64,000 nt of DNA from Nannocystales bacterium (GTDB lineage: Bacteria; Myxococcota_A; Polyangia; Nannocystales; Nannocystaceae). The notes beneath the pieces are model-generated. The model did not search any database. It worked only from the letters and a program-made list of their open reading frames with translations, and was not told where the DNA came from. Where the stretch lies: the NCBI GenBank assembly GCA_050633305.1, contig JBOEGF010000018.1, positions 320,001 through 384,000 of the forward strand, given 5' to 3'. The stretch's first letter is position 1; each line of letters opens with the position of its first letter. The translations under genes and the position numbers were made by a program. Positions 1 through 64,000 of this stretch are shown here, piece by piece.

Positions 1-1425
1 TTGTCGGCTCCCCCCAATCCGGGCGCGCGAGCGGGCGGTACGTTGGACGGGATCACCAGCCAGCTCAGGAACGGGACGTTCGACGCGTTGCCGATCACGA
101 CGCTGTGGCTGAGCCCTGTGTATCTCAACCCCGACGAAGCTCGGGCGGGGACGGACGGCCAAGTCTACGAGGGCTACCACGGGTACTGGCCGGTGGACTC
201 GCGTGGGGTTGATCCCCGCATCGGAGGTGAGGCGGCGTTGCATGAGCTGGTCTCGGAGGCCCATGCGCGCGGGATTCGGGTGTTGTTGGACATCGTTCCC
301 AACCACGTCTACGAGACCAACCCGCGCTACGCCGACTACCTTGCGATCGACGCCGTGCATCAGCGGGATCCGTTGTGCGTCTGCGGCCAACCGGACTGCC
401 CGTGGGACCAGAACATCCGCTCCTGCTGGTTCGTACCCTACCTACCCGACCTCCGATTCGAGGCCCCTGGAGTGCTCGACTTGGCGGTCGAGGACGCCTT
501 GTGGTGGCAGGAGACGTTCGACCTCGATGGATTCCGGGTCGACGCCGTCCCGATGATGCCCCGGGCCGTGACACGCCGAATCGCGTCCGGGGTGCGGGCC
601 CAAGTCCTCAACACCGGGGCGAGCTTCTCCTTGGGCGAGATCTTCACGGGGCCCGGCAGCGCGGGCACCGAGGTCCTCCGCTACTACCTGGGGCCGGACG
701 CTCTCGATAGCGCCTTCGACTTCCCGCTGATGTGGGCGCTGCGGGATGCGCTGGCGACGAACGGGCCCGGGTTCGACGCAGTGGAGGCAAGCCTGCAACA
801 CACCGAGAGCGCGGTCGCGGGGTCGGGGGCCACGCTCGGGGTGATGATCGGAAACCACGACGTCACCCGCTTTCTCTCGGAGGTCGTAGGGGATGCGGGG
901 GTCGATCCGTGGGGAGATGTTCCGCCCGTCCAGCCCTCGGACGCAGAACCCTATGTTCGGCAGGCGCTCGCCCTGGGACTCGTCCTCACCCTTCGTGGCG
1001 CGCCGGTCCTCTACTATGGCGACGAGGTCGGCTTGGCCGGAGGACGGGATCCGGACAACCGTCGCGTGATGCCGCTCCAGAGCGAACTCCGAGGCAACCA
1101 GCAGCAGCTTCTGGAAGTCACACAGCGGCTGGTCCAAGCGCGCCGATGCTTGCCGGCGCTTCGACGGGGTGATCGGGTTCCGCTCCACGCTTCGGCCGAC
1201 ACGTGGGCGTTCATGCGTGATGCTGGCGATGCTGGGCCAGTCGTCGTGGTCGCACATCGCGGCGACGAGCCACAGGCCCTGGAGGTCAGCGCCCAGATCT
1301 ACCCGGGCGCGTACCGAGACCTCGTCTCCGGCGAGCACGTGGTGCTGGAGCGCGGCGAGGATTTGGACTTGGAGCCCTGGTCTCTGCGCGTCTTGGTGCC
1401 GGCGGCTCACGCGTGCGCGCTGTGA
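1..1425 (+). CDS. GH13 alpha-amylase family glycosidase (5'-truncated at window edge)
   Basis: YHGYW, DIVPNH, catalytic DGFRVDAV, GEIF and GNHD motifs. Confidence 0.9.
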   Translation: MSAPPNPGARAGGTLDGITSQLRNGTFDALPITTLWLSPVYLNPDEARAGTDGQVYEGYHGYWPVDSRGVDPRIGGEAALHELVSEAHARGIRVLLDIVPNHVYETNPRYADYLAIDAVHQRDPLCVCGQPDCPWDQNIRSCWFVPYLPDLRFEAPGVLDLAVEDALWWQETFDLDGFRVDAVPMMPRAVTRRIASGVRAQVLNTGASFSLGEIFTGPGSAGTEVLRYYLGPDALDSAFDFPLMWALRDALATNGPGFDAVEASLQHTESAVAGSGATLGVMIGNHDVTRFLSEVVGDAGVDPWGDVPPVQPSDAEPYVRQALALGLVLTLRGAPVLYYGDEVGLAGGRDPDNRRVMPLQSELRGNQQQLLEVTQRLVQARRCLPALRRGDRVPLHASADTWAFMRDAGDAGPVVVVAHRGDEPQALEVSAQIYPGAYRDLVSGEHVVLERGEDLDLEPWSLRVLVPAAHACAL

Positions 1426-1454
1426 CGCCTCCGCGTGGTATATCGACTCCCGAG

Positions 1455-3449
1455 ATGAAAGCGTTCAGAGGCCTGCTCGCGTTGTCTGTGGGCGTCGTCG
1501 CGGCTTGCGGCAACGACGGTCTCGAGTCCGACCCCGATCTCCAACCCCCCGCGGGGACCGAGGCGTACGACCCTTCGGATGGTCAGGGCGAGGGCGGTGG
1601 GGGCTACTACAGCACCTCCGGCCCGGATACCGGGGAAGGTGGAGACGAGTCCGGTGGGGCCCTCGGGTGCGAAGAGGACAACCGCCGTTGCTCTTACACC
1701 TTCGAGTTCCCCGACGAAGGCTACGGGACCGTCGAGGTGATGGGCAGCTTCGCCTCTGACGGCTGGGAGAACGGGGTCCCGATGGCGCTCGAGGACGGTG
1801 TCTGGCGAGCGAGTCTGGGCGTCTCTTGGGGCGAGGACACCGAGTACCGCTTTCGTGTCGATGGCAGCGAGGACTGGGTCTTGGATCCGGGCAACGAGGA
1901 CACGATCAACGACAACTCGCTGCTGCAGGCCTCGATGTGCGAGGAGTTCTCGTGCGAGCCCATCGCGCTCGGCGACTTCGACTGGCGGGATGCAGTCATC
2001 TACTTCGTCTTCGTCGATCGTTTCCTCAACGCGGATCCGAGCAACGATGGTGGCGTCGGGGTGCCCTCCGCCAGCGATTGGCAGGGGGGCGACTGGGCTG
2101 GCGTCACGCAGCGCATCGAGGAAGGCTACTTCGAAGACCTGGGCGTGAACGTCCTGTGGCTGTCCGTCCCGATGGACAACACCGACGGGAGCGGGCCCGG
2201 AACCGACGGCCGCGACTACTCGGCCTACCACGGCTACTGGCCGACGGACCTCAACGCCACTGAGGAACACTTCGGCACGCTCGCCGAGCTCCAGCAGCTG
2301 ATCGACACCGCGCACGAGCACGAACTCAAGGTGCTCTTCGACTACGCGATGAACCATGTGCACGACGACTCGCCCGTGTACGCCGAGCATCCAGACTGGT
2401 TCTGGCCGAACGACAACGGGGCCGGTGGGGACTGCGTCTGTGGGTCGGGCTGCGGTTGGGATGACGCGCAGGGGCGCCGTTGCTGGTTCACCGAGTACCT
2501 GCCGGACTTCGACTTCTCCCAGGCTGCCGCCCGCGACTTCTCGGTGGGCAATGCGCTGCAGTGGATCGAGGACACCGGCGTCGACGGTTTCCGGCTCGAT
2601 GCGGTCAAACACATCGAAGACGAGTGGCTTCTCGAGCTGCGATCCCGGGTGCGTGACGAGGTCGAACCCGAGACCGGGCAGCACTTCTACATGGTCGGCG
2701 AGACCTTCACGGGCAACGTCGACACGATCGCCTACTACGTCAACGACGACATGCTCGATGGGCAGTTCGACTTCCCTTTGCGCATGGAGATGGCGCGGAC
2801 CGTGCTGATGCGGCAGGGCTCGATGAGCGATCTCGCCGGCTTCATGGATGCCAACGACGACCGCTACGGCGCGGGCATCATGAGCACGTTCATCGGTAAC
2901 CACGACATTCCGCGTTGCATCCACTTGGCCGAAGACGCCCCGCTGTGGGACGACCCTTGGGCAGGTGGCAAGGACCGTGCGTGGGAAAATCTTCCGGGTC
3001 TGCCTTCCGCGGGCTCAGCGTTCGAGCGACTGGGCAACGCGTTCACCATCCTCATGACGACCCCCGGAGCGCCACTCATCTACTATGGGGATGAGGTCGG
3101 ACTCGCAGGGGCCGGTGACCCCGACAACCGACGCTTCATGCAGTGGGAGGGCTACTCCGCTGGGCAAGAGTCGCTTCTGGGGCACATCTCCGCGCTCACG
3201 GCGTTCCGTGCGGACCACCCCGCAACGCGTCGGGGGACCCGGCAAACCCTCGCCGCCGACGCGGACACGTTCACCTACTCGATGACGTTCGGTGGCGACG
3301 AGGTCTTTGTGGTCCTCAACCGCGCCGACAGCTCCCGAAGCGCGTCGGGGCTGCCCGAAGTCGAACTCACCGACGCGCTCAGCGGCGCATCCGTCTCGGG
3401 CCCCACGGTCGAGGTCGGGGCGCGCTCGGCCCTGGTTCTCAGCCGCTGA
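1455..3449 (+). CDS. GH13 alpha-amylase family lipoprotein with CBM48-like N-terminal domain
   Basis: Lipobox VVAAC; EVMGSF..W..YRFRVDG..W CBM48-like segment; FVDRF, GGDWAG, YHGYW, DGFRLDAVKH, GETF, GNHD. Confidence 0.9.
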   Translation: MKAFRGLLALSVGVVAACGNDGLESDPDLQPPAGTEAYDPSDGQGEGGGGYYSTSGPDTGEGGDESGGALGCEEDNRRCSYTFEFPDEGYGTVEVMGSFASDGWENGVPMALEDGVWRASLGVSWGEDTEYRFRVDGSEDWVLDPGNEDTINDNSLLQASMCEEFSCEPIALGDFDWRDAVIYFVFVDRFLNADPSNDGGVGVPSASDWQGGDWAGVTQRIEEGYFEDLGVNVLWLSVPMDNTDGSGPGTDGRDYSAYHGYWPTDLNATEEHFGTLAELQQLIDTAHEHELKVLFDYAMNHVHDDSPVYAEHPDWFWPNDNGAGGDCVCGSGCGWDDAQGRRCWFTEYLPDFDFSQAAARDFSVGNALQWIEDTGVDGFRLDAVKHIEDEWLLELRSRVRDEVEPETGQHFYMVGETFTGNVDTIAYYVNDDMLDGQFDFPLRMEMARTVLMRQGSMSDLAGFMDANDDRYGAGIMSTFIGNHDIPRCIHLAEDAPLWDDPWAGGKDRAWENLPGLPSAGSAFERLGNAFTILMTTPGAPLIYYGDEVGLAGAGDPDNRRFMQWEGYSAGQESLLGHISALTAFRADHPATRRGTRQTLAADADTFTYSMTFGGDEVFVVLNRADSSRSASGLPEVELTDALSGASVSGPTVEVGARSALVLSR

Positions 3450-3498
3450 GCCTTCGGGCGCGGCTATTCGGTGGCCTCAGCGGCTACCTCAGCGGCTA
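3441..3498. terminator. Hairpin between convergent genes with a 12-bp tandem duplication
   Basis: agccgctgag (3441-3450) is the reverse complement of ctcagcggct (3476-3485 and 3488-3497); cctcagcggcta occurs twice in tandem. Confidence 0.45.
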
Positions 3499-4481
3499 CC
3501 GTAGTTGTGCTCGGTCCGCTCCTCGTTGCGGTCCGTCGCCACGGCGGGCGGCGTGGAGAGGGTATCGAGCCGTCGCTTGAGCTCGGCATCGAGCGAGTAG
3601 TCGGCCGCGCGCAGGGCGGGCTCGATCTGCTCGACCGAGCGTCCTCCGATCAGCGGCGCTGTGACGGCGGGGTTGGCCCGAACCCACGCGATGGCGAGCG
3701 TGACCGGGTGGACACCTGCTTCGCTCGCAAGGTCGGTCAGGCCCTGGGCGATGTCGTAGTTCGTCTTCGCGGCGTAGCGGGTCACGTACATCGGATTGTC
3801 GATGAGTCGGCCGGAGTCGGGCCGCGTGTTCCGGCCGTACTTCCCCGTCAGCAAGCCACCTCCCAGCGGCGAGTACGGGAGCACTCCCAGGCCTTCCGCA
3901 GCGGCCATCGGAAGCAGCTCTGACTCGGCCTGTCGTTTCGCGAGGTTGTACATGGGCTGAATGCAGGTCAGAGGGGCCCAGCCGTTTGAACGCGCCACGC
4001 CGACCGCTTTCATCGTTTGCCACGCGGCGAAGTTGGAGGCGGCCGGGTAGAGGATCTTCCCGGACTGGACCAACATCTCGACGCCGCGCAACGTCTCCTC
4101 GATATCGGTTGCCTCATCCCAGCGATGCAAGAAGAAGACATCGATGCGGTCCGTCTTGAGCCGCTCGAGGCTGGCTTCGACGGCGCGGACAAGATGGTAG
4201 CGGGACGACCCACGCGCGTTGGGGGTCTTGCGGACCGGGAAGTAGGCCTTGGTCGTGAGGACGATGTCGTCGCGGCAGCTTCGGAGCAGAGTGCCGAGAA
4301 TCGATTCGGAACGGCCCCCGTTGTAGACGTCAGCGCAGTCGAACAGATTGACCCCAGCGTCGAGGCACAACCGGAAGATCGCCTCGCTGGTGTCCGAGTC
4401 GGCGTCCCCACCAAAGGCCATCGTTCCCAGCGCAACCGCTGACACCCGGACGCCCGTTGTTCCCAGAAACCCGTACTGCAT
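3489..4481 (-). CDS. Aldo/keto reductase
   Basis: LGTMAFG, FDCADVY, SLERLKTDRID, QPMYNL, PYSPLGGGLLTGKY. Confidence 0.93.
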   Translation of the reverse strand: MQYGFLGTTGVRVSAVALGTMAFGGDADSDTSEAIFRLCLDAGVNLFDCADVYNGGRSESILGTLLRSCRDDIVLTTKAYFPVRKTPNARGSSRYHLVRAVEASLERLKTDRIDVFFLHRWDEATDIEETLRGVEMLVQSGKILYPAASNFAAWQTMKAVGVARSNGWAPLTCIQPMYNLAKRQAESELLPMAAAEGLGVLPYSPLGGGLLTGKYGRNTRPDSGRLIDNPMYVTRYAAKTNYDIAQGLTDLASEAGVHPVTLAIAWVRANPAVTAPLIGGRSVEQIEPALRAADYSLDAELKRRLDTLSTPPAVATDRNEERTEHNYGSR

Positions 4482-4554
4482 GGCGGGGTTTTAGCGCCGT
4501 GCGTCCCAAGACGGAACCTCGAGAATTGCCGCTGGCGGCCGATGCAGGAGTTTC

Positions 4555-4836
4555 ATGTCGGAGCGTGCCTCGGAAGACCGCCCTCTCGCGATCGCCGCAA
4601 ACGGGGGGGACCTGCCGGAACAGGTGGATGCAGTCGAGCGGGAGCTGCGGCTCGTGCACGCGAAGCTGGACCAGATCCTGTGTTCGGTCGAGTCTCTCGC
4701 GCGCAGCCCCTCGATGGAGCACGCCGTTGCGGCGACCCTTCGCGAAGCGGTGGAGCCCGCTGCCGAGGCGATTCACGCGGGCGCGGGCTTGCTGCTGGAA
4801 CGTGTCCGAGCATCCCGCGTCGCCAGCGGCTGGTAG
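4555..4836 (+). CDS. Small hypothetical protein (possible coiled coil)
   Basis: 93-aa ORF, AGGAG upstream, GC3-rich codons. Confidence 0.55.
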   Translation: MSERASEDRPLAIAANGGDLPEQVDAVERELRLVHAKLDQILCSVESLARSPSMEHAVAATLREAVEPAAEAIHAGAGLLLERVRASRVASGW

Positions 4837-4860
4837 CTCCAGCGGTCTTCGTCGGGTCCG

Positions 4861-4923
4861 AAAACAAAAAAAACCGGCCGCGGCTCTTCGTACGGTGGTG
4901 AGCTGTACGAGAACCGAGGCCGG
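4861..4923 (-). terminator. Intrinsic terminator on the minus strand
   Basis: Long imperfect stem ccggcc..cgtac/gtacg..ggccgg (4874-4923) followed on the minus strand by an 8-U tract. Confidence 0.7.
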
Positions 4924-5098
4924 CGGTGTTCGGCGTTCATCGCGAACCCGTCCGCCTCAACGTTCCAACCTTCGTGTCTACATGTCTGCAGACGACAAGG
5001 TCGGGGGTGGGGTGGGGTGGGGTGCTAGGACGGCCGGGTTGAGACTCGATGTAGAAAGGGGGACTGACTTGTTCGGTGTCTCTTCGCGGTGGTGTCGC
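4861..5098 (-). ncRNA. Candidate structured sRNA (three stem-loops, C-rich segments)
   Basis: Orphan minus-strand terminator; stems 5041-5082 and 4945-5040; no credible ORF; 5' end estimated. Confidence 0.5.
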
Positions 5099-5243
5099 CG
5101 GACGCTGCTCCCGTCGCCGTGCCAGCGACTGAGCGCACCATTAGTGGAACTGGGGACCGAACCGATCACGAAAAGTGCTCCGTTTGAGGAGAAAACCTTG
5201 AGGGCGAGTCCAGCCCGCGAACCTTGTATGATCTCGGCTCCGG

Positions 5244-5969
5244 TTGATGACCTCGCAACGCCCTCCTCAGGCCCCGTCCGACCTCGCTGCGCAGCTCCGT
5301 GCGACCGCGCATGAGCCGGACGACGATGTGGCCTCGGCTCTGCGAGCTCGGTTGCGGCACAAAATGTTCGGTCGTGGCCAGCGTCCAGCTCCCAGTGCGC
5401 CCCTGGACGCCGCGGACCCGCAGGTCGAGTCGCCGTCCTCTCTACTGCTCGGATGGAGCGTCCCGACGGTTGCAGTCGTCGCCCTGGTCGGCATGTCGTT
5501 GTGGCTCTACCGCGCGCGAACCGAGGAGACCCCAGCACCGGCGCCCGAGGAGCCCGCGGTCTTACGCGCTCACGTGTCGGCTCCCCAGGCCGAGGCCGAG
5601 GCTCCCTTGGAGCCCGATCCTGGGCCTGGCTTGCTCGAGGCAGCTGCGCTCGAACCCGATCTGGCGAGGCGGTCGTTCGCGACCTCGGCGGCGGTTCGGG
5701 CAGCCTGGGCGGAGCCCTCCGCACCTCGCCGACTGGAGGCGACAGTGGGACTCGCGGATCAGTTGCGGGGAGAAGGGGAGCCCTTGCGGGCGCTCGAGGT
5801 GGTGCGCGCCGTCCTCGACGACCTGGAACTGCAACCTCACGCGAAGCCGGCTCGCGCAGTCTTGCTGGAGAGCTTGGCGCGGGCCTATGAAGACCTCGGT
5901 CGCGAGCCTGCAGCCACGGCCGCCCGCGCGGAGGCCAGGCGTCTGACTCCGTCCGATGGGGCACGCTGA
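5244..5969 (+). CDS. Single-pass membrane protein with C-terminal TPR-like helices; possible anti-sigma partner
   Basis: TM segment VPTVAVVALVGMSLWLY; overlaps the start of the ECF sigma gene. Confidence 0.65.
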   Translation: MMTSQRPPQAPSDLAAQLRATAHEPDDDVASALRARLRHKMFGRGQRPAPSAPLDAADPQVESPSSLLLGWSVPTVAVVALVGMSLWLYRARTEETPAPAPEEPAVLRAHVSAPQAEAEAPLEPDPGPGLLEAAALEPDLARRSFATSAAVRAAWAEPSAPRRLEATVGLADQLRGEGEPLRALEVVRAVLDDLELQPHAKPARAVLLESLARAYEDLGREPAATAARAEARRLTPSDGAR

Positions 5970-6618
5970 TACAGTGCCCGCGGTGAGCGATGGCCGGGAC
6001 GATGTCGAGTTGCTCGAGCGCTGGCGCGACGGGGACTTGGGCGCGGGCGATAAGCTGTTCAATCGCCACTTTTCTAGCGTGCACCGGTTCTTCCGGAACA
6101 AAGTGAACGAGGGGGCGCTCGAAGACCTGGTTCAGCAGACGTTCATGGCGAGCGTGGAGGGCCGGGAGCGCTTTCGCAGCGACTCGACGTTTCGCACGTA
6201 CCTGTTTGGTGTCGCACACAACCTGCTGCGCGACCACTACCGCCGGCAACGCAAGGTCGAGGTGCTCGACTTTGCGGAGGCCTCGGTTGAAGACGTGGGG
6301 TTCGGTCCGAACACGCTGCTGGGTCGCCAGCAGGAGCAGCGGTTGTTGCTCGAGGCGTTGCGCCGGATCCCGATCGACTGCCAGATCGTTCTCGAACTGT
6401 ACTACTGGGAGGAGCTATCGGCTTCGCAGACCGCCGCGGTACTCGGGATCCCCGAAGGGACCGTGCGCGGGCGGGTCCGCAAAGCGAAGGCGCTGCTCAA
6501 GAAGAAGCTGACCGTGTTGGCGCGCTCCCCCAGTGATCTCGAGTCCACGGTGCAGAACCTCGAAGGGTGGGCGGCCTCGCTCCGTGAGGCTCTCGCCGCG
6601 TCGACGCGCAGTCACTGA
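5956..6618 (+). CDS. ECF RNA polymerase sigma-70 factor
   Basis: Region 2 EDLVQQTF..FRTYLFGVAHN; region 4 LELYYWEELS..LGIPEGTVRGRVRKA. Confidence 0.92.
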   Translation: MGHADTVPAVSDGRDDVELLERWRDGDLGAGDKLFNRHFSSVHRFFRNKVNEGALEDLVQQTFMASVEGRERFRSDSTFRTYLFGVAHNLLRDHYRRQRKVEVLDFAEASVEDVGFGPNTLLGRQQEQRLLLEALRRIPIDCQIVLELYYWEELSASQTAAVLGIPEGTVRGRVRKAKALLKKKLTVLARSPSDLESTVQNLEGWAASLREALAASTRSH

Positions 6619-6654
6619 CGCGACGAGCACCCCCGCAGATCCGGTTCCCAGAAC

Positions 6655-7269
6655 CTACTCGCAGGCGCTGCATGCTTCAGAGGCGGCCTCGCACTGCGCA
6701 CCGGCGCGGTCGCATGCGTCCTCGTATCGGACGTCGTCGACGTGTTCGTCCGCGAGCCCACAGATCCGGTCGGCCAAGGTGCACGTGGCCTCGGCCAGGT
6801 CGCAGACCCGCTCACAGCGGGTTTTCTTGCCGCGTTGCTTTCGCTTTGTAGCCCGTCGTCGGGAGCGGGTGGTCTCCGCCGCGAACTCTCGTTCGGAAGC
6901 TCCCGCGACGGTCGCCTCCTCCTCGTCTGCCATGGCCGGCTCCGGCTCTGGAGCTGGCTCAGCAGGCGGCGTTGCGGGAGCCGGGGCGGAGGTGTCGTCG
7001 GAGGCCTCGTCGTCGTCTGGGGCTTGGGGACCGTCAGCTTTGTCGGCGCGAGACTCGGTGACCCGGGCCAGCCGCACACCCTGTGCTTCGAGACGCTCCG
7101 CGTTCACCGCGAGCTCGGACTCGATCGCGACGATGTCGTCGAGCTGGGCCGCAGGAGACTCTGCCGCGGCCGTTCCCGAAGCCGCCTTACAGCCTCCAAC
7201 GGAGAGCACAAGGGCTCCGAGGGCAAGAAACCTCCGGGGATCACGGGCGGGGCGAGTTGAAGCACGCAT
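6655..7269 (-). CDS. Hypothetical lipoprotein with Cys-rich C-terminus
   Basis: Lipobox SVGGC; CERVCDLAEATC..IC..C..C..ACSAC pattern. Confidence 0.75.
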   Translation of the reverse strand: MRASTRPARDPRRFLALGALVLSVGGCKAASGTAAAESPAAQLDDIVAIESELAVNAERLEAQGVRLARVTESRADKADGPQAPDDDEASDDTSAPAPATPPAEPAPEPEPAMADEEEATVAGASEREFAAETTRSRRRATKRKQRGKKTRCERVCDLAEATCTLADRICGLADEHVDDVRYEDACDRAGAQCEAASEACSACE

Positions 7270-7366
7270 GCCTGGCTGCAGAATCGACTGCATCACGTCT
7301 GAGATCAACCGCATGGCAGGAGCGGAACGGCTCCGCGGCATCGGTGCTTACAGGTACCATCGCCCG

Positions 7367-7816
7367 GTGTCGCCAGAGGGCCACAGCGTTCGAATCGTGG
7401 TGATCGTGCTCGTCCGACGGGGGCACCGCTATCTGATGGTGCGCGACGACAAGCGCGGGGGGACCTGGTACCCGCCCGCGGGCATTCTCCAGCGCGGGGA
7501 GGATGTGACGGCGGCAGCCAACCGCGTCGTCCAGCGGGCCAGCGGTTGTACGCCGCTGTTGGAAGGAATCGTTCGGATCTCCCACATGCCGTTGCTCCCC
7601 GGCAACGAGCTGGGACGACTCCGCTTTGTGCTCGAAGCCCACCTCTCGACGGAGGCGCTCTCCGAGACCACCGCGAAGGCGCCCGCGTCGTACCTCCTGC
7701 CCTCGGAGATCCGGGGGCTCGAGCTGCGCGACGACTCCGTCGCTTCGCTCATTGCGGAGCACGCCCGCGGCATGCCAACGACGTCGCTGGACGTCTATCG
7801 CTTGGGCCTGGTGTGA
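7367..7816 (+). CDS. NUDIX-fold protein with degenerate Nudix box
   Basis: WYPPAGILQRGEDVTAAANRVVQRASG; the catalytic REUxEE glutamates are absent. Confidence 0.7.
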   Translation: MSPEGHSVRIVVIVLVRRGHRYLMVRDDKRGGTWYPPAGILQRGEDVTAAANRVVQRASGCTPLLEGIVRISHMPLLPGNELGRLRFVLEAHLSTEALSETTAKAPASYLLPSEIRGLELRDDSVASLIAEHARGMPTTSLDVYRLGLV

Positions 7817-7830
7817 CCTCGGGTGGCCGC

Positions 7831-8931
7831 TCAGGCCACCAACCCGCGACCTGCGAAGGTCTCGCGCATGCGATTCAGCGCCGTGACCTGAATCTGCCGG
7901 ATGCGCTCCCGTGAAAGGTCGTGAAGCTTGCCGACCTCCCGGAGTGTCATCGGTGCGCTGCCGTCCAGGCCAAAGCGTTGTCGAATGATCTCCTGTTGCA
8001 TGACGGGGAGCGAGCCGACCGCCTCGCGAAGCCCATCCGACCAGGCCGTCGCGTCGAGGGCCTCCTCGTACTCGGGGCAGGGGATCGGAAGCTCCTCGAC
8101 GAGGACCGGTTGGCTCGTCTTCGTGGTCGGGTCGTGCGCGATGGCGCGGGTGTACTCGACCGCGAGGAGCCGGCGAACGCGCTCCACGGTGAAGCCGGTG
8201 CACTCGGCAAGTTCCTCCGGGGTTGCCGGTCGGCCCTGCTGCGACTCGAACTGGACCCGAGCGCGCACCAGGGTTTGCTGGCGCTCAGCCACGTGCACGG
8301 GCAGCCGAATCTCTCGGCCTCGATCCGAGAGGGCTCGCCCGATCGCGTGGCGAATCCACCACACCGCGTAGGTCGAGAAGCGGAACCCACGGTCGGGGTC
8401 AAAGCGGTCCACGGCCTTGAGGAGCCCGGTGTTTCCTTCTTGGATGAGGTCCGAGAACGAGAACAGCCTTCGCTCGTAACGGCGAGCGATGCTGACGACG
8501 AGACCCAGGTTGGCCGCGACGAACTGATCTCGCAGCTGTCGTGCACGGTTGATGCTGGCCTGCAGCTCCATGCCGTTGACTCCGCATTCGGGGTGCGTGT
8601 GCACCCAGGCGGTGAGCCGCCGCGCGACTTCGCAGTCACGGTCAGCGGCGACCAGGGCGTCGCGCACACTTTGCGGCCACTGATCGCCACGTTTGCGAAG
8701 TGGTGGAGCTTTGTCGCCCAGGACCGCCTTGATTTCTTTTCGTAGGACCTTGTCGGGTGCCTGAAGGAGACATGTCCAGATGCTCGCCTTCGCACCAGTT
8801 AGCCGCCGCGCGAGGTCGAGCTCTTCGTCGGCTGACAGTCGCTGGGTCGACGACATGTCGTCGAAGTAGGCATCCAGGGGGCGGTCTTGATTGCGGCTCC
8901 GCGGTACTTCCCGCGCGTAACTTTCGGGCAT
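7831..8931 (-). CDS. Sigma-70 factor, RpoD/RpoS-like, no region 1.1
   Basis: ANLGLVVSIARRY, DLIQEGNTGLLKAVDRFDPDRGFRFSTYAVWWIR, TLREVG..LSRERIRQI. Confidence 0.93.
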   Translation of the reverse strand: MPESYAREVPRSRNQDRPLDAYFDDMSSTQRLSADEELDLARRLTGAKASIWTCLLQAPDKVLRKEIKAVLGDKAPPLRKRGDQWPQSVRDALVAADRDCEVARRLTAWVHTHPECGVNGMELQASINRARQLRDQFVAANLGLVVSIARRYERRLFSFSDLIQEGNTGLLKAVDRFDPDRGFRFSTYAVWWIRHAIGRALSDRGREIRLPVHVAERQQTLVRARVQFESQQGRPATPEELAECTGFTVERVRRLLAVEYTRAIAHDPTTKTSQPVLVEELPIPCPEYEEALDATAWSDGLREAVGSLPVMQQEIIRQRFGLDGSAPMTLREVGKLHDLSRERIRQIQVTALNRMRETFAGRGLVA

Positions 8932-8992
8932 CAGTTGTCCTCCTCACAGAAGCTATTTCGTGAGGGGGGCGGTGCTCGCGAAAGAATTGCAG

Positions 8993-10486
8993 TCAACTCG
9001 GCGGGGCTCGGAGCTCACACTGGCGCAGCACCTCGAAGCGATCCCACGCAGGTCCCCCCTGTGCCGCCAAACGTGCCGCTCGGCGGCGGTATTCGAGCGC
9101 GCGCGCCAGTCTCTCGTAGGGCGCAGCGTTTGCGCGAAGGTCGAACACATCGCCCGAGATTCGGTCGACCTCGTCGCGTGCCGCACCATATGCGGCGTAG
9201 CTCGCGGCCGATGCGAAATGCTCGCGTATCGCGTCGATGTTGCCGGCGAGCATGGTGTTGAATTGTGGGTGCCAGGGATCGTCGAGCACGGGCCAGCGCG
9301 CAAGAATTTCGCCGGCTGCCCTTCGATAGGCCTGGTCTTCGAGTTGCTGTGCGCGGGTCAACGCCTCGGTCTTGGCCTCGATCTTCGCCTCCACGTCCCG
9401 CAGGTGGAGTCGTGCCCGTTCGAGGCCATCGACCAAGCCCGTCTTCCGACCCAGCGCCGCGATGACGGCGTTCTCCTCGGGGAGCACCACCGGGGTTCGC
9501 GGTGCCCCGGGGCCAGGCGCCACTGCCTCGAGCCATCGCTCGGACACGCTGGTCGGCACGTCGAAGGCCTCGCTGTGAATCCGGACGTAGGCGTGGGCTT
9601 CGCGCGCTGCGATCGTTCCATCGCCGTCGAAGTCGATGTCTTGTGACGCCAGCTTGGTGCCGTCTCGCGACTCTCCCGCGAGGGCGTGCAAGAAGTGCAG
9701 GCCGAACCCCTCTTGGGCGGCGCGGTTCGGGTTGGGGTCGCATCCCGAGGCTTCGAGGTCGTGAGGCGCCGCGAACAACCCGCAGACCTCGCCTGGGAAC
9801 GCACCGCCTTGCGCGTTGGCGTCGGCGAACGCAAGCTCGGCGAGACCGCCGGAGAAGCACGTCGTCGCGATGATCTGAACCGGGCGCGGGGTGTCTCGGA
9901 GCAACGCCGCAAGCTCGACCGCCGTCAGCTGGCTTTGGCCCCACAGGCCTACCGCGTTCTCGGCATCGGTCGGGCCGCGGTGTCCGTGTCCCCCCAGGTA
10001 GAGCAGGAGCGGAGCCCCAGGCTTGCTTACCGCAGTCTCGAGTGCGGCCGAGACGCTCTGCGCGGTGGCCGGGCCATCGACGTCGAGCGTGGGTTCTCGG
10101 TACGTCGAGTCCCGCCCGCCCCGGGGTGCGAACAAGTCCGCCAACAGGGAGGCGGGGTCGGAGCGAGGAGGGGCGTCCGAGAGGACCTGAACCACCGGCG
10201 CACCCGCGCCTGCCGCAAAGAGCAGGGTCCCGTGCTCGCCGAACGTCTCACGCGCTAGGGCGAGGTCTTGCTCGAGCGACACTTGGTTGAGCTCAGGAAC
10301 TTGTCCTCCCGCGGCCGCGATCCAGCGGACGTCCGCGCGAGGTGGTGTGGTTGCCAGAGGCTCGGGCGGGGCGAGCTGCGGTACGACCGGCTCAGGCGCT
10401 GCGGCTCCGGAGCGACTGAGGATCGCTGCGCCGGTCAGGCAGAGGCCCCCGAGGCCGACCCATGCCAACTTGGAGGCGAGACGCAC
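8993..10486 (-). CDS. Exported clan CD (caspase/legumain-like) cysteine peptidase
   Basis: N-terminal signal; LLLYLGGHG and IIATTCFSGG His/Cys dyad; DFDGDG Ca-binding-like loop. Confidence 0.7.
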   Translation of the reverse strand: MRLASKLAWVGLGGLCLTGAAILSRSGAAAPEPVVPQLAPPEPLATTPPRADVRWIAAAGGQVPELNQVSLEQDLALARETFGEHGTLLFAAGAGAPVVQVLSDAPPRSDPASLLADLFAPRGGRDSTYREPTLDVDGPATAQSVSAALETAVSKPGAPLLLYLGGHGHRGPTDAENAVGLWGQSQLTAVELAALLRDTPRPVQIIATTCFSGGLAELAFADANAQGGAFPGEVCGLFAAPHDLEASGCDPNPNRAAQEGFGLHFLHALAGESRDGTKLASQDIDFDGDGTIAAREAHAYVRIHSEAFDVPTSVSERWLEAVAPGPGAPRTPVVLPEENAVIAALGRKTGLVDGLERARLHLRDVEAKIEAKTEALTRAQQLEDQAYRRAAGEILARWPVLDDPWHPQFNTMLAGNIDAIREHFASAASYAAYGAARDEVDRISGDVFDLRANAAPYERLARALEYRRRAARLAAQGGPAWDRFEVLRQCELRAPPS

Positions 10487-10528
10487 CCTCGAACTCTTCC
10501 ACAGAAGCCGAGGCCAGGCTACCGGCCG

Positions 10529-11386
10529 CTATTGGCATGCGCCCTGTTCGGGCTCCAGCTGGTCGATGTACAGCCCCTCGCCCGTCACGGTCCCGGTGAG
10601 CCACTGCTCGCCCTCGTCCTCGAAGGGCAGTACGATGAACATCCGGTCCTGGACCACTCGGTAGACGCCGAGTCGGACCGCGTAGAGGGTGTCGGGAACG
10701 GCGGGGAGCTCGGTCCACCGCCGACGCCGGACGTAGCCACCGGGACTGAAGTGGAATTGGTTGTTCTCCCACGAGGTTTCGGGGATGTACTTGATCGTCG
10801 GGCAGTCGACGACGTCCGTCTCGCCCGCCGCGCCGTGGTCGAGGGAATACGCGCCGCACTGCAAGCTGGGCGTCTCGAAGTAGACCAAGGCATCGAGCGC
10901 CACGGCAGCGTCGACGGCACCCTCAGTGAATCCAAGTTCCGGGAACGACAGGGTGAGCGAACCACCTGTGGTGTCGTAGGTCCCCACGCTGGTCGTCTCG
11001 TCTTCGAAGCGAACCGTCACACCGTCCGGGTCGAAGAAGAGACTGAGTGACGTGTCCTCAGCGTCGTAGCAGATGAAGGCCATCCCGGAGAGAGCGCCGA
11101 GCGCGGACAGAGGGTCGTCGTCGAACGGCGTGTCGTCTGCGGGGTCGACAGGGTCGTCGGGGCCGTCGCTGTCTGCAGGGGCACCGCCACTCGAGGCGTC
11201 GTCCTCGTCGTCGGGTGTCGGGCTGTCGTCCGTCCCGGCCATATCGTCGTCGCCCGTCTCGGTCTCCGTGTCGCCTTCGACTCCGGGCATCTCCGAGTCA
11301 CAGCCTGCGACACTCGAAGCGCCGAGCGTCGTGGCGAAGATGGCGCAGAGTCGGGAGCGGAGCGTCTTGGCGGCCTTGGTGGTCAT
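10529..11386 (-). CDS. Hypothetical lipoprotein with Asp-rich linker
   Basis: Lipobox SVAGC; acidic low-complexity linker then a beta-rich domain. Confidence 0.75.
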   Translation of the reverse strand: MTTKAAKTLRSRLCAIFATTLGASSVAGCDSEMPGVEGDTETETGDDDMAGTDDSPTPDDEDDASSGGAPADSDGPDDPVDPADDTPFDDDPLSALGALSGMAFICYDAEDTSLSLFFDPDGVTVRFEDETTSVGTYDTTGGSLTLSFPELGFTEGAVDAAVALDALVYFETPSLQCGAYSLDHGAAGETDVVDCPTIKYIPETSWENNQFHFSPGGYVRRRRWTELPAVPDTLYAVRLGVYRVVQDRMFIVLPFEDEGEQWLTGTVTGEGLYIDQLEPEQGACQ

Positions 11387-11435
11387 CGTGGGTCTCTGCA
11401 CGGTTCGTTGTGCGAGTCCGCGATCCGCTCCCGAT

Positions 11436-11471
11436 TTTTTCTGACTCGATGACTTTGACGCGGCTACCGCT
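11436..11471. repeat. Direct repeat copy 1 (att-like), duplicate of the a2m 3' end
   Basis: 32/36 identity to 19737-19772; exact 22-mer actcgatgactttgacgcggct at 11444-11465. Confidence 0.85.
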
Positions 11472-11666
11472 CGCGCCGAGGGCTGCCAGTTGGGAACGCT
11501 GCCCGCCGAAGAGACGCAACAGCGGTGAATCCGCCCCTCGGAGATGTCTTCAGCGGCGCCTGGATCTTGGGGGCCTTGCCTCGGCGGTCCCGCCGTCGCG
11601 GGTGTGCCCGGCGGAAGCTGCGGACGGGCACCTCACGGGTCGCGACCGCTCGACGCTCCTCCGCGC

Positions 11667-12605
11667 TCAATCCTCGATGCGTTCGAGAATGAAGTCGGTG
11701 ACCTCGTCGGGGTTTACCTCCGGCAACCAGTGCCCCTGTCCCGCCATGACTTCGAGCTGGTAGGGCCCGCTCATGTGGTTCTCGGTATCGACGATCGAGT
11801 CCACGCAGGTGAACTCGTCCTCGTCACCCCACACCAACGTCGTCGGTGTGGAGATCGTGCCGAGCGGAGGCGAAGGCTCGGGTAGGGTGAAGGCTGCCCG
11901 GTACCACTTGAGTGCGGCGCCGAGCGCTTCGGGATTCCCGACGACGGCGAGATGTGCTTCGACCTGTGCGGGGTCGAGTTCCGCGTAGGCGTCGCGCAAG
12001 ATCGCGGCGTCGTCGGCGAGCATGACCTCTTCGTATCCTGGGCTGAGGAACGGGAAGATGTAGGTGCCGACCTGCGACTGGCAGGATTCGGGATCGGAGA
12101 ACGCGGCGACGTAGGCGTCGGTGTGCGAGACCGAGATCACGGTCAACGATTCGACCCGCTCCGGCGCCAACCCTGCCACGCGCCAAGCGACCGCCGCTCC
12201 CCAATCGTGACCCACCACGTGGAAGCTCTCGGCACCCATGGCGTCGGCGACCGCGATCGCATCGCCAGCCAGGTTCACGGTCGTGTACGCCTCGACCTCC
12301 TCAGGCCGTGCGCCCGGCGAGTAGCCGCGCTGGTTGAAGGCGACAGCGCGGTAGCCTCGGTCGCCGAGCTCTCTCAGCTGGTCTTCCCACTCGACCGCGC
12401 TCTCGGGAAAGCCGTGCAGCAACAGGACGAACTCGCCGTCTTCAGGGCCGGCAACGTAGGCGTCGAAGACGAAGTCGCCGACCTCGATTTGGGTTTCTTC
12501 AATCTTGTCGCAACCGACGGTGGCAAAAGCCAAGGTCGCGGTGAACGAGAATTGCAAAAGTCGGCCCAAAGGCGCGAATGTTCGTAGTTGGATCTTATTC
12601 ATCAT
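11667..12605 (-). CDS. Alpha/beta hydrolase (epoxide hydrolase-like) lipoprotein
   Basis: LLHGFPES, nucleophile VGHDWGA, GHWLPE; lipobox TVGC. Confidence 0.9.
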
Positions 12606-13044
12606 ACCGTCTGTCCTCTCCGTCGGCGTCCTCGCATTGGGAGCCGCGGTTTGTGCGGACTCGGCAAACTCTCTCTTGCCGAATTGCGGCGAAGCCTGTC
12701 ACGCGCGCATCGACGCATCAAAGACGAAAAGCGAGACGTGCATTCTCGAAATTGCGTCTCGTCGGACGGCCGGCGACCTCGCTCGCCTTGCGAATTATCA
12801 CCCGCTTCGCGCATGCCCGACCGCGCCTTCGGTCTGCATCTGCACGCCGCCATCACGCCGCGTCTTTCGTATCGACATTTCCGTGGGCGCCCTCCGTGTC
12901 GGGCCCATGCGGGTCACTCTCTTCGTCACCAAGCCCGAGCTTCGGGGCCTGCGCCCAGACAACTCCCGCTGTTCTTGGCCCTCGGTCCGAGCCGGCGCGC
13001 CTGGGTTCTTGGGCCCCGCGTCTCCGCGCCGCCCATCGGTCCGA

Positions 13045-13060
13045 TGCTTTCCCTGTGCCA
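13045..13060 (-). promoter_or_regulatory. Possible sigma-54 -24/-12 promoter
   Basis: Minus strand TGGCACAGGGAAAGCA (GG-N10-GC), pointing to the hydrolase gene. Confidence 0.35.
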
Positions 13061-13237
13061 GGCTCTGCCCCCATTGTCGGCTGGGCGGCTGGCCGGGTTC
13101 TGCCGGTTGTCGCGGCGGACGATCGAGCGTATCGCTGGGGTCGCCCGTTCCGCGGACACAGGGGAACGAGACCGTCCCAAGGGCCGAGAACCGCGCGCAC
13201 TCGATACATTCGCACGGCTCCGCCCGTTCCCGCGGCG

Positions 13238-14128
13238 ATGAACGCGTCGCGCCGCTTCCTTCTGCTCGGTCTCCTGGGCCTCGCGTCGGCTTGCCAGGCC
13301 GCCGTGGACGCGGGCGAAGCCGCGACCAGCGGCGACGTCGAGGCCAGCTCTTCATCCGGGAGCCTCTCCTCCGACTCAGGCTCGGGCGATCCATCGACGA
13401 CGAGCACGACGAGCACCCCCAGCGAGGATGTGAGCGCCGGGAGCAGTGTGTCGTCCGGTGTCGACGATTCGGGCTCGTCCTCGTCGACCGGAGCGGCGAA
13501 CACCTGCGGGTCCCCGCCCGTCGATCCGCACGACCTGCTGCAGATCACCGACGCTCCGATGCGCGGCAATCCCGATGGACTGGTCACGCTCGTGTTGTGG
13601 ACCTCCTACCGTTGCTCCTACTGTCGCGAGTTCGAGGCAACGCTCGATATGCTGCTCGACGGCCCCGTCGGCGACGAAGTCCGCATCGTGGTCAAGCCGA
13701 TCCCGTTCTCCGAGGAGAACGACCCCGACGGCCGACTGGCACGGGCGGGTTACGCCGCTCACCAACTCGGCGACTATTGGGCCTTCCATGCCGCGATGCT
13801 TGCGGCCGAAGGCGATCTGCTCGACGAGGTGTTTCTCGACACCGTCATCGCCGACGTCGGATTTGATGTCGAGGCTTTCCGCGAGGCGATGGGCAGCGAC
13901 GCGGCCTACGAACGCGTCGCCACCGATGTCGCCTTGATCAGCGACATCGCGCTCGGGGTGCCCACGTCGGTGATCAATGGGTGGTGGGTGCTCGGCGCAA
14001 TCGGGCCCATTGAACTTCAGCTCGGGGTGGAACCGCAGCTCGAGGCCATGCAGGCGCTGATCGACACGGGCATGACTCCCTGCGCGGCGCTCGGGCAGCG
14101 CATCGACGAGCAGTTCCCACCTCGCTAG
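13238..14128 (+). CDS. DsbA/thioredoxin-fold lipoprotein
   Basis: Lipobox LASAC; Ser-rich linker; CSYC active site; GVPT cis-Pro loop. Confidence 0.85.
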   Translation: MNASRRFLLLGLLGLASACQAAVDAGEAATSGDVEASSSSGSLSSDSGSGDPSTTSTTSTPSEDVSAGSSVSSGVDDSGSSSSTGAANTCGSPPVDPHDLLQITDAPMRGNPDGLVTLVLWTSYRCSYCREFEATLDMLLDGPVGDEVRIVVKPIPFSEENDPDGRLARAGYAAHQLGDYWAFHAAMLAAEGDLLDEVFLDTVIADVGFDVEAFREAMGSDAAYERVATDVALISDIALGVPTSVINGWWVLGAIGPIELQLGVEPQLEAMQALIDTGMTPCAALGQRIDEQFPPR

Positions 14129-14343
14129 GTCTTCGCGATTCCCCGTCTGACCAGCGGGTCGATGGCGGAGCTGAGTCGCAGAAAAGAACGACGCTCGCTG
14201 CACCGACGCGTGCCCATGACGACCTCGCCGGCCTGAATGAACCGCGGGCGAGTCGTGGGGACGGTCCCCGCCTGCTCCTGCCGAATGCGTGCAGGAAGAA
14301 GGCGGCGTTGAGGCAAGACGAGTTCGGGGGCGCACCGTCTGTC

Positions 14344-14506
14344 GGGCAGAGCAAGGAATCAACCGTGTCCGGTTGATTGAAGAAACCGCCTGATTCCGGT
14401 CAGTCTGGCTGAACGCGGACGAACCCGTGCCCGAGTCGAAGCCGCTCTCGCTGCTTCTCCTTCGGGGACAGATCGAGGTTCCGGCCGCTACATCCTTGCT
14501 CTGCCC
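14344..14506. mobile_element. 163-bp element with perfect 14-bp terminal inverted repeats (MITE-like or structured RNA)
   Basis: gggcagagcaagga ... tccttgctctgccc; internal 9-bp hairpin 14357-14378; no target-site duplication seen. Confidence 0.55.
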
Positions 14507-14866
14507 CAATCCTCCGGAGGCCGTGCTCTAGAGGGATTTTCGACCTCTTTTCCGATCCGGCGCAAGTGCCCAAGTCGTGTGCATCAACCGTAGGAAGCTG
14601 CGTGATCGGGCCGGGCAAAGAGCGCCGGCAACGTACGGACCTCGCGCTCGACGCGCTCCAGCAAGCCTCTCCACGACCGTCGCCCCATCGAGCCGCTCAT
14701 CCAACACAGCGATCGCGGGTCGCAGTAGGTGGTGTCTGACTCTCGTCCAATACAGAACGCGATCGACACCGCCGAGGACCCGTAAACTGGCTGACGTATT
14801 CGGCGATTCGACGGGTTGGCGTGAAGGGCATAACCGCGCTAACCCATGCAAGTCGAAGAGGCTTGT

Positions 14867-15994
14867 GTGCGTAGTCTGGTTTGCCCGCTGTTGATCGTGT
14901 CGGCGTGTTACGTCGGCGTGGAGACCGACGCCCAAGGGGTCGTGAGCGGGCTTCCCGAGGGGTCGTCGACGGGTCGCCACACGGGTGGGCGCGCAACGGA
15001 GGCTGGTGGGGCGAGCGGCGCAAGCGGTAGGGTCGATGAGGACCCAACGGAAAGCTCTGGCGAAACGGGCGACCCGACCGTCGACGACGAGAGTGACGGT
15101 AGCTCCAGCGCGAGCATCGACGGTGAAGGGACGGGCAGCGAAAGCAGCTCGGGCGGAGGCCAGGCGAGCATGTGCCCTGAGGGGATGCTCGACGTTCCGC
15201 TGTTCGCACTCGATCCTCAGGAGACCGGCGTCGCGATCTCGGACGGCTACGTGCACTTGTACGCCGAACCCACCGGGCCTGCGCGCGGCGAGCTGTTCGT
15301 GTTCCTGCCGGGGTCGAACGCGCCGCCGGGTTGGTACGAGCTGATCCTCCAGCTCGCGGCAGCAGGCGGCTACCACGTGCTCGGGCTCGCCTATCGCAAC
15401 GAGGTGAACCTCAGCGACGCGTGTGGCGGCGGTGGCCCCGAGGGCTGCCAGTACAACGCGCGTCGCGAGGTGATCTACGGCGCGAACATGAGTGGGCTCG
15501 TCTCGGTGACGCCCCCCGACTCGATTCACAACCGCCTCGTTCGCGCGCTGCAGTACTTGGAGTGGGACGAGTACCTGCAAGGCGAGGTGCCGCGCTGGTC
15601 GTCGATCGCCTTCGCCGGACACTCGCAGGGTGGGGGGCATGTCGGCGTCCTCGCGCAAGACCATGACGTGGCTCGGGCCGTCTTGGTCTCGGGCACGGAG
15701 TCGGCGGACTGGACCGAGCAGCCGATGGCGACCCCGAGCGACCGGTTGTTCGGGTTTGTGCACGTCGAGGATGGCAACTACGGCGCGATGACCAACTCGT
15801 GGTCGAACCTCGGCATCCCCGGACCGCCGACCAGCGTCGATAGCGTGGACCCGCCGTACGCATCGCACCAGCTGACCACGGCGTTGCCGTCGAGCAATCC
15901 CCACGCTTCGCCCGCCGCTGACGAAGACACCCCACTGGGCGTCGACGACCTGCCCGTCTATCTACCCGTCTGGTGCGCAGCGCTCGGGCTGTGA
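14867..15994 (+). CDS. Alpha/beta-hydrolase-fold lipoprotein
   Basis: Lipobox IVSAC; LFVFLPGS; nucleophile elbow AGHSQGGG. Confidence 0.8.
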   Translation: MRSLVCPLLIVSACYVGVETDAQGVVSGLPEGSSTGRHTGGRATEAGGASGASGRVDEDPTESSGETGDPTVDDESDGSSSASIDGEGTGSESSSGGGQASMCPEGMLDVPLFALDPQETGVAISDGYVHLYAEPTGPARGELFVFLPGSNAPPGWYELILQLAAAGGYHVLGLAYRNEVNLSDACGGGGPEGCQYNARREVIYGANMSGLVSVTPPDSIHNRLVRALQYLEWDEYLQGEVPRWSSIAFAGHSQGGGHVGVLAQDHDVARAVLVSGTESADWTEQPMATPSDRLFGFVHVEDGNYGAMTNSWSNLGIPGPPTSVDSVDPPYASHQLTTALPSSNPHASPAADEDTPLGVDDLPVYLPVWCAALGL

Positions 15995-16046
15995 CGACTG
16001 GTCGTACAAGAGACTGACCCGGGGCCGAGTGGTTCTGATGCTGAAG

Positions 16047-16364
16047 CTACGGGACGTTCGCCTCTAACTCTCGCTCCCAGTGGCCATCGCGGCACCAAAG
16101 CGCCGAGCTGTGGCCACCTGGCTCACCCCAAGACTCGACGCAAAAACCCGCAGAGGGCTGGCACGGGTCGCCCTCGTCTGGAAGGGGATCGCAGGGGTCG
16201 ACGGTGGTGTGGATGTCCTCAGCCGGAGGCTCAGCACGTGTGTCTTGCGTGACCTCGGCCGGGACTGCCAAGTCCGCCGCCCGCTTCGCCCCGGAGGCAG
16301 TACCGCCACAGCCCACCAGCGCAACTGCGGTCAGACAAAGCCCAACTATGGATCTGTGACGCAT
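16047..16364 (-). CDS. Small Cys-containing lipoprotein
   Basis: Lipobox ALVGC; C-terminal domain with four Cys. Confidence 0.65.
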   Translation of the reverse strand: MRHRSIVGLCLTAVALVGCGGTASGAKRAADLAVPAEVTQDTRAEPPAEDIHTTVDPCDPLPDEGDPCQPSAGFCVESWGEPGGHSSALWCRDGHWERELEANVP

Positions 16365-16491
16365 CTTGGACCCAAGCGAACCTATCACGCTGCGCAGGTG
16401 GCAGAGCCGCCGCTGCTCTCAGGTGATAGCGACACGACCGGCCCGCAGCTGGCGAGCAAGACGATCGCGATGCAGGGGTTGCATGACAAAC

Positions 16492-16634
16492 TCCGAGTCC
16501 CAGGCAAGCTGCCACGGCCGCATATGCCTATCCGTGCGGAACTCGTTGACGCTCCCGACCGGTCGTTGTCGTACGGGACCCCGTGGTCCTGCCACGCCGA
16601 AGACGGAGCGCCCGCCCAGAACCTGAGACTCGGA
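16492..16634. repeat. 143-bp element bounded by 13-bp imperfect inverted repeats
   Basis: tccgagtcccagg / cctgagactcgga, 12 of 13 complementary. Confidence 0.45.
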
Positions 16635-16675
16635 TTCGCCTGGTACTGGGGCCATGGTTGCCGTATTGCAGAGGC

Positions 16676-17497
16676 GTGTCGTTTGGGATCGCCTTCGAGG
16701 GATGCGCGTGCAAGGGCGCGTTTCACGTCGGCGTGGCGGAGTGGATGCACGACTACGGCTACGAGCCCGACGCGGTGGCTGGAGCGAGCTCAGGCTCGGT
16801 GATCGCGGCCTTGGTGGCCCTGGGCGAGGTCAAGGCGCTGGCCGAACTGTGGATGGCGGTCGGCGGTACGGCGGTGTTTCAGCCGAAGCGGATGCTCGCC
16901 GGACGTTGGCCATTTGTGATGAGCGAGGTTGTCGGGGCTCCGCTTCGCCTCAAGCTCGGCGCAATGGCGTTGGCGGATGTCCCCAAGCCGCTGGCGATCA
17001 CTGTCACCGTGCTTCGCCGACGTGGACTGACGCGACGCATCCTCAGCCAGCCAGACCACCTCCCGCTGGTCGACGCGGTGCTTGCGTCGTGTTTCTTCCC
17101 CGGCCCCTACTCGCGAATGGTGCCGGTCGATGGTCGGCCGGCCATCGACGGTGCGTGGCATGTCCGGACACCCGTCGACACGCTGGAGCTGCTGGGGGCG
17201 AACAAGTTGATCGGCTGCGTCACTCGGCCGGAGGGCACACTACGCGGAGGCTTTCTGCGGGAGCGCGTCTTCGATGTCCCCGCGAGGTGCCGGATCTTGC
17301 AACCGATCGAGCCGCTTCGGCTGGATACCTGGGAGCTGAATCGCGGCCGCATCCGCGACGCGATGGCGCTGGGACGTCGAAGCGCCGAAGCGTTCTTTGA
17401 AGCGAATGATACTTGGTTACGCTCGGAGCCAACGGTCCGCCGCTCGACGACGGCGCCAACGGGGAGCTCCAATCGAAGCAACAAGTCGCGGGCTTGA
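16676..17497 (+). CDS. Patatin-like phospholipase
   Basis: EGCACKG loop, GASSG nucleophile, DGA catalytic Asp motif. Confidence 0.85.
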   Translation: MSFGIAFEGCACKGAFHVGVAEWMHDYGYEPDAVAGASSGSVIAALVALGEVKALAELWMAVGGTAVFQPKRMLAGRWPFVMSEVVGAPLRLKLGAMALADVPKPLAITVTVLRRRGLTRRILSQPDHLPLVDAVLASCFFPGPYSRMVPVDGRPAIDGAWHVRTPVDTLELLGANKLIGCVTRPEGTLRGGFLRERVFDVPARCRILQPIEPLRLDTWELNRGRIRDAMALGRRSAEAFFEANDTWLRSEPTVRRSTTAPTGSSNRSNKSRA

Positions 17498-17556
17498 AAT
17501 CACGGGGATGCTTCACGCCGCGGTCGATCGCCGCGGCTGGCCGCCACGCTGTGTCC

Positions 17557-17955
17557 TCAGGCTTGGTACACGCGCTGGGCAAGTCCCGCGATACGGGCCT
17601 CCGTGAGGCCGAGTGCCCAGCCGTCCACAAGTACCATCGTCGCGTCGGCGAAGTCGGCCTGCACCTGTACGCGCAGAGCCTCGACCGCTGTGTCCACAGT
17701 GTCTTCGGCTTGGATGGTCTCGACCACCGCCTCCAGATCGAGCTCCAGGGCGTCATCATCCGCGAAGTTCAGAGCATAGCGTTCGCCCACCAAACGGCCG
17801 GTCGCAAGCTCAGCGCCGAAGTACACCTGCATCACCCGCAGGAGGTCGAGGCTGGACCCGCCGTTGCCCGAGCCACCACCGTTGCACCCGGCCAGGCCAC
17901 TCACGACCGTGGTGGCCGAGAGACGAACAACAAAGCTTCGTCGATTCATCGGCAT
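17557..17955 (-). CDS. Small Tat-signal lipoprotein, likely GMC oxidoreductase partner subunit
   Basis: MNRRSFV twin-arginine motif, LAGC lipobox, 4 bp downstream of the GMC gene. Confidence 0.75.
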   Translation of the reverse strand: MPMNRRSFVVRLSATTVVSGLAGCNGGGSGNGGSSLDLLRVMQVYFGAELATGRLVGERYALNFADDDALELDLEAVVETIQAEDTVDTAVEALRVQVQADFADATMVLVDGWALGLTEARIAGLAQRVYQA

Positions 17956-17959
17956 CGCC

Positions 17960-19477
17960 TCAACTCACCAGTTCCCCAAGATGGTCGGCCAGCCGATGCG
18001 CCAGCGCCACGATGGTCAGCGTCGGGTTCGCGAACCCGCCGGTGGGAAAGACCGAGCTCCCAGCCACGAAGAGGTTGTCGATCCCGTGTACGCGGGAGTT
18101 GGCATCGACAACTCCGGTCGCGGCACTCTCCGACATGCGGGTTGTTCCCATATGATGGCAGCCGCCGGAAACGTTGCCCGGGGAAAACTCCCCGTCGGCA
18201 TTGGGCATCCACAGCCGCCCCAGTCGGGCCCGGGCAAGCGCTGCGCTCCAAAGCTCCAGTGTGCGCTGGACGTCGGCGATGTCCTCATCGGCCACTTTCC
18301 ACCTCACGTTGACCCGCGGAACGCCCAGCGGGTCGAGCTCGTCGCTGAGCATGATTCTGCTGTCGGGTTTGGGACGCTGCTCCGCCCGGAGGTCCAACCT
18401 CAGAAGCTGAACCGCGGGGGGCATGCTACGGATGAAGCGGCGCAGCTGGTCGGGCTGGAGTCCCTCCTCGTCGCCGAGGACCCTGTCGGGGTTGATCTGC
18501 TCAAGCGTCGCGCCCATCGTCACCAGCTCCTCGGCCTCGCGAACCGCCGCGGGCAGCGAGATGGCTGCCTGGTAAACGACCGCGATCCCCTCAGGGGAGG
18601 CGTCGTCGAACGTCAGCGCCTCGGTTCGGGTGGTGTAGAACGAGGTCTCAACATCGTCGGGCAAGGCGAGGAACGCTCGGTTGTAGTAGTGCGGGTGCTC
18701 CATGAAGCACGTGCCCACCAAGCCGTTGGCATTCCCGACCCCCGCGGTCTCTTGCTGGTTTGATGCGAGCAAGATCCGAGCGTTCTCGATCCCCCCCATC
18801 GACAGGACGAAGTGATCGGCCTGCACGGAGAAACGCACGCCCTCTAGCGTAGAGCAGTCGAGCTGCGTCACCGAGCTACCGTCGCCCGACAGCATCACGT
18901 TGACCACGTTGGCGTTGCGGTACGTGGCGAGCGTCGCCATCGACTCGAGGTCGTCGCGGTAGAAGGTCCCAAAGCGGATCGGGGCGCTGTATTGGTAGAT
19001 GATCAACCGCGCCAGCGCGGGGTCTAGGCCCAATGCCGGGGCCCCGGCGCGCTCGGCAATGCCAGCTGCGTCGTACTCGTTGGCTCCGATGACGACTGTT
19101 TCGTGGGCGCGCGCATAGTAGGCTTCCATCTGCTCGGCGGTCACGGGCCAGCCGCTCCCCTCCAGCCATGCTCGGGCGGCGAAGTCGTCGGCTTCGAGTC
19201 GGCGACACCAACCCGCCCAACAGTTGGTCGATCCACCCAACTGCCGAGTGCGGCAGGTGTCGAGCGAGATGTTGAAGTCCCCGCTGTTCTCCCCCCGATA
19301 GAGTTCCTGCGAATCTTCGCTACGCTCGAGACCACCGCCTTCGAGCAGCACCACATCAACCCCGCTCGCAGCGAGGTCGCGGGCCAAGGTGATCCCGGCC
19401 GCGCCTGCGCCTGCGATGCAAACCCGTCCTTGGATCACCTGCCCATCGAGCAGGTCTCGCCCATCAAGCAAAGCCAC
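17960..19477 (-). CDS. GMC family FAD oxidoreductase
   Basis: IAGAGAAG, LGGSTNCWAG, HHMGTTRM, GSSVFPTGGFANPTLTI. Confidence 0.92.
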   Translation of the reverse strand: MALLDGRDLLDGQVIQGRVCIAGAGAAGITLARDLAASGVDVVLLEGGGLERSEDSQELYRGENSGDFNISLDTCRTRQLGGSTNCWAGWCRRLEADDFAARAWLEGSGWPVTAEQMEAYYARAHETVVIGANEYDAAGIAERAGAPALGLDPALARLIIYQYSAPIRFGTFYRDDLESMATLATYRNANVVNVMLSGDGSSVTQLDCSTLEGVRFSVQADHFVLSMGGIENARILLASNQQETAGVGNANGLVGTCFMEHPHYYNRAFLALPDDVETSFYTTRTEALTFDDASPEGIAVVYQAAISLPAAVREAEELVTMGATLEQINPDRVLGDEEGLQPDQLRRFIRSMPPAVQLLRLDLRAEQRPKPDSRIMLSDELDPLGVPRVNVRWKVADEDIADVQRTLELWSAALARARLGRLWMPNADGEFSPGNVSGGCHHMGTTRMSESAATGVVDANSRVHGIDNLFVAGSSVFPTGGFANPTLTIVALAHRLADHLGELVS

Positions 19478-19736
19478 TACCGAACAGACCCTACATGATT
19501 CGAGCGCCACGAGAGCACAGCCGGGTTTCGGTTGGCCCAATAGAATGCTCGAGGGGGGCTGGCAGCCGCCCCGCCGTCGACATGCCATACCGCGACATTG
19601 GTAGCGCGGAACCGTCAGCCGAAACTCGGCGCCCCGGCCCTCGGGACGCCGCGTGAGCTTGGAGATGCAAGGTCGATGGTGCGGTCGAGCTCAGGCTTTG
19701 CGGTGAGCGTGCCCCGAGGACTCGCCGTAGCGTTGC

Positions 19737-19772
19737 TTTCTCTTACTCGATGACTTTGACGCGGCTGCTGCT
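19737..19772. repeat. Direct repeat copy 2, spanning the a2m stop codon
   Basis: Exact 22-mer at 19745-19766 matches 11444-11465. Confidence 0.85.
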
Positions 19773-22700
19773 GCTGTGGCCGAACCGCTCGGGCTCGTAC
19801 ATGGCCTCTGCTTTGACCGGCGGCAGCTGAAAATCGCCGATGGTGGTGGCCCGCGCGGTGTAAGCGTAGGTGTAGACGCCCGCGGGGAGGGTGTCGGCGA
19901 ACAGCAGCATGCGGTCGTCGCGAAGGTCGCTGTGGTCGAAGGTCCACCACGGGTACCACCAGCGGCTTCGGTACCCGCCGGAGGGTCCACCGGTCGTGAC
20001 GCTGCCGGAGATCGCCCCCGCGCCGCTGGTCACGAAGCGGGGGTTGAGCCCTTCGAAGCCCGCGGGGAGGGCGTCGTCGACGACGACGTAGTTCGCCCGG
20101 TCCCGGACCACGACGTTCAGGCTGATCTTGATGTTGGTCCCAGCCTTGATGACCCAGCTTCCGTCGTTGAGTCGACGCACCGCCTTGGGGTCGGGTTCGG
20201 TCTCGCCTTGCTCGGGCATCGCGGCGTAGTGGCGCGAGACGACGAATCCCTGGCTGCGAGCGTCGAGCTGGAGGTCGTCAGGCGCGTACCGAAGACCCAG
20301 ACGGTAGTAGAGCTTGCCGGGGCCTTTTTTGGCCAAGGTCAGGCTGTCTGCGCCCGACTCCTGCAGTGCCTTCATCGGGATGTTCTGTTGCTGCTTGGTC
20401 ATGCTTCGCCCTTCGAAGGTGAAGCTGCCGGCAAAAGCGTCTCCGAGCCAAGCTTGAGCTTCGAAGTTGGGTTCATCGGCTTCGACCACCTCATAGTAGC
20501 GACTGGCGGCAACCAACGCCCATGCGTTGGTGTGGGTGCTTCCCCAGCGCCCGCCCTTCATCGGATCGCGCGAGGCCATGATGCCGGCCATCACCTTCGG
20601 CAGCATCGGGTCCTTGGGGGCGGCGTCGAGCATGGCCATCAAGACGATGGCGTCGGTCTGTACGTTGGAGTGCATCAGGACTCGCAGACCGTCCGCGGCG
20701 TCGGCCTCCGAGCGGCCTTCTTCGAAGTGAATCGTCTTGGGGCTCTCGATGACGGCTTCTCGTAGCTGCGCGAGGATCTCATCGCGCTCGGCGGTCTTGC
20801 CGTAGTTGTGTGCGGCGCTCATCAGATACGCGCGGGCGTACAGCGGCAACTTGTCTCGATGCGTCCAGACGGTGCCGAACAGCTTCTCTCCGCGACTCTC
20901 GCGGCTGAGCAACCAGATCGCGAACGAGCGTGTGGTCCAGTCGTAGTAGACGCCCCAGCGCGAGCGATGCCCGTAGCGGACGAAGTTCTCGACGTAGTTG
21001 AGAGCTGCGTTCAGTTTGCCCTCGTCGACGTCGAACCCGGCCTTCTTGCCTTCGAGCAGCGCGAACGTGGCCCACGTCGAGACGTATGGCCAGCTCTCGC
21101 CGCGGTGCCAGTAGCCGAAGCCACCGTCGGGGTTCTGCTTGGTGAACAGTTTCTCGACCCCGCGGGTTGCGATCGCGGTCCGTGAGACCCGGTCGCGTAC
21201 GCTGGCGATCGGGAACTCGTCCAGGATGTCGCCGAGTACGAAGATCGGGAGCACCCGGCTCGAGGTCTGTTCGGCGCACTCGTAGCGATAGTCGACCAGG
21301 TACTGCACCGAGTCTTCGAGGCCGCTGAGCGCCGTGGAGCTGAAGCTCAGCTCCAGACCCCCGAACGCGGAGAGCACGTCCTTGGGGGCCTCGAGGGTGC
21401 GCAGAATCGAGTCCTCTGTCATCCCGTAGTCGGCGAAGGCCTCGGAGGTGGCCGGGTAGTTCACCGGCACCTCCAGCTGGGTTGCATCCCGCCCCGCGCT
21501 ACTCATTGCAGCGAATTGCACCCGCATGGTGCCGACCGCCTCGGTCTTCATGTCGAAGCGAACCTCCTTGGATTCGCCCGCCGGAATGTCGATGAACTTC
21601 TGGTCCTCAGTTCCGACCGTGACGTTGAGGCCGCGGGTCCCCACGAGCACCTTCTGGTTCTCGCCGGTCTGGTTGTCGACCATGACGCTGGCCTCGAATG
21701 CATCGCCGTAGTTGGCGAATCGGGGCAGGGAGGGGCGGAGCATGATCGGCTTGCGCACGCGAACCTGCGCGTCCCCGCTGCCAAATCGGTCGACCTCCTC
21801 CCGGTCGATGGCGACTGCCATGACGCGGAAGGTGGTGAGGTTCTCCGGCATGTCGATGGTGACGCTGAGCTTCCCCTCTGCGTCGGTCTGCAGGTCCCCG
21901 GCGAAGTACGCCGTGCTCGCGAACAGGGTCCGCAGAGAGACTTCTTGCGCCATAGCCTCTTCGGCTCTGAATGCAAAGCCGGCAGTGTTTCCGCCCAGTG
22001 TCTGTCCTGAGCCGTAGCCGGCGCTCTCCTTGCTCTTCTTCTCGGCGCGTCCCTTGAGCATCGAGCGTTGTCGAGCACCGCCGCCGGGTGCGGCGGAGGC
22101 CGTGGGAGACGGTGGGGCCATCGGCTCCGACGCGTAGGCCATGTCACCGTCGTCCGCGGATTCCTCGAGCTCCATCGGCTCGGCATCGGGCTGTGGTTCA
22201 GGCTCCGGCTCGCCTTCAGTGTCAGGCTCGGGAGCACCTGCCTCTCGGGGAAGCACGTTTCGGTGCAATGCATTCATCCACACGCCGCCGTTGCGCTTGC
22301 GGATGAAGAAACCCAGCGGGTCGGGGGTGGCGTAGTTCATCAAGCTCAGCACGCCTTCGTCGACCACCATGAGCGCGACGCCGGAGGACACCGCTTTGCC
22401 GCCCGCGTCCTTGGTGCTGAGGTTGACGGTCAGCTTGCCCTTGGGCTCGATCTCCTTCGACGAGAGGTCGACCCCGACGTCGATCCGGTGCTCGTCGGCG
22501 CTGATCTTGAGCTCGACCTTGCCTCCGGCGGCGGCAGGCAACCCGAGGTCCTGTCCGGGCGGAGCGCCTTCGACCTCCGTTCGGCCGCGCCAGAGCATCG
22601 CCGAGGCCGTCACACCCGGAGCCCAGGTCTTGGACAGCGGAACTTCGACCGCTGCGGTGCCGCCGTGCACCTCCAGTGGGAAACGCTTGGCGATGCCCTC

Positions 22701-25700
22701 ACGCTCCACAACCAGGATGCCGTGCGCCTCGTCGTACGGTGAGCGGACGAGGATGTTCGCGGTATCGCCGGGTGCGTACTCGCTGCGGTCGGGGACCAGA
22801 TCCACGCGGCTGGTGTTCTGACCCCACACGACGGCATCTTTCCCGTGCACGTAGAACTGGGTCTCGGTCCGGGTCGCGCGCCCCTCATCATCCTTGGCCG
22901 AGCCTCGGATGAGGTACGTGCCCGCGGTGTCGACGGTGATGTCACACGTCGCGGACACGGCTTTGCTCGTGACGTTGCAGGTCGAGACTTCCTGGTCTTT
23001 GGTCTCGTACGAGAACGACCAGCGTCCGTCCTTCTCGACCGCGGTTCGGACGGTCTCGCGTCGCAGGACCTCGATCGCGACCGGTTTGCCCGGTACACGC
23101 TCGCCTTCGAGGTCGACCAGGACCGCCTGGACGGTGGTCTGCTCGCCCTCCTTGAGCACCATCGCATCGGACCGCAGCCCGACATAGACGGTGGCGGGGT
23201 GCACGACAAAGCTGGCCGAACCCGAGATGGCCTGTCGGTTCTCGTCGGTGACCGTCGCGGAGAGGCTGTACGTCGACGCGGCGGGGGGGGCTTCGTCTTT
23301 GTCGGGCTCGGCTGGTGTGACGGCGTCGGGCTTTGCCGCGGGCACAGGGTCGACCGCATGGAGAACATGCTCGACCTCGAACACGCCTTGGGCGGTGGTC
23401 TCGCCGGAGCCTGAAGCGACGATGCGCGAGGGGGGGGTCCACCAACCGTACCGCCGGTACGGCGAGCCGGAGCCGAAGCTGAAGTCACGGTTGAGCTCCC
23501 CTGGCGGAGTGAATCCGCTGTCGGTCCGATTCAGGGAGTAGCGCACGTCGGCCCCGACCATCGGGGCGCCGTGCAGATACTTCGCGAGGACCTCGGCGTT
23601 CAAGGTGTCCTCGTAAACCAGCGGCTTCGAGGTGGGTCGTTCGACGTCGACCTCGAACTCGGGGGTTCGGAAGGTCTCGACCGGAATCGAGTGACGGAAC
23701 GTCTGCGCGCTGCCGAACCAGTTGGCGAAGGTGAGGACGAGCGTGAAGTTCCCGGTCCCGTGTTCCTCCTTGGTGTCGATGTCCAGGGTGAACGCACCGA
23801 GCTTGCTGACCGAGACGTCGCCCGTTGCCACCTCAATGCCGCGCGGGTTGGTGACCCGATAAGCGGCGGTGGAGTCGGAGCGATACAGCGCCAAGCTTCC
23901 CTCAGGTTTTGCCTCCTCTTGCCGGAGGATACCGACGAGGTGAATCGTCTCGCCCGGCTTGTACGGGGTGCGGTCGGTGAAGAAAAAGGCCCGCGGCCGG
24001 TCGGAGGGGGCGTTGCGCGAACTCCAGCCGCCCGCAATGCTCTGGCTGCTTGCGGGGAGGTACGCCGCGTCGGTCGCGGTCTGCACCATGATGTACCCGG
24101 AGTCGATCGAAGCCTCCGGCTCGGCCTGACCTGCGGCATCGGTGGTGCCTGTCCATTTCGTGGAGCCGTAGCGATCGATGAGCGTGACGGTTGCGCCTGC
24201 GACGGGGTCGTTGGTGCTGAGGCTGTGGACGGCGACCAAGCCCCCCGCGTGGTCGAGCGCGGCGGCGATGCCCAGGTCGGTGACCGTGAATGTCTGTGCG
24301 ATGCCCTTGCGCTGCTTGTACCCCCACAGCTCAAACTCATTGCTGCGGGCGATGAACCAACCGATCGTGCCTTTGGAGGCGCCCCCGGCGAGCATCTCCT
24401 GCAGAGGAAGTGCAAGTTCGGAGGGCTTTCGCAGCGATGCGGTCGTGTCGAAGGTCTTCTCGAAGGTGGAGGTGCCGCGGTCCGAAGGCCACGCCCAGTT
24501 CCGATCCCAGTAGCCGTTGGAGAACGTGTGGAGCTCCTTGCCCTCGATGGCGCGGGCTTCGATCTCCACCGCGTCGAGCCCCGCAACCCGCAGCCGCAGC
24601 GAAGGCTTGCTGCCGGCTTCGACGACCAAGGGTTGGGTGCGTGCCTGCGTGAGCTCCAGGTTCGGGAACTGGGGGCCGAGCTTGATGCTGGCTTTGAAGG
24701 GCTTGCCGAGCGTTTGGCCGAATCGATCCTGCAGTCCGCCGTCGACCTCGACGGTGTACTTGGTGTTGCCTTCGAACTCTCCGGACAGCGAGATGCCGTT
24801 CCAGGCCGACGAGACCACGAGTTTGTCGACCTCGGGGCTGACCTTGATGCGTTCGGAGAGCTTGGGGTCCGCGAGCGCGGTGGTGGATGAGAGGTGGATT
24901 CCGTTGCTGGCCCAGCACGGAGCTCCGCAGGCCTGGAGGGCGAGCTTCAGCGGCGGGTAGGTGCTGAAACTGTGGGTGATGGCTCCGCTGCGTTCGGGTC
25001 CTTCCCCGAAGACGCCGGCTGGGATCTTGATCGTGTAGCTGGTGTTCTTGGCGAGCTTGGCCTTCGGCTTGAGGGTCAGGACTCGTGCTGCGCGCTCTTT
25101 GTCCGACGCACTCGCATCCTCGCTCAGCACCGAAGGGACGACCTCCAGCGCAACGCTTCGCCCCGCGCCGCGCATGGTGAGCGCTCCGGCCAACGCGGTC
25201 CGCTCGATCGCCTGGTTGAAGTTCAGGGTGAGGGCCGTGTCCAGGTCGATGTTGCTTCCGCTGGGATAGGCGGAGGTGAGCGCAAGCGTAGGGGTGGAGA
25301 ACGTCCACGACTTCGCTGCGGAAAGGCTATGCCCGTGAATCGAAGTGGCGGTCTCGGGGACGGTGACCGTGTACTTCGTCGAGTACGGCAGACGTCCTTT
25401 GGCTTGCAGCGCGACGGTGCGCGTGCCGAGCCACTGTGCGTCCGCGTCGATGGGAGGGTCGACGAGTAGAGGGACATCTTGGGCCTCGAGGGCCTCGACG
25501 GTCGCAAGCGGGACCATCGCTTCGTTGAAGCTGACGCGTACGGCATCGATCAGCGTTTGGGGACCCGTCGGTCCGAATCGTTGGACCTCGAGCGGGCCCG
25601 GCGGCGGCGTGACGGCGACCCCCGCGTCCGGCGCGACCTCCGGCGGGAAGGGGATCTCGACCGTCTCGCTGACCGACTTGGGCTTGAGCGGTCCCGGACG

Positions 25701-25922
25701 TGGCTTGAGTTCGGTCGCGATGTCCGCGGCATCGGGCACCAGCGGCGGAACGCCTGCCCACAGGTCCAACGCCTTGGGCGCGGCTGTCTCCGCGCCTTTT
25801 TCGGCGTCGGGGGACGCCTCGGCGGCGGGGTCGCTGCCCGTGCAGCCGACGGAAAGCAACGCTGCCGTCACCCAACTCAAGCTACGGCGAAGCCGAAGGC
25901 GGTCGCGCACGTTGTGCCTCAT
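19743..25922 (-). CDS. Bacterial alpha-2-macroglobulin lipoprotein
   Basis: Lipobox SVGC; FTDRTPYKPGETI, VVDEGVL, PENLTTFRVMAVA, thioester CAEQ, LPAGFE, AEAMYEPE; start estimated. Confidence 0.95.
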   Translation of the reverse strand: MRHNVRDRLRLRRSLSWVTAALLSVGCTGSDPAAEASPDAEKGAETAAPKALDLWAGVPPLVPDAADIATELKPRPGPLKPKSVSETVEIPFPPEVAPDAGVAVTPPPGPLEVQRFGPTGPQTLIDAVRVSFNEAMVPLATVEALEAQDVPLLVDPPIDADAQWLGTRTVALQAKGRLPYSTKYTVTVPETATSIHGHSLSAAKSWTFSTPTLALTSAYPSGSNIDLDTALTLNFNQAIERTALAGALTMRGAGRSVALEVVPSVLSEDASASDKERAARVLTLKPKAKLAKNTSYTIKIPAGVFGEGPERSGAITHSFSTYPPLKLALQACGAPCWASNGIHLSSTTALADPKLSERIKVSPEVDKLVVSSAWNGISLSGEFEGNTKYTVEVDGGLQDRFGQTLGKPFKASIKLGPQFPNLELTQARTQPLVVEAGSKPSLRLRVAGLDAVEIEARAIEGKELHTFSNGYWDRNWAWPSDRGTSTFEKTFDTTASLRKPSELALPLQEMLAGGASKGTIGWFIARSNEFELWGYKQRKGIAQTFTVTDLGIAAALDHAGGLVAVHSLSTNDPVAGATVTLIDRYGSTKWTGTTDAAGQAEPEASIDSGYIMVQTATDAAYLPASSQSIAGGWSSRNAPSDRPRAFFFTDRTPYKPGETIHLVGILRQEEAKPEGSLALYRSDSTAAYRVTNPRGIEVATGDVSVSKLGAFTLDIDTKEEHGTGNFTLVLTFANWFGSAQTFRHSIPVETFRTPEFEVDVERPTSKPLVYEDTLNAEVLAKYLHGAPMVGADVRYSLNRTDSGFTPPGELNRDFSFGSGSPYRRYGWWTPPSRIVASGSGETTAQGVFEVEHVLHAVDPVPAAKPDAVTPAEPDKDEAPPAASTYSLSATVTDENRQAISGSASFVVHPATVYVGLRSDAMVLKEGEQTTVQAVLVDLEGERVPGKPVAIEVLRRETVRTAVEKDGRWSFSYETKDQEVSTCNVTSKAVSATCDITVDTAGTYLIRGSAKDDEGRATRTETQFYVHGKDAVVWGQNTSRVDLVPDRSEYAPGDTANILVRSPYDEAHGILVVEREGIAKRFPLEVHGGTAAVEVPLSKTWAPGVTASAMLWRGRTEVEGAPPGQDLGLPAAAGGKVELKISADEHRIDVGVDLSSKEIEPKGKLTVNLSTKDAGGKAVSSGVALMVVDEGVLSLMNYATPDPLGFFIRKRNGGVWMNALHRNVLPREAGAPEPDTEGEPEPEPQPDAEPMELEESADDGDMAYASEPMAPPSPTASAAPGGGARQRSMLKGRAEKKSKESAGYGSGQTLGGNTAGFAFRAEEAMAQEVSLRTLFASTAYFAGDLQTDAEGKLSVTIDMPENLTTFRVMAVAIDREEVDRFGSGDAQVRVRKPIMLRPSLPRFANYGDAFEASVMVDNQTGENQKVLVGTRGLNVTVGTEDQKFIDIPAGESKEVRFDMKTEAVGTMRVQFAAMSSAGRDATQLEVPVNYPATSEAFADYGMTEDSILRTLEAPKDVLSAFGGLELSFSSTALSGLEDSVQYLVDYRYECAEQTSSRVLPIFVLGDILDEFPIASVRDRVSRTAIATRGVEKLFTKQNPDGGFGYWHRGESWPYVSTWATFALLEGKKAGFDVDEGKLNAALNYVENFVRYGHRSRWGVYYDWTTRSFAIWLLSRESRGEKLFGTVWTHRDKLPLYARAYLMSAAHNYGKTAERDEILAQLREAVIESPKTIHFEEGRSEADAADGLRVLMHSNVQTDAIVLMAMLDAAPKDPMLPKVMAGIMASRDPMKGGRWGSTHTNAWALVAASRYYEVVEADEPNFEAQAWLGDAFAGSFTFEGRSMTKQQQNIPMKALQESGADSLTLAKKGPGKLYYRLGLRYAPDDLQLDARSQGFVVSRHYAAMPEQGETEPDPKAVRRLNDGSWVIKAGTNIKISLNVVVRDRANYVVVDDALPAGFEGLNPRFVTSGAGAISGSVTTGGPSGGYRSRWWYPWWTFDHSDLRDDRMLLFADTLPAGVYTYAYTARATTIGDFQLPPVKAEAMYEPERFGHSSSSRVKVIE

Positions 25923-26104
25923 GGGGCGAGCATACATCTGCCCCATGTACGCCCTACCGCACAGAACCGGTCTGTTCGGTAGGCCAGGCAGCACGGAATG
26001 CGGCCCTCTGCGGTCCCCGGGCCGGTACGAATTCTGCGAACATGAAGTTCGTGGCCAACGTGACGCTTCCCGCTCGCATGGAAGCCGGATGTGTTCCGGT
26101 CGCG

Positions 26105-27751
26105 ATGCACGGGCGCGCGCCGGCGCTGTACCGAATCCCGATCACGCTCAGCTTGATGGGCTTGTTCATGATCGCGATTCAGGCTGGCCAGCCCCTGGTC
26201 GGGTTCGCGTCGATGATGGCCGTCCTTGCGACCGCGGCCGCGCTCTCGTTGCGATCGATGGCTCGTCGTTACGCGCCTGCAACGATCCTGCGTGATCAAG
26301 GGGACGCGAAGATGGCCAACGGCCGCTACCGAGAGGCGCGGGCGTTCTATGAACGTGCTCTGGCGATCGTCCAGCGTGAGCTCCCTTTGAGTTCGCCCGA
26401 GGTGCTCTCGGGCAACTACAACCTCGCGGTGGTCTCCTCACTGCTGGGAGATCACGACCAAGCGGCGACGTGTCTCGATGCGCTGCTCTGTGGGTTGGGT
26501 GGCCGCGTCCCGAATGCCTGGTCGGGGCGGATCGCTTGGCTGCTTCGGCGAATCGCTCGGCATCACTCGATCCACGGCCGTCACAGTGGAGCCGAGGAAG
26601 CTTGTCGCCTTGCGCTCGACCTCGTCGGCGACGCTCCGGGAGCGGACGACTGTACGGTGCGCTCGCTGGTCAACGACCTTGCTTGGGCGCACCAGCGTGC
26701 TGGAGACCTTCGCGGGGCGGAGTGCTCGTTCCGTGATGCGCTGTCGATCCACGAGCAGTACCGGGACATCGCAGCGACTCTTGCGGCTCCGTCCGGGGCC
26801 GGTCGGGGAGCGCACCAGTCCCCATACCGAGCGCCAAGCCCCAAGGAAACCACGACCAGCGGCGGCCTCGACCGGGCCGTCGCACACTCTTTGGTCGGCT
26901 TGGGGTGGACACTGTTCGAGTTGGGCCGCTTCGCTGACGCCGACGTGTCGTTTGGTCGGGCGCTGATGCTGGCCTCGTTGTCGGGCGGTCCCGAAGACAT
27001 GTCGCTGCGGGCTGAATCGCTTCGTGGCCGGGGCACGGTCGCGTTCGAGTTGGGACGCTACGCGGACGCCGATCGTTGTTACCGACGTGCCGCCGACGCC
27101 CTGTTGGTGGGGGACACCCCGCAGGCGATCGCCTTGCTTCTCGATCGGGCCTGGTTCGCATGCATTCGGGGAGAGGACCCTCGGGCGGAGGGGCTCTTGG
27201 TCGAGGCGGAGCGACGTCTGCGAACATCGCCCGGCCACGTCTCACTGCAAGGGGCCCTTCACGTTGTCTGGGCCGAGCTTGGGCGACGCCAGGGCAACGA
27301 CAAAGAGGCCCACAAGCATTCACAGCGGGCCGTCGTCTTGGCTGCAGACGCTCTCGCCGAACATCCCCGTCGTGCGAGCGTCCTCGCCTTGGCCACTCGG
27401 GTGCATGTGTCGCGCTCCGAGCTTGCGGCCGCAGAACGATACGGACGACGAGCTCTGGAGCTTCTTCGCGGGAGTGGCCTTCCTCAGACACACCCTCGCT
27501 ACGCCGAGGTCTCGCTCGCGATGGGGGAGCTGCACGCGGCGCGAGGCCAGTGGGGGGCGGCGGAGGAGGCGTTTCGCAGCGCTCTGGAGACTCGAGAGGC
27601 GCGACTGGGACCTGAGCACCCCGCGCTCGATGAGATTCTCGGAGGGTTGACCGGAGTCTACGAAGCCACCGGGCGGACCGCAGAGCAAGCCGACCTGCAG
27701 CAGCGCCGAGAGGCGTTGCTCCACACGGAACCCGCCGAACTCGCGAGCTGA
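26105..27751 (+). CDS. Membrane-anchored TPR protein
   Basis: Two N-terminal hydrophobic helices, then kinesin-light-chain-like TPRs (ALETREARLGPEHP); start uncertain. Confidence 0.8.
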   Translation: MHGRAPALYRIPITLSLMGLFMIAIQAGQPLVGFASMMAVLATAAALSLRSMARRYAPATILRDQGDAKMANGRYREARAFYERALAIVQRELPLSSPEVLSGNYNLAVVSSLLGDHDQAATCLDALLCGLGGRVPNAWSGRIAWLLRRIARHHSIHGRHSGAEEACRLALDLVGDAPGADDCTVRSLVNDLAWAHQRAGDLRGAECSFRDALSIHEQYRDIAATLAAPSGAGRGAHQSPYRAPSPKETTTSGGLDRAVAHSLVGLGWTLFELGRFADADVSFGRALMLASLSGGPEDMSLRAESLRGRGTVAFELGRYADADRCYRRAADALLVGDTPQAIALLLDRAWFACIRGEDPRAEGLLVEAERRLRTSPGHVSLQGALHVVWAELGRRQGNDKEAHKHSQRAVVLAADALAEHPRRASVLALATRVHVSRSELAAAERYGRRALELLRGSGLPQTHPRYAEVSLAMGELHAARGQWGAAEEAFRSALETREARLGPEHPALDEILGGLTGVYEATGRTAEQADLQQRREALLHTEPAELAS

Positions 27752-27760
27752 GGCCCCTCG

Positions 27761-28327
27761 CTAGCCGCGGAGCAAGAGCGCCGTCACAGCCGCGAGGAGT
27801 GCAAGCACCGCGAGGACCGACAGCACGATGAGAGGCGTCCGAGAGGGGGCGGCCGTCGGTCCGAGAGAGGGGGTCGCATCGGGTGCGGGAGAGGCCGCGA
27901 GCATGCTCGAGCTGGACAACAGGGCGGACTGCGACAGCGCGGCGCTGCTCGTCACGTCGGAGCCCGAAGCACTCGCGGTCTGCGACTCATGAGCCGCGCC
28001 GGTCTCCTCCTGCGGTGGTGTTCCGGCGAGCGTCTTGAGATCGATGAGTCCCGAGCCCGCGTCGCTTGCCGGTGCTTGCGCGGCGAGGCGCGCCATTTGT
28101 TTGGGCGCACCACCGAGGGTCTTGTGAGCCTGCATCGCACTGAGCGTGTCGAGCTTGAAGAGCACGGAATCGGCATTGCGCTCGTCCGACATGCCCGAGT
28201 CTGACGAGGGCGCGTGATGTCCCGGTCGGGAGGCCTGAGCCGACTGGTGGGTCGCGGGCTCCTCGGTCGGCGGCGAGAACAGGAGGTCTTCCGAGGGCGC
28301 GGGCGGAGTTTTCACGGGAGCGTTCAA
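27761..28327 (-). CDS. Hypothetical protein with C-terminal TM anchor
   Basis: ERNADSVLFKL and SGLIDL motifs; hydrophobic C-terminus. Confidence 0.65.
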   Translation of the reverse strand: MNAPVKTPPAPSEDLLFSPPTEEPATHQSAQASRPGHHAPSSDSGMSDERNADSVLFKLDTLSAMQAHKTLGGAPKQMARLAAQAPASDAGSGLIDLKTLAGTPPQEETGAAHESQTASASGSDVTSSAALSQSALLSSSSMLAASPAPDATPSLGPTAAPSRTPLIVLSVLAVLALLAAVTALLLRG

Positions 28328-28461
28328 CGCCCCTCAATCAAGCCGGAACGGCGACGCGAATTCTGTACGCCGGCTCGCCTTTCCGAACCGATTTTCGAGG
28401 CGTATTGCAGGAGGAGATCGTGCCGGCGTCTGGGCCTCAACTGGGCTGCTAGAGTAGGGCC

Positions 28462-29535
28462 GTGCCCCGCGATCGTCGCTTCCTGCTCTGGCCCGCGGTG
28501 TTGTGTGCGAGTTGGCTGATGGCGTGCGATGACGCCGCTGAGCCACCGATATCGGAAGCAGGGCCGCCGGCCGTAGCGCCCGTTGCGGAACCCGCGGCGG
28601 TGGTGCTGACGCCCCCGGGCTTCGACGCGGCACTCGCCCGGGGCATTGTTTCGCCATCTGTGGACGACGGCACGTACCGCGTCGATCCGTTTGTCGCCAC
28701 GCTTGTGTACGAACGGCTTCGCACCGACACCACGCCACTCGCATGGGTCGAGGCCGACGGACCGGCACCTGCGGGGTACCAGGTGGGGCCAGTCGAGGAG
28801 TCGGACGTGTTGTTCAAACTCGGGCTGCGGTCCGGCGACATTGTCGAGGCGCTCAACGGGGTTTCGTTGCAAACCGCGGAGCAGCGGGAGCTCGCGATCG
28901 ACGCCGCGGAGAATCGACTCACGGTCATGATCTTTCGCGAAGATCTCAGCTTCACGAATAGCTACCGATTCGATGGGGGCTTGGCGTGGCGAGATGTGAT
29001 CGGCGGGGCAGAAGAACCTGCGCCCCGCGACGAACCGAGCGTGGCCGAAGCGGGCGTGGAGCCGGGCGACGCGGCGGCGCCGATCGAGGCGGCCCACGAT
29101 GGGCCGACGTCATCGTCGAAGAAAACACGTCGAGTGACCCGGCCGGCGGCGAAGCCGAAGCGACCCAACACCAAGCCTCCGGCCCCACGTTCATCGGAGA
29201 TCCGCTGCTCGAGTGGGTCCGCGTGCACGATCACGAAACGAAAGTTCGACGACCTCCGCTCGTCCCCGAGCCGAATGCAAAAGGGCGTAGACATTGTTCC
29301 TGCGATCAGAAACGACGTCTTCAGCGGATACAAGCTCAAGCGGGTCAACGCGGGCTCGTCGGTCCACCAGCTTGGATTTCGCTCCGGAGACAAAATCACG
29401 CACATCAATGGCCGGGACCTCACTGACGACACCCAGGCGATGGCGCTCTACTGGTCGCTGGGCTCCTCCAAGGTCTTCAAGATCCGCTACGAACGCGGGG
29501 GGCGGAAGCAGGTCAAGACCGTCCGCGTCGTTTGA
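28462..29535 (+). CDS. GspC-like PDZ-domain lipoprotein (two PDZ-like units)
   Basis: Lipobox WLMAC; LGLRSGDIVEALNG and LGFRSGDKITHING. Confidence 0.75.
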   Translation: MPRDRRFLLWPAVLCASWLMACDDAAEPPISEAGPPAVAPVAEPAAVVLTPPGFDAALARGIVSPSVDDGTYRVDPFVATLVYERLRTDTTPLAWVEADGPAPAGYQVGPVEESDVLFKLGLRSGDIVEALNGVSLQTAEQRELAIDAAENRLTVMIFREDLSFTNSYRFDGGLAWRDVIGGAEEPAPRDEPSVAEAGVEPGDAAAPIEAAHDGPTSSSKKTRRVTRPAAKPKRPNTKPPAPRSSEIRCSSGSACTITKRKFDDLRSSPSRMQKGVDIVPAIRNDVFSGYKLKRVNAGSSVHQLGFRSGDKITHINGRDLTDDTQAMALYWSLGSSKVFKIRYERGGRKQVKTVRVV

Positions 29536-29579
29536 CCGAGACGCTCCGACCCCTGCTGTATGATAGAAGGCCACGCTCG

Positions 29580-30836
29580 ATGAAGCGGATTCTCCTGCGC
29601 GTCGGCGGACTCTTGGTCGTCCTTGCTGTGTTGTCCCTCGGGGCAGCCGTAGGATTGGCGTGGGTGCTGGGTCCGCCCACGTACGACGACTACGACGCAG
29701 GCGACTTCGAGTTCGACAGGCAAGGGGACGTGCTGGCCGGCAAGCGGATCGTTGAGCTCGCCTGCCTCCGCTGCCACTACGACCCGACGACTGACAGCCT
29801 TGCGGGCCGGCGACTCGCACCCGAGTTCAAGGCGTTGGGCCAAGCCCATGCCCCCAACCTGACCCAGGACGAGGTACGCGGCATCGGCTCGTGGACAGAA
29901 GCCGAGTTGGTGATGCTGCTTCGCTCCGGGGTTCACCCCCAGCGCAAGACACGGCTCCCGCCGTGGATGCCGTTTCACCCCAACATCTCCGACGTCGATC
30001 TCGCGAACCTCGTCGCATACCTTCGCAGCGACGACCCGTGGGTTACCCCGCAGCGGACCACGGAGACCAAGAGCAAGCTATCGCTGCGCTCGGTGTTGCG
30101 GGCGTGGATGGCCTGGGAGCCAGGCCCCGCGCAGCTCTCGGTCGTCGAGCGTCCGCGGGAGTCCGAACCCGTTGCGTTGGGTGCGTACCTGGCCAATGAT
30201 CTACTGCAGTGTCATGGCTGCCACAGCGCCTCGGCCGAGACGGTGAACTGGCTGGTCCCGCAGGATACTGCTGGGTTCTATCAAGGAGGGGCGAAGGTCA
30301 CCGACCTCGCGGGCAATACCGTCGTGGCGCCGGGACTGACGCCCTCGCCCAAGGCGGGCATCGGCGGTTGGACGTACGAGGAGTTTCGGCGCGCGCTCAC
30401 CGAAGGGGTGACGCCGGTCGGCAAGATCGTTCGCTGGCCGATGCCGACGTACCCGCGGCTGACCGAGGGGGAAACCTCGGCCATGTACGCCTATTTCCAG
30501 ACCCTGGCGCCGAACAACGCAAAACTCAAGCGGGCACCGCCCTACAGGGTGTCGCCGGAGATCGTGGACCCGGGCCGCCACCAGTTCGAGCGGCTTGGCT
30601 GTCCCAGCTGTCATGCGCCGGATGCCCTGGGTCCGCTGAGTCTGAAGAAGGTCCCCGAGAAGTACCCCGACGATGCGTCGTTGATCGAGTACATCTCCGA
30701 CCCTCGCTTCGTCGATCCCAACGCCTGGATGGGCGCATACGGAAAACTCGTGTCCGACGAAGAGATGACCGCGCTCGCCGAGTACGTGCGTCGCCGAGTT
30801 GAGCGTGGCCCCTACGCTCCGCCGCCCAAAGAGTGA
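29580..30836 (+). CDS. Triheme cytochrome c
   Basis: CLRCH, CHGCH, CPSCH; APNLT..GIGSW repeats; N-terminal anchor. Confidence 0.9.
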   Translation: MKRILLRVGGLLVVLAVLSLGAAVGLAWVLGPPTYDDYDAGDFEFDRQGDVLAGKRIVELACLRCHYDPTTDSLAGRRLAPEFKALGQAHAPNLTQDEVRGIGSWTEAELVMLLRSGVHPQRKTRLPPWMPFHPNISDVDLANLVAYLRSDDPWVTPQRTTETKSKLSLRSVLRAWMAWEPGPAQLSVVERPRESEPVALGAYLANDLLQCHGCHSASAETVNWLVPQDTAGFYQGGAKVTDLAGNTVVAPGLTPSPKAGIGGWTYEEFRRALTEGVTPVGKIVRWPMPTYPRLTEGETSAMYAYFQTLAPNNAKLKRAPPYRVSPEIVDPGRHQFERLGCPSCHAPDALGPLSLKKVPEKYPDDASLIEYISDPRFVDPNAWMGAYGKLVSDEEMTALAEYVRRRVERGPYAPPPKE

Positions 30837-31474
30837 GCGGCACCCCGCAGAAGGTCGGCGATGCTCACGGCGAGGTCCTGGACGAACTCGACGCGCAGCG
30901 ATGCCATATCCTCTCGAGCTAGGATATCTGCGATCACGGGCGACGGAAATGCGATCTGCCTCAGGCCGATGAGAAGCGCGTACATGCGGAGGAGGGTTCG
31001 CGGCCCTGACCCCTTGGGAAGCGGTGGCCACACGAGCTCCAGAGCCTCTCCCGCAGCATGAATCTGGTCTCGAAGCACCAGCTTGAACGCGAGCGCTGCT
31101 GGGGCGTCGACGTTCTGCTCCAGAATCGTGTGCAGGATGACGAGCAGGTCGCTGAGTGTGCGACGTGTCTCGAGACTGCTGGCGAACTCCTGTCCGAGGA
31201 CGTCGGGGTTCACCGTCGGAAGTGTCGCAAGGCGTTCGCGAAGCGCTCCGAACCACGCCACAAGCTCGCGCTCGAGCAGCGCGAGGAACAGCTCCTCCTT
31301 GCTACGGAAGTAGAGGTAGAGGGTGCCCTTGGCGAGGCCACTTTGGGCGGCCACCTGCGCCATCGTGATGCGAGCGTAGGGATGCGAGCCCAGCAGGGCA
31401 TCGGCCTCGGAGAGGATCGCGGCGCGTCGGGCCTGTTTGTCTTCGTGGTTTCGGGCTCGCTGACGCAGCGCCAT
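30812..31474 (-). CDS. TetR family regulator
   Basis: TMAQVAAQSGLAKGTLYLYFRSKEELF; TGATG coupling to ALDH. Confidence 0.92.
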   Translation of the reverse strand: MALRQRARNHEDKQARRAAILSEADALLGSHPYARITMAQVAAQSGLAKGTLYLYFRSKEELFLALLERELVAWFGALRERLATLPTVNPDVLGQEFASSLETRRTLSDLLVILHTILEQNVDAPAALAFKLVLRDQIHAAGEALELVWPPLPKGSGPRTLLRMYALLIGLRQIAFPSPVIADILAREDMASLRVEFVQDLAVSIADLLRGAAHSLGGGA

Positions 31475-32901
31475 CAGTGCACCAGCTTCCGCAAGATGCG
31501 GCGCTTCGTGTCGTCGTAGGGCGGGTACTTCACCGACGGGTCGAGGAAGTTGGCGGTCTTGAGCACGCCCTTCTTGTGGGAGAAGGCCTCGAACGAGTGG
31601 TGTCCATGGTAGGCGCCCAACCCACTGCTTCCGACCCCGCCAAAGGGCAGCTTGTGGTCGCTGAAGTGCAGCAACGTATTGTTGATGCATCCGCCCCCGA
31701 ACGAGACGCGGTCGAGGATGAGCTGCTCCTCGGAGGCGGTTGTGGTGAACAGATACAACGCCAAGGGGTTGGGGTTCTTCCCGATGGTTTCGACAACCTC
31801 ATCGAGGCTCTCGAAGTCGAGGACCGGGAGGAGGGGGCCGAAGATCTCCTGGCCCATGACTTTGTCGTCCAGGGTCACCTCGGTCATCACCGTGGGGGAG
31901 ATGTAGCGGTCGGCGGCGTCGGTCTTGCCCCCGTGGGCAACCTTGGCCTCGTCGATGAGTCCGGCGACGCGGGCGAAGTGCCGGTCGTTGATGATCCGCC
32001 CGTAGTCCGGGCTTTGCTGCGGATCCTCGCCATAGAACTCGGTGGCTGCCTTGCTGATCTTCTCGACGAGTTCGGCTCGCACGGAGCTGTGGGCGAGGAC
32101 GTAGTCCGGCGCAATGCAGGTCTGACCGGTGTTGAACCACTTGCCCCACGCGATGCGCTTGGCCGCGACGTCGATGTCGGCGCTGGGGGTGACGATCGTC
32201 GGACTCTTGCCCCCGAGCTCGAGGGTGACCCGGCTGAGATGCTCTGCGCCAGCTTTTGCGTAGATGCGTCCGACGTCCGTGCCCCCCGTGAAGAAGATGT
32301 GGTCCCACCGGTGCTCGAGCAGCGCTTGGGATGTTTCGATTCCGCCCTCGACGGTGGCGACCCACGCGGGGTCGAAGGCATCATCGATGATGGCTTTGAC
32401 GACGGCCGATGACGCGGGCGCGAGCTCCGAGGGCTTGACCACGCAGATGTTGCCCGCAGCGACTGCACCAACGAGGGGAGCGAGCGAGAGCTGCACGGGG
32501 TAGTTCCACGGGCCCACGATCAGCGTCGCTCCAAGTGGCTGGGAGACCAGCATGCTTCGCGAAGGGGCTGCGGCCAGCGGCGAGAACATCTTCTTGGGGC
32601 GCATCCACTTGCCGACCGATTTGATCGCGTTGCGGAGTTCGCCCGTGACGTAGCCGACTTCAGAGAGGTAGGCCTCGGTCGAGGGGCGATGCATGTCTTC
32701 ATGCAGCGCGTCGATGATGTCCGGCTCGTGCTTCTGAACCGAGGCGAGGAACGCCCGCAGCGCCTCTTCTCGAGCCTCTCGGGGCAGCGTGTGGCCGGCC
32801 GCGAAGTACTTTCGCTGCGTCTCGAGCACCGATGCGATCGCGGGCGCGACGTCAGCCGCGGTGGCGGGGCTGGTGGGGCTTTGTCGAGAACCGTCCGGCA
32901 T
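31474..32901 (-). CDS. Aldehyde dehydrogenase (ALDH3/fatty aldehyde type)
   Basis: PWNYP, KPSE, FTGG, LELGGKSP, GQTCIAPDY, EIFGP. Confidence 0.95.
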   Translation of the reverse strand: MPDGSRQSPTSPATAADVAPAIASVLETQRKYFAAGHTLPREAREEALRAFLASVQKHEPDIIDALHEDMHRPSTEAYLSEVGYVTGELRNAIKSVGKWMRPKKMFSPLAAAPSRSMLVSQPLGATLIVGPWNYPVQLSLAPLVGAVAAGNICVVKPSELAPASSAVVKAIIDDAFDPAWVATVEGGIETSQALLEHRWDHIFFTGGTDVGRIYAKAGAEHLSRVTLELGGKSPTIVTPSADIDVAAKRIAWGKWFNTGQTCIAPDYVLAHSSVRAELVEKISKAATEFYGEDPQQSPDYGRIINDRHFARVAGLIDEAKVAHGGKTDAADRYISPTVMTEVTLDDKVMGQEIFGPLLPVLDFESLDEVVETIGKNPNPLALYLFTTTASEEQLILDRVSFGGGCINNTLLHFSDHKLPFGGVGSSGLGAYHGHHSFEAFSHKKGVLKTANFLDPSVKYPPYDDTKRRILRKLVH

Positions 32902-32908
32902 CCTTCGA

Positions 32909-32936
32909 ATGTTAGTGACCCCCGGTCATTTGTCAA
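32909..32936 (-). promoter_or_regulatory. Sigma-70 promoter of ALDH-tetR with a palindromic operator in the spacer
   Basis: Minus strand TTGACA-N16-TAACAT; TGACC-N3-GGTCA at 32916-32928. Confidence 0.65.
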
Positions 32937-32958
32937 TCAGGCTGGTATCGTGACGACG

Positions 32959-33558
32959 ATGAGCGTTCGGCGGCGCGCGGATGTGGAGTCCTCGCGAACA
33001 TCGATTCTCGATGCGGCCCAACGGCTGTTCCTCGAACACGGGTATGCGGGAACGTCGATGAGCGAGATCGCCAAGGCGTCCGGGGTGACCAAGAGCCTCA
33101 TCCATCATCACTTCGGTACGAAGGACGCGCTGTGGCAGATGGTCAAGCGCTCCGCGTTCGCCGCCTACCACGCAAGGCAGAAGGAACTGCTTGCAGGCCA
33201 TCCGCTCACGGTCGAAACCGCCAAGGCCTCGATGCGGATCTACTTCGAATTCCTCGCTGAGAACCCTCAGGTTCTTCGGATGATGTGGTGGATGCTGCTC
33301 GGCAACGAAGACGATCGCTCCAACGAGTTGGTTGCCGAGCTTGGTGAGCTTGGCGTGGCCCAGATTCGCGGGCTGCAGGACGAAGGGCTCATTCGGCGTG
33401 ATCTCCGGCCCGAGTCGGTCCTGTGTGGATTCCTGGGGCTTATCCACTCGGCCTTCACCGAGGATTGGTTGCTGACCTTCCGTGGCGTTTCGCCGACGGC
33501 CTACATCGACGAGGCGTGGGAGATGTTCGCGCACGGGGTCATGCTCGATCGGCAGTGA
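32959..33558 (+). CDS. TetR family regulator
   Basis: ILDAAQRLFLEHGYAGTSMSEIAKASGVTKSLIHHHFGTKDAL. Confidence 0.92.
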   Translation: MSVRRRADVESSRTSILDAAQRLFLEHGYAGTSMSEIAKASGVTKSLIHHHFGTKDALWQMVKRSAFAAYHARQKELLAGHPLTVETAKASMRIYFEFLAENPQVLRMMWWMLLGNEDDRSNELVAELGELGVAQIRGLQDEGLIRRDLRPESVLCGFLGLIHSAFTEDWLLTFRGVSPTAYIDEAWEMFAHGVMLDRQ

Positions 33559-34304
33559 CTCGCCGCAGAGTTTGCCGGCCACAGGCTCGCGGGTTGGCTC
33601 ACCGTGACGGTGTGCTCCCCCGATTTGCAGTGATCGCCGTGCTGGCCGTTTGCACCTGCGCCCATGGTGAGCCGGAGCCGGTCCAGCCTCCGACCGCCGA
33701 GCCCGAGCAGCCGTTGAGTACGGCGTCGATGGAGCATCACTTCGAAGAGGCCGATGAGATGCGTCGGGCCGCGTTTCGTGGGGAGGTCGACACCGTTCGA
33801 GAGGTGGCGAAGGCGTTTGGAGCTCGGGTCGCGGAATCGACCTACCCGCAACCGTGGGGTCCCGCGGTCGAACGGCTGGAGGGGGTTCTCGCCGCCGCCG
33901 CCACGGTCGACGACGTCCGCAGCACGGCGAGCCTGATCGGCGAGGTGGGAGCATCGTGCGGGGCATGTCATCGTGAGAACAATGTCCCGGTCGAGCGCGA
34001 GTGGCCGATCGAAGCGGACCCCGAGCATCGAATGGATACGTTCGACTATGCGACCGAGCTGTTGTGGCTGGGGTTGATCGTACCCTCGGACGAAGCGTGG
34101 GGACGAGGCGCGGACGCGTACCACGCGGCGCTGAGCTGCGAGGGATTCGAGTCGGTTCCGGTAGGACCCGTACACATGAGTGCCTGTAGCAGCGCGCGGG
34201 CGACGGGGGCTTCGGTGGTCCGGGCGGGCGACGAGGCATCGCGCAGTCGGGCGTTTGCGGATGTGGTCCTGCACTGCGCCGGTTGCCATTCTCAGGGCTC
34301 CTAG
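33555..34304 (+). CDS. Diheme cytochrome c'-like protein
   Basis: CGACH and CAGCH each end a helical half; start uncertain. Confidence 0.75.
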   Translation: MTRRRVCRPQARGLAHRDGVLPRFAVIAVLAVCTCAHGEPEPVQPPTAEPEQPLSTASMEHHFEEADEMRRAAFRGEVDTVREVAKAFGARVAESTYPQPWGPAVERLEGVLAAAATVDDVRSTASLIGEVGASCGACHRENNVPVEREWPIEADPEHRMDTFDYATELLWLGLIVPSDEAWGRGADAYHAALSCEGFESVPVGPVHMSACSSARATGASVVRAGDEASRSRAFADVVLHCAGCHSQGS

Positions 34305-34368
34305 GGGCTTTCCGCGGAGAAGATCACTTTCTTGTGATCCAAACGGCCGGTTTGGTCTCTACCCCCGC

Positions 34369-35346
34369 GTGCGCCAAACTTGGTTGTTGCTGTTCGTCCT
34401 GCCCGGATGTTTTGAATCACCCACGAACTCCATCTCGCTCGACGACGACGACGACGACCCGATGAGCATGACCACCGGTGCGAGTTCATCGAGCGCGGGG
34501 ACGAGCCCGACGCCCGGGGGGAGTACATCTTCGATGGGCACGAGCTCCGTTGGCTCCTCGTCGTCGCCGGAGGCGGATTCGTCTCCCGGCTCGACGAGCG
34601 ATGACCCCGCCTCGGCCGGAAGCGTGGCGTCATCTGGGGAGCGCACCACATCGAGTACGTCCGCAGAGTCGCTCGAGGGCTCGACGAGCGACGAAGCCGG
34701 GACGACGGGCGGGACCCCCGACTCTTGCGGCGACGGCGTGCTCGAGGACGACGAGGTGTGTGACGAGGGCGAGAACAACGGCGTCGAGGCGGGGGACTGC
34801 GCTCCGGACTGCAGTGCGTTGATTCAGGAGCGCATGATCGTCGTCGCCACGACCAACTTGGCGTCCTCGTTCGCCCTCGGAAGCGACACCGTGGTTGGGG
34901 TCGTCGATGACGCATGCGTCGCCGAGTTTGGGGCGGGTGCCGTGTCGATGTTCGCGCACGGAGATGAACGCCGCGCGACGGTGGGCCCCTACGCCGGAGA
35001 CGGAGCGATCGACTGGGTCCTCGAGCCGTGGACCCGATACGTCAACGACGCGGACGAGCTGGTGTGGACCACCGAGTCCATCGCGTTGTTGGGTGTGGAT
35101 GGGGCAGGGGGTACTCACGACCTGCTGCACCCGCTTTGGCTCTCGCCGGAGAACAACCCCGCGTTCACCGGGATGAACACGGACTGGACCACCCAGGAAG
35201 ACGCCGATTGCAACGGGTGGACGATGCCCGCGGGCGGGACGATGGCGTCGGGCAACCCTTGGTTTGTCGGAGATTGGGATTTCTTACGGCTGCCCGGGAC
35301 GTCCAACTGTGGCAACAGCCGCGGGTTCTACTGCGTCCTGCCCTGA
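34369..35346 (+). CDS. Lipoprotein with Myxococcus Cys-rich repeat and DUF1554-like C-terminal domain
   Basis: Lipobox LPGC; Ser/Thr linker; CGDGVLEDDEVCDEG..C..DC; CNGWT..C..FYCV. Confidence 0.75.
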   Translation: MRQTWLLLFVLPGCFESPTNSISLDDDDDDPMSMTTGASSSSAGTSPTPGGSTSSMGTSSVGSSSSPEADSSPGSTSDDPASAGSVASSGERTTSSTSAESLEGSTSDEAGTTGGTPDSCGDGVLEDDEVCDEGENNGVEAGDCAPDCSALIQERMIVVATTNLASSFALGSDTVVGVVDDACVAEFGAGAVSMFAHGDERRATVGPYAGDGAIDWVLEPWTRYVNDADELVWTTESIALLGVDGAGGTHDLLHPLWLSPENNPAFTGMNTDWTTQEDADCNGWTMPAGGTMASGNPWFVGDWDFLRLPGTSNCGNSRGFYCVLP

Positions 35347-35362
35347 CCGAAGCGACCGGGTC

Positions 35363-35767
35363 CTACAAGAACTCGCGGGCGACCATCGCGTGTCGCATCA
35401 GGGTCCGGTACTCCTGGGGTCCGATTCGCAAGGACTGTGCAATGCGGGCCATCAGCGCATCCTCTTCATCGACGATCTCGCCGTCGGCACTCGCGATCGC
35501 GAACGCCACGGACAACACGAGGCGCTTTTGCTCGTGCTCGAGGCTGTCGGCGTGTTCTGCCAAGAGATCGTGAAGTCGGACCCCGCTGGCGACTTGCTCG
35601 TTGATCAGAGCCACGATGGCTTCCGGTTCCAGCGTCCGCTTGAACCGTCGACGCATGATCCACTGGATGCGGACCAACTCGTTCGTGTCGACGTGACCGT
35701 CGACCCTCGTCATCAGGACCATCGCACGCCGCAGCAGAGTCGCGAAACGGTCCTCGTCCAACACCAC
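35363..35767 (-). CDS. TerB-like protein
   Basis: DGHVDTNE and ADGEIVDEE repeats. Confidence 0.8.
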   Translation of the reverse strand: MVLDEDRFATLLRRAMVLMTRVDGHVDTNELVRIQWIMRRRFKRTLEPEAIVALINEQVASGVRLHDLLAEHADSLEHEQKRLVLSVAFAIASADGEIVDEEDALMARIAQSLRIGPQEYRTLMRHAMVAREFL

Positions 35768-35836
35768 GTTTAATCTACCACCACCTTGTCAGCTCGCAGT
35801 TCGCTGCTACGTTGGCGAGCTGTTGGAGTCCCCCTC

Positions 35837-36271
35837 ATGGATGATCTGCACATCAAGACGCCCGCGGGCGCGCTGGTTGTCCCTGCGCGCGACATGTCGT
35901 GGACGGCGGCCCGGTCTTCCGGGCCCGGAGGGCAGAACGTCAATCGTGTCGCGTCCAAGGTCGACCTGCGTTTCGATCTCGCGGCCAACGAATCGCTGAG
36001 CCCCCAGCTTCGGGCGCGCATTGCCGAGCGATGCTCGACCCGGATCGATGCACGGGGGCGGCTCGTCGTCGTGTCGCAGTCGGCCCGTACCCAAGCCGGA
36101 AATCTGGCGTTGGCTCGTGAGCGACTCGCTGAGATCATCGAAGGGGCCACGCACGTGCGCAAGACGCGTCGAAAAACCAAGCCGTCCCGCGGCTCGGTCC
36201 GGCGTCGCCTCGAGGCGAAGAAGAAGACCTCCGAGAAGAAGTCTGCCCGCCGCTATACCCCGGAGTCCTGA
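35837..36271 (+). CDS. arfB: Alternative ribosome-rescue peptidyl-tRNA hydrolase
   Basis: RSSGPGGQNVNRVASKV; basic tail RKTKPSRGSVRRRLEAKK. Confidence 0.92.
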   Translation: MDDLHIKTPAGALVVPARDMSWTAARSSGPGGQNVNRVASKVDLRFDLAANESLSPQLRARIAERCSTRIDARGRLVVVSQSARTQAGNLALARERLAEIIEGATHVRKTRRKTKPSRGSVRRRLEAKKKTSEKKSARRYTPES

Positions 36272-36290
36272 GGCCGAGGCACGGCGGCTG

Positions 36291-37415
36291 CTAGAAGTGC
36301 AGCGCCAATCCGGTGGCCGTGGGCTCGATCGCAACCTTGGGCGGGGGCTCCGTGCGGGGCGTGTCCGCTCCTTCTTTGGGGTCGGCCTCCGGGGTCGCGA
36401 GCGTGCGTCGCTCCAGCACACCACCGCCGACTCGCAACCCGATGCCGATCGGCAGGAAGACCGCCGCTGCGATCAGCCCGCCAAAGCCCACCTGACCAGA
36501 CAGCAGGAAGCCATTTCGGCGACGTCTGTCTTCCTCGGCGGTCGCAAGGGTCGGCGAGTTGGGATCGCCGGTGGATGAGTTGTCGAGCACAACCTTGTAC
36601 GCGGTCCGTGCGAGCGCGCCTCCGAGACCCACTCCAGCCGCGGTTGCACCGACCACGATGAGCCCGATGCCCGCGCCGTTGAGACGACGCGCTGAAGCGA
36701 GCTTCTTCTCTCGTTCGATGCGTCGCTTCTCGAGAGCTTCGAGTTCGTCGGCACTGGGACCGTTGACGATCACCCGGTTGCGCTCGGCCTCCTTGTTCTC
36801 TTCGAGCTCGATCTGCGCTTCGAGCTTCTCGATCATGTTTTGCACGTAGTCCGCTTCTCGGGCGCTGTAGCTCGAGTCGGTGTTCATGCGTTTTTGGTAG
36901 TTGATGAAGAAGCTCTTGGACTGGCGGAGGTGGTCGATGTCCGGATCGAGCTCGTACCAGCGGCGGTGGGCCTGCCCCAAGTTGAACAGGAGCTGGGGCA
37001 CGGGCGCCAGCTTCCAGGCGGTCTCAAACTTGGAGATCGCATCTTCGTACTGGCCCAGCTCGTAGAACATCGAGCCTTCTCGGAACAGCGCTGCCGCTTC
37101 TTGTTCCGCGGGATCGGGCTCCTCGGCGACCGGCTCTCCGGGGGGCGGCTCGGCCGGGGCGGTGTCGCTCGGTTCGCCGTCTGCGGAGGCCTCATCGGTG
37201 GGCTGCTCCGCCGTGGGGTCGCCGTCGGAGGGCGTGTCCTCTGGGGTCGCAGTGGGTTCGGCCGACTCTGGGGCCGCAGCGGGTTCGGCCGACTCTGGTG
37301 CCGCGTCGTCGGACGGGGGCGCGGCCCAGGCCACTGAACTCTGAAGGACGGCAGCAGCGCAGAGACCGGCGCAGGTGCGGGCGAAGGCGATGTTGGGCGT
37401 TCGCTTCATGGTCAT
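36291..37415 (-). CDS. Exported TPR protein with C-terminal TM segments
   Basis: Signal peptide; FYELGQYEDAISKFETAW..LLFNLGQA; hydrophobic C-terminal hairpin. Confidence 0.8.
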   Translation of the reverse strand: MTMKRTPNIAFARTCAGLCAAAVLQSSVAWAAPPSDDAAPESAEPAAAPESAEPTATPEDTPSDGDPTAEQPTDEASADGEPSDTAPAEPPPGEPVAEEPDPAEQEAAALFREGSMFYELGQYEDAISKFETAWKLAPVPQLLFNLGQAHRRWYELDPDIDHLRQSKSFFINYQKRMNTDSSYSAREADYVQNMIEKLEAQIELEENKEAERNRVIVNGPSADELEALEKRRIEREKKLASARRLNGAGIGLIVVGATAAGVGLGGALARTAYKVVLDNSSTGDPNSPTLATAEEDRRRRNGFLLSGQVGFGGLIAAAVFLPIGIGLRVGGGVLERRTLATPEADPKEGADTPRTEPPPKVAIEPTATGLALHF

Positions 37416-38308
37416 CCTCCCGTCGTGGCGGAGGTGCTCACGCCATCGGTGTCGGTGTCGGTGTCCTCGTCCATGCACTCCGCGAGCGCGTCTTCCAGCG
37501 CGTTTTCGCAGAGCTGGTCCGCCGCGGTCTTGCCCTCGGCATCGGGAATGCAGACCGTTCCCGACCTCCAGGCGAGGCCATCAGGCCCGAAGAAACGCTC
37601 GAAGTCGTCGGCTTCGTCGGTCTCGAACTTGGGTCGCCCGTCCTGGAAGCACATGTCGAACACCTGCTGACAGGCGGGCGGCTGGTTGCAGAACTGGCAC
37701 TCGCCCGCAAGCTCGTCGATGTCACGGCAGCTCGGGGAATCGCAGCTGCTGCACCGGAGGACGACGGTGACGTCCTCGGGCTTGGAGACGACGAACTCGC
37801 CGTCCGGGTTGCCATCTCCGTCCACATCGCCGTCCGGGGCCACGTTCCGAGCGACCGCGAACTGCTGGGTTTCAATCTTGTGGCACAGCGGCGGCACTTG
37901 GTCGCAGATGTTGGCGTCGACGACGTAGCCGAACTGGATGCGGCCGCGCTCCTCACCCTCGAGCCCGTCGATGAACGTCCACTGAATCTCGTCCGAGCCG
38001 GGAAACTGGATGCCGCCCCCGACCACGTTGCTGTGGTCTGCGGAAAACTCGAGGTCGACCGTGAAGGCTTGCCCCGGGTTTGCAACGATGACGTCCTCGT
38101 TGGAGATGATGCTGACCGACTCGTCGAACGCGGGATCGAGCAGCGGACCTTGAGGATCGCCGGTGTTGAACGGGGAACCGTCGGTTCCGCCGGACTGTCC
38201 CGCGAGGATCTCGGCGGGGTTGCCGTCGCCGGGGTACGGGGTGAGGAGACCGCACCCAACCCCCGCGGCCAGTCCGCCGAGCACGTAGACCAAGAAGCCC
38301 CGTTGCAT
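37412..38308 (-). CDS. Cys-rich lipoprotein
   Basis: Lipobox GVGC; DGDVDGDG loop; ATGA overlap with the downstream gene. Confidence 0.75.
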   Translation of the reverse strand: MQRGFLVYVLGGLAAGVGCGLLTPYPGDGNPAEILAGQSGGTDGSPFNTGDPQGPLLDPAFDESVSIISNEDVIVANPGQAFTVDLEFSADHSNVVGGGIQFPGSDEIQWTFIDGLEGEERGRIQFGYVVDANICDQVPPLCHKIETQQFAVARNVAPDGDVDGDGNPDGEFVVSKPEDVTVVLRCSSCDSPSCRDIDELAGECQFCNQPPACQQVFDMCFQDGRPKFETDEADDFERFFGPDGLAWRSGTVCIPDAEGKTAADQLCENALEDALAECMDEDTDTDTDGVSTSATTGG

Positions 38309-38704
38309 CGGCTCTCGTATATCACGCGCGCGCTCGACGGCGCGGGTTGTGTCGGCAGCTAAATGCCGGAAAGATCTTCGGAAAGCCTGTTTCGTCGGTT
38401 CGGGCCCCGCCCGGTCGACCGCTCTCATTGCGGTGTCAGGTCCCGAGAAAACCAGCCTCGTCGGGGGCTCGGGGTTCTCCGCAGAACGCGGGAGGCGTTG
38501 GCGTTGGTCGGGTTGCCGCACTGGCGGGTTCACGCTGTTGGACACGGAGGTCTACAGGGCGCTCTCGTGATCGTGGGTGTTCGGAATAGCGCAGACGGGC
38601 TGAGCAGCGGAACGCGTGAGGATGCCCGGGGGGCGCGCACGCTGCGGCGGGCTGGGACGCCGGAGAGGCGCGCCCGAACGGCGGCCTGATATCTTCCCCG
38701 CCTC

Positions 38705-41230
38705 ATGCGGAACGCTTGGCCTTACATGGTGATCTTGGCGCTCTCGGGCGCAACGGCGTGCACCGATTCGGGCGATGGAAACAGCTCCTCGGACACCGAT
38801 TCGAACAGCGACTCGTCCCCGACGAACACCGAGGGTACGGATACCGAGGACACCGACACCGAGGGCACGGACACCGACGGAACGGACACCGACGACCCGA
38901 GCGGAGGCGGCGAGGTCACCGAGTGCGGGACGATGCTCGAGCCGCCGACCAACGGCACCTGCTCGGTCAACGGAGGCGGAGGCGGGGGCATCGTTCTGCG
39001 CGGGAACATCTTGGCTCCCGAGGACACGCTTCGCGGAGGGGAGGTCTTCGTCGACGCGAGTGGACGCATCGCATGCGTGGACTGCGATTGCAGCGGAACG
39101 CCCGGCTATGACGCTGCGGCGGTGGCTACGTGCGCCGACGCTGTGATCAGCCCGGGACTGATCAACCCGCATGAGCACCTCGGATTTGCGGCGAACCGTC
39201 CGATTGGCGATGGACCGCAGCGCTACGACCACCGTCACGAGTGGCGGACGGGCGCGGGCGGGAATATCGAGCTTTCCGTCGACGGGGGTGCCTCCCAGGA
39301 AGAGGTCCTCGCCGCGGAGCTCCGCTATCTGATGAGCGGCGTCACCTCGATCGCAGGTGCGGGCGGAGAGTCGGGCTTGATTCGGAACCTAGACATCTCG
39401 CCGTTGCTCGAGGGGCTTCCGGTCGCGGCGGTGAACACCGACACGTTCCCGCTCGATGACGCGAACGGAACGATGATCGAGCAGGGGTGCAACTACGGCA
39501 ACGGAGCGACGACGGCGTCTCAGATCGCTGGCGAGTCAGCCTACCTGCCGCACATCGCCGAGGGCATCAACCAGGCCGCGCGCAACGAGTTGACGTGCAC
39601 CAGCATGGGCAACCTCGACTTGGTCGCTCGGCAAACGGCGGTTGTGCACGCGGTGGGCGTGGGCGCGGCCGAGGCCCAACTGCTGGGAGACGACTTCACA
39701 CGCGTGGTGTGGTCGCCGCGCTCCAACGTCGTGCTGTATGGCAACACCGCTCCGGTCACGCTGCTCGACCGCATGGGCGTCGCGCTTTCGTTGGGGACCG
39801 ACTGGGTCGCCTCCGGTTCGATGAACATGCTGCGCGAGCTCCGGTGCGCGGATGAGCTCAACGACAACTACTACGACGGCTACTTCTCGGACGCGGACCT
39901 GTGGAAGATGGTCACGACCAACGGGGCCCTGGCCACGGGCACCCACGAGGCGATCGGGATGCTGAAGCCCGGGTACGTCGCCGACATCGCTGTGTACGCG
40001 ACGGGCGACCGCGTGGACCATCAGGCGGTCGTGGAAGCCGAGTTGCCCGATGTCGTGCTCGTGATGCGGGGCGGAGATGCTCTGTACGGCGACGACGCTG
40101 TCATGGCATCGGCCGGCGTGGGGAAGGGGAACTGCGAGGCCTTGGACGTCTGCGGTACCGCCAAGCGGGCCTGTGTGGCCGACGATGCGGGCCCTTCGCT
40201 TCAAGCGGTGCAAGGTGCCATCGAGAGCACGTACCCGTTGTTCTACTGCGACGTTCCGCAGAACGAGCCTTCGTGCGTTCCCACGCGGCCCGAGTACGCG
40301 GGCATTCAAGACGGTGACGCGGATGGTGACGGCGTCGGGAACGAGACCGACAACTGCCCGAGCATCTTCAACCCGGTCCGGCCGCTTGAGCAGGCTCAAG
40401 CCGACGCCGACCAAGACGGAACGGGTGACGTCTGCGACGTGTGCCCGCTCGATGGCGGGGACGCGTGCGCGGGCCTCGAGGGCGCCGACCTCGACGCGGA
40501 TGGGGTGCTCAACGGAGACGACAACTGCCCGCTGCAGCCCAACGCCGATCAGGCGGATGCCGACGAGGATGGCAAGGGAGATGTCTGCGATTCGTGTGGT
40601 GAGTCCAACCCCGGCGCGTCGGGTTGCTCCGCGACGATCGCCGCCATCCGGAATCCCGACCACCCGGCTCACCCCAACGAAGGCACGCCAGTCACCGTGA
40701 GCGGGGTCTACGTCACAGCCGTTCGCGACGACGGTTCTGGCTTCGTGATCCAGGACGACTCCCTTGAGCCTTGGACGGGAATCACCGCCTTCGGTTCCTC
40801 GGCCGGGCTTCAGGTCGGCGACCGGGTCACCGTTTCAGGAACCTACGCGGAGTTCTTCGACCTCAGCCAGATCGAAGACGCCGCAGCGACCGTCGAAGCC
40901 TCTGGCGCTTTGCCGTTCGACGCGGTCGCCTTCGACGTCGCGGACCTCGTCTCGGGGCCGGATGCCGAGTCCTACGAGTCCATGCTCGTGAGCATCGGCG
41001 GCGTTTCGATCACCACGATGAACCCCGACGACCCCGAAGACTTCGACGAATTCGAGGTCTCTGGCGGCTACCGGGTCGATGACCAGCTCTTTGGTGCGCT
41101 GGACAACGTATGCGCCGACGGCGAGACGTTCGACGGAATCATTGGGGTGCAGACCTACAGCTTCGGCAACTACAAGCTGCTGCCACGCGACGCGAGCGAC
41201 TTCGACAACGCATCGTGCACGCCCTTCTGA
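38705..41230 (+). CDS. Amidohydrolase-family lipoprotein with thrombospondin type-3 repeats and OB-fold-like C-terminus
   Basis: Lipobox ATAC; PGLINPHEH, PHIAEG, VVHA, LGTD; repeated DxDxDGxxxxxDNCP; GFVIQD..VGDRVTVSG..EFF. Confidence 0.85.
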   Translation: MRNAWPYMVILALSGATACTDSGDGNSSSDTDSNSDSSPTNTEGTDTEDTDTEGTDTDGTDTDDPSGGGEVTECGTMLEPPTNGTCSVNGGGGGGIVLRGNILAPEDTLRGGEVFVDASGRIACVDCDCSGTPGYDAAAVATCADAVISPGLINPHEHLGFAANRPIGDGPQRYDHRHEWRTGAGGNIELSVDGGASQEEVLAAELRYLMSGVTSIAGAGGESGLIRNLDISPLLEGLPVAAVNTDTFPLDDANGTMIEQGCNYGNGATTASQIAGESAYLPHIAEGINQAARNELTCTSMGNLDLVARQTAVVHAVGVGAAEAQLLGDDFTRVVWSPRSNVVLYGNTAPVTLLDRMGVALSLGTDWVASGSMNMLRELRCADELNDNYYDGYFSDADLWKMVTTNGALATGTHEAIGMLKPGYVADIAVYATGDRVDHQAVVEAELPDVVLVMRGGDALYGDDAVMASAGVGKGNCEALDVCGTAKRACVADDAGPSLQAVQGAIESTYPLFYCDVPQNEPSCVPTRPEYAGIQDGDADGDGVGNETDNCPSIFNPVRPLEQAQADADQDGTGDVCDVCPLDGGDACAGLEGADLDADGVLNGDDNCPLQPNADQADADEDGKGDVCDSCGESNPGASGCSATIAAIRNPDHPAHPNEGTPVTVSGVYVTAVRDDGSGFVIQDDSLEPWTGITAFGSSAGLQVGDRVTVSGTYAEFFDLSQIEDAAATVEASGALPFDAVAFDVADLVSGPDAESYESMLVSIGGVSITTMNPDDPEDFDEFEVSGGYRVDDQLFGALDNVCADGETFDGIIGVQTYSFGNYKLLPRDASDFDNASCTPF

Positions 41231-41297
41231 GCGGCTGACCCCGGGGGCCGGGTCCCGTCTTTTGACGTGCGCCCGGACCCTGTGGCACACCGGGCCC

Positions 41298-41795
41298 GTG
41301 GCCAACAACCTTGCCCGGGAGGCCGTCGATTTCGGCTTTCGCACCGCCTACAAAACGGCGCACCGGATGCTCCGTGCCTACTGGGGGATTCGCAACCCGC
41401 AGACCCACGGGGCCCTGATCGCCGCCTGGTACGACGGCCAGATCTTGCTGGTGAAGAACTCGTATCGGGCCGAGTACACGTTGCCCGGTGGCTACGTACG
41501 CGCCGGCGAAACGCCGGAACAAGGCGCGGCTCGGGAGCTTCGCGAGGAGGTCGGCGTCGACGTTTCGCCCGCTGACCTGAGTCTCGCCTACGAAGACACC
41601 AAGCCCTACGAGAACCGTCGCGACCACGTGACCATCTGCGAGGTCAAGCTCGAGCGGCCGATCGAGCTCGCGGTCGACAACCGCGAGGTCGTTTGGGCGG
41701 GATTCCGACGCCGCGATGAGGTGCTCTCGCTGCCGATCGTTCCGCACCTGCGCGAGTACCTGACCGCATCCCAAGAGCGCACCGGCGACAATTGA
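41298..41795 (+). CDS. NUDIX hydrolase
   Basis: Nudix box LPGGYVRAGETPEQGAARELREEVG. Confidence 0.92.
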   Translation: MANNLAREAVDFGFRTAYKTAHRMLRAYWGIRNPQTHGALIAAWYDGQILLVKNSYRAEYTLPGGYVRAGETPEQGAARELREEVGVDVSPADLSLAYEDTKPYENRRDHVTICEVKLERPIELAVDNREVVWAGFRRRDEVLSLPIVPHLREYLTASQERTGDN

Positions 41796-42118
41796 AAGAA
41801 CCTGAGCTCGAGCGGGGTGGAGACCCGACCGAGCCCAGGCTCTTTCCTGGGCGGAGGCTTCGCGCTGGGCGAAGCCTCGGTCTTTCAAGTTAAGCTATCG
41901 GCGTAAGGCTAAGGCAAGCGGAGAAAAGCTAAGTCGCGCGGTCGTTCAAGCTAAGCGTCAGATTCAAGGACAAGTCAGGCTAGGTTCGAACTCGGTCGGG
42001 AAGAGTTAAGTCGGCCGGGTTCGATCGAGGCTAAGGTCAGGTCAAGGTCCGCGGAGAGGTCGTTTTTCAAGGTAAGCCAAGGAGTAAGCAGGTAGGCCAG
42101 GCGAACTCTTGCGGATAC
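41795..42118 (-). ncRNA. Candidate sigma-54-dependent repeat-rich sRNA
   Basis: Consensus -24/-12 promoter upstream; 19 CUU motifs; 3' hairpins; no credible ORF; both ends estimated. Confidence 0.6.
41833..41878. terminator. Tandem GC-rich hairpins (terminator or RNA 3' domain)
   Basis: gcccagg/cctgggc (41833-41852) and gaggcttcgc/gcgaagcctc (41854-41878). Confidence 0.65.
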
Positions 42119-42128
42119 CAAGACTGTC

Positions 42129-42145
42129 TGCAGACGGTGTGCCAA
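42129..42145 (-). promoter_or_regulatory. Sigma-54 promoter
   Basis: Minus strand TTGGCACACCGTCTGCA, GG-N10-GC. Confidence 0.7.
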
Positions 42146-42355
42146 ACCGTCAGCAATACAGAATCGTTGAGAAAAACCGTCAAACGAGTCCGAGTGCCCC
42201 GATCCGCGCACCCGGGGCCATGACGCAAATGCCCGAACTGGCGCCGATCGGGTTGTCAGGCCTGACATCGATGTCGTGCGGACTCGCGGACAGGCCGCCG
42301 CGGGATCCCTGTGGCCCGCTCAAGTCCACCTCGGGGTCGCCGATGGCCTGAAGCG

Positions 42356-42832
42356 ATGCCTTCTCAGGATCCCGAACGCCGCCGCGCACCCCGATACAAC
42401 GTGACGTTCTCGATGGTGTGTGACTCCGGCGATGCCTTCGGCAGCGCGGTCGTCGTCAACCTCAGTGACTCCGGCGCCCTCGTGCAGACCGAAGATGACT
42501 ACGCTGAGGGGGACAAGCTGTCGTTGGTTCCCGTGGGGGAGGCGGGGGACATCCTGTTCGACCTACCGGCCACGGTTGTCCGCATCCTCGATGACCCCGG
42601 TCCGGGCCGCATCAAGCGCTACGGCGTACGGTTTTCGGGACTGACACTTCCACGGATTCGCGCGCTTCGGACGTTGTGCGCGGCGATGCCTCCGACGCCG
42701 GACGAGCTTCCGGAGTCGGAGGCGCCGCAGGGCGGTCCCGCGCGTAGCGGCAGCGAGCCCCATTTTCGAATTCGAACGCGGGTCGGGGGGAGTCCGGGGA
42801 CGCCTCGGTGGGCGAGGCGACCCTTCGGATAG
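42356..42832 (+). CDS. PilZ domain protein
   Basis: ERRRAPR (RxxxR) and NLSDSG (D/NxSxxG) motifs. Confidence 0.88.
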   Translation: MPSQDPERRRAPRYNVTFSMVCDSGDAFGSAVVVNLSDSGALVQTEDDYAEGDKLSLVPVGEAGDILFDLPATVVRILDDPGPGRIKRYGVRFSGLTLPRIRALRTLCAAMPPTPDELPESEAPQGGPARSGSEPHFRIRTRVGGSPGTPRWARRPFG

Positions 42833-42840
42833 CCGCCCTC

Positions 42841-43506
42841 TCAGACCAGGAGTTTGGACCCGGTGTTCTCGACGTCTTCAGCGCTCAGGCCATCGGGCTT
42901 GGGCGGGACATTGCGTCCGGCTTGGACGGCGGGCCTCGCTTCGATGGTCTTCAGCCACCGCGACAGGTGCGGGAGACCGTCGATGTCGACGCCCGACCAG
43001 CGGTAGGTCGTGGCCCAACACCAGTTTGCGATATCGGCGATCGAGTAAGCGCCGGCGAGATACTCCGACTCGCCGAGTCGTGTGTTGAGAACCTCGAGGA
43101 GTCGCCGCGTCTCTCGCTGGTACCGCTCGGTTGCGTAGGGGATTCGCTCCGGTGCGTAGCGGTGGAACACGTTGGCTTGGCCCATCATCGGGCCGAGTCC
43201 CCCGACCTGAAACATGAGCCATTGCAACGCGACCGAACGGCCAGCGGAGCCCTCGGGGAGGAGCCGGCCGGTGCGCTCTGCGAGGTGGATGAGGATGGCA
43301 CCCGACTCGAAGATCACGAGGTCGTTGGCGTCGTGGTCGACCAGCACCGGGATGCGGCCGTTGGGGTTGAGCGCGAGGAAGGCGGGGTGCTTTTGCTCTT
43401 TGCTCTCGAGGTCGACGGGGTAAACCTCGTACCGCAGACCGAGCTCTTCGAGCGCGATGCTGGCCTTGAAGCCGTTGGGAGTGCGAGCGGTATAGAGCGT
43501 GAGCAT
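42841..43506 (-). CDS. Glutathione S-transferase family protein (YfcG-like)
   Basis: [29 protein letters not shown]. Confidence 0.93.
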
Positions 43507-43510
43507 GGCG

Positions 43511-44260
43511 TCACAGCACGAACGGGACGATGGCCCGCCGATTGGGGGGCAGGTTCGGGAAGGTGCGCCGATACCATAGGTGATGGGAGACCGCTCGGGG
43601 GAGCAACAGTGCGACCGCGAGCGTGGCTGTGGCGAGTCCAGGCTTGGACCAGGTCAGGATCGCCCATCCAACCCACATCAGCATCTCTCCGAGATAGTTC
43701 GGGCAGGACACCTCTTCGAAGAAAATCCCCCGAGGGAGCATGTGTCCGACGTCGCCGCGGCGCCGCAGGTTGATGAGCGAGAGGTCGGCCGCGCGGGAGA
43801 CGAACATCCCGGCGACAAACAACATGGCGCCGTAGAGGAAACGAATGCTCCACAGCCAGCGCAACGGATACGCGCGCCAGGTCTCCGCGATGACCAGCCC
43901 GTTGAGGTGAGCGAGCGCGGCTGTGAATAGGGCGCCCAGGACCACGACAGTCCAGGGCATACGCTTGCGATGGGTGCCGCGGATGAGCGCGGGATACAGC
44001 ACGCCTCGCCAGCCGTACGCGAGCATCCACAGCGCCAACATGATCAGCGGGACCACCCCACCGCCCCCGCCGTCGTAGACGGTCCACGGACAGAGGACCA
44101 AGCCGGGGACGGCGATCAAGACCCAGGCGAGCCGGATCGGAACGCCGCTGGCGTCGGGGGAGGCGTGGCGGCCATATCGGAGTGGGGCTCGTCCGGTGAT
44201 CACGAACAACACCCCGGATGCGGCGAAGAGGGTTCCGAGCATCAGCGTGGTGGGGGTCAT
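43511..44260 (-). CDS. 3-oxo-5-alpha-steroid 4-dehydrogenase (steroid 5-alpha-reductase)-like protein
   Basis: [46 protein letters not shown]. Confidence 0.85.
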
Positions 44261-45111
44261 ACGAGCTCCGTCCCGCATACGCGGCAGAAGTTGGCGTCGT
44301 CGGCGTGCCCCGCAGCGTTGCACTCCTGGCATGTGACGGGCTCGTTCACGGGCCCTACGTTCATCGCCTGGACATACTCGGCAGAGACGATTCCCGTAGG
44401 CACTGCGAGGATGCCGTACCCGAGCAGCATGAGAATCGCCGCGACGGCTTGGCCTGGGACGGTGCTCGGCGCAATGTCCCCGTAGCCGACCGTGGTCATC
44501 GTGACGATCGCCCAGTACATGCCGCGAGGGATGCTGCTGAATCCGTTCTCCGCACCCTCGATGAGGTGCATCGTGGCGCCCATCACGACCACGATGGTGA
44601 GCACCGCGCCCATGAACACGGTGATCTTCGCCGCGCTGGACTTGAGGGCATTGAGCAGCTGGTTCGCCTCGCCCAGCATGCGCATGACCTTGAGGACCCG
44701 GAAGACCCGAAGCAGTCGAAGCACTCGGATGACAAGCAGGGAGTGCGCACCGGTGACGACGATCCCGATGAACGACGGGAGGATCGAGAGCAGGTCGACG
44801 ATGCCGAAGAACGACACGACGTAGCGGAGCCGGTGCCGGGCGACCCAGAGGCGAATCGAGTACTCGGCGAGGAACAGCACGGTGAAGACCCAATCCAGCA
44901 CCCGAAGCGCGGTGCCGAACCGAGCCGAGAACGCCTCGACACTTTCGAGCATCACGGCGAGGACGCTGGCGAGGATCAAGATCAACAAGCCCACGTCGAA
45001 CGCGCGCCCGGCCGGGGTCGCGGTACCGAAGATGATCCGTCCCAGACGCTGGCGTGCCCCGTGGCGGTCGCCAGCGGCCATCTCCTCCGCCGGGGGTGAG
45101 GTCTCGCTCAT
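44257..45111 (-). CDS. Voltage-gated potassium channel (ion transporter)
   Basis: S4 RVLRLLRVFRVLK; selectivity filter TTVGYGD; C-terminal CxxC..CxxC. Confidence 0.93.
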   Translation of the reverse strand: MSETSPPAEEMAAGDRHGARQRLGRIIFGTATPAGRAFDVGLLILILASVLAVMLESVEAFSARFGTALRVLDWVFTVLFLAEYSIRLWVARHRLRYVVSFFGIVDLLSILPSFIGIVVTGAHSLLVIRVLRLLRVFRVLKVMRMLGEANQLLNALKSSAAKITVFMGAVLTIVVVMGATMHLIEGAENGFSSIPRGMYWAIVTMTTVGYGDIAPSTVPGQAVAAILMLLGYGILAVPTGIVSAEYVQAMNVGPVNEPVTCQECNAAGHADDANFCRVCGTELV

Positions 45112-45215
45112 GCGTGCCGGAGTGTAGCGAACACCACCGTAGACAGAACCATGACGTACGAGGACGGGAGTGTGACCACACCTAGCGGGCCGCAGCGGCA
45201 CACTGCTTGTCGACG

Positions 45216-46142
45216 ATGAGCGTTTTTGACGTCCCACAAGAGCAGCCGCGCGCACCCGGGAAGCTGGCGCGGTCTCTGCGCGACTACCAGCTGAAGGACG
45301 TGGGTCCGTTTGCGATCATCCACGTTCTGGGCATCGCTGGTGTGTTCATGGGCGCCAGCTGGAAGGTCTGGACGCTCTGCTTCGCGCTCTACGTTGTGCG
45401 CATGTTCGGCGTGACCGGGTTCTATCACCGCTACTTCGCGCACCGCACGTTCAAGACCAGCCGATGGTTCCAGTTCGTCGCGGCGTTTGTGGCTCAGTCC
45501 GCGGCGCAACGCGGAGCGCTGTGGTGGGCGGCGCATCACCGCGACCACCACAAGTTCTCCGACACCGAGAAAGACCTCCACTCGCCGCGGCAACACGGCT
45601 TTTGGTACTCGCACGTCGGCTGGATCTACGACCACAACGATGTGAGCAAGTACGCCCGCATCAAGGACTTCTCGCGCTACCCGGAGCTGGTCATGCTCGA
45701 CAAGTACTGGCTCGCTCCGGCGATCTTCCTCGCAGTGCTCTGTCTCGCTTTTGCGGGGCTCTCAGGCCTGCTCGTCGGGTTCATGTTCAGCACGGTCTTG
45801 CTCTGGCACGGGACGTTCACGATCAACTCGCTTTCCCACGTCTGGGGGTCCCGCCCCTACGAGACCGCCGATGACAGCCGGAACAACTGGTTCCTCGCGA
45901 TCATCACCATGGGCGAGGGGTGGCACAACAACCACCACCACTACATGAACTCGACCCGGCAGGGCTTCCACTGGTGGCAGTACGACATCACCTACTACGG
46001 CCTGAAGGTGCTGAGCTGGGTGGGGTTGATCTGGGACATCAAGGAGCCACCGGCCCACATCGTTGCAGGGGTCAAGCGAACGAGAAACGCGAAGCCCTCC
46101 GCCGCTCCTTCGGCCAAGGGTAGCGCGAGCCCCTCGACCTGA
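45216..46142 (+). CDS. Delta-9 acyl-CoA desaturase
   Basis: His boxes HRYFAH, HRDHH and HNNHH. Confidence 0.93.
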   Translation: MSVFDVPQEQPRAPGKLARSLRDYQLKDVGPFAIIHVLGIAGVFMGASWKVWTLCFALYVVRMFGVTGFYHRYFAHRTFKTSRWFQFVAAFVAQSAAQRGALWWAAHHRDHHKFSDTEKDLHSPRQHGFWYSHVGWIYDHNDVSKYARIKDFSRYPELVMLDKYWLAPAIFLAVLCLAFAGLSGLLVGFMFSTVLLWHGTFTINSLSHVWGSRPYETADDSRNNWFLAIITMGEGWHNNHHHYMNSTRQGFHWWQYDITYYGLKVLSWVGLIWDIKEPPAHIVAGVKRTRNAKPSAAPSAKGSASPST

Positions 46143-46174
46143 GCCGGCGGTAGGCCGGACCCGAGCCTCCGAGC

Positions 46175-46603
46175 TCAGCCCCGACGCGGTCGCTTCGCCC
46201 TCTTGGCGGTGGCCGCGTCGATCATTGGTTCGAGGTGCGGCACGACCAGGGCTTCGTAGCGAGACCACGCGCCTTCCACCAGAGCCCAGTGGGCGATCAA
46301 CGCCTCGAAGCCCGTGGAGCTTCGGTAGGTCTGCGTGTTCTTTTTGCCGCGGATGCTTGTCGTTTTCGCGTTGCGGCCTCGACGGACCACGGAACGCTCG
46401 TCTTCGGTGAGCTCGGGCTCAATGATGTCGAGCAGGGCCGACTGCGCTTCGGCGCGGACGACGTCGGCTTTGATGGAGTCGAGTCGGTCGACCGGGTGAT
46501 CGCCCCGAGCGCACACTCGCCACCGGACGTCCCGCTCGAAGGCTGCATCGCCCAGCCATGCGAGCGTGCGGACCGAGCGTTGCAGCAGGGCTTGGTCCGA
46601 CAC
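46175..46603 (-). CDS. mrnC: Mini-ribonuclease III
   Basis: 142 aa, RNase III domain only: LAWLGDAAFE, VRAEAQS, RRGRNAK, YRSSTGFEAL. Confidence 0.82.
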   Translation of the reverse strand: MSDQALLQRSVRTLAWLGDAAFERDVRWRVCARGDHPVDRLDSIKADVVRAEAQSALLDIIEPELTEDERSVVRRGRNAKTTSIRGKKNTQTYRSSTGFEALIAHWALVEGAWSRYEALVVPHLEPMIDAATAKRAKRPRRG

Positions 46604-47404
46604 TCAGCGCCCCTTGAACTCGGGTGCGCGCTTGCCCAGGATCGCGGCGACCGCTTCCTGGTGGTCGTCGGTGTTCTGCACCATGCCTTGGTAACTGGCG
46701 GCCAACTCGAGCGCGGTGTCCAAGTCTGTATCCCAGCTGCGGTAGGCGGCGCGCTTGGTCAGCGATACGGCCAACGGAGCGTTCTGAGCGATGAGCATCG
46801 CACGGGCCCGAGCGGCCTCGAGCAGCTCCTCCCGGGGGACAACAGCGTGTACGAGCCCCATCTGCAGGGCCTCGTCGGTCTGGACGAGGCGGCCGGTGAG
46901 GACCATGTCGAGCGCGCGAGGGAAGCCGATCGTTCGCGCGAGGAAGTACGCTCCGCCGTCACCGGGAACGAGTCCAACCTTCACGAAGGTCGAGCCCAGC
47001 TTTGCACCTTCGGCGGCGATTCGGATGTCGCACATGCACGTGAGGTCCAAGCCCGCGCCAATCGCAGCGCCGTTGATCGCAGCGATGAGTGGTTTGTCGA
47101 ACTGAGCGATGCGGCGAGGGATGGTCTGAATGCCGTCGATGTACTGGCGCCTCAGCGTGACAGGGCCGCCCGCAAACATCCCGCTGGAGCTCTGCATTCG
47201 TTTCAGGTCTCCACCGGCGTGAAACGACTTGCCCTCGCCGGTGAGGATGACGGCGCGGACACTCTCGTCTGCCTCGGCAGCGTCCAGTGCGGCAATGAGG
47301 CTCCGCACCATCTCTTCGCTGTACGCGTTGCGAGCTTCGGGGCGATCGAGGGTGATCGTGGCCAGCGGGGCGCTGACCTCGTAGCGCAGGTCGGTGAACG
47401 ACAT
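46604..47404 (-). CDS. Enoyl-CoA hydratase/isomerase
   Basis: TLDRPEARNA, FHAGGDL, KPLIAAINGAAIGAGL, KRAPEFKGR. Confidence 0.93.
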   Translation of the reverse strand: MSFTDLRYEVSAPLATITLDRPEARNAYSEEMVRSLIAALDAAEADESVRAVILTGEGKSFHAGGDLKRMQSSSGMFAGGPVTLRRQYIDGIQTIPRRIAQFDKPLIAAINGAAIGAGLDLTCMCDIRIAAEGAKLGSTFVKVGLVPGDGGAYFLARTIGFPRALDMVLTGRLVQTDEALQMGLVHAVVPREELLEAARARAMLIAQNAPLAVSLTKRAAYRSWDTDLDTALELAASYQGMVQNTDDHQEAVAAILGKRAPEFKGR

Positions 47405-47592
47405 GCCCCGGACTCTCCCCGAACCGCGCGGGCGTGTCGAGGAGGATTCGCGCACGCTGCGAGACAGAGCGTATGAACGTTCGCAGGGAGGTCCCCCGAG
47501 GACGAAGGCGGCGCTTCGAAGAACACGCGCGCGCATGTTGTTCGCTGTGCCCTCGTCGGTGGCGCGGGTCTGGGTTTCCCGCGCCTCGTGGA

Positions 47593-48771
47593 TCAAGCGC
47601 CGAGCTGTTCGGTGAACGTCGCGACACCAGCTCCGGCGGGCACCGAGATCCCCTGGGCCTTGAACGCTGCCTCCATCGCGGCGAGGAGGACCACGATGTG
47701 TCGGGGTTGGCACGACGCGCCCATGAGGCCGACACGCCACACCTTGCCTGCGAGCGGTCCAAGCCCGCCGACGATCTCGACACCGTGCTGCTGCATGAGG
47801 TAGGCGCGCACCTTGGCCTCGTGCACCCCGTCGGGGACACACACCGTTGTGAGGGTGGGAAGTCGGTGCTCAGCCGGAACAAGCAGGGACATGCCCATGG
47901 CCTCGAATCCCGCCCACATCGCTTCTGCGGTTTTCTGTACTCGTGCGGTCCGGTTGGCGAGGCCCTCTTCGTCGATGATGCGCAACCCCTCATACAGCGC
48001 GTACGACAGGTTGATCGGTCCGGTGTGGTGGTACTTGGGAGGCGCGTCCCAATAGGTCAGGTTGAGGAGGACGTCGAGGTACCAGCTTCGGCAGGACGAT
48101 CCCCGGTTGCGGATCCTGTCCATCGCTCGGTCGCTGAAGGTGATCGGCGAGATACCTGGGACCGCACTGATGCATTTTTGTGCTCCCGTGTAGACGATAT
48201 CTGCGCCCCAGTCGTCGGTCGCGAACTCCACGCCGCCCAGCGAGGCGACGGTGTCCACCAGCAGCAGTGCACCATGGTCGTGGGCCAGCTTGGCGATCTC
48301 GGGAATGTCTTGCCGAACGCCGGTGGACGTCTCGCCGTGGATGATGCCCACGACCTTGATGTCCTTCTCGTGCTCGAGCGCCGCCTTGACGTCGTCGGCG
48401 TTCGTCGGTGTCCCCCAGGGGGACTCCACGACCACGACGTCAGCACCCGCGCGCTCCATGATCTGACGCAGGCGGTCACCGAAATAGCCATGTACGCAGA
48501 CTAGGGCTTTCTGCCCCGGCTCGAGTGCGTTGAAGACCGCAGACTCCATCGCGGCTGTGCCGGCTCCTGTGATGGCGAGCGTCGCGTCGTTCTTGGTGTC
48601 GAAGACCATGCGCAGCAGACCGCGCAACTGCTGCATGAGCGCGACGTAGCTGGGGTCCATGTAGCCGACGGTCGGGCGAGCGAGCGCGGAGAGGACGCGG
48701 GCGGGGACTTCGCTGGGGCCGGGGCCGAGGAGGATGCGCGTGGGGGGGTCGAAGACGAACGGCTCGCTCAT
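47593..48771 (-). CDS. Alanine-glyoxylate/serine-pyruvate aminotransferase (class V PLP)
   Basis: [28 protein letters not shown]. Confidence 0.93.
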
Positions 48772-48824
48772 GACGACAGCATGGTAGAGCGCATCGCCAA
48801 ACGTCGCCACGGGGTCGTGTGGCC

Positions 48825-50735
48825 TCACTCGTCTTCGAACGCGTCGCGCCGATGGAGTGTGGCTCCGCCGTCCTCCTCATCGTCGATGTCGGCATCCCGC
48901 AGGGCGTCGAGCTTGGACAGGTCAAACCCCAGGTCGGCAGGCTCGGGCGCCGGTGCGGCCGGCGCAACGACGGGGGCGTCGGGTTGAGGTGGAAGTTCGA
49001 ATGGGATCTCACCCGTCAACGAGGCCAACTCTTCGCGGGACAGCATGCTGCTCGAGTCTTCGTCCAGGACATCGAAGGTGGCGGCGCGCAGCTTCTCGAG
49101 TGAGGCCTCGTCGAGTCCCTCCGACGGGGCAGCGTCGTCAGGCCCGGCCTCGAGCACGGCGTCGTCCCCCTGTGATGCCTCGACCCCTGCTCGCATGCGT
49201 GCGACGTCGTCGAGGCTGAGCATCCCGGTCCCTTCCTCGTCCTCGGACGGCGGAGCCCCAAACATCATGGCGCCGGCCGGCGCTGCGGCAACCCCGACCG
49301 GAAGGAAGGCGTCGGGGGCTTTGGGGCCGGCCTCCGGAGCGGGCGCGGGGGCCTTTGGCTCGGCGACGACCCCCTCGTCGGCAGGTCCTTCGCCGAGCGC
49401 GGTTGGAGCATCGGGCTCGACGAGGTTTTCGAACGCGTCTGCTTGGGCTGAGAACTTTGCGGCCTGGTCGCTGAGGCCTCGTTTTCGACACATCTCCGCC
49501 AACGAGCGGGCCGACTCTCCGGCCGAGGTCAGGGGCGCAACGGGTCCTGCTGCCTCGGCGAGTTTCACCGCCTTGGTATAGAAGGCGATCGCTTGGGCCT
49601 GCATGCCAAGCTCTGCGGCGAGCGACCCTGTGAGTCGGCCGCCTTCGATCGCCAACGCCGGCTGGCCCGACCGCTCCGCCGCGACGGTGCCTTCCGCGTA
49701 ACAGACCAGGGCGCCCTGTTTGTCGCGCCGGGTCAGCTTGCTCGCGCCCAACGAGAACTGGCCCGTGGCGACCTGGGAGTCCTTTCCTTGTTCTGCTGCC
49801 GTTTCCGTCGCGCGAGAAAAGGCCGCTTCGCTCTGCTTGGGGCTGCCTGCCGCGAGCAGCTGACCGCCCAGCATGAGCTCGAGGTTGATCGCGTCGCGGT
49901 GCAGCCCCGCTGCGGCACTGAGGTCGCGGGCTTCTCGGGTCGACTGCACGGACTCTGCGGCGCGGCCTTGCTTCATCGCGAGCGCGGAGGCGACGAGTTT
50001 TTGGGCGATGGCACCGCGGAGTTTCGAGTCGGCCGTCGGCTCGGCGGGCGGCGCCGTGCTGGGGTGCCGGGGCGGTGGAACCTCAGGTGCTGCTCCTGGT
50101 GGTGGGGCGCCGGGGACGAAGTCTTCCAGCATGGACTCCACATCTCGATCTTCGTCGGCGGAGTTGGGCGCGACCGTGACCTTGTCTGCCCGGTCGCGGA
50201 GCTGTTCGGCGATCGAAACGGTGGGAGCGGGTGGCGTTTCGATGATCACGAAACGCACCGACGCCAGCTTGGGGTCCATCAGAAGCGGTTGCACGCCAGC
50301 GTGCCAAGCCTCGACCGCGTCCAGTGTGGTGGGAGAGAGAACCACCACCATGCCGTGGGCGCCCTCGGGTTGGGCGTGGACGAGTTGCAGCAGCGCCGTT
50401 GCGAACTGGGCCTGGCCGTTGCCCGCCGCCACACCCTGCGGCAGTGTCTCTAGCGATTCGCCATGGGGCTCCATCAGCTCTGCGCGATGGGCATGTTGAG
50501 CTCGAGCATGTTCGGCGCGTTCGGACCACTGCGGGGCATGCCCGGTGTGCTCTTGCTCGAAGAGATAGAACGGCGCCGTGTTGGCCAGGTCGCGCTCGTA
50601 CGCCATCACCGCCTCGATGCACCCTTTACGCGTTTTTACGGCCGCGCTGACGTGCAGCAGCTTCGTAGCGGGGGTCCGCACGAATGCTGTCATCGCCTCG
50701 AGGAGGCGCTCGATGGGCGAGCCGAAGGACTCCAT
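48825..50735 (-). CDS. VgrG-associated hypothetical protein with TPR-like middle and acidic tail
   Basis: 636 aa, 4 bp downstream of vgrG; Ala-rich helical repeats. Confidence 0.75.
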   Translation of the reverse strand: MESFGSPIERLLEAMTAFVRTPATKLLHVSAAVKTRKGCIEAVMAYERDLANTAPFYLFEQEHTGHAPQWSERAEHARAQHAHRAELMEPHGESLETLPQGVAAGNGQAQFATALLQLVHAQPEGAHGMVVVLSPTTLDAVEAWHAGVQPLLMDPKLASVRFVIIETPPAPTVSIAEQLRDRADKVTVAPNSADEDRDVESMLEDFVPGAPPPGAAPEVPPPRHPSTAPPAEPTADSKLRGAIAQKLVASALAMKQGRAAESVQSTREARDLSAAAGLHRDAINLELMLGGQLLAAGSPKQSEAAFSRATETAAEQGKDSQVATGQFSLGASKLTRRDKQGALVCYAEGTVAAERSGQPALAIEGGRLTGSLAAELGMQAQAIAFYTKAVKLAEAAGPVAPLTSAGESARSLAEMCRKRGLSDQAAKFSAQADAFENLVEPDAPTALGEGPADEGVVAEPKAPAPAPEAGPKAPDAFLPVGVAAAPAGAMMFGAPPSEDEEGTGMLSLDDVARMRAGVEASQGDDAVLEAGPDDAAPSEGLDEASLEKLRAATFDVLDEDSSSMLSREELASLTGEIPFELPPQPDAPVVAPAAPAPEPADLGFDLSKLDALRDADIDDEEDGGATLHRRDAFEDE

Positions 50736-50739
50736 CGGC

Positions 50740-53148
50740 TCAGTTGATCTTCACGTTCGGGGCACCGATGTTGACCATCCCCATGCCCGCGACATCGACG
50801 ACCGCGCTGGAAAGCTTGGCTGCGGACGCACTGAGCTCGAGGGTGGACGCACCGGCCCCCAGTTTCACGTTCGCGCCGCTTCCGTCGATCCCCGTTGAGA
50901 CTTCGAGTTTGGCTCCGGCTGCCTGTGTGAGCACGGTACCGCCCTGGATTTTTACGTCGGACGTGAGGTCGACAGAGGCGCCCGTGGAGCTGTGGGTCAG
51001 GGCTGTCTGGGAGAGTACGAGACCACTGTAGGCGGCCGAGGTGAGGCTGACGTCCTGGTCCATCGTGATCGAAGAACCGACGATGGAGGTCATGCTCATC
51101 GAGCCCTTGTGGTCCATCTCGACGGCCATGCCCGCTCCTGCGGTCGCCAGCGCGAACCCTGCGTTGACGCTGAGCTGTGTGCCGCCGCCAGCCACCAGAG
51201 TGATGGCACCTGGCGTGAGGACGATGGAAGACCCCCCGCACTGAAGGGTGATCTGGTTTGGTGCGGTGATCGTGACGCTGTCGTCGGCCTCCTGCGTGAT
51301 GCAGCCGGTGACCGACAGGGAGTGGTTGGACGGGCCCGCGGTGGCCTCGGCGTCCGGCGGTGGAGGTGCGCCGACCTTGATCGTTTGGTGCCCGGTTACG
51401 CTCAGCGCCCGTTCTCCGCCGACACTGACGGTTTGCTTGGCGCCGACGCTGACCGACTGCGTCGCGCCGACGCGCTGGGCATGGGCGTTGCGGACGCGCT
51501 CGGTGTGGTTGCGTTGCGCGTGAAAGTAGACTTCCTCTTTGCCCGCGGCGTCCTCGAAGCGGAGCTCGTTGAAGCCGTCGCCGCCGGGTGAACTCTGAGT
51601 CTTGATGCCGCTTTGTGTCTTGTTGTCAGGAAGCGAATACGGAGGCGCATGACTTCCGCTGTAGACCGAACCGACACAAACGGGGCGGTCGGGGTCCCCA
51701 CCGAGGAAGCTTACGAGCACCTCCATGCCGATGCGTGGAATGAACTGGGTGCCAAAGCCTGCTCCGGCCCAGCTGTGCGCCACGCGAAGCCAGCAGCTGG
51801 TGTCGGTGTCGCGCTCGCGCTGTTCTCGGTCCCAGTGCATCCGCACCTGGACCCGGCCATGCTCGTCGGTGTGAATCTCTTCGCCGGAGGGGCCCACCAC
51901 GGTCGCGGTCTGAACGCCGAAGATCCTCGGCCGTGCGGACTCGGTCGGCGCGAACGTTTGCTCGAGGGACGCGCACACGAAGCGGTTGTCGTAGTTGCTG
52001 CCGCCTTGGCCGCCGAGTTGGACCTCGGGATTGTCGGCGGTGTGCGCGACGCGAATGCAGTAGTAGGGACCGTTGAGTTCGGTGTCAGGGTGTCCGTCGA
52101 GCTCGAAGGTGGCGCCCGGAGACATGCTCATGACGTTGGAGCTGCCATCAAAGAGGCTCGCCTCCAGCGCGATGAGATGGTGGGCTCGGCCCAGGCGGTC
52201 GGCGGTGTTGTCGAGGTGGGGCCCATCCCCGCCTGCGTCTTCCTGGAGCCGCCGGCCTCCGTGTTGATACGTCGAGCCAACTTGCCGTGGGGAGGCCAGC
52301 TCGGGTTCGACTGAGGCGTGCAGCTGGCCTGGCGCGGCCTGCTTCCAGTCCCATTGCTCGTGTTCGCCGTGTCCGGGATGCACCCGGTGTTGCCAAGTAA
52401 AGGATGCGATCGTCTCTTCGTCGGACAGCTCGCCGCGGTCGCCTCGGACAGGGACGTGTTGCGGCGGCGGAGCGCCATCGAGGCCTTCAACGGTACGCAG
52501 GACCGACCCAAAGCGGTCTTGGTCGTCAAACAGGACGACGCGCTCCATGGACTCGTCGGCCTCGAACGCGAGGGTCATCCCATCTTCGGCGAGGATCCGT
52601 CGAAGAAAAGCGAGGTCTGTCTCTTGGTACTGGACGCAGTAGTCGCGCGCGAGGGGCTCCTCCGCCAATCGGGTCACGTCGAGCTCTGCACCCCGGGTCG
52701 AGAGCAGCTCGCCCGCGACCTCTTCCATGATCTCGACGACGGTGGAGTCTTGGAAGATGCGACTGCGGCGGGTGTTGCTGAGCAACGCCAACGCGGGCAT
52801 GACCAGGAGGCGGGCGTGGTAGGCCTCGGAGAACGAGCCGATGTACTCCGTGGTGGCGACGACGCCGTGGAAAAAACGACCGTCGTTCTCTGCGGGGTTG
52901 GCTGCGTCCTCGCGCAGCATGTGTAGAGAAAAATCGGCTCCGGCCAACCTCGAGGGATCGAAGTGGGGGTGGTTGGTCATGACCTCGATGGCCATGCGCC
53001 ATGGTTGGCCCAACTCTTCGCGGAGGTCGACGTGGCGGACGCGAAGGAAGGTGCCGTCGAGCTCCAGCGGATCGGAGTAGGGACCCCACGCTGGCGCCAC
53101 GAGTGTGGCGTTGTACTGGATGAGCGGAAGCGCGGACGGCGAGGCCAT
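50740..53148 (-). CDS. vgrG: Type VI secretion spike VgrG/TssI with extended beta-strand C-terminus
   Basis: YCVQYQETDLAFLRR, QTATVVGP..IHTDEHGRV, PRIGMEVLVSFLGGDPDRP, NELRFED. Confidence 0.95.
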   Translation of the reverse strand: MASPSALPLIQYNATLVAPAWGPYSDPLELDGTFLRVRHVDLREELGQPWRMAIEVMTNHPHFDPSRLAGADFSLHMLREDAANPAENDGRFFHGVVATTEYIGSFSEAYHARLLVMPALALLSNTRRSRIFQDSTVVEIMEEVAGELLSTRGAELDVTRLAEEPLARDYCVQYQETDLAFLRRILAEDGMTLAFEADESMERVVLFDDQDRFGSVLRTVEGLDGAPPPQHVPVRGDRGELSDEETIASFTWQHRVHPGHGEHEQWDWKQAAPGQLHASVEPELASPRQVGSTYQHGGRRLQEDAGGDGPHLDNTADRLGRAHHLIALEASLFDGSSNVMSMSPGATFELDGHPDTELNGPYYCIRVAHTADNPEVQLGGQGGSNYDNRFVCASLEQTFAPTESARPRIFGVQTATVVGPSGEEIHTDEHGRVQVRMHWDREQRERDTDTSCWLRVAHSWAGAGFGTQFIPRIGMEVLVSFLGGDPDRPVCVGSVYSGSHAPPYSLPDNKTQSGIKTQSSPGGDGFNELRFEDAAGKEEVYFHAQRNHTERVRNAHAQRVGATQSVSVGAKQTVSVGGERALSVTGHQTIKVGAPPPPDAEATAGPSNHSLSVTGCITQEADDSVTITAPNQITLQCGGSSIVLTPGAITLVAGGGTQLSVNAGFALATAGAGMAVEMDHKGSMSMTSIVGSSITMDQDVSLTSAAYSGLVLSQTALTHSSTGASVDLTSDVKIQGGTVLTQAAGAKLEVSTGIDGSGANVKLGAGASTLELSASAAKLSSAVVDVAGMGMVNIGAPNVKIN

Positions 53149-53409
53149 GAGGAGCCCTCGGAGTGTAGCGAGTTTTCTTCGCTTACCCTTGTTCGTCGAC
53201 CTACCCTGTCCGCTGGGTCCGTATGGTTGCGCCGACCGCTCGAGAGGTGTGGGCCAGGCGCGCGGGCTGTTACAGCGGGACAGGCGGTCCCGTCAAGCCC
53301 TGCTGCGCATCCTCCGAAGCGTACCGCTACCTGTCCGACGCGGCCAGATCGGGAAAAAATGGTCGCGCGGCTAGGCTTCTCGTGTTGGTCGTGTCCACGC
53401 GCTCGGAAA

Positions 53410-53817
53410 ATGCGTATCCTCCTCGCCGTGAAGCTCGATCCGGACAAGCTCACCGACGCGCTCGTTGAAGCGTATGACCTGACCCCAGCGCAGCGGCAGG
53501 TCATCTACTTCACGTTGATGGGGCAGACGATGGCCCAGATCTCGACGCGGACGGGCAAGGCCATTCGTACGATCAAGCTGCACCGCACCGAGGCGTTCGC
53601 TCGGCTGTCGGTCGGTTCGACTGGCGAGCTGTGGGGACTCCTCTTCAAAATGGCGGGTCACGAACTCGAGCCGCTGTCGGATCACCCCGTGCGTTGGGAA
53701 GAGTTGTTCAAGACGTGCGGTGCGACGGTCGACATCGATCGCATCATGCGACTCACCGGTCGGCCTCGACGTGTCGTGATCAAGAAGCTCAAGGACTTCG
53801 GCTACGAAGTCGCCTAA
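53410..53817 (+). CDS. LuxR-type HTH regulator
   Basis: LTPAQRQVI..GQTMAQIS..TIKLHR..ARL; divergent from vgrG. Confidence 0.8.
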   Translation: MRILLAVKLDPDKLTDALVEAYDLTPAQRQVIYFTLMGQTMAQISTRTGKAIRTIKLHRTEAFARLSVGSTGELWGLLFKMAGHELEPLSDHPVRWEELFKTCGATVDIDRIMRLTGRPRRVVIKKLKDFGYEVA

Positions 53818-53841
53818 CCGCGAGCACTTCCTCTCGAGGTG

Positions 53842-53887
53842 AAAGCCTCACGAGCTCGAGACACGGTCTCTGCTTCGTGAGGCTTTT
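53842..53887. terminator. Bidirectional intrinsic terminator
   Basis: Perfect 12-bp stem aaagcctcacga/tcgtgaggcttt between convergent genes. Confidence 0.75.
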
Positions 53888-53907
53888 GTCGTTGTGGGCC
53901 CGAGGGG

Positions 53908-55476
53908 TCAGGCGCCGTGGCTGCGGCAGAGCTCGACGATGCTCCAGACCGTCGGGTCGCCCGACTCTTGGCCTTCGCGTTCACACTGCGCGTACTTGCC
54001 GAGCTTGTGGAGCGCGCGAACGCGATGGCGCTCGCGTTGAGTTTTCTTCGCCGACCAACAGGCCTTGCCCTTGGTGTGTTTCAAGACGGTTCGCCACTCC
54101 CCCAGGAGTGCAGCGTCGACGGTCTCCTGCCGGACGGCGGCGCAGTCCTTCGCAGGCTTCTTGGACGGCGGCGAGGAGGGCCTGGGTTTGCCCTTCTTCG
54201 CTCGCGGCGGACTGGGCGGTGTGCGGGGCTTCGGCTCGGGGCTCACCTCAGGATCGGCAGCGGCGTCGGGCTCTGGCTCTGCCTTGGGAGAGACGGCCGG
54301 CCCGGGCTCGGGCGTCGCTGCCGCCGCGCTCGCGTCTACCTCCTTCGATTCGGCGGCTGGGGGCTCCTCCTCGCCGTTTTCGGCAAGGACCACAGTTTGG
54401 TCTGCCTTCGGTGCCATGGCGTGGGGTCGCACCAGCCACCAGCCCGTCATGCTGCCGAGGACGATGACGGCGGCAGCCGCAACGCCCCAAAGTGCCGGTC
54501 GCAGGCTGGGTCCCTTCTTCGGCGCGGGCACGACATCGGTGCCGCCGCGTTGCGCGGTTTGCGGACGAAGGATGGGCGCGGAAACCATCGAGACGTCCAA
54601 GCCCAGGGTGGGGAGGATGGAGATCAGTCCTGCTTCGACCTCTCGGGCCGATTGAATGCGACGGGTGCTGTCGGTTTGAAGCATGCCTTCGAGCAGCGCA
54701 TGGAGCTCGGCAGGAATGGGCGGCAAACCTTCCAGACTCGCGCCGCGCAAACCCCAGCCGGCCTTGGGGGGCGCACGCCCGGTGAGCATCTCCAGCAGCA
54801 GTACACCCATCGCCCAGATGTCGACGGTCTCCGCGTCGGAGATGCCCGCGGCCTGTTCCGGGGACATGTACTGGGCTGTCCCAATCACGGTGCCCCCGGC
54901 GGTCAGGTCTTGTGATCGCCCCGTCTCCGCGAGATCGGCGGAGATCCCAAAGTCGAGGACCTTCGCGACTTCTCGCCCGGCGCTGGATTCGAGCATGATG
55001 TTGGAGGGCTTGATGTCGCGGTGCACGACATCCATCTGATGCGCCGCCGACAGGCCCGCGGCCACGTCGCGCATCAGAGACACCGCGCGAGCGACCTCCA
55101 TGGGCTCGTCGCGCCCGGCGAGTTGATCGAGTTCGTCGCGGAGGTCGTGCCCGCGGACGAGGTCCATCACGAGGTAGCGGCGTCCATCGGGAAGGCTGCC
55201 GACATCGTGCACGGAGACGATCTGCGGGCATCCGGAGAGGCGCCCCATGACGAGTGCCTCTCGGTCGAACCTCGCGACGAAGTCTGGTTGATGCACGTAG
55301 TCGGTGTGCAGCACCTTGATGGCAACGCGGGCGTTGGTGGTGCGGTGGTGCCCGAGGTAGATCGTCGCCATCCCACCGTCCCGGAGGACGCTGTCCAGGA
55401 CGTGCCGATCGACTCCGGTTCCCGGAGGCAGGCGCTCCGGCATCGTCGGGAGTACGGAGGTGACGATGTCAGGCAC
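53908..55476 (-). CDS. Ser/Thr protein kinase, single TM
   Basis: VAIK, HRDIKPSN, DFG, GTAQYMSPE. Confidence 0.93.
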   Translation of the reverse strand: MPDIVTSVLPTMPERLPPGTGVDRHVLDSVLRDGGMATIYLGHHRTTNARVAIKVLHTDYVHQPDFVARFDREALVMGRLSGCPQIVSVHDVGSLPDGRRYLVMDLVRGHDLRDELDQLAGRDEPMEVARAVSLMRDVAAGLSAAHQMDVVHRDIKPSNIMLESSAGREVAKVLDFGISADLAETGRSQDLTAGGTVIGTAQYMSPEQAAGISDAETVDIWAMGVLLLEMLTGRAPPKAGWGLRGASLEGLPPIPAELHALLEGMLQTDSTRRIQSAREVEAGLISILPTLGLDVSMVSAPILRPQTAQRGGTDVVPAPKKGPSLRPALWGVAAAAVIVLGSMTGWWLVRPHAMAPKADQTVVLAENGEEEPPAAESKEVDASAAAATPEPGPAVSPKAEPEPDAAADPEVSPEPKPRTPPSPPRAKKGKPRPSSPPSKKPAKDCAAVRQETVDAALLGEWRTVLKHTKGKACWSAKKTQRERHRVRALHKLGKYAQCEREGQESGDPTVWSIVELCRSHGA

Positions 55477-55479
55477 GGC

Positions 55480-57216
55480 TTACTCGGAGGCCCGGGGGGT
55501 GTCGCCGGAGTCGTCGAGGATGAAGTACGCCGCGGCTCCCGCTGCGGCGAGTGCGAGAACGAGACCGGCGACAAACATGGCCACGGTCTTGACCGGGTTG
55601 CGTTCCTGGACGACGAACCTCGTCATCGATGGCTCGTTCGCCATTGGAAGCTGAGCGGCCGGCGCTTGTCCTGGCGGCCGCCGGGCAACGGCTGGAGCAG
55701 GCGCGACGGGAGCGGCCGCTGCGACGGGGGCTCGCTGGGGCGAGGGGGCGCCGGGGCGAGCGTGGGCCGGACCGAACTGGCTTGGCGGCGCGATGAAGGC
55801 GGTGCCCTCTTCAGGCTCGGGCACAGGTGTGGAGCCGCCCGGGGCGTGTGGGTTGGGGAGGAACGCCGTCGGCTCTTGGACGTTGGCCTGCATCCCGCCG
55901 CTTCCGGTCTGCTCGGCGGGCAGGAAGGTCGTGGACCCGGCGCCTGCACCGGTCGCCTCTGCGGGCAGGCCACCGCCGTCCAGGAACATGGTCCGGGCGG
56001 GTGTGTTTGGTGCTGGGTGGGATGCGGCAGGCCCGGACGGGGCAGCCGCCGCAGGAGAGGGGACGGGCGCCGCGACGGGCGCGGGCATGACGGGCGCAGG
56101 CGCGGCAGGTGCCGGCATGGAAGGCGCAGGCGCAGGCGCAGCAGGTGCCGGCATGGAAGGCGCAGGCGCGGCAGGTGCCGGCATGGAAGCTGCGGGCATG
56201 GACGGGGCGGCGACAGGGGCCGGACTCGAGGGTCTTCCGGGACCGGGCCCTGGCCGGGCGGCGGAGGCCTGGCTGGGCTCGACTGCGGAGCGGGGACGAC
56301 TCGAGCCCAGCAAGCTTCCGACCACCTTGGAGAGCTCGACCCGACAGTCTCGATAGCCTCGGAACTGCTGAAGGAGCTCCAGTGCGGCCTCCGCCGACTG
56401 GGGGCGCGCTGCTGGATCTGGGCTGAGCAGCGCTTGTCGAAGTCGCTCGAGTTCAGGCGCGACCGGTCCGCGCAGCATCGGAGCGACGCCTCGGATGACT
56501 TGGGCATGAAGCTGCCGGTCGTCTTTGAAGTCTCCCCGAAACCGCTTGCCGTCGAGCAGCTCATGCAACAGCGTACCCACGCCGTAGAGATCCAGCGTCG
56601 GCGCTTTCGTCCGCGTGGTGAGCTGTTCGGGCGCCATGTACCGGAGCTTGCCCTTGACGTGCATGCCCGAGCTCTCCTCGATGACGGTGTGCGCGACGCC
56701 AAAATCGAGGAGCTTCACGTCTCCGGCTGTGGACACCAAAACGTTCTGCGGGGAGATGTCGCGGTGCACGATGCACAGGGGGACACCGCTGGGGTCGGTG
56801 AGCTGGTGCGCGTAGCCCAACGCGTGGAGGAGCTGACCGATGACGAACGAGACCATCGACGCACGCACGTCGGTGTTGTCGATGAGCTTGAGAGCCTCGC
56901 GAAGCCGCACCAAGTTGATGCCCTCGACCCACTCCATGACCATGTAGCTGACCCCACCGTCTTCGCCCTCGTCGAAGCACTGGACGATGTTGGAGTGACT
57001 CATGAGGCCACTGACCTCGGCTTCGGTCCGGAACATCCGGCTGTATCGAGCCTCGCCCGCGAGGTGGGGTAGGACCGCCTTGAGCGCGACGGGACGCCCG
57101 CGGCCGCCTTTGCGCGCGAGCCAAACCTGGGCCATCCCGCCTTTGCCCGCCGGGCGGATGAGCTGGTAGCCGCCAACGACGTCGCCCTCGGCGAACGCTG
57201 CTCGACTCCCGCTCAT
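55480..57216 (-). CDS. Ser/Thr protein kinase with Pro/Ala repeats and C-terminal TM
   Basis: GKGGMA, VALK, HRDISPQN, DFG, YMAPE. Confidence 0.93.
   Translation of the reverse strand: MSGSRAAFAEGDVVGGYQLIRPAGKGGMAQVWLARKGGRGRPVALKAVLPHLAGEARYSRMFRTEAEVSGLMSHSNIVQCFDEGEDGGVSYMVMEWVEGINLVRLREALKLIDNTDVRASMVSFVIGQLLHALGYAHQLTDPSGVPLCIVHRDISPQNVLVSTAGDVKLLDFGVAHTVIEESSGMHVKGKLRYMAPEQLTTRTKAPTLDLYGVGTLLHELLDGKRFRGDFKDDRQLHAQVIRGVAPMLRGPVAPELERLRQALLSPDPAARPQSAEAALELLQQFRGYRDCRVELSKVVGSLLGSSRPRSAVEPSQASAARPGPGPGRPSSPAPVAAPSMPAASMPAPAAPAPSMPAPAAPAPAPSMPAPAAPAPVMPAPVAAPVPSPAAAAPSGPAASHPAPNTPARTMFLDGGGLPAEATGAGAGSTTFLPAEQTGSGGMQANVQEPTAFLPNPHAPGGSTPVPEPEEGTAFIAPPSQFGPAHARPGAPSPQRAPVAAAAPVAPAPAVARRPPGQAPAAQLPMANEPSMTRFVVQERNPVKTVAMFVAGLVLALAAAGAAAYFILDDSGDTPRASE
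56093..56188. repeat. Coding tandem repeat (30/36/30 bp; SMPAPAAPAP)
   Basis: Three near-identical ggcgcaggcgcggcaggtgccggcatggaa units. Confidence 0.85.
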
Positions 57217-57310
57217 GCGGACACACGCTCCGGGCGAACAGATTCACGATGCGGTCGGCGAGAGGGCGTCATGCGCGGCTCGTCCATCGTGGCGCCGTCC
57301 GGCGCCAACG

Positions 57311-60300
57311 TCAAAGCCGTTCGTGCGACTCGGACATCATGGATTGCAAGGCCTCCAGGGGTCGTTGGACCCGCGTCCGGGTGTGCAGCCAGTCGGCGAA
57401 GTCCTCTGGGGTCCGGGGCGCTGCGGCCCCCCACCGGCGCAGTGTCCCAGGCTGCGGGACGTCGATCCAGCCCCCACCGTCGGCCCAGGCGAGCGGGCTG
57501 ACCGGGCGGGGTAGCGTTCGACGTTGTCCCGAGTCGAGGTCGAGAAGGGTGACCTCGGCGACCGCGACTTGCGCCACCCAGAGCTGGCGGCCGCCGGGCG
57601 CCACATGCACTTCGGTGGCGCTCTGCCCCTGTAAAAGGTCCGCCGGCAGCCGGACAAAGTGATCCTGAGCGAGCTGCCACAGCAGGACGCGTCCTGTTGA
57701 CGTCTCCAGCACGACGCCCGCGCGGTCTGCCGTCGCGAACAGTCGTCGTAGTCCGACTTCCTCGAACAGGGTGTGCAGGCCACCGTCATCTCCCCGTTGA
57801 CCGACGTACAACGCGGACGTACGCCCGCCGGCCGCGAAAGCGGCAATGCGCAGGGCTCCGTCTGGATCAAAGGCCGTGGCGAGTAAGCCTCCGCGATTGG
57901 GTGGTCGTACTTGGCCCTGCTCCCCGCTGGCGGCATCCCAGAACGAGACGTGGTGTTGGTGCACAACCGCGACACGGTCTCCGGTGCGTGAGATGAGCAG
58001 TCCTTCTGGGTCGCCTCCGGTGGTCCCCAGAGTCCTTGCGGGTCGGCCGTCGGATGGATGGACTGCCAGATGGCACGTCGAGCTGTCGAACGGGCAGGCC
58101 AGCTTGGCCAATGTGGATCCATCCGCGGACCATACGTAGGGCCCCAAGGCGCTGTTGTCCTCCGAGCCCAGCGCCCGCACCTGCGTCGGCTCATCGAGGT
58201 CGAGAACATGCAACCTGCCGTCCGGGCTTTCGACGGCGATGTAGCGCTGGTCGTGACTCGCGACGCTCGCACGCACCTGTGTCGGAAGATCCACAACGGT
58301 CCGGGCATCGCTCCCCGGTGTGCTCTCGAGCACGACGCCGTCCGAGCTGACCACGAAAACACGCTCCGCTCGAGGGTGGACGCCCACGATGTCGGCCTCG
58401 GTATGCAGGTCGATCCGGCGATCTCCCGTCGCACGCAGGCCCGTGTCGTCCAGCCCGGTCCTCCACAATGTGATCCCGGTGGCGCTGCCTCCCGCTGCCC
58501 AGTGGCCTTCACGCGAGACTGCCAGGCCCGAGATCCTATCCCCAACTTCCAGCGGGAGTGTCGTGCCGTCTGCGAACGTCGTGAGTGCGCCCCGCGGACC
58601 GACGGCGACCTGGGTCTGTGCGTCGCGGGACCTTGCGACCCGGTGCACGTCTCCAGGCACTGGAGCTGCAGCCTCGGTACCCTGAGTTCCATCCCACGCC
58701 GCCGGTCCACCAGAGGTCAGGGCGACGACGCATTCCTCCTCGGGAAACCACACGAGTTCTTGGATCGCGCGGTCGATACCCATCGTCCGATGTGTCTTCT
58801 TCGAGAGAAAGGATAGGCTGACTCGACCGCTCCTGTCCCCGGAGGCTAGTGTGTTGGAGGACGGGTGGAAGGCGAGGGCTCCCACGGCTGCTGCGTGTTC
58901 CCTGAGGATCACGGTCGCGTCGCCGCGCAGGACGTAGACGGTCCCGTCTTCCGCTCCGATCGCGGTCCGGCCCTCGCCGTCGGTCGCGAGGGCCGTCAGA
59001 GGGCCGTCGTGAACACGACGGGTGGCCGGAACGTTGGATGCTGGTTCGAGCGTCGCCAACATGCCGCCCGTCAGCAGGATGCGTAGCTGCCCCGTGGCGG
59101 TGAGTGCGATGTCGACCGGCTTCGCGTCAAGGCGGACCGTCTCGGAATCGGATGACTGCGGTGTCGTCCAGCGTAGGATCGAGCCGTCTTCGGTCAGCGC
59201 GGCGAGATGGTTCGAACCCGGAGAAAAGACGACACGGCGCACCGGTGTTGTCGTGGTGTGCATCGCGAAGACCGGCCCTTGCCGGATCGCGTCGGCGGCG
59301 GATGCCCTCGCGGCTGGGAGCCAGCTGGTGTCGGACATCGACAAGTGTTTCAGCCCGGCGAGGACCGCCGTAGGGCTGTCCGACGACGCGGCATGGGCCA
59401 GGAGCAGGTCGTTCCACCGCTGGGGGAGCGTGCGAGCCTGTAGACGCTTGAGTTCTGCCTCTGCTTCAGGGTCCTGGGATGCGTCGAACTCGGCTCGAAT
59501 GCGAATGCCTTCCGGAGACAAAGCGTCGGACCCCGAGGGCGACCAGAGCACGGAGCCCCCGAGCACGATCGAAGCCAACCCCAGTCCCCAGGCAGCCGTG
59601 CGCCACCGGCCGCGCGAGCTCGGCAGGGCGAGGTCGGCCAGCAGTGCCTCCATCGTCGGAAAACGGTCCTCGGGGTCGACGCTTAGGCCTCGAACGAGTG
59701 CCTTGTGAACACTCGAGGGAACGGCGGTATAGCGCGGCGCGGGCTCGACCCTGCCCTCGAGAACGTTGAGGCGGAGCTCGTCGATGCGCTCCCCCGCGAA
59801 TGCTCGATAGCCGTACAAGGCTTCGAACAACGACGAGCAAAAGGCGTACTGGTCTGTGCGCGGCTCAGTGGGTTGGGCCAGATGTTGCTCCGGGGCCATG
59901 TAGGCCGGCGTCCCCATGATGACCCCGGTGCGGGTGAGCGAGGGTTCCGCGTCAGGGCTGTGCGTCTCGGCGTCGTGTCCCGGCTCGATCTGCCCGTCGG
60001 TTCGCGCCAACCCAAAGTCGACCACGCGCACAACGAGGTCGGCTGCGCGAACCAGGACGTTGTCGGCCTTGAAATCGCGATGCACGATGCCGGCGGCGTG
60101 GGCGGCACACAGGCCTCGCCCGGCATCGAGGTAGCGCGCGAGAATCTCCCTCCAGTCCCGCGAGGGTTGCCACTGCTTGAGCGTGCTTCCCTCCACGTAC
60201 TCCATTGCCACGAAGACCTCTTCTTCGTGGGTCCCCACCTCGTACACTTGGATGACGCTGCGATGGGAGAGCCGCGCGATCGCTTGGGCCTCTCGGAGCA

Positions 60301-60649
60301 ACCGTTGGCGGGCCGTGTGCGTGACCGGGCCGTGTCCCGCGCGCAGCAGTTTGACCGCGACCTTGCGATCGAGTTTGTCGTCGTAGGCCGCGTATACGAC
60401 TCCCATGCCGCCGGCACCGATTCGCTTGATGACCACGTACCGGCCGATGCGGGTCGGCCCCTGTGAAGTAGGCCGCGCGGGGCGGTCCGGGTCCGGGTCG
60501 ACCGTGTCGGGCGCAGCGTCGAACAGACGAGCCTTCACGCCTGCTCGAATGTTGCCGATCCACTCGCGTGACTCGTCGGAGCCCGGGGCAGCTGGGCTCG
60601 GCGCCGCCTCACCCGGCGGCAGGGTGGGGTCGGTTTCGAGGGCCACCAC
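57311..60649 (-). CDS. Ser/Thr protein kinase with WD40-like propellers
   Basis: GAGGMGVVY, HRDFKADN, DFG, GTPAYMAPE; TM; repeated beta-propeller motifs. Confidence 0.92.
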   Translation of the reverse strand: MVALETDPTLPPGEAAPSPAAPGSDESREWIGNIRAGVKARLFDAAPDTVDPDPDRPARPTSQGPTRIGRYVVIKRIGAGGMGVVYAAYDDKLDRKVAVKLLRAGHGPVTHTARQRLLREAQAIARLSHRSVIQVYEVGTHEEEVFVAMEYVEGSTLKQWQPSRDWREILARYLDAGRGLCAAHAAGIVHRDFKADNVLVRAADLVVRVVDFGLARTDGQIEPGHDAETHSPDAEPSLTRTGVIMGTPAYMAPEQHLAQPTEPRTDQYAFCSSLFEALYGYRAFAGERIDELRLNVLEGRVEPAPRYTAVPSSVHKALVRGLSVDPEDRFPTMEALLADLALPSSRGRWRTAAWGLGLASIVLGGSVLWSPSGSDALSPEGIRIRAEFDASQDPEAEAELKRLQARTLPQRWNDLLLAHAASSDSPTAVLAGLKHLSMSDTSWLPAARASAADAIRQGPVFAMHTTTTPVRRVVFSPGSNHLAALTEDGSILRWTTPQSSDSETVRLDAKPVDIALTATGQLRILLTGGMLATLEPASNVPATRRVHDGPLTALATDGEGRTAIGAEDGTVYVLRGDATVILREHAAAVGALAFHPSSNTLASGDRSGRVSLSFLSKKTHRTMGIDRAIQELVWFPEEECVVALTSGGPAAWDGTQGTEAAAPVPGDVHRVARSRDAQTQVAVGPRGALTTFADGTTLPLEVGDRISGLAVSREGHWAAGGSATGITLWRTGLDDTGLRATGDRRIDLHTEADIVGVHPRAERVFVVSSDGVVLESTPGSDARTVVDLPTQVRASVASHDQRYIAVESPDGRLHVLDLDEPTQVRALGSEDNSALGPYVWSADGSTLAKLACPFDSSTCHLAVHPSDGRPARTLGTTGGDPEGLLISRTGDRVAVVHQHHVSFWDAASGEQGQVRPPNRGGLLATAFDPDGALRIAAFAAGGRTSALYVGQRGDDGGLHTLFEEVGLRRLFATADRAGVVLETSTGRVLLWQLAQDHFVRLPADLLQGQSATEVHVAPGGRQLWVAQVAVAEVTLLDLDSGQRRTLPRPVSPLAWADGGGWIDVPQPGTLRRWGAAAPRTPEDFADWLHTRTRVQRPLEALQSMMSESHERL

Positions 60650-60719
60650 GGTCCAGTTCAGCAGAACCGCAGGCGAGGCGGTAGGTTTCGTCGTTTGCCC
60701 CAGAAAACGGTGGAACGGC

Positions 60720-60750
60720 CCGGTTTACTGCCGGTTTACCGCCGGTTTGC
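60720..60750. promoter_or_regulatory. Three 11-bp-period direct repeats (OmpR/CpxR-type box)
   Basis: ccggtttac at 60720 and 60731, ccggtttgc at 60742. Confidence 0.65.
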
Positions 60751-60797
60751 GGCTGTGCCCCAGGTTCGCGGGTCACGATCTCCAGACTGGATCGCCT

Positions 60798-61340
60798 ATG
60801 AACTCTTTGCTCCGCGCCACCGCTTTCTCTCTTCCGCTCCTCCTCGGAGTCTCTTCCACTGCCCTCGCGGCGGCTCCCGATGCGTTGGCTCAAACCGCAA
60901 GCCAGGGCAAGAAGGGCAAGAAGGGCAAGGCCGGGAAACAGGCCCGCGGGTTGTGTGCGCAGCTGTCGTGTACCGACGCCCAGAGCGAGCAGGTCGGTGC
61001 GCACCTGCAGGCGCTACGAGAACGACAGAGCTCCGCGAGAGTCGGGCAGCAAGCGTTGAACACGTCCCTTTCTCGGGAGCTGGCCAAGAACAAGCCGAGC
61101 AAGAAAGAGCTCGCACGCATCCAGAAGGATCTCGCTCGAACGCAGGCGAAGATGACCGAGGCAACCCTCAGCACGCTACTCGACATTCACGCGCTTCTGG
61201 ACCCAACGCAGCGCCAACGCTTGTCCAGCATGGTGGAGCGCGGGGGGCTTCGTCGACTCTTCAAGGGGCCACGCGCCGGGCATGGTCCGGGGAGCCGCAA
61301 GCGCCGGGGTGGCTCCCCGCCCACGAAAACGCCGATCTAG
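60798..61340 (+). CDS. Spy/CpxP-family periplasmic protein
   Basis: Signal peptide; LTxxQ-like motifs CTDAQ and LLDPTQR. Confidence 0.75.
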   Translation: MNSLLRATAFSLPLLLGVSSTALAAAPDALAQTASQGKKGKKGKAGKQARGLCAQLSCTDAQSEQVGAHLQALRERQSSARVGQQALNTSLSRELAKNKPSKKELARIQKDLARTQAKMTEATLSTLLDIHALLDPTQRQRLSSMVERGGLRRLFKGPRAGHGPGSRKRRGGSPPTKTPI

Positions 61341-61427
61341 GGCCGACGTCTTCGACTCGGGCGCAAACTCAGGGCTCGCACGTGTAGACGGGAACTTTCT
61401 CGTTCGCCGAACGGTGGGACAGGACAC

Positions 61428-61973
61428 ATGCGAATGTCCGCGACCCCATGGGTGGGCGTGGCGTTGGGGTTGATGTGCGCCGTGGGGTGTCCTCAATCCG
61501 ACGTCGGCGCTCCGTGTCAGCACGCCCAGCAAGACGTGCCTTCCGAGCCGGTCATCTCATTCCCATCGCTGGCCTGTGATCAGTTGCTGTGCGTGTTCGG
61601 GGAGACGATCAAGGCGCCGCCGGATCGATGCGAGTCCGACTCGGACTGTACAGAGATGGCAGGTGGGGTCGAGTCGTTCGTCTGCGAAGACAACCGGTGC
61701 ACCGTCGCGCAGCAAACGGTGCTCGAACGTTCCATGTGTTCGACGACCTGCGAGTCAGACGTCGAGTGTGAGTCGTTCGTCGACGGGACGCGCTGCGACA
61801 CGGGGTTCACGTGCGCACCTTTGATGTCGCTTGGAGACTTCTGCTGTCAGAAAGTCTGCGTGTGCCGTGACGGGCTCGACGTCGCGGGTTCGGAGACGCT
61901 TGAAGCGGCGTGTGAGGCCAGCGACGTGCCCGGCTGTTGTGACCGGGACCCACTCCCACGAGGCTGTGGCTGA
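61428..61973 (+). CDS. Cys-rich lipoprotein resembling gliding protein CglC
   Basis: Lipobox AVGC; SDVGAPC..ISFPSLACDQLLCV..CSTTCESDVEC..CCQKVCVC. Confidence 0.65.
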   Translation: MRMSATPWVGVALGLMCAVGCPQSDVGAPCQHAQQDVPSEPVISFPSLACDQLLCVFGETIKAPPDRCESDSDCTEMAGGVESFVCEDNRCTVAQQTVLERSMCSTTCESDVECESFVDGTRCDTGFTCAPLMSLGDFCCQKVCVCRDGLDVAGSETLEAACEASDVPGCCDRDPLPRGCG

Positions 61974-62173
61974 AGGTTCGCGGGCTGCGCCGCCCCCGCC
62001 CGGAGGATGGCGAGGAAACCTACATCCCCCTCGGGTGTGATGTCCTTGCCCGCAGGCCGCCGTTTCTGGCGGTTCTCGGGGCGCCGGGATGGACTCGCCG
62101 AAAAATACCGCCGATCGGAAGGCGTTGGCTCCACACTACAAGGGGTGTCTCGAAAGAGGCGCACGACTGGTGT

Positions 62174-63391
62174 ATGGGGCTCACAGCGGCATTGCTGGCG
62201 ACCGCGTTCACGTTCGGACCGAGCGTGTCTGTGGAAGTCGTGGCGCAGGGCCCCCACGCCGACGACGCCACAGCCCTGGGAGGCTGGCTTGTTCAGCGCC
62301 TCATCGAAGAGGGCTACACGATCGCACCGGCCGAACACGCCGACCAGGTTCTCACGCTGCAGGCCGATGCCGACGCGGTCACCGTGCATGGCGGAACGGA
62401 AGCCTTCGAGATCGAGCCCGGCGCGCCGGCGGTCATGAGGCTCGAGGCATTGCACCGGGCGCGGTTGTTGCTGGAGCACGCGGCCGAAGCCCAGGTCGAG
62501 CCCCCACATCCGTTGGCCTCCGAAGTCTTGGGCATGCGTACGCAGGCCGAGGCGCCCGAAGGCGCAGCGGGCGTGTTGGAGTCGGCGTTGCTGCAGTCAG
62601 GCTACGTGCTCACCCCGCGACCCCGGCCGGGCGACCCGGTGCTGTGCGTGGTCCATACCGACGCCCGACTTGGCGCTTCGATGACGCAGGGAGGGTCCGC
62701 GTGTCCCGACCCCGCCATCTACGTGACGTACGCAGAGTTGCAGCAGCCCGAGGGGGCCGATGCGATCGTGACCCTCATCGAAGGTGCCTCCACGCCCGAG
62801 TCGCCGCCGGTCCGCTCCGCGCCGTTGCCCAGTCCGCCCAGCACGACCGACGAGCCTCCCGCGACGGCGCAGCCCGAACGGTCCGAGGAGAAAACGGGCT
62901 TTATCAGCAAGGAGTCGGAGTTTCGGCTCGGCGCGGACGCCGGCGCGGTGGCGCGTGGCGATGTGGATGCCTACGCCCGCACACACATGCGGCTGGGCAA
63001 GCTCCAGGGTCCGGGAGGTCAGTTGCATGTCGGGATCATTCCATCGCGTTCGGGGTCGGTCCGCGCCCTCGACACCACGCTTGCGGTCGGTCCCGACGTT
63101 CGCTTCGGGCGGCGTCGCTTTGGGGCCGAAGTCGGCCTCGTCGTGGGGGCGCTCGTACACGCTTACGCCGACGAGTCCGTTCGTGGCGGTTCCGCCAGCT
63201 GGTACGTCGGCCTCCCCGCATCGGTCTCGTTGGGTCGCCGCTGGGACCGGATGCGCGTGCACTTGTTTACCGAGGGCTTCATGACCGGCGGTCGTCTGCA
63301 GCACATCCGCGACAACGCACCCAACTGGGCTCGATCGGCCTGGGGGGTCCGTGCGGGGTTGGGCGTCACCTGGGGCTGGAACATCAAATGA
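62174..63391 (+). CDS. Exported hypothetical protein with beta-barrel-like C-terminus
   Basis: Signal peptide; alternating beta strands ending AGLGVTWGW; ATGA overlap with the ECF gene. Confidence 0.7.
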   Translation: MGLTAALLATAFTFGPSVSVEVVAQGPHADDATALGGWLVQRLIEEGYTIAPAEHADQVLTLQADADAVTVHGGTEAFEIEPGAPAVMRLEALHRARLLLEHAAEAQVEPPHPLASEVLGMRTQAEAPEGAAGVLESALLQSGYVLTPRPRPGDPVLCVVHTDARLGASMTQGGSACPDPAIYVTYAELQQPEGADAIVTLIEGASTPESPPVRSAPLPSPPSTTDEPPATAQPERSEEKTGFISKESEFRLGADAGAVARGDVDAYARTHMRLGKLQGPGGQLHVGIIPSRSGSVRALDTTLAVGPDVRFGRRRFGAEVGLVVGALVHAYADESVRGGSASWYVGLPASVSLGRRWDRMRVHLFTEGFMTGGRLQHIRDNAPNWARSAWGVRAGLGVTWGWNIK

Positions 63392-63960
63392 GCGACCCGT
63401 TGCCCCACACGGTCGATGGTGTTGTAACCCCGGCCCTCACGCGGACTGAGCGGGTCGAGGCCCTGTACCTGCAGCATCGCGAATTCGTCTATCGCCTGGC
63501 TCTGCGCTACGGATCCGGGAGCCATGCGTGGGCCGAAGACGTGGCCCAAGAGGTGTTCGTTCGTCTGTTCGACGTACTCGACTCGCTCGACGAGCGGGCG
63601 GAGCACGGCGGGATGGAGCCCTGGTTCTACCGGGTGACCACCAACCGATGCCTCAACCGTCTTCGGGCAGAGCGGCTGCGCAACGCGGCGCCGGTGCGGT
63701 GGTTGCTGGGCCGTCGCAACACCGACCCTCGTGACCCCGAGCGAGTCACCGCGGCGCGCCAAGGGCTGCAACAGGCCTCGGCCGTGATGGCGAGCCTTCC
63801 ACCGAAGGAGCGGGTCGCGTTCTCGATGCATGTGCTCGACGGAAAAAAGCAGATCGAGATCGCGGAGGTTCTCGGGCACAGCAAGGGCTACGTCTCCAAG
63901 CTGATCGCGCGGGCCGAGGATCGTGTCCGCGCTGCAGGATGGGAGTTGCCCGATGCCTGA
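63388..63960 (+). CDS. ECF RNA polymerase sigma-70 factor
   Basis: AEDVAQEVF, WFYRVTTNRCLNRLR, EIAEVLGHSKGYVSKLI. Confidence 0.9.
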   Translation: MSDPLPHTVDGVVTPALTRTERVEALYLQHREFVYRLALRYGSGSHAWAEDVAQEVFVRLFDVLDSLDERAEHGGMEPWFYRVTTNRCLNRLRAERLRNAAPVRWLLGRRNTDPRDPERVTAARQGLQQASAVMASLPPKERVAFSMHVLDGKKQIEIAEVLGHSKGYVSKLIARAEDRVRAAGWELPDA

Positions 63961-64000
63961 TCACGAGCACAATCCCGACCCGCGGCAAGACCTGGTGGCG
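63953..64000 (+). CDS. Start of next gene, possibly an anti-sigma factor (truncated)
   Basis: ATG overlaps the ECF 3' end; frame stays open to the window edge. Confidence 0.35.
   Translation, partial: MPDHEHNPDPRQDLVA

What the first reader, a model, noticed from the sequence alone, without database searches (positions are those of the whole stretch)
41795..42145. Sigma-54-driven repeat-rich candidate ncRNA with a GCUUANCUUGAA motif (possible new protein sponge)
Seen: 41884-42090 holds 19 AAG triplets on the + strand (9 TAAG, 8 CAAG) and no CTT, a strong strand asymmetry, and TAAG is rare in such GC-rich DNA. TTCAAGNTAAGC occurs at 41884, 41945 and 42066 (spacings 61 and 121), with a degenerate unit near 42000-42011, suggesting a ~60-nt period. 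AGGCTAAGG also recurs (41906, 42028). A consensus sigma-54 promoter (TTGGCACACCGTCTGCA, minus strand 42145-42129) points into the region, giving +1 near 42118, and strong hairpins (41833-41878) close the 3' end. No credible ORF lies downstream of the promoter. Known: CsrB/RsmZ and the sigma-54-dependent CrcZ are sponges built from repeated short motifs, and myxobacterial Pxr is a sigma-54-associated sRNA. Inference: a ~300-nt RNA presenting many CUU(A/G) sites to an unidentified RNA-binding protein or to purine-rich mRNA sites. I do not recognise this motif from any known family.
Basis: partly seen in the sequence, partly recalled or inferred. Interest (0 to 1): 0.85.

Follow-up and report, generated by a model that had tools for sequence, protein, structure and literature searches.

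The report
New decoy RNA family in myxobacteria
This looks like an undescribed non-coding RNA of one myxobacterial family that carries many copies of a short sequence also found at the start of certain messenger RNAs, and it probably works by soaking up an unknown RNA-binding repressor.

Summary
The counts are confirmed. The locus is a predicted ~326-nt minus-strand RNA gene (41793-42118): tandem upstream activator sites, a sigma-54 box, an unstructured CUU-rich body and a covarying terminal hairpin (41794-41846). It has no Rfam match and no conserved ORF. It is paralog A of a Nannocystaceae RNA family. Paralog B is found in 41 of 42 near-complete family genomes, 4-10 kb from a conserved sigma-54 two-component system. 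The repeated unit is URRCUU at 5-nt spacing, not a 12-mer on a 60-nt period. GGA and anti-SD words are depleted. Leaderless lipoprotein mRNAs under the same activator site carry the motif in the same sense at their start. In one genus, where RNA A uses GGUUGG repeats, a related lipoprotein mRNA starts with that motif too (6 of 11 genomes). Best reading: a CsrB/CrcZ-like sponge for an unidentified repressor, probably neither CsrA nor Hfq (about 0.6). Transcription and binding are not shown, and the switch is a single lineage event.

The parts
41793..42118 (-). Predicted non-coding RNA, paralog A (~326 nt; +1 inferred from the sigma-54 box)
   Evidence: Homologues in 6 of 6 same-genus genomes; no conserved ORF in 7 RNAs; no Rfam family
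41884..42101 (-). Repeat body: 17 CUU(A/G) sites, 11 CYURRCYU octamers, 6 URRCUU hexamers, 1 GGA
   Evidence: sites; family-wide enrichment
42129..42145 (-). Sigma-54 -24/-12 promoter box
   Evidence: conserved in alignment
42161..42172 (-). IHF-like site between activator sites and promoter (weak match here, closer to the recalled consensus in several homologues)
   Evidence: Read by eye from the spacers; position; inference
42220..42233 (-). Proximal upstream activator site (UAS2)
   Evidence: Conserved 64-87 nt before the -24 GG in 14 of 14 loci
42264..42275 (-). Distal upstream activator site (UAS1), palindrome GACA-N4-TGTC
   Evidence: Conserved 30-33 nt before UAS2 in 14 of 14 loci; promoter-only pattern hits 36 of 72 family genomes, reversed control 0
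41854..41878 (-). Penultimate hairpin, variable, missing in G006
41794..41846 (-). Terminal hairpin with U-rich tail, probably also ending the convergent NUDIX transcript
   Evidence: Nearly invariant in the genus; 8 of 21 pairs change on both sides across 14 sequences, 0 of 500 shuffles reach the covariation score
41331..41795 (+). Convergent NUDIX hydrolase gene, usual neighbour of paralog A
   Evidence: PF00293 E 5.7e-14; orthologues in 29 of 72 family genomes
42350..42832 (+). Divergent PilZ-domain gene (start uncertain; not seen at most homologous loci)
   Evidence: PF07238 E 2.2e-13; neighbours
43511..45255 (-). Steroid-5-alpha-reductase-like and ion-channel genes that mark locus A upstream
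   Evidence: PF02544 and PF00520; same neighbours at homologous loci

Best explanation
A sigma-54 enhancer-binding response regulator, most likely the one encoded next to paralog B with its TPR-membrane kinase, binds the tandem GACA-N4-TGTC sites and transcribes RNA A, RNA B and a set of mostly leaderless lipoprotein genes. A sequence-specific RNA-binding protein recognises URRCUU (chiefly UGGCUU) in the first codons of those mRNAs and blocks translation initiation. The RNA presents many such sites in an unstructured body and titrates the protein, so the lipoproteins are made only when the signal is strong (a feed-forward threshold). Shown by comparison: promoter architecture, non-coding character, motif, terminator, paralogy, synteny with the two-component system, same-sense motif in the mRNAs. 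Inferred: transcription, which activator, existence and identity of the protein (RRM proteins are the simplest candidates), the sign of regulation.
For: Motif kept while sequence, length and copy number turn over: UGGCUU 130 vs 10.5 in dinucleotide shuffles, in 47 of 50 non-redundant bodies; CUU at lag 5 215 vs about 82 expected. Bodies fold no better than shuffles, mean z -0.07. G000 sigma-54 promoters: motif in the first 70 nt for 4 of 16 with the UAS vs 0 of 70 without (Fisher 8.6e-4, or 4.6e-3 counting two paralogs once). Family-wide leaderless Met-Ala genes: 14 of 45 start with the motif (11 of 41 without G000; background 16 of 529 in G000); among 30 loci fetched, motif and UAS 9, motif only 1, UAS only 1, neither 19. 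UAS-selected promoters in five other genomes: 7 of 18 (overlapping the previous sets). In genus g10 the locus-A RNA uses GGUUGG (50 vs 4.8, in 10 of 10 RNAs) and a leaderless member of the same lipoprotein family starts with that motif in 6 of 11 genomes. Activator gene 4.3-9.6 kb from RNA B in 46 of 46 genomes with both on one contig.
Against: No expression data: four RNA runs were contigs that held relatives' terminal hairpin and none of the body. No binding protein identified; RRM genes occur in 50 of 50 family genomes, so they do not discriminate. Motif sites are barely more unpaired than the rest across 50 bodies (0.54 vs 0.50), though more so in the 7 genus RNAs. No enrichment in 1168 SD-led start regions and no specific sense bias in 3574 intergenic regions. 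The mRNA signal was first seen in G000 and rests on about 3-5 gene families in related genomes, so the p-values overstate. In genera that have only RNA B, 0 of 7 sigma-54/UAS lipoprotein genes carry the motif, so RNA B has no target shown there. The g10 switch is one lineage event; orthology of those genes was not tested by a tree and no g10 background rate was computed; two g10 paralogs carry the CUU-type motif and many starts could not be assigned. The link of activator to UAS is synteny only.
Confidence: 0.6

Rival explanations
1. RNA sponge for a third RNA: an sRNA with a complementary purine-rich seed represses the lipoprotein mRNAs, and RNA A/B titrates that sRNA.
For: Explains the same-sense motif equally well, and one seed change would explain the g10 switch.
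Against: The motif tolerates GG, AG and GA at its purine positions, which suits one perfect seed poorly. Among 41 non-coding carriers of the exact 8-nt complement in G000 none looked like a stand-alone sRNA by eye (not a rigorous exclusion). Hfq not found. In g10, RNA A pairs with RNA B no better than shuffles in 4 of 4 genomes.
Confidence: 0.13
2. Multi-seed base-pairing sRNA (NrsZ- or FopS-like) that binds purine-rich translation-initiation regions.
For: Pyrimidine-rich, single-stranded, sigma-54-dependent like NrsZ. Paralog B has single-copy conserved 3' motifs that could be seeds.
Against: Anti-SD word CCUCC depleted (15 vs 36.6). Complements of the motif not enriched in 1168 start regions (ranks 967, 1802 and 3496 of 4096). 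Candidate mRNAs carry the motif itself, not its complement.
Confidence: 0.1
3. The RNA binds a general pyrimidine/UG-preferring factor (ribosomal S1, cold-shock protein, nuclease) as a store or decoy, and the mRNA motif reflects leaderless-translation or signal-peptide preferences rather than a dedicated repressor.
For: N-terminal codons are commonly U-rich (own knowledge); few independent gene families; one CSD and four RRM genes present.
Against: Leaderless sigma-54 Met-Ala genes without the UAS rarely carry the motif (1 of 20); the mRNA motif changes together with RNA A in g10.
Confidence: 0.12
4. Not an RNA gene: a DNA element, a small-peptide gene or a degenerate repeat.
For: No transcript shown; a 97-codon ORF overlaps the region (41975-42268).
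Against: That ORF begins upstream of the promoter, and no reading frame is shared by the 7 homologues; promoter, strand-specific motif and covarying hairpins co-occur at two loci across the family.
Confidence: 0.05

Closest known systems
CrcZ/CrcY (Pseudomonas; Hfq/Crc decoy)
   Same: Long RNA from an RpoN promoter with a two-component activator and IHF, repeated single-stranded motifs, paralogs (PMC8395346, passages).
   Different: Motif is URRCUU, not A-rich; Hfq not found in G000; no Rfam match.
CsrB/RsmY/RsmZ (CsrA/RsmA decoys)
   Same: Many copies of a motif shared in the same sense with target mRNAs; the host has csrA followed by a fliW-like gene (label recalled).
   Different: GGA depleted (81 vs 133.6; AGGA 3 vs 18.0), 1 GGA in this RNA; bodies show no more structure than shuffles; candidate sites lie in the first codons of leaderless mRNAs.
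Pxr (Myxococcus and relatives)
   Same: Myxobacterial sigma-54 sRNA next to its two-component system (PMC10217877, PMC5684412, first parts read).
   Different: Pxr is 108 nt with three stem-loops and is reported for Cystobacterineae; RF01812 has no match in G000; the primer sequences printed in PMC5568312 show no likeness by eye.
NrsZ; FopS/RbpB
   Same: NrsZ is a sigma-54 sRNA of 226 nt; FopS is a paralogous sRNA family bound by an RRM protein in a lineage without Hfq.
   Different: Both act by base pairing; no complementary target signal was found here.

Membership tests
CsrB/RsmZ | Multiple GGA motifs | tested here: not met
   1 GGA in the body; depleted across 50 bodies
CsrB/RsmZ | CsrA in the host | tested here: met
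   PF02599 E 2.2e-20 in G000; 28 of 29 family genomes, 33 of 171 others
CsrB/RsmZ | Rfam model match | tested here: not met
CrcZ/CrcY | Sigma-54 promoter with activator sites and a linked two-component system | tested here: met
   linkage is to paralog B and is synteny only; the activator reaches no NCBIfam cut-off
CrcZ/CrcY | A-rich motifs and Hfq in the host | tested here: not met
   Bodies are 15% A; PF17209 0 matches in a 92% complete genome, controls rang in 5 of 14
Pxr | Match to RF01812 | tested here: not met
   No match at the locus or in G000 (that search had no positive control: 0 of 151 genomes)
Pxr | Lies downstream of pxrK-pxrR; activator orthologous to PxrR | not tested
   No PxrR sequence was obtained; RNA A has no regulator next to it and RNA B converges on its system 4-10 kb away
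Protein-sequestering sRNA (functional class) | Repeated motif shared in the same sense with target mRNAs | tested here: met
   on few independent gene families
Protein-sequestering sRNA (functional class) | Binds and titrates a protein | not testable with these tools
   Needs pulldown or CLIP
Protein-sequestering sRNA (functional class) | Is transcribed as a discrete RNA | tested here: inconclusive
   Only contigs of distant runs were available

The most novel reading that the evidence does not exclude
Nannocystaceae have a third kind of bacterial repressor-decoy system beside Csr/Rsm and Hfq/Crc: an unknown RNA-binding protein represses leaderless surface-lipoprotein mRNAs by binding inside their first codons, is titrated by two sigma-54 RNAs made by the same activator as the targets, and in one genus the decoy repeats and the target codons changed together to a new recognition sequence.
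Probability: 0.45. Interest if true: 0.9.

Novelty: new variant of a known kind. Interest (0 to 1): 0.8.

Why it matters
Few protein-decoy RNA systems are known in bacteria (own knowledge), and M. xanthus lacks Hfq (stated in bioRxiv 10.1101/2025.09.11.675593, passages), so post-transcriptional control in myxobacteria is poorly understood. This family supplies a bait sequence, candidate targets, a candidate activator and a natural specificity switch, so the missing protein can be fished out from cultured members (records of Plesiocystis pacifica, Enhygromyxa salina and Paraliomyxa miuraensis carry the family). It would also be a case of specific repression of leaderless mRNAs through the coding start.

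Tried and rejected
Rfam: no family at gathering score in the window and six loci; only weak chance hits at E up to 10. Period of 60 nt: rejected. Small ORF: not conserved. CsrA decoy and anti-SD: words depleted. Genome-wide 5' UTR bias: UGGCUU 80 sense vs 50 antisense, but a control hexamer gave 64 vs 43, so inconclusive. Motif clusters upstream of the RRM, CSD and csrA genes: 1 site in 6 regions. A-B pairing in g10: no better than shuffles. Sequencing runs: 17 listed, all small shares kept as contigs; in the 4 laid, pieces covered the terminal hairpin and ran on into unlike sequence, with no cover of the body, so they say nothing on expression. Outside the family: model R3 hit 1 of 133 class genomes, a generic terminator on inspection; 18 loci around non-family orthologues of the activator showed no such RNA within about 10 kb; 3 viral pattern hits were not CUU-rich. 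Dropped rows: L160 (alphaproteobacterial record, poor promoter) from the 49 CUU-rich loci; the two RNA loci from the 88 promoters; the alignment (wrong coordinates for two rows); one search ended in a script error. A tree of the lipoprotein family, N-terminal codon baselines for Gly and Leu and a g10 background rate were not obtained. Earlier-findings look-ups returned nothing.

Full report
Observation. The cluster is the second-densest TAAG window of the 11-Mb genome, behind what reads as a Lys-rich coding repeat. On the minus strand it is a pyrimidine-rich stretch between a sigma-54 box (42129-42145) and a long hairpin with a U-rich tail (41794-41846). The neighbours are a convergent NUDIX gene and a divergent PilZ gene. 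Rfam has no match.

Genus. BLAST finds the element in 6 of 6 same-genus genomes and 0 of 33 others. All seven keep the promoter and an almost invariant terminal hairpin, while the body varies (RNA 254-334 nt, 17-25 CUU each) and no reading frame is shared.

Family. A sequence model found distant copies that share a fixed promoter design: a GACA-N4-TGTC site, 30-33 nt, a second site, 64, 75-77 or 87 nt (steps of about one helical turn), then the sigma-54 box (14 of 14 loci). A pattern made of the promoter alone hits 36 of 72 family genomes with 0 reversed-control hits. In the all-species collection it gives 76 loci, 49 with at least 10 CUU in the next 250 nt; 48 of these are myxobacterial or unclassified records, including Plesiocystis pacifica, Enhygromyxa salina and Paraliomyxa miuraensis, from which I infer the family Nannocystaceae.

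Two paralogs. Locus A, the finding, lies between steroid-reductase-like and ion-channel genes and the NUDIX gene. Locus B diverges from argC or argB; G000 has it at C22:47766-47914. The B 3' hairpin covaries (8 of 12 pairs, 0 of 500 shuffles reach the score). A model of that domain, built from 20 rows, hits 63 of 72 family genomes, 41 of 42 near-complete ones, and 1 of 133 other class genomes. Of 20 hits inspected, 18 family loci all have a CUU-rich body upstream (17 within 200 nt; four coincide with training rows) and 15 a sigma-54 box by the script; the other two hits were generic terminators. The A hairpin covaries across genera too (8 of 21 pairs). Related sequences can exceed such shuffles, so these figures are support, not probabilities.

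Motif. In 50 non-redundant bodies (of 127 collected) UGGCUU occurs 130 times vs 10.5 in shuffles, UAGCUU 70 vs 7.0, UGACUU 109 vs 21.1; CUU recurs at 5-nt spacing 215 times vs about 82. GGA (81 vs 133.6) and CCUCC (15 vs 36.6) are depleted. Bodies are no more structured than shuffles and motif sites only slightly more open.

Activator. A response regulator with a sigma-54 AAA domain, a TPR protein whose C-terminus looks like a membrane histidine kinase by eye, and a small receiver-like protein sit near RNA B. The regulator is in 42 of 42 near-complete family genomes and 4.3-9.6 kb from RNA B in 46 of 46 genomes with both on one contig; 14 of 60 are on different contigs. Similar proteins exist in 49 of 171 other class genomes; 18 such loci lack the RNA, and one has the same site before a sigma-54 promoter. 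The assignment is inference from synteny.

Candidate targets. Other G000 sigma-54 promoters with this site mostly drive leaderless genes for acidic proteins with lipoprotein-like N-termini, which have no family name in Pfam or NCBIfam beyond weak EF-hand and FG-GAP hits. UGGCUU lies in the first 70 nt of 4 of 16 such transcripts and 0 of 70 without the site. Across the family, 14 of 45 leaderless Met-Ala genes begin with the motif against 16 of 529 Met-Ala genes in G000, and motif and site go together in 30 fetched loci (9 both, 1 and 1 single, 19 neither). In five further genomes 7 of 18 site-selected promoters carry it; in the ten genomes of other genera 0 of 4 do. These sets overlap and reduce to a few gene families. 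SD-led starts show no enrichment of the motif or its complement.

Motif switch. NUDIX orthologues occur in 29 of 72 genomes. In genus g10, 10 of 10 loci examined carry an RNA with the same promoter type and hairpin, but G-rich, with GGUUGG 50 vs 4.8; RNA B in g10 keeps the CUU motif. In one lipoprotein family, 26 loci from 10 genomes gave 12 with promoter and site: 4 carry the CUU-type motif (all from genera with CUU-type RNA A), 7 from genera lacking locus A carry none, and G015 of g10 starts with the G-type motif. Of 24 loci from ten more g10 genomes, 5 leaderless genes in 5 genomes start with the G-type motif, making 6 of 11 g10 genomes. Two other g10 paralogs carry the CUU-type motif, and many starts could not be assigned. 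Orthology rests on domain hits and architecture; no tree or background rate was obtained, and the switch is one event.

Mechanism. A motif in the same sense in RNA and mRNA points to a shared binder, not to pairing between them. I put a protein decoy at 0.6, a sponge for an unseen sRNA at 0.13, a general-factor decoy at 0.12, a base-pairing sRNA at 0.10 and a non-RNA explanation at 0.05. Hfq was not found. CsrA is present but its site is depleted. Four RRM genes and one CSD gene are candidates; that RRM domains read short single-stranded words is own knowledge. Expression is not shown.

Literature. Nine searches listed nothing on this RNA; most subscription journals are outside the library. 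Seen: PMC10217877 (part 1 of 5), PMC5684412 (part 1 of 4), passages of PMC5568312, PMC11697453, PMC13370968, PMC11928866 and bioRxiv 10.1101/2025.09.11.675593, and passages plus section 2.9 of PMC8395346. No supplements were read; the candidate M. xanthus sRNAs of the bioRxiv interactome paper were not compared, and preprint supplements are closed. The IHF, SD, lipobox and kinase-box consensus and the fliW label are recalled.

Verdict. A real, apparently undescribed RNA family that works most likely like CsrB or CrcZ but is a member of neither: a new variant of a known kind, interest 0.8.

Noticed in passing
G000:C22:47766-47914 promoter, minus strand (L087): Paralog B in the window's own genome, about 520 nt, with an extended 3' part typical of this genus.
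   Followed up: yes
L266, L267, L268, L270, L272, L273, L276, L278, L279, L281: Locus-A RNA of genus g10 is G-rich; 3 of 10 contain a three-tier G-quadruplex pattern and CAGGA is enriched (10 vs 2.6), a possible CsrA site.
   Followed up: partly
G000:C32:90795-91040 (L206): csrA followed by a fliW-like gene; csrA is in 28 of 29 family genomes sampled.
   Followed up: partly
G000:C22:46239-47174 (L087:1740-2675): Conserved gene converging on RNA B, no Pfam hit; Atlas look-alikes are MutH-like at score 0.81, a lead only.
   Followed up: partly
L287, L296, L298, L324, L331, L333, L334, L351, L369, L382, L406: Metagenome and viral contigs with the same tandem sites and a good sigma-54 box, mostly in front of short unknown ORFs, possibly phage promoters that use a host activator.
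   Followed up: no
L100 (same place as L080): The full tandem-site promoter drives a lipoprotein gene whose leader holds CUU-type sites next to the ribosome-binding region.
   Followed up: partly
G000:C14, minus strand, about 270250-270800: Long Lys/Ala-rich tandem repeat, histone-H1-like by recall, with the highest TAAG density of the genome.
   Followed up: no
window 38705-41230: 841-aa amidohydrolase with thrombospondin type 3 repeats upstream of the NUDIX gene, syntenic at several locus-A sites.
   Followed up: no
L248 minus strand, around locus position 7880: A CUU/UUG-rich leader next to the kinase gene of the orthologous two-component system in another family; no matching promoter seen.
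   Followed up: partly
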